20,000 nt of DNA, taken from assembly GCA_001244265.2 (NCBI GenBank), contig CDLV01000009.1:1974246-1994245 (forward strand). Reading direction: 5' to 3'. The notes beneath the pieces are model-generated. The model had not been told where the DNA came from and ran no database searches. It saw only the letters and a program-made list of their open reading frames with translations. How positions within the stretch are numbered: position 1 is the first letter of the stretch; each line of letters opens with the position of its first letter. This DNA is from Microbotryum violaceum. Lineage: Eukaryota. This document shows positions 1 to 20,000 of this stretch, in pieces. A program made the translations under genes and the position numbers.

Positions 1-1035
1 GCTGTCGAAGCTGCCGCATCGCTTGCCCTTGCAGCGTCGGATGGTTGGTGTTCAACTGTGTATGAAGAACCCACGATTGCGCAGTTGCATGCATCAGTGA
101 CTCTGCGTGACCGTTACACCATGCACAGGTCGAAACCGAAGGCGCGACGTACTCAGTTCACCAATCTGAAAAAACGGCACCGAGAACAGGAGAAAGAACC
201 GGCAGCCTTGGGAAGCGCATTGAATGATGGCCTGCAAAAGGCACGCGAACATAGTTAGATCAGATCGAAGTTCCGAGGCCGATTCGAATGAAAATGAGCA
301 CGTCGCATTTCTTACCTTCGTGGCTATGGCGTCGGGACCGACCGAGACTTGCGTTTCCAAATTCTGCAGCGGCACCGGCGACGCGTGATCGAGCACTGGA
401 ATCGCCGAGTTGGATCCGGTTGGAGGGGGCCCTTTGGCCGCCGTGTGATGCACGGGTCCCCGCTTGAACTCGATCGCGATTGACGAGACAACAACTGCTG
501 AGTCTTCAACCCCACGGCCAATTTGCAGGATGGCATCGCCGCGCGTTCGGTATGATAGCCCTTGGACGCTGCGCAACTTTACCCAGTAGCCACTGGTCGT
601 GGATGTGAAGTTGGCTTCGCTGATCGAGGCATAATGGTCGAGCAACTCGCGCGTTACACCTCTCAGGCCGCCAGCGAAAATGGATGTGAATGCATCTCGG
701 ACCTCTTCTTCGGTAATCCGAGGCATGCAGCCATCACTGGTCAAACTCGTCGCCTCAATGACGGCGATCTTGGCTTCGAAGCGCTCGAGCAGCGATGGGT
801 GTAAGTCGAGTAGACTTAAAAATGAGTCGACGATCCTGTCGCCAGGAGAAGAGTAATCGCCCCATCTCAATCCTCCCGAACGTGCGGCACAATCGAACGC
901 AGTTCCAGCGTTGGCCTGCAAGCGCGGAGCGGTTGAGTAATCAGGCGCGTTGCCAGGCGGAGGTGGCTCGAACCAAGTGTGTGGAGTGCATGAAAAGAGG
1001 TGGCGCATAGGTAGATTGAGACTTGTGGCAGGCAT
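1..1035 (-). CDS. Nuclease(PD-(D/E)xK)-kinase family gene, copy A; only the 5' part is in the window. Exons 1035-316, 231-153, 55-<1
   Basis: Near-identical to copy B. ATG at 1035 (MPATSLNLPMRHLF). Intron 315-232 is GTAAGA...CTAAC...TTGCAG, 84 nt with no stop, which explains the read-through 402-aa ORF. Intron 152-56 is GTACGT...CACAG. Exon lengths 720 and 79 match copy B. The motif RGDAILQIG...IAIEFKRG is present. Confidence 0.85.
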
Positions 1036-1236
1036 CGTAGCTGATATTGGACCGTGCTGTTGGACGCCGCTTTTAGTACGACCGTGCCACGTGCCCAGGC
1101 TACCAAGACCCCTGGGAATCACGGTTGAGTGACGAGCGCGAGAGGGAAGCAAAGTTCCTGGTCGGCAGGTGGCCAGAGGCTGCCCGAGGCGGGCGAGGAC
1201 AGGACCCATGAAAGCCCAGCAGCCTGAGGCGCGTAG
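1..1236. repeat. Segmental direct repeat, 1-1236 ~ 12067-13296 (copies A and B plus their upstream region)
   Basis: Base-by-base comparison shows high identity including introns, with an 8-bp indel in intron 1. Similarity ends after ...GAGGCGCGTAG upstream of both genes. Confidence 0.97.
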
Positions 1237-1466
1237 GTAAAATCCGCCAAAATCCGGATTTTGGACCTGATTTGTCCACCCTTTTTTGGTGTATTCGCCC
1301 AAAAATGTCCTTCAAATGTCCAGTCCATCTACGGTCGTCCAACAATAGCTCTAGAATTGCTTCAGATGCTTTACAACATCACCAAAAATCGCGATTTTGG
1401 CTTTTCTAGGGCCAAAATTTTGACCACTCTTTACCTACGCGCCTCAGGCTGGCTTCGGGGGTCCTG
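1200..1466. mobile_element. MITE-like element with ~40-bp terminal inverted repeats
   Basis: Arms are 1200-1241 and 1430-1466, with a perfect 22-bp core CAGCCTGAGGCGCGTAGGTAAA (1220-1241 / 1430-1451). Termini are CAGGACCC...GGGTCCTG, flanked on both sides by CGAGGA (possible 6-bp TSD). Internal palindromes: CCAAAATCCGGATTTTGG (1247-1264) and CCAAAAATCGCGATTTTGG (1382-1400). Confidence 0.6.
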
Positions 1467-1556
1467 CGAGGACAGAACCCCCGAATGGTCTTTTCTGCTT
1501 TTGCTGCAAGAGTTTGACGCCGAGGACTCAAGGCGCGCGCGACCTCTACCCTCCTT

Positions 1557-1680
1557 GCAGTAAGCCGTGCCCGCACTTCTGGCCCTCTGGCAATAAGCCG
1601 TGCCCCGCACGCCTGCCCTTCCTGCAGTAAGCCGTGCCCCGCACGCCTGCCTCGAGCCTTGGTCTGTAAGCCGCACTTGC
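1557..1680. repeat. Imperfect ~33-bp tandem repeat, core TAAGCCGTGCCC(C)GCAC
   Basis: The core recurs at ~1561, ~1594 and ~1628, and in degenerate form at ~1667. Confidence 0.85.
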
Positions 1681-2789
1681 GCAAGAGTTTACCAAGCCAG
1701 CTCCGCCGCACCTTTCAGTTCCCACTGCTTGCCGTTGCCGTACCAGTATCGCTGTGTACCTCTGCCACCTCCTGCCAAGGTCAACGGCCTTGCCTTCTTT
1801 AATATGTTTGATGAAAATATTCTTCTGGGTTCTCTCTGTTTTCACTGCTACTGAAATAGATGGGTAAATGCATACTAAGTTAAACATAAAAAGGAAAAAG
1901 AAAAAGCAAAAGCAAAACAAACAGGGACTTAGAAAGTTAATGGAAACCCGGATAAAGAGATTTCGATCCCGAATGCATCTCGAATCGATCCCAAATGCGG
2001 TTCAAATCCTCGCGGGATCGATCCATGCCCAACGGTCAATAGGGGCATAGAACTCGTGTTAGAGGGCCGATTGCGCAAGGTAGAGTGGACCATTATGTTA
2101 CTATTGCTCAAGCCAATATACTACTGAAACGATACAAGGCCCCATGCGGATGCGGTGGAGCATCGCACCACCAGGCCTGCATTCTGCTCTTCAGTGTGAT
2201 GTGAGCAGTGATCGGGAGCAACGAAACGAGCTTGGTTAATGCGCGCTACCCCAGCCCGAGCCTGGACAACAGGTGACACAACGAAGGGCTGACCGGGGTG
2301 AAGCAAGCCAAGGAGCGAAAGGCGAAAGCGCGACCGAGATTTGAACTTTGTCGCACCGGCGTCCAGCGCGCGACGGCCGGATCGGCCGCGGACGGCCGAC
2401 CGCGCTTTGTCCGACGTCCCGATGCTCCCTTGTGCGACCTCAACGACGGTTACCTACCAGCGAGCATTGAACATTAGGACCAGTCAGTTCGAGCCGTACA
2501 TATCTCCTAGCGCTGCAACACGCTCGAGCACTTACACGATGGTGTTACCCCACCTCTTGTCGTCTCCAGCGCCTGCATCCGACGGCTCGGAGATAGGACG
2601 TTCACGGGCTGTCGTCACCCCGCTTCCCCACAGAGGCCATGTCACCTCCTCGTCCCGCGTCCATAGTCCAGTCGAGTGCCAAAGAACCGACCTCAGTTGG
2701 GAGTGATCAAAAAAACCTCGACCACCGTCGCACCCAGTCCAGCCAATCAGTCGACCTTGCCCCTACCCCAATGTGGGGCGATCAACCTC

Positions 2790-3570
2790 AAAGTCCCGCG
2801 TCGGTAAAGGCATGACGGTGGAGGAGGCGATCGAGGCGGCATGAAGAGACTGGCAGAACCGCATGCAAGTCATGGAGGTTGACGAGGCAACGTTATCGAG
2901 GCGAATTCATCATGGTCCCCCGTGCCCTCGCTGACGAGCACGTGACTTTTGGCACCTTCAATATCCAGCGACAATGACGGCAAGATGGACGTCGATGACG
3001 GCGGCGATGATGAGGAGCATCGAGAGGGCGACGAGGACAACGATGATGCTGGTGATGAGGACGGCGGCGGCGGCGGCGGCGAGGACGACAACAGCTGTGA
3101 CAGCACCAGCCAGAACGACAATGAGAGCGAAGAGAACGATCACGATCAGGGCGGCGGGGCTGCGAGTGACGAGTCAAGGCAGCCCGCACCAGCCTTCGCT
3201 GAAGTGGCCATCTACGCGTAAAGCCTGGAATACAGGGTTTCGCAGGAAGCCTGCTGCGCGTTTATTGAGGCGTTACAGAGCGAATGCTTGACACCACCAA
3301 ACTACCGAAGTCGTCTTCAACGTTGGAAACGCGGGTCAAGGCACATTTGCGCATGTGCGTCACGTTGTCCCGCGGAAAGCGTCCAAGACGACGATTGCCA
3401 AGACCGGTTCGAAGGCGAATCACACCACAACATCGGCGTACACCCTAAGTTTGCAGGAAGAGATCGAGCTTCGAATTCTGGGAAAATCCGCCCTACTCGG
3501 GAGCCTGCGCACCGGCCTCGGCGACTTCGCAGAAGTGCGGACAAGCGCAAGACAGACAGCACGAGACCGC
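2790..3570 (+). pseudogene. Degraded coding remnant with an acidic D/E/G-rich low-complexity tract
   Basis: 2970-3200 translates as DGKMDVDDGGDDEEHREGDEDNDDAGDEDGGGGGGEDD. The neighbouring reading (MTVEEAIEAA*RDWQNRMQVMEVDEATLSRRIHHG) has in-frame stops and frameshifts. Its resemblance to a pogo-type HTH is weak. Confidence 0.35.
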
Positions 3571-3658
3571 TAGCCGAGGCCTGCCGAGGCCGAACGCAAG
3601 CGGCGGCAGGCGGCCGCGGGCGGCGGCACACTTGCGGCAGGGTGCGGCGATCATGCGA

Positions 3659-3791
3659 TGCATCAGCAAAATGGGCACTCGGCGCGCACCGCTCCTTACG
3701 CCCCGCGTCTTGTTAAGTGTCCTTAAGCGTCCTTAAGCGGGGCTTAAGCGCCTTTAAGCGGTGCGCGCCGAGTGCCCATTTTGCTGATGCA
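3659..3791. repeat. Perfect 35-bp inverted repeat (hairpin) with a 63-bp loop containing five TTAAG motifs
   Basis: TGCATCAGCAAAATGGGCACTCGGCGCGCACCGCT at 3659-3693 and its exact reverse complement at 3757-3791. Confidence 0.92.
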
Positions 3792-3994
3792 GTGCCCCAC
3801 CGCACCGGGCCTTGTACCATTTCAATAGTATATTGGCACAGACTTTGAGCAATAGTAACATAATGGTCCACTCTACCTTTCGCAATCGGCCCTATAACAC
3901 GAGTTCTATGCCCCTGTTGACCGTTGGGCATGAATCGATCCCGCGAGGATTTGAAACGCATTTGGGATCGATTCGAGATGCATTCGGGATCGCT

Positions 3995-4254
3995 GCGCCG
4001 ATTTCAAATGCATTTAAAATCGGTGCGGCGATTTAGAATGCATTTCAAATCGGTGCGCGCGATCCCAAATGCATTTCAAATCGGTGCGCGCGATCCCAAA
4101 TGCATTTCAAATCGGTGCGCGCGATCCCAAATGCATTTCAAATCGGTGCGCCGATTTCCAATGCGTTTCAAATCGGTGCGCCGATTTCAAATGCATTTCA
4201 AATCGATCCACCGATTTCAAATGCATTTCGAATCGCTCCACCGATTTCAAATCG
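3995..4254. repeat. Minisatellite of 29-31-bp quasi-palindromic units (AAATGCATTTCAAATCGGTGCGC[GCGATCCC|CGATTTC])
   Basis: About 8 directly abutting units centred on ATGCAT with no unique spacers, continuous with the right arm of the long inverted repeat. Confidence 0.95.
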
Positions 4255-4849
4255 GGGGCCCGCCCGGGATCGTCCCATTTCAGGGTTTTTTTTTGTTGCT
4301 ATGACACTTGTGGCAAATTCAAGACGGGGGGCAATTTAGGCACTAACTAGGGCTCGTTTAGGCACTAATCATCGCTCTACAAGGGCGAGAAACGAGTATG
4401 TTCAAACGATTCGACCGACCACAAGAGAGAATTAGATACCTATACGCGCCTTCTGTAGGCGATGCTTGAGGTTGCAGGCAATGTTTTACAAGACCCCAAT
4501 TCTGGCTTCGGGCTGTTCTTGTTCTAAGACGTGCTTGATCAGAGCCAATGCATAGTACAGCCTACAATGTCGAGCCACCCCCAATGAGGAGGACAGTAAT
4601 TAAACACTGCAACGATCTTGCGAAGATGGTACAGTCATACGTACGTACCGCCGCTCCTCTCAAGCCTGTTGGACGTCTCGGAAACCGCGTTATGCCGACA
4701 CACGCACGCCACAAGAGCCGCGTCGATTTTCCCGGCCAGAGCTTTTCAGCGCCATCGTCAGCAACTTTCTAAGATTCTGTGCATGCTTGTAAGTGGAGGT
4801 GTTAGAGGATCAGGGCAGAGCAGGGTGTTATATGGACTATCATGCTGAA

Positions 4850-5830
4850 CAACGTACCTTCTTGGACGGTGTCGGCGCCCGCTCGACCGCCTCTTTCATT
4901 TCCGAAATTTCTGCCGCGCTGATGAACAAGTCCGGCGTGGTCGCTTGTGGGTCATACTTGGCTGCCTGGTTGCGCCATTGCTGAAAGCTTCCATCATGCG
5001 CAAACAAATGATCAAGTGTAGGTGCCCGGTTTGGCAGCTTCAATGTGTTGGTCCAAATTCTGCAGGACACTTGTCAGCAAATGAACCCTTTATGTGGAAG
5101 AGGCGATTGTCGGATCCGGTCTCGTGTGCGGCCAATGCTCGGAACTCGTCGAGCTGCTCGTTGCTATTGTGATCGAGGCTCGCGACCCTAGAGAAGTGCG
5201 CATGCAGGGGACTAGATTGGCACCGTCCCACACCAAGACTCATGAATCGCGCTGAATTTGACCTCAATTTACAAACTAATGAGACGCCAGCCCAACTGAA
5301 TCCCCCCATCCGCATCTTCCATAATGATCATCCATCCCTTGGGTCATCCCATCAACGGACGAGGGATCAACAACCCAGCAAGATTCGACCATTTATAGAG
5401 CTTGGAATGTGAAAGCGGTCTCGAGGCAGTTGCACTCATAAGGCCAGTCTGAGCCAGTCGTTCGGCGTATGTGATTGGGGGATCACCACTAATGGATCAG
5501 GGACAGACAGAGACCTCGTGGGGAAAGCCTGTGCCAAATGGAGCCATTGGAAACACAGGATCCCCGTTCCCCAGCAGATAAAGCTGAAGAAAGATTCGGA
5601 AGTGCTTACGACTGGTGGCGCCATGGACCAGAATGGAAAGGACATGTGTGCCTTTGCGGTCGCGCGGGGGGCCACCTCGTCGGCGATCCTGAATCCGTTC
5701 TCGACCTCAATGATGCGCGGACTGAGATGCGATTTTGGGCACGCCACAAACGACATGTACTGCACCCAGAGTCGAGGTCGTGCCTGCTTGCTGAATGCCG
5801 CCTCGCGCACAAGGAAAGCGAGGTATGTCC
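4850..5830 (+). pseudogene. Possible degraded fungal nucleotidyltransferase-like (Pol-beta-fold) gene remnant
   Basis: Fragments SFISEISAALMNKSGVVACGSYLAAWL (4891-4972), NDQV*VP (~5007-5027) and ATSSAILNPFSTSMMRGL (~5670-5724) resemble, by eye, the GAVISGS..L / DLDIYVP / FHST.VMN motifs of a fungal family. There are many stops and frameshifts. Confidence 0.25.
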
Positions 5831-7049
5831 TGTCCACCCTTTCAAAGGTATGAATGAGGGTGACGATGGGATGAAGCTCATCCCTGAGGCGGTCCAGCGT
5901 CATCTGAGACATGTTGCTGAATCGTAGGCCTCCAGTCGGCAGGGTTCGAGGATAGGAGGAAATGTGCGTTGGCGAAATTTTTGTTCTAACCACCATCACC
6001 TTCGTGCATGGCTCTGTCGTCGAGATCTGAGCGTTCTCCGCCCAAAGTAGTCGCTATACTCAAACGCAGCGGCAGCGAATGCGGATGCCGGGTCCGGTAA
6101 GAGTGGGACTAGGGGAGTGGGAGTCTGTACCGAACTCGACGTCGATGATGATAAAGCTGATGATGCGGAGGGTCTTGGTCTATCGAAACGGTGTCCAGTC
6201 CACCATAGAGATCGTAGACCTTGACCTTGGCGCAGGTTGGAGCACACGACGCGCTGGGCTGATCGTTTAGGTCCTGCGGCCTCAGCTTGCGTGGTCTGAA
6301 CTGTCCAGGGATGAAACGGCGAGTCATCGTGTCGGAAGATCTAGTGTCGATGTACGGCTGCCGCTCGCGATGTGGAAGGAGGCGAAGGCACGTGCGGTTT
6401 GTGCGCGACTGGCCGTTGGTCGCGCGACTTCGATCACGGGTTGCACGTGACCGTGAAGCACCTGGCGCAGGGTGGCAGACTCAGCTCGGAGGCCACGAGA
6501 CTCTGACAAGACGAATATAGTCGAAGTGGCATCACATGGCAGCTTGCGAAATATTTTTAGGGGCTTGGATCCATCGCACCAATCTCCTAGTTGGACTACA
6601 TACACTGCTTTCCCCTTGACGGCCCCGGGATGGGGAGTCCTGGCTATCCGGGTATTGGGCGACCAACCCCAGTGTGAAACTCGCTGAGGATCGAGGTTTT
6701 TGGCGCGCTCGCGCTCGGGGTCTAGGCTGTAACTTTGAAGGTACGCCTGCCTGAGGTGCATTTGTGTCCACCCACCCTGCGGCGATGTCGATCTCTCCCA
6801 GTTCACGTGTCATAGTTGTGCCTCCCGACGCCGAGTCATTACACAGCATCTCGGAGCTTGGCTTGACAAGAGGCAGTTGCTCTTGCCAACATGGCGAACA
6901 AGTACAGTACACTTATCATGGACCAAACAGATTTGTTGCCTCACATTCGCTTGACGATGATCTAGTGATCAGGTGCTCATTGCGACAGCTCGTCTTGTCC
7001 AACGTCAAACTTCGTTTGGAACAACTGCAGATTCTTTGTTAGACTCACA

Positions 7050-8210
7050 ACTTGCAAGGCTACTCTCTTCGGCGATCAAGGGCTAGAGAACTGTTTTTGC
7101 GTATTATATTGTCTTCATGCACTGAGAGTTGTCCAGCATGTGAGAGCGGCTACATCTTTAAGCGAAGCACAGCCATTGACATTCTGGTCCCGAGACGGCA
7201 TTGCGTACCCCGTCACACGGTTTACCGGCACAAAACATTGGAGTCGTGTCAAGCAGAACTGAGCAAGGAGATTTGTGAACGAGAGGAAATGTCATTGACA
7301 GAAAATGCGACTCAGAAAAGATGTCAGACGACGAGCGGCGACCATCAATGACAGCCGCGCTGACGACGACACACGGCTCAGTTCGAGCTGACTTGCACTT
7401 GAGAAACAGCCCTTGACATCCGGAGGCAGATGATCGATGGCCCGGTAAAGACGATTACTCAATGAACGAGCGGGCTTAATAGGCGCAGCTTTACAGGTAA
7501 AGAGACTTTGATAATAGCCGGGGCAAAGCGAACACTGGACGGAGGACTCATCCGCGGCGAAGTGGATGGGCTGGCCCTCTAGGTCGTTCCGTCGATGTAG
7601 ACCACGCGGATCAATGATTGCAGCACGCCATTCCTCGAAATCATACGTTGTAGGCGGCAAGTCAGAGCGCAAATGAACATCTGTGAGCACCTCCAGGATG
7701 CCGCGATCTCTGCACTTGAGAACGCTCTTCTCAACCCACTGTGCCTCGTGCCCGAAGACCCTCTCAGAGCAAACCAAGCAGCAGAAAGCTCAAAAATTGG
7801 CATCTGTGAAGTACTGAGTCTATTCGATACGGATCTCAGCTTGGAGCCGGGCGGACGCAGGAGTATAGAGCGAGGACCGCTCAGCCTGCGAAGCTTGCGT
7901 GGTTCGGCGAAGCCGTGTGGCGTGTTGGTCACTGCCCGGGCCCGCGCCTATGAATTCGTCTACAAGATTACAAATTTTGGCAACCCAAAGGCGCAGCCAA
8001 AGTGTACTCGGGGAAATACCTTGATTCTCAGTCAGAATACTGCCGCGTTCACGGACATTCTTCCGATGTCAGTCGAGCAATGAGCCGACAGTGTGTGTGT
8101 ATTGTTTTGCGGCGCTGAAGCGAATTTGACCAAACTAGACAAGTGTCAACCGATGATTGTGAGGCAAGGGAAGGTGAAACGAATGTTGGAGTGGTTGAGC
8201 CAGGTTTGTG
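7050..8210 (+). mobile_element. Degenerate Helitron Rep/helicase N-terminal region (DUF6570-like), truncated before the Rep catalytic motifs
   Basis: ...ARARAYEFVYKITNFGNPKAQPKCTRGNTLILSQNTAAFTDILPMSVEQ*ADSVCVLFCG...QPMIVRQGKVKRMLEWL matches the recalled fungal Helitron pattern Q...GN...PQ...LP...D.I.V.F.G...P..VRR.KV...L.WL. An upstream Cys motif (CTESCPAC..GYIF) and LENALLNP also fit. There is an in-frame stop at 8081-8083. Confidence 0.7.
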
Positions 8211-8539
8211 GATTCAGTCGCGAGCACTTGCCTCCGGAAAGACAGCAGCCGCAGCATTTGATCCGTGAGATCGGCCTCGAGCTCGTGACGTCCGAGACGC
8301 TTGCGACTCAGGGCATGGAGTCCAAGTTGCGATGCTTGTTTTCTGAACATGCGGCAACGGCGTGGAACTTGGGGAACGGTGAATGTAAGCCGTGGTACCT
8401 CTTGTATCTGAATCCGTTGCAGAAACCTGACTCCTTCCCCTTTCTCATCCTCACCCGGCCCGGCCAGCGATCGAAGTCAACATGCTAAACCTAACGGCGA
8501 AGCCGCAGGTGCTCTTCATCCACCACCAGTTAATCATCC

Positions 8540-9260
8540 CCAAGGTGTAAGTATTAATTTACATTTTTGCTTTTGTAGGCTCCAGGATCTGATGGATGGG
8601 CTGACAAGCATGTTTGCAGTCATTGGGAAATGCACAGGCGGCGAACCGCTTGGGAGAACCTTCTTGAACTGCCCGATTACAGTCGATTTTATGCGGATGT
8701 CCGAGCGGGGCTTTTTACCGGTCGCAAGTGCGCCGAAGGATCTCCAACGCCTCTCCCCGTGACTGTCCATGGGCACCCCGAGCGATTTGCACACACCATC
8801 CTCCGTGAAAGTGATCTGTGTGCGCTTGTCTGCACCGTCGAGGCTCGCGCTTGGAGGGACAGGTCCTCCGGCAAATGCAGTGGCACGGGCGCCTAAACTT
8901 TGTGCCCCTCGGGACTCGCGTGCACGGCCAGAGCGATGTGAGTACTTCTTGAATGTACGTGCATATTGCATGTGCCTGATGTACTTTGTTTGGCTGATGT
9001 GCGGCAGATGACATGCCAGACCACGCCGCCGCCGTCCGTCCAACTCAGTCCAAGCGGGTCATCGCCTCCTCTGTCAAGCGCTCGGCAATGTTAATGGACG
9101 CCGAGCTGAATATTGACCTGTCGAGCACCGAAGGTCATGGTAGTGAGTTCAAGCCCGCAAATCGCATCGCTACCTTTTATACCGGCTCACTACTGCCGGT
9201 TTCGGTTTCTTGCGTTTTACAGTCACTGACAACTATCGCAGAAAACATGCGAGCGCGGAA
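8540..9260 (+). pseudogene. Spliced gene remnant of unknown function
   Basis: Intron-like segments GTAAGT...TTGTAG (8547-8578, abnormally short) and GTACGT...GCTGAT...GGCAG (8955-9007) flank an exon-like frame (WENLLELPDYSRFYADVRAGLF...ILRESDLCALVCTVEARAW) that carries stops. Confidence 0.3.
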
Positions 9261-9299
9261 GATAGACTTCCGATAGAAGAGAGGCAGCGACGCCGAGAA

Positions 9300-9577
9300 G
9301 TCAGGACCAGTCCACGAGCGGCACAAAGGCGGACGACGAACAAGATTGTCGTGATTGACGAGACAAGAGCAAGCGTCTTGTTGTAGTCGATCCCCAGTCG
9401 TGGAGCAAAGCCTTGGACGACTAGCTGAGTCTTGTAGCTGATGATGCTGGCCTCGGCGTCTTCCTTTCGAGTAAACACCCCACGATAGCCCAGGGCACGA
9501 GCCCCAGTAGGGGGACTCGAAAGCTTGAACACCTTGTGCAAGCCCATGGAGCTAAGTTCCTTGACCGACGCAGCGTA
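9300..9577 (-). mobile_element. Ty1/copia retrotransposon reverse transcriptase (RVT_2) N-terminal fragment, degenerate
   Basis: AASVKELSSMGLHKVFKLSSPPTGARALGYRGVFTRKEDAEASIISYKTQLVVQGFAPRLGIDYNKTLALVSSITTI matches the copia consensus PPG..AIG.KWVF.RK.D..G.I..YKARLVAQGF.Q..GIDY.ETFAPV. Confidence 0.9.
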
Positions 9578-9580
9578 CTA

Positions 9581-9836
9581 TGGTATAGCAAGCGGTCGAT
9601 CAAAGGTGAAATGAGAAGATAAGAGATATGGATCCTAAGAGCTCCCAAGAGACCCAAGGCGAGAGAGACGAGAGCGGCGAGCTGAGCCGAGAGACAGGGG
9701 TACGAGAACCGAGAGACGAGACTGGAACGTTGAGGCCAGAGACTGGAGAACGATGAGGAACGAGACTTGAGATACCAGAAAGTGAGAACCAGCTAGGATG
9801 CTGTATTGGGTCCTAGAAGTGGTCTACCTAAGAACA
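9581..9836. mobile_element. Solo-LTR-like segment (256 bp)
   Basis: It begins TG(GTATAG) and ends (AGAA)CA, has a strong purine skew with GAGAC/GAGAAC repeats, and abruptly truncates the copia RT frame. No matching TSD or PBS was found. Confidence 0.4.
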
Positions 9837-10299
9837 AGTAGCGAAATCCGCTCAAACGTTCCGACCACTCAAACCGCTGCGCTCCTTTCATTCCCCTTCA
9901 TCCCATTGTCCGCGCATCCGGCCCGGTCTTCCATTCAAATCCCTCCACATGATTCATCGTTAATAGTCAAGTCTTGAGTCACCAAAGTGCTGAGTTTAAG
10001 AAGCAATTCGCTATGAGTAGCCTGAGTTTTATAGGGCAGGAAGCTGATGAGAATAACAGTTCGAATCCGAATCTCGGACTTTTCGAAGAAAACTATCAGA
10101 AGTTAGCCATGACTGCTGAATGGAGATCAGGTGGTCTGTAGGAGCCTCAACGCTTGCTACGGTCCCCGCCAAACGGATAGAGGCTGTTGCCCGTTTGGCT
10201 CTGGGGGCCGGAGTCGAGCTACGAAGCTGACGAGAACACTATATTGAGCATTGCGTATTGCAGACGAAACTGAGGGAAGTGCATATGATACAAAAAGCT

Positions 10300-10458
10300 A
10301 TAGTAGAGGAGAGACAGGTCTAGAAGAGTGAGTGAAGATATTACGAGCACTGCCGAGAGAAAGAGAGAGAAGAAGTAAAGAGATCACGAGCATTGCCGAG
10401 AGAGAGAGAGAAGAGAGGAGAGGAGAGAAAGGACGAGAAGAAACAGCGAGAGAGGGAG
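10300..10458. repeat. GA-rich low-complexity tract with a local duplication (ACGAGCA[C/T]TGCCGAGAGA...), in the 3' UTR region of copy B
   Basis: (GA)n-rich sequence with the motif repeated at ~10343 and ~10387. An analogous CT-rich tract follows the stop of copy C (18269-18320). Confidence 0.8.
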
Positions 10459-10460
10459 GT

Positions 10461-13093
10461 TCACGCTCGAAGTTTGAGATAAGATCGTCCCCAGTCGACG
10501 AAGCAAAAGCCCCCATCGTCGGGTCGAACCAATACGTTCCCCTGGCGGATATCGTTGTGAACAATTCCAAGCTCAACGAAAGCCTTCTCGATCTCCCTGC
10601 ACATGGCGAGGACGAAGTGAAAGAACAGGGGTGTCAGCATCACGCTGAGCCGTCGACAACTTGCCGCGGCCCGAAGACTTACTGCCATTGACCAGACCGT
10701 TCATAAAACTCGGAGTAATTCATATGAGTCCCCACATTCTCAAGCACCATAGCGTACCCATTGCCGTTGATACCGCGGTACGTGCCGTGGTATTGTGGCA
10801 GATGTTTTTGGAGCCCGTCGGGAAGGTGGGGAAAGACGTGCTGATAAAACAGCGTCTCCCGGACGACCGAGCCAACATAGTTACATGTCACGAGCTTGAG
10901 AAAGTACCTCGTGTTCGGAGCAGGGTGGCCAACAAGGGGGACCTCGCGATTGGCCGGGGAGGACCAACGTGGGTTGACGCGCACCACGTTCGCAAGATAC
11001 CCGTCGGCAGTACTTCCCGTCCCAACCTGCTTCTCCAGGCGAAGATCCGCCGCGGCCTCGAAGTAACCCAACAGTTCCAGCGGGATCCGATCGTCTTCGA
11101 GCTCGTCCTTAGGGTCTTCCGTCAACCACTGCAAAACGGCATCAGACAAATGGAGGCTCCGGATGAAGTCGGTGGCTGGGGAAGGGTTCGACGACAGAAG
11201 GGACGAAAGGGGCGAGTCGGAACGATCCGAGGAGACGATATCAAAGTCGATTTCGACCAGATTGACGCGGCTCGTGCCCGTGTACGACTGCAAAGAGCAC
11301 AAGAGGACACGTTCGGTGAGCGGAGCCACGAGTGCTGGCACAGGAGCCGCATGGTCAGAATGTGTGACGCACCATCATCGACCAGTGCGCATTCGACAAG
11401 CTCGCCTGGATCACGAAATTGCGATCGTGAGCGATTGTGATCGATTTCGATGAAGGAACCGAGCCGGAAGCCGGCGATGTCGTCGGACTCCGGTCCGTCG
11501 ACGCAGGAGGGGACGAGAAGCAGAGAGCCTCAGGAGTGAGCGCGCCAGAGAGGTCGGACCCGGCCTCTTCGGAGACGGGCGGGGTGACGGGCCGATTCGA
11601 ACCCTTGGCTTGAGTGGGCGGGGGGTCGCCTGCCAGTCGCCTTGAGGAGCGAGTACCGGGGCCAATGGCCGACGTTTTCGGTGCTTTGTTTGCCGGCTCG
11701 TAGGAGGGATCTTCACGGTCCGAGTCCGAGACGGCGCGAGGTCGCGACTGATTCGAGGTGTTCGGGTTGGCGTCGAGCAATTCTTTGACGCGATCTTTCC
11801 CCGGCTCGGGCACCTTCATCACGGCTGTGAACGCCAGAGCAATGAAAGACACGATGAACGACCGCGCCGGTAAGTCAACGCCGAGGGTCTCGGCGGGCTG
11901 GAGCGAGGTGCCTGGATAGCGCTCGACCCATCGCACCAACTCTTGAAGGAGCAGGCTATACTGTCTTCGAACAGCGGGTGGGGTGCTCGCCTCGGTCGTG
12001 GTAGGGGGGGTGGGGGTCGATGAGTGGGGCGTGCCAGGCATTGGTGCCGTCGAGGTGGAAGCTGACGCTGTCGAAGCTGCCGCATCGCTTGCCCTTGCAG
12101 CGTCGGATGGTTGGTGTTCAACTGTGTATGAAGAACCCACGATTGCGCAGTTGCATGCATCAGTGACTCTGCGTGACCGTTACACCATGCACAGGTCGAA
12201 GCCGAAGGCGCGACATACCCAGTTCACCGATCTGAAAAAACGGCACCGAGAACAGGAGAAAGAACCGGCAGGCTTGGGAAGCGCACTGAATGATGGCCTG
12301 CAAAAGGCACGCGAACATAGTTAAATCAGATCGAAGTTCCGAGGCCGATTCGAATAAAAATCGTATTTCTTACCTTCGTGGCTATGGCGTCGGGACCGAC
12401 CGAGACTTGCGTTTCCAAATTCTGCAGCGGCACCGGCGACGCGTGATCAAGCACTGGAATCGCCGAGTTGGTTCCGGTTGGAGGGGGCCCTTTGGCCGCC
12501 GTGTGATGCACGGGTCCCCGCTTGAACTCGATCGCGATTGACGAGACAACAACTGCTGAGTCTTCAACCCCACGGCCAATTTGCAGGATGGCATCGCCGC
12601 GCGTTCGGTATGATAGCCCTTGGACGCTGCGCAACTTTACCCAGTAGCCACTGGTCGAGGATGTGAAGTTGGCTTCGCTGATCGAGGCATAATGGTCGAG
12701 CAACTCGCGCGTTGCACCTCGCAGGCCGCCAGCGAAAATGGAGGTGAATGCATCTCGGACCTCTTCTTTGGTAATCCGAGCCCTGCGGCCAGCCCTGGTC
12801 GAACCCATCGCCTCAATGACGGCGATCTTGGCTTCGAAGAGCTCGAGCAGCGATGGGTGTAAGTCGAGTAGATTAAAAAACGAGTCGATGACCCTCTCGC
12901 CAGGAGAAGAGTGTTTGCCCCATCTCAATCCTCCCAAACGTGCGGCGCAATCGAACGCAGTTCCAGCGTTGGCCTGCAAGCGCGGAGCGGTTGAGTAATC
13001 AGGCGCGTTGCCAGGCGGAGGTGGCTCGAACCAAGTCTGTGGAGTGCATGAAAAGAGGTGGCGCATAGGTAGATTGAGACTTGTGGCAGGCAT
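10461..13093 (-). CDS. Intact 762-aa PD-(D/E)xK nuclease-like + protein-kinase-like fusion protein (CR-effector/Spok-like architecture), copy B. Exons 13093-12374, 12297-12219, 12121-11373, 11287-10683, 10596-10461
   Basis: There are four canonical GT-AG introns (76, 97, 85, 86 nt; donors GTAAGA, GTATGT, GTGCGT, GTAAGT). Exon lengths 720+79+749+605+136 = 2289 nt give an uninterrupted frame. Nuclease motif: GD(12595)...IEFK(12521). Kinase motifs: VGTGST, FLKL, VRE, HNDIRQGN, VDWG. The start codon is inferred (first in-frame ATG, similar position to copy C). Confidence 0.88.
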
Positions 13094-13719
13094 CGTAGCT
13101 GATATTGGACCGTGCTGTTGGGCGCCGCTTTTAGTGCCACCGTGCCACGTGCCCAGGCTACCAAGACCCCTGGGAATCACGGTTGAGTGACGAGCAGGAG
13201 AGGGTAGCAAAGTTCCTGGTCGGCAGGTGGCCAGAGGCTGCCGGCTGCCGGAGGCGGGCGACAGGACCCCCGAAAGCCCGGCCTTGAGGCGCGTAGTGCC
13301 CGACCGGTCAAATTGTGGGCCTCAGATGGGCCAAAATCGCGAAGGCGCGTAGTCGGGGGTGGATAAATCAGGGCGCGCCGGTGCGGGTGGGGTCTAGGGC
13401 CCGTAGGTGCCAGTGGACAAATCGGGGACCCATTTCAGCCACATTCGGCTCGGTACGCCAAAGTTCGCCGACCCTCAAGAACGTGCGGAGCGCGTGGGAA
13501 ACATTCTGGGCTGTACCGAATTAACAGCAAGGGCTCTAATTGTTCAATTTTGCAATTATAGCCTCTTGGCTGGTTGAACGATTTTGTAATCATAGCCTCT
13601 TGGCTGGATGAACGAAAAGTCTGAGCCTTGCGCGCGTCTCTTGCCTCCCCCGCCGCGTTGCGTCGTCTGTGCCACCATCGTCATTATCCTACGTTCTCGC
13701 TTCAGCCAGCTTCGACGAA

Positions 13720-14305
13720 ATGTATCTGGACGATCCGGATATCGAGCTCCTTGACGATGATTTTGAGCGAATGGCACCCCTTTTGGACGTTAGGGTGTCT
13801 GAGCTTCTCACCTTCCGCTTCGACAACCCAGACACGCAAATACAGCTTTCGTGGTCGCTTTCGTGGTCGACAGACGAGCCTCTCGAGTTTGATACTCTTC
13901 TAAGGCCGCTCCGCGCTTGGAGGGACAAGTTCAAGGATCGTGAAGCAATCACTGCGGCACGTAAACAAGGTTACCGGTCTATCGCTATCACCGGGCACCG
14001 GCTGCCTTTCAGTGTCGAAAGGATCTGGCGGCATATAGATTACGCCGAGCGCATGCGTTCGGTCGTTATCAATAGCCAACAGTGGATGAAAAGTTATCTG
14101 GGTGTCGATATCGAAAATCAGCCTCTCATCGTTAAGGCTCTGGAGGTGCTGCCGTCACTGCTCGTTGAGGAGCAATATACCCCCTCAATGATCCTCGGGT
14201 GTAGCGCGTCCTTGCGCACGTTGCTCGATTTCGTCGGTAAGCAGCCACTTTGTTCATTTGTTCGATCGCGTGATTGATTGGGATTGTTTTTCGTGCTTTT
14301 TCTAG
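13720..14305 (+). pseudogene. Hypothetical gene 5' exon (13720-14236) plus intron (14237-14305), apparently truncated; possibly the N-terminus of a TE-associated Ulp1/C48 protease-type protein
   Basis: A 172-codon globular-looking frame (MYLDDPDIELL...GYRSIAITGHRLPFSVERIWRH...QQWMKSY...SLRTLLDFV) ends at a GTAAGC donor, with acceptor TTTTCTAG. The downstream frame stops after ~24 codons. The Ulp1 link is recalled resemblance only; no catalytic His/Asp/Cys is seen. Confidence 0.45.
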
Positions 14306-14309
14306 GGAT

Positions 14310-15311
14310 TAGATTTAGGGTTAGGGCTATCTCCGTATGCCTCCCCAAGACTGGCGGTTTGTGACCAAGTAATGGCTTAGCCGCTAGCATGCTAACATCA
14401 CGACCGCGGGAGGGGTCGGTAAGCAAAGCTTGAATCACTCTGACGTCGTTCCCACCCATGTTCATTGTGGCTTGAGCATTTGCCAGCAACGACCATCTCG
14501 ATGCCCATGTATTAATGTGCTCTGGCATCTGTGTGAGAATTGCGCTTCAGCTCAACATCACCATTCAGTGTGACACAGACGCGACATACTTTGTAAAAAA
14601 TGTCTAGTCCGTTGGTAATCTCGAATATCCGAAGATTTTGAGGAGCTCCCAGTCGTACCTTGCTTGAGAGATATCTGTATAGCGCTCGTTCAATTCGCTG
14701 TATTGTATGTCCATACACCCAGCGAGATCGGTTGGCAGCCGGCTTTGCATATGCTGTATCGCCGGCGTATTGTTTTGCAGCAAGTTCCGTGGCGACCACT
14801 TGACGGGCTCTCAACGCAGAGTCCCGCGCTCGACTTGATAGGGCTGGATCAAAAAGCGCATTTGCGCTGTTAGCGACTGAACAACAGGCACAATGCCGAA
14901 TGTTTCGGTGGATGGGGTGTAGAGCAGCGGGTTGACTATATCTGACACAGTGGTTGAGTGCCGTGGGAGAAATGCCGAGGTCTTGCGCCTTAGACGAGCA
15001 AAGGCTTTGGCAGCGCCATGTTTTTTAGACACATAGATCCGGTCAAAGGAATGCCAGAGATCGATTAGAATCCGCACAGCGGTCTCGTCTGAGGAAGGGA
15101 CTAGTGAAAGGGGATAGTTCGATATACGTACATCAGCTCCAGCCCCGGCGCCAGGACTGGGGCAAGTCCGTAGTAACTGACCTTTGCTTGTTGCAGCCTT
15201 GCCCCAGATAGCTTTGCCAGCTGCTTCATTCTGTCGTCCGTGTTATCGGCGCTTCGTTTCCGAAAGAAGCGTGACAGCAGTTGCATCGTAGGATATGGTA
15301 CGTTGCAGCAT
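14310..15311 (-). pseudogene. Spliced hypothetical gene, disrupted
   Basis: ATG at 15311 (MLQRTISYDATAVTLLSETKRR*), with an in-frame TAA at 15245-15243. Phase-compatible introns 15181-15101 (GTCAGT...GCTGAT...CTAG) and 14589-14529 (GTATGT...CACAG) join the annotated minus-strand ORFs. One frame change near 14850 is unresolved. Confidence 0.5.
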
Positions 15312-15346
15312 GAAGGCAAGGGATGGCCGCGTGCGGCGCGCCTGAT

Positions 15347-15452
15347 TGCGCCAACTCAAGTGCGCCAACTCAAGTGCGCCAACTCAAGTGCGCCAACTCA
15401 AGTGCGCTAACTCAAGTGCGCTAACTCAATTTGGCGCGCGCGAGTTAGCGCA
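15347..15452. repeat. Six tandem 14-bp units TGCGC(C/T)AACTCAAG followed by an inverted partial copy
   Basis: Units start at 15347, 15361, 15375, 15389, 15403 and 15417. GAGTTAGCGCA (15442-15452) is the reverse complement of TGCGCTAACTC. Confidence 0.95.
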
Positions 15453-15589
15453 AGCGCACCCCCCAGCACCGGTACAGCCCCGGGCTTCGGGGGTCCTCCC
15501 ATTGCTGGGGCGTCAGGCCGCCGGCTGCCGGGCCCTCTTCACCTCCCGCCGTCCACTTGGGCCTGATCACCTCCAGCATCTCGCTCTGT

Positions 15590-18268
15590 ATGGCTTCTTC
15601 CAACGAAGCGACGCCAATTGTTTCCAACTCTCGGCCACCAACGCTCACCCGACTCCTCGCTACTTGTGCTCCATCCAGCTGGTTTCTCCCGCCACCGGAC
15701 CATGATGGAGCGTGTCACTCAACTTCTTCGCGCGTTCAAGCCGATGCTGGGACGACCGCCTATGATTGCGTCGCCCGGCTGGGAGGATTGAAATGGGACT
15801 CACCCGCGTCACCTGGCGTCAGGGTTCTCAGCTCGTTCTTCGATATACTCGAGCAACACCCCTCATTGCTGGACCTGTTCTGCGAGGAGCTAGACGCCAT
15901 CAGCAATGCTCCTCGCAGCGAGTTGGGTCGGAGGAGCGAGCACGCCGTCGAAATCTCGTTCGTTTGCCTCTTCGCTAGCGGTCTACGATCTGCAACGGCG
16001 GCGCTGCTCAACCATTATGCCGCGATCACCGAGGCCGTCGGAGCTTCTTCCGCTTCCGCATCGACCTCCGCGACGAGACCCCGCTATTCGGTTCGACTGG
16101 GCGAACCTGAACGTGCTCTCCGCACGCAGGGCGATGCTGTCGTCTACATTCAACGCGGGGCTGGCAACGTCGTTTCAAGTATCTCGATCGAATACAAGCG
16201 GGACAACGTACATCATAGCTTGGCCAAGGTACGCCAGGAGGGCCTCTCGCATATTCCCATACTCGACCACGGGGCCCCAGTGCCACTTCAAAAACTAGAG
16301 GAAGAAGAGTCGAAGGGTGCAGATGCTGTGGCGACCAAGGTGAGGCATGCATCTTGCAGGCTTGGACATACGCTTTCTCGATCCGGCCTCGAAAATATCT
16401 GAGTTTACTCATTTCATATTTTTCATGCTCGTGAAGGCCATCATCCAATGCGTCTCTAGCAAGAGTCGATTCTTTTTGCTGCTGTCGGTTCCGTTCTTCC
16501 AAATTGGTGAACTGGGTACGTCATAGATTTGAACTCACCGAAACCTGTCGAAACTTTCCGGGCCCCACTGACGCATGCGATCATACGGTCCTGCTTTGGC
16601 CATTCGCCCGCCCATAGTCCAGCACCAGTCGACGCATGCTGCAACGGCAAGCGATCCCGTAGCGTCGACCTCAGCGGCGTCTGCCTCAATCTCGGCTGCG
16701 ACCGCGTACTCACCGGCACCGCCCCTCAAGGCCAGGTACAGCCTGGTTCTACAAGAACTGGCCCGATGGGTAGAGCCCTCTCCGACGACCATGAACCCAG
16801 ACGCGGCCGAAACACTTGGCGCTGATCTTCCACGACGGTCACTCATCGTGTCGTTTATCGCCCTGGCCTTCACAGCCGTTATCGAGGTCCCTAAGCCGGA
16901 CCAAGCCGTCATTGATACACTGCTCAATCCTCAATTTCAACCTCCGAATCTGCCTCGTCGTCGCTCCGATCCGGACTTGGACCCTAACTATGAACCCTCC
17001 CGCGGGTCCAAAAAGCCTCGAAGACTTCGATCGAAGCCACCGGTGCTCGTCGTTCGGGGCGACTGGTAGGCCAACCACCGCGAGCTCAAACCAAGGACTC
17101 GAATCGACCGGTCACCCCGCCCATCTCCGTAGGGTTGCAAAGTGATCCCTCATCCGACCCGTTGACGCCTGTGACTCGCATCTTCTCGTCCCCTCCTGCA
17201 TCGACGGATTGGAGTCCTGCGACCTCGCCGCTCTCCGGCTCGGGCCTCCCGTCGAAATCGATCACCATAGTTCAAGATCGTGGGTTCGTGATCAAGGCCA
17301 GCTTGTCGAGCGCGTACTGGTCTACGATGGTGCGTCACGCGCTCTACCATGCTGCTCCCGTCCTAGCCCTTGTAGCCCAGCTCACAGAAAGGATTGTTTA
17401 CTTCCTGCTCTTGTGCAGTCGTACACGGGCACAAGCCGCGTGGAATTGGTCGAGATCGGGTTTGATATCGTCTCTTCGGTTCCTTCCGACTCGCCCCTTG
17501 CGTCCCGTCTGCCGTCAAAGCCTTCCCCAGCCAGCGATTTTATTCGGGGCCTCCATCTGTCCGATGTGGTTTTGCGATGGCTGTCCGAAAACCCCGGGAA
17601 GAGCTCAAGGACGATCGAATCCCCCTCGAACTCTTGGATCGGTTCGAGCCCACTGCGGATCTTCGTCTGGAGAAGGAGGTCGGGTCGGGAAGTACTGCCG
17701 GAGGGTGGCTTGCGAAGGTGGTGCAAGTCAACCGACCTTTGTGCTCATCGGCCAAAGCCGAGGCACCCCTTGTTGATCACCCTGCTCCGAATACGACGTA
17801 CTTTCTCAAGCTCGTGACGTGTAGATACGTCGGCTCCGTCATCCGCGAGACGCTGTTTTACCAGCACGTCTTGCCCCACCTCCCCGAGCATCTTCGAAAA
17901 CATATCCCGCAGTATCACGGCACATATCGAAGGACGAATGGCAACGGATACGCCATGGTGCTCGAGAATGTGGGCAAAACGATGAACGAGCTCGACTTCT
18001 ACGGATCGCCGGGCGAATTGTGGTAAGTTCCTGCAGGGCGGCGCACTGATCCAGCCATGTGCAAGCCGGTCAAGAGGCCGCGCGGATTCCTGACCCTCTG
18101 ATTCTTTTTTCTTTTTTCTACGGGAGGTGCAGGGAGATCGAGGCGGCTTTCAGGGAACTCGGCATCGTCCACAATGATGTCAGGGCCGGCAACATACTGG
18201 TTCGACCCAACAATGGCCCTCTTTGCTTCGTTGATTGGGGACGATCGTATCTCAAACTCCGAGTATGA
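15590..18268 (+). CDS. Diverged paralogue of the nuclease-kinase gene, copy C. Exons 15590-16339, 16437-16515, 16618-17329, 17419-18022, 18133-18268; two 1-bp frameshifts (pseudogene or sequencing error)
   Basis: The four intron positions and phases match copy B (donors GTGAGG, GTACGT, GTGCGT, GTAAGT). Motifs QGDAVVYI...ISIEYKRD, VGSGST, FLKL, HNDVRAGN and VDWG are intact. No premature stops were noticed once one base is restored in the A-run 17010-17014 and in the C/G-run 17592-17598. Confidence 0.85.
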
Positions 18269-18410
18269 ATCTCTTCTCTCCTTCTCCTTCTGAGGTCTCT
18301 GTTTTTCTCTCTCTTCTATGCTTGTTTTATATTTTGTACGCACTTTCCCTCAGGTTCATCTGCAATGCGTAACGCTCGTCATCTCGTTCATCTCGTCCGC
18401 GTCGTAGTTG

Positions 18411-18649
18411 TGGCTGGATTCAGTGCGCCGCCCTTTAGGAACTTCCCACAACGGGCCGGGCGTTCCGTAGAAGTCGCTGAGCTCGTTCATCATTGTTCCC
18501 AAATCTTCAGATACCATGACATATCCGTTGCCATTGGTCCTTCGGTGCGTGCTGTGATATTGCGGCAGATGTTTGCGAAGATGGTCGGGAAGGTGGGGGA
18601 AGACGTGCTGGTAAAACAGCGTCTCGCGCGCAAATGACCGGGCCAACGT
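18411..18649 (-). pseudogene. Copy D: inverted fragment of the kinase exon and start of intron 4 of the same family
   Basis: The reverse complement aligns to 17827-18058 (RETLFYQHVFPHLPDHLRKHLPQYHSTHRRTNGNGYVMV...DFYGTPGPLW). The splice donor is mutated GTAAGT>GGAAGT. Confidence 0.9.
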
Positions 18650-19099
18650 CAGTGCTAGGCTCGGCTTCACGTTCGCGCGTGCCAACACCCCTGTCCCTCT
18701 CCCCACTCACTTTTCACTCGCACCACCTGACAAGACTCGGCACTGATCGCACCACGCCGCAACTCGACCTCACACGCTTTCACATCGTTCCATCATCGTC
18801 TTTGGCACGATAAGCCTTACACATCCACCTGAGAGGGCGTGATCACTTTCAGCAGCGTGCTAGCTTGCGTCGATGCATCGCTCGAGCGTTTTTGGTAGGA
18901 CACGTGCACGGTCACCGCATCGCCTCGTTCACCTCAATCGCCCACTAGGTACTCGACGGATGAGTGTGGTGAGCTCTTCATTCAGATAGTCCTCAGCTTT
19001 TGCCGCATTTGCTCACTTCATGTTCGACTTTGCTGCCCACCACTAGTTCAGATCGCGCGTTCGACATTGGCCGACTCGCTGGCATCCGAGCTTGGCACC

Positions 19100-20000
19100 A
19101 AACCGCTCTGTGACTTGTACGACCATACTCTGCGCATCCCTCATCAGCACCATCGAAGAGATGCTCAGCTTTCCCGAGGTCTCGAATTGATGCACACATC
19201 ACTCAATCCTCGTCGCTCCACCCCGAACACCACTGTCGACCTGTGACGATCTCCTCCGCCACCCCCACATTGTTCACTCGCGTCGTCAACGTCAGGCCAA
19301 TCACACGAATGCAGTCACTCGCCGTCACATCTCTTTCTTGATTGAGTCGAAGAGTCTCATCGACGCGGCAAGCTTGGGGGTTGTCGGAACATCTCTTGCT
19401 CGACTCGGCGAATATTTGACCGATGCCCATCCGCACTTCGACCGACCGAACCGACAAACCTTTGAAGCTCGGTCTCCCCCTGCCCGTGCCCATCTCATCA
19501 CCACGACGTGAGAAGTAACAATCTGCTCGCCCCTCGCGACGGCCACCTCGACCGCCTCGACCGCCTCGACCATCAACCTTCCACCGCACTCGTGCTCGAT
19601 CGCCATGGACTCACTGTCATCAACTGACCTGACCTACTCATCATGAGCGCCGACCCCACAATCGCCCCTTCTCGAATCCTTGACCTCACCTCGTCTTGAT
19701 TTGTGTCGCCGCACCCAGCTCGACACTTCCCCGTGATCTTTGCATCCCACCGGCGCATTAGCTCGATCAACCAGGTCCCCAATCTGGTATGCTCTCCTCT
19801 CCAGCCCAGTCATCCTCTCCGCAAATCCCGTCAATACTGAAACTACTGCAAACGCTCATCTGTCTTCCACAGCATTGCCCGACATCCCTAGCGCGCAAGA
19901 TCGAACTCGCAGGTCACCCATCGTCAGCTTCCCACCGATTTGCTTCATCATCGCTCACACGCGATTCCACGAGCTTCTGATTCGATCCTGCCATCACGAA
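19100..20000 (+). mobile_element. Degraded coding-like sequence, possibly a DIRS/Ngaro-type retroelement remnant
   Basis: C-rich strand bias and broken frames. The terminal frame ALPDIPSAQ...IVSFP...IIAHTRFHELLIRSCH weakly resembles the region preceding basidiomycete DIRS/Ngaro RT (PLP..P...LF.I.TPI....F..LL..HP). Confidence 0.2.

Follow-up and report, generated by a model that had tools for sequence, protein, structure and literature searches.

Organisation of the Locus

The stretch of DNA that we analysed (20,000 nucleotides of Microbotryum violaceum, hereafter the window) contains three copies of one gene, which we designate A, B and C, and a fragment of a fourth, as the initial annotation had proposed. 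The main features are as follows.

1..1035, minus strand: copy A, truncated at the first position of the window; exon 1 occupies 316-1035
153-231, minus strand: copy A exon 2, followed by the start of exon 3 at 1-55; intron 1 at 232-315 (84 nt, in frame) and intron 2 at 56-152; placed by offset to copy B
9233..9577, minus strand: copia-type reverse transcriptase fragment, outside the family (Pfam RVT_2, E 9e-10)
10461..13093, minus strand: copy B, intact gene, 762 aa; exons 13093-12374, 12297-12219, 12121-11373, 11287-10683 and 10596-10461; stop codon 10463-10461
10464..11110, minus strand: copy B kinase-like module, residues ~576-762, with intron 4 inside
10553-10551 and 10496-10494, minus strand: copy B catalytic D of HND and D of DWG
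12374..13093, minus strand: copy B exon 1, residues 1-240, the bulk of the orphan N-terminal domain (no Pfam family at E ≤ 1)
12595-12593, 12529-12527 and 12523-12521, minus strand: copy B candidate residues D167, E189 and K191
12734..12823, minus strand: copy B hypervariable patch, residues 91-120, defined by variable-column counts among paralogues
13681..14277, plus strand: ORF of a dispersed repeat, located between B and C and not a partner gene specific to the family
15590..18268, plus strand: copy C, whose reading frame is broken twice in this assembly; exons 15590-16339, 16437-16515, 16618-17329, 17419-18022 and 18133-18268
16998..17001, plus strand: first of the two places where copy C lacks one C, within a C-run of exon 3
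17591..17595, plus strand: second such place in copy C, with one C missing from a C-run of exon 4
18431..18637, minus strand: fourth copy, present as a fragment from the kinase N-lobe (approximately residues 657-724) that matches the homologue P0001

Copies B and C stand head to head, and the fragment lies tail to tail with copy C. The coordinates of copy A past its exon 1 are inferred from alignment offsets; over 1243 aligned bases the two copies A and B are 94.5% identical, and the duplication that they share breaks off roughly 200 bp 5' of the ATG and not at the end of a transposable element (TE). The TE debris noticed previously is indeed present in the window as the copia-type fragment and the dispersed repeat ORF. 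The latter has nine matches, fragments of 114-331 aa on separate M. silenes-dioicae contigs, and its summed contig depth in run X1 is several-fold greater than that of copy B, summed depth not being equivalent to copy number. A weak DUF6570 match also adjoins the copies.

Gene Structure and Splicing

Copy B is a spliced gene of five exons, which join without a stop codon into the 762-aa protein deduced earlier; its four introns, likewise anticipated, measure 76, 97, 85 and 86 nt and are all of the GT..AG type. The joint of intron 1 (12296>12373) is spanned by spliced contigs of run X16, and that of intron 4 (10595>10685) is spanned in the same run by a contig of a diverged relative. In copy C all four introns are supported by joints or split pieces in contigs of X16 and X18, and record 30 of X18 reads past the stop codon to 18282 with no further joint. 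Spliced contigs of the family are confined to X16 and X18, which are RNA according to the guess of the tool, and none occur in X1 or X15.

The frame of copy C changes near 17000 and 17590 (tblastn), and each change amounts to one C missing from a C-run. At 16998..17001 the extra C accounts for 425.2/425.2 of the depth in X1, 18/18 in X15 and 8.56/16 in X18. At 17591..17595 it accounts for 427.5/427.5 in X1 and 21.8/21.8 in X15 and for 0/407.2 in X16, which reads here as the window does. Copy C has therefore either been misassembled here or is truly a pseudogene, of a polymorphic kind.

The encoded protein has no signal-peptide-like N-terminus (the best 12-aa Kyte-Doolittle mean within the first 50 aa is 0.39), as had been noted. 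The motif described as GD-x(19-21)-E[FY]K is present, but its spacer ranges from 18 to 21 residues: copies A and B have GD-x21-EFK, whereas copy C has GD-x18-EYK. The helix/strand string reported downstream of it is exact in copy A and differs by one residue in copy B. The putative catalytic residues of both parts, D/E/K and HND/DWG, are common to copies B and C, in agreement with the initial annotation.

Distribution and Copy Number

All the named matches of the family belong to Microbotryum, which confirms the suspected basidiomycete host. A phmmer search with exon 1 against 1.84 billion representatives returned nine matches, eight of them family members and one a spurious repeat protein, and both searches with the kinase part led to the same 14 Microbotryum proteins. 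Copy number varies widely within the genus: M. silenes-dioicae has about 24 loci spread over more than 10 contigs, seven of them on one 321-kb contig and at least 16 of full length; M. saponariae has at least 11 copies, M. lychnidis-dioicae six annotated ones and M. intermedium two. The description of the genes as clustered paralogues in TE-rich DNA holds, with near-identical arrays and with the copia fragment and the repeat ORF adjoining the copies. Truncated or split gene models are numerous (P0005, P0011 with P0015, P0013, P0014, P0016-P0020, P0022, P0039 and P0040), and P0004 carries a copia gag-like tail as a fusion.

Selection, Hypervariability and Exchange

Between copies B and C the dN/dS ratio is 0.31 overall, 0.29 in the N-terminal domain and 0.285 in the kinase, a pattern of purifying selection on both modules, with the ratio being rough in the 5' half, where synonymous divergence is saturated (1.4-2.3 against 0.5-0.76 in the 3' half). 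In two sets of paralogues that are at least 93% identical, residues 91-120 hold 15 of the 69 and 13 of the 75 variable columns (binomial p 6e-8 and 7e-6, respectively), whereas the disordered linkers have only 0-3 variable columns per 30. Copies A and B differ in this patch by nine nonsynonymous changes and one synonymous change, compared with 23 and 5 in the whole of exon 1, and the nonsynonymous excess between A and B is not significant (Fisher p 0.57). Between B and C the omega of the patch is 0.83, and its variability may come from relaxed constraint in a loop. The protein P0003 belongs to the C type apart from residues 681-720, a segment that scores 95% for the B type and 57% for the C type. 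This mosaic, along with the unequal synonymous divergence of the 5' and 3' halves, suggests exchange between paralogues.

One could suppose from these dynamics that the gene is a passive passenger with no role for the fungus, carried or copied along with TEs or segmental duplications in repeat-rich DNA and decaying in most of its copies. Such an origin would fit the elements adjoining the copies (the copia fragment, the DUF6570 match and the repeat ORF), the many broken gene models, the gag-like fusion of P0004, the frame-shifted state of copy C in this assembly and the scatter of the M. silenes-dioicae copies across more than 10 contigs. Purifying selection between old paralogues (omega about 0.3), the full length of at least 16 M. 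silenes-dioicae loci and the invariant catalytic residues of the kinase speak against it. Moreover, in the 20 members searched with Pfam no transposase, integrase or reverse transcriptase domain lies inside the gene, the A/B duplication does not end where a TE ends, and the neighbouring repeat ORF has no specific link to the family. We consider this explanation unlikely, although it merits more weight than the other alternatives discussed below.

The Kinase-Like Module

The C-terminal kinase-like domain recognised earlier is supported by a Pfam match to APH with exon 5 of copy B alone, the exon that encodes HND and DWG (E 1.7e-6; score 28.4 bits, cut-off 23.2; aligned to positions 168-199 of the 239 in the profile). 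The same 44 aa give weaker matches to RIO1, choline-kinase, ABC1 and Pkinase, and APH was matched in 13 of the 20 members. Upstream, strings of the N-lobe type (GxGxxxG-like, FLK and RET) occur at the right spacing, in a part that none of the profiles align. The kinase-type motifs are conserved throughout the family: the catalytic D, the N and DWG are found in 31/31 sequences and, of the putative N-lobe elements, the glycine-loop G in 31/33, the ATP-anchoring Lys in 31/32 and the alpha-C Glu in 32/32, these counts being inflated by the many near-identical paralogues.

Judged by its motifs, the module probably belongs to the protein kinase-like superfamily and to its APH/RIO/Kdo (eukaryotic-like kinase) type. 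With the APH, RIO, Kdo and choline kinases it shares the HxD(x4)N loop and a metal-binding D-x-G at APH 168-199; upstream it has a putative G-loop, Lys and Glu. It differs from them in that its score comes from the region of the catalytic loop alone, its N-lobe fits none of the profiles and the helical part corresponding to APH 200-239 is wholly missing. The C-lobe is incomplete, since the protein stops 10 residues past DWG, so that folding or activity of the isolated module may be impossible. FunK1 (PF17667) is a lineage-specific expanded kinase family of basidiomycetes, and the present family resembles it as a kinase expansion of this kind but has no FunK1 match at E ≤ 1 in 20 members.

The completeness of the motifs up to DWG, and the fact that the gene is transcribed and spliced if X16 and X18 are RNA as guessed, would also suit an ordinary signalling or metabolite kinase of the cell that was duplicated by happenstance. 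The truncated C-lobe, the restriction of all the named matches to Microbotryum, the roughly ten-fold variation of copy number between sister species and the many broken members make such a role very improbable.

The N-Terminal Domain

The restriction-endonuclease fold that had been proposed for the N-terminal domain, and that it may still have, gained no support: no profile, sequence or fold search connects the domain to any nuclease. At E ≤ 1 it has no counterpart among the families of Pfam, PADLOC, NCBIfam and PHROGs, it matches no PDB sequence, and its hhalign probabilities are 0.4% with E. coli HsdR (first 300 aa) and 0.2% with Mrr, at a query Neff of only 1.7. The proposed conservation of D/ExK holds for most of the family and fails in a minority of its members: D is present in 30/34 sequences (N or S in the other 4), E or D in 33/34 and K in 29/34 (Q, E or T in the other 5). 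P0002 and P0006/P0038, full-length in other respects, have another residue in place of the K, as P0004 and P0017/P0039 do in place of the D. D167, E189 and K191 lie outside the 219 columns that are invariant across lineage representatives, unlike residues 212-265, a stretch rich in such columns. Shuffling of the 270-aa N-terminus produced the loose pattern [GP]D-x10-30-[DE]xK in 131 of 2000 cases (6.6%), so the D...ExK motif alone is weak evidence.

In the domain model the motif strands (E144-150 and E154-165, block pLDDT 63-77) are predicted to be adjacent. The two AlphaFold models are of low quality overall (mean pLDDT 37 and 54), and neither predicts an N-terminal coiled coil. A QxxxY motif conserved across the subfamilies was not found; its sole instance precedes the D...ExK motif and is limited to B-type copies.

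Comparison with Known Toxin-Antidote and Effector Systems

The initial annotation likened the family to the Spok genes, and here the analogy of architecture stands; the cysteine cluster and a conserved QxxxY are absent, and the nuclease fold gained no support. According to this reading, a PD-(D/E)xK nuclease in the N-terminal domain kills and the C-terminal kinase neutralises the killing in carriers, with the copies acting as meiotic drivers or post-segregational killers. The portion of PMC6660238 cited here depicts SPOK3 as a folded N-terminal part, unstructured linkers and a C-terminal kinase nearer to eukaryotic-like than to typical protein kinases, preceded in Spok proteins by a cysteine cluster, C-x3-C-x13-C-x5-H-x7-H. 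Like the Spok proteins of Podospora and other Ascomycota (SPOK2/3/4; Pfam SPOK2_N), the Microbotryum protein is a single chain of similar length with these parts in the same order, a kinase of eukaryotic-like type at its C-terminus and a D...ExK-type motif upstream of the kinase, and its paralogues cluster beside TEs, as described for Spok in the sources cited. The motif looks canonical ([G]D...hhhE[FY]K on two strands modelled as adjacent), D/E/K are kept in 29-31 of the 34 sequences, and the hypervariable patch would fit killing and resistance specific to each paralogue.

Language-model neighbours of the whole protein include SPOK2_N clusters (score 0.95, 200 shared features), and with residues 1-275 SPOK2_N is the sole named family among 30 matches (score 0.89, 178 shared features). 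This neighbour list is the one direct backing for Spok-likeness and is a lead rather than a test.

The family also differs from Spok. The searches detected no sequence homology to it, although the Pfam copy used may not include SPOK2_N (PF27653). Besides showing no link to a nuclease in the searches and replacements of K or D in several members, the family has no conserved QxxxY, no predicted N-terminal coiled coil and, as stated previously, no Spok cysteine cluster (7 Cys in 762 aa, C-x3-C absent). Its kinase ends 10 residues past DWG, its host is a basidiomycete, and its copies per genome are far more numerous, with arrays of seven near-identical copies on one contig against the four Spok genes named in the sources cited (Spok1-4). 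The likeness is one of architecture, and we find the Spok-type reading distinctly unlikely.

A related and highly doubtful idea is that the family does in basidiomycetes what single-gene poison-antidote killers do elsewhere. Cells without a matching copy would then be damaged by the N-terminal domain, through its D...ExK site or the invariant residues 212-265, and carriers would be shielded by the minimal kinase, with the patch deciding against which copies each one gives protection. Hemizygous or mating-type-linked copies could thereby contribute to the 'haplo-lethal' and mating-type-bias phenotypes of Microbotryum, which are long known and which the cited part of PMC7898863 now ascribes to sheltered recessive lethals.

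The suggestion of a secreted Crinkler/RHS-type (CR) effector with REase and kinase toxin modules did not survive. The combination is a common C-terminal architecture of CR proteins in the cited part of PMC5289972, and the family shares with them the proposed order of nuclease and then kinase and the idea of a kinase regulating a nuclease; one Crinkler + Pkinase cluster stands at rank 17 of the language-model neighbour list (score 0.92). No Crinkler/Ubl header was found at E ≤ 1 in 20 members searched with Pfam, the secretion signal is absent and the REase fold, here only proposed, is unconfirmed, all of which renders this origin barely credible.

A Family with a Proposed Role in Genetic Conflict

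The explanation that we favour, with somewhat less than even confidence, is that of a Microbotryum-restricted, transcribed, birth-and-death family encoding an intracellular two-module protein, with the dynamics of genetic-conflict genes. Its C-terminal module would be a minimal kinase-like catalytic core of the APH/RIO/Kdo type, running from a glycine loop to a point just past DWG. Its N-terminal module would be an alpha/beta domain of the orphan kind, in which the hypervariable patch contrasts with the strong conservation of residues 212-265. The reading in terms of conflict stems from the copy number of 2 to about 24, the near-identical arrays, the broken copies, the exchange between paralogues and the TE-rich surroundings, although amplification beside TEs is also expected of a passive passenger. 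The family evolves like conflict genes, yet the proposed DNA-cutting "poison" part was not confirmed.

Gene structure, splicing, kinase-type motifs, the limitation of all the named matches to Microbotryum, copy-number dynamics and the pattern of selection are observed; from them we infer for this protein an enzymatic activity, a division of labour between its two modules and a role in conflict. The N-terminal domain may serve as the effector or recognition part, its specificity being tuned by the patch, and the kinase may control the activity of that domain by phosphorylation, be it of the whole protein, of the target of the protein or of a small molecule. The conflict could concern self/non-self recognition, defence or selfish elements.

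The wtf poison-antidote genes of Schizosaccharomyces pombe encode membrane proteins and are linked to gene conversion and to TEs/LTRs. Their products are unrelated to the Microbotryum family and the mechanism is not comparable, but the dynamics are alike, the wtf genes being multicopy and fast-evolving, with both intact and broken members.

Gene copies and gene models in the window

The list of stop-to-stop open reading frames, together with a reading of both strands, yields one gene type that occurs four times in the window, namely as the paralogous copies A, B and C and as a fragment of a kinase N-lobe. The three copies and one fragment reported in the initial annotation were thus found again.

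Members of the gene family in the window
1-1035, minus strand, copy A, interrupted by the window start
13093-12374, minus strand, copy B exon 1
12297-12219, minus strand, copy B exon 2
12121-11373, minus strand, copy B exon 3
11287-10683, minus strand, copy B exon 4
10596-10461, minus strand, copy B exon 5
15590-16339, plus strand, copy C exon 1
16437-16515, plus strand, copy C exon 2
16618-17329, plus strand, copy C exon 3
17419-18022, plus strand, copy C exon 4
18133-18268, plus strand, copy C exon 5
18431-18637, minus strand, kinase N-lobe fragment (fourth copy), tail to tail with copy C

The four introns of copy B (76, 97, 85 and 86 nt) are all of the GT..AG type, and the joined exons encode 762 residues without a stop, exactly the length proposed at first from manual splicing. 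Copy C, which lies head to head with copy B, has introns of 97, 102, 89 and 110 nt. Copy A is 94.5% identical to copy B across 1243 aligned bases, a similarity that reaches roughly 200 bp into the region 5' of the ATG. Intron 1 of copy A (window 232-315) is 84 nt long, in frame and stop-free, so that read-through would be possible; the annotation of the homologue P0002 keeps the 28 equivalent residues.

Splicing and reading frame

Of the public sequencing runs, X16 and X18 have contigs that leave out precisely the predicted introns, and X1 and X15 have none. The RNA status of X16 and X18 is a guess, no run being recorded as RNA, and the case for expression therefore rests on the splice joints. 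For copy C these comprise 16336>16434 for intron 1 (two contigs), 16514>16617 for intron 2 and 18021>18132 for intron 4, the last in X16 and X18 alike, while intron 3 separates the two pieces of X18 record 29 (16987-17328 and 17418-17576). The four-intron structure proposed initially is in this way borne out throughout copy C; in copy B it is borne out for intron 1 (12296>12373) and, through a diverged relative, for intron 4, with no joint for introns 2 and 3 among the contig matches listed. X18 record 30 reads past the stop codon of copy C as far as 18282 without a joint, which indicates that the protein truly ends there. An extra 3' exon lengthening the kinase was rejected, as this RNA-type contig continues through the stop codon; it is also disfavoured by the end of the B/C similarity about 13 nt past the stop codon.

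Compared with the intact homologue P0009, copy C carries two frame changes, each due to a single C absent from a C-run. The extra C is present at both places in contigs of X1 and X15 and at the first place in X18; X16 lacks it at the second C-run, at a depth of 407, as does the window. Copy C is intact in some samples. The version in the window contains either base-call errors at two homopolymers or is a real polymorphic pseudogene.

The C-terminal module

The 44 aa of exon 5 on their own match the Pfam family APH (E 1.7e-6, with a score above the curated cut-off) at profile positions 168-199 of 239. The same stretch gives weaker matches to RIO1, choline kinase, ABC1 and Pkinase, and the APH match recurs in 13 of 20 family members. 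In the set of 40 family sequences, all 31 that cover the catalytic Asp, the Asn and the DWG motif have them; the alpha-C Glu is found in 32 of 32, and the putative ATP-anchoring Lys in 31 of 32. Weak matches, to kinases only, were obtained with the PADLOC, NCBIfam and PHROGs profiles, and the sequence and profile searches of the PDB gave only weak ones, to the catalytic loop of LegK4 and CK2. Judged from the invariant residues and the APH match, the C-terminal module is a predicted kinase-like catalytic core, as the initial annotation had it. Since the module terminates 10 residues past DWG, it lacks the helices found beyond this motif in APH-type and protein kinases and is a truncated core. 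Such a minimal kinase core would be an unusual object for structural study.

Nowhere in the protein are copies B and C better conserved than in residues 319-385 (omega 0.16), which in copy B correspond to window positions of about 11787-11965 on the minus strand and are flanked by two disordered linkers. It contains two predicted helices, one of them very hydrophobic (about residues 350-368, Kyte-Doolittle mean 1.79 over 19 aa). This stretch may complete the truncated kinase, or else be part of the N-terminal domain; a complex prediction of residues 315-390 with 560-763, run without family alignments, gave a score of 0.19 (mark 0.34), a value that speaks neither for nor against the first of these. 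A transmembrane reading of the hydrophobic helix was rejected, since Asp and His lie inside it in the M. intermedium members and there is no signal peptide.

The N-terminal module

The initial annotation took the N-terminal module for a putative nuclease with a GD-x(19-21)-E[FY]K motif. The motif itself is present in all three copies, as GD-x21-EFK in A and B and as GD-x18-EYK in C, the spacer of the latter falling outside the range given. PD-(D/E)xK sites are usually built with the D opening one strand and the E-x-K closing the next. The domain model has this arrangement, with the D beginning one strand and the E-x-K ending the next (strands 144-150 and 154-165, blocks with pLDDT 63-77).

The searches did not bear the nuclease out. 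No family was found for the module at E<=1 in Pfam, PADLOC, NCBIfam or PHROGs, nor was there a PDB match by sequence or profile, and hhalign against single E. coli HsdR and Mrr sequences gave probabilities below 1% with a shallow query (Neff 1.7). A search of 1.84 billion representatives returned only 9 matches, 8 of which are the family itself. Foldseek with the full-length AlphaFold model, whose mean pLDDT is 37, produced noise and missed the kinases themselves. These negatives weigh little, given the shallowness of the alignment and the poor quality of the model past residue 165.

The conservation expected of D/ExK across homologues is partial, which counts against these particular residues. 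The proposed D is retained in 30 of 34 sequences and replaced by N or S in 4, and the proposed K is retained in 29 and replaced by Q, E or T in 5, also in otherwise full-length members (P0002, P0006/P0038). D167, E189 and K191 (copy B numbering) all lie outside the 219 columns that do not vary among eleven lineage representatives; segment 212-265 is rich in invariant residues, including D216, E227, D235, K240 and E265. A loose version of the motif arises in 131 of 2000 shuffles. On balance a restriction-endonuclease fold of this module appears doubtful.

Relatives, evolution and possible role

All named matches come from Microbotryum. About 24 loci, most of them full length and seven on one 321-kb contig, occur in M. 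silenes-dioicae, at least 11 in M. saponariae, 6 annotated ones in the older assembly of M. lychnidis-dioicae and 2 in M. intermedium. The B-type and C-type genes form two subfamilies, each represented in the window, and the M. intermedium members are equidistant from both. Overall dN/dS for the B/C pair is 0.31, with 0.29 for the N-terminal domain and 0.285 for the kinase; these values of about 0.3 indicate that both modules are retained by selection. The synonymous divergence of the same pair is 1.4-2.3 in the 5' half versus 0.5-0.76 in the 3' half, and the family protein P0003 is of C-type apart from B-type residues 681-720; both patterns indicate exchange of segments between the paralogues.

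In paralogues 93-99% identical, residues 91-120 hold a disproportionate share of the variable columns (15 of 69 and 13 of 75; binomial p of 6e-8 and 7e-6), and the disordered linkers vary little. Exon 1 of copies A and B differs by 23 nonsynonymous and 5 synonymous changes, of which the patch at 91-120 holds 9 and 1, counts too small for significance, and the omega of the patch between B and C is 0.83. Diversifying selection on these residues is suggested, and no more than suggested.

The restriction to one genus, the birth-and-death turnover, the segment exchange, and the combination of one fast-changing surface on a constrained protein with an enzymatic module whose catalytic residues are invariant lead us to a tentative reading, a little short of probable: the family may be under genetic conflict, in which the N-terminal domain would act as effector or in recognition, under the control of the kinase. 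The most specific version of this reading, a toxin/antidote analogous to Spok, is distinctly improbable. The order of parts is comparable with that of SPOK3, as set out in PMC6660238, and language-model neighbours include Spok clusters; however, the Spok cysteine cluster and QxxxY are absent from the family protein and the nuclease of the N-terminal domain is a candidate. Inspection of the sequence agrees with the initial annotation that cysteine cluster and signal peptide are missing. The CR-type effector system it had also considered is excluded, both the defining Crinkler header and the secretion signal being missing.

The literature searched contains no description of the family. The main text of the genome paper on M. 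lychnidis-dioicae has no match to the gene identifiers MVLG_07165, MVLG_06380 and MVLG_06247; its supplementary tables may list these genes or their expression. On the cautious reading, if true, this would be an undescribed, genus-specific gene family of fast turnover in a group used as a model for the study of sex-chromosome-like evolution, of selfing and of host specialisation. If the bolder reading were true, Spok-type single-gene killers would extend beyond ascomycetes, and some of the 'sheltered load' carried by the mating-type chromosomes of Microbotryum could be active drive, not decay.

Surroundings of the copies

The copies are set in repeat debris. The transposon remains claimed around them were recovered as a copia-type fragment and a dispersed repeat ORF.

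Further features around the copies
9233-9577, copia-type RVT_2 fragment (Pfam E 9e-10)
8084-8488, plus strand, weak match to DUF6570 (E 0.003)

DUF6570 is a domain associated with Helitron-like proteins, and its match here may mark what is left of a Helitron. The ORF lying between copies B and C has 9 relatives on different M. silenes-dioicae contigs and was rejected as a partner gene, being a dispersed repeat. That the family is itself a passive passenger of such repeats is unlikely; the purifying selection and the large number of intact copies both weaken that reading.

Between B and C (window 14100-15300), X16 contigs omit 14528>14590 (61 nt) and 15100>15182 (81 nt) with CT..AC ends, which points to a spliced minus-strand transcript; the summed contig depth of X16 is high there, which is no measure of expression. 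Three minus-strand ORFs of this region match no Pfam family. At 14689-14726, opposite strands are joined in X1, X15 and X16 contigs, which is suggestive of a palindromic sequence or of a variable inverted junction within the B-C repeat.

An inverted repeat pair at 1964-2149 and 3800-3992 (91-97% identity, about 1.65 kb between) encloses an ORF of acidic, low-complexity sequence; a tandem array comes next, at 3989-4252 (30-bp unit, 8.7 copies). The arrangement looks like the remnant of a non-autonomous TIR element. No tRNA genes were found in the window. At 15347-15429, some 160 bp 5' of the copy C ATG, lies a repeat of a 14-nt unit (5.9 copies, 98% match). CT-rich low-complexity tracts lie past the stop codons of B and C, at 10300-10460 and 18269-18330 respectively, and X1 contains a 76-nt deletion variant, 18248>18325.
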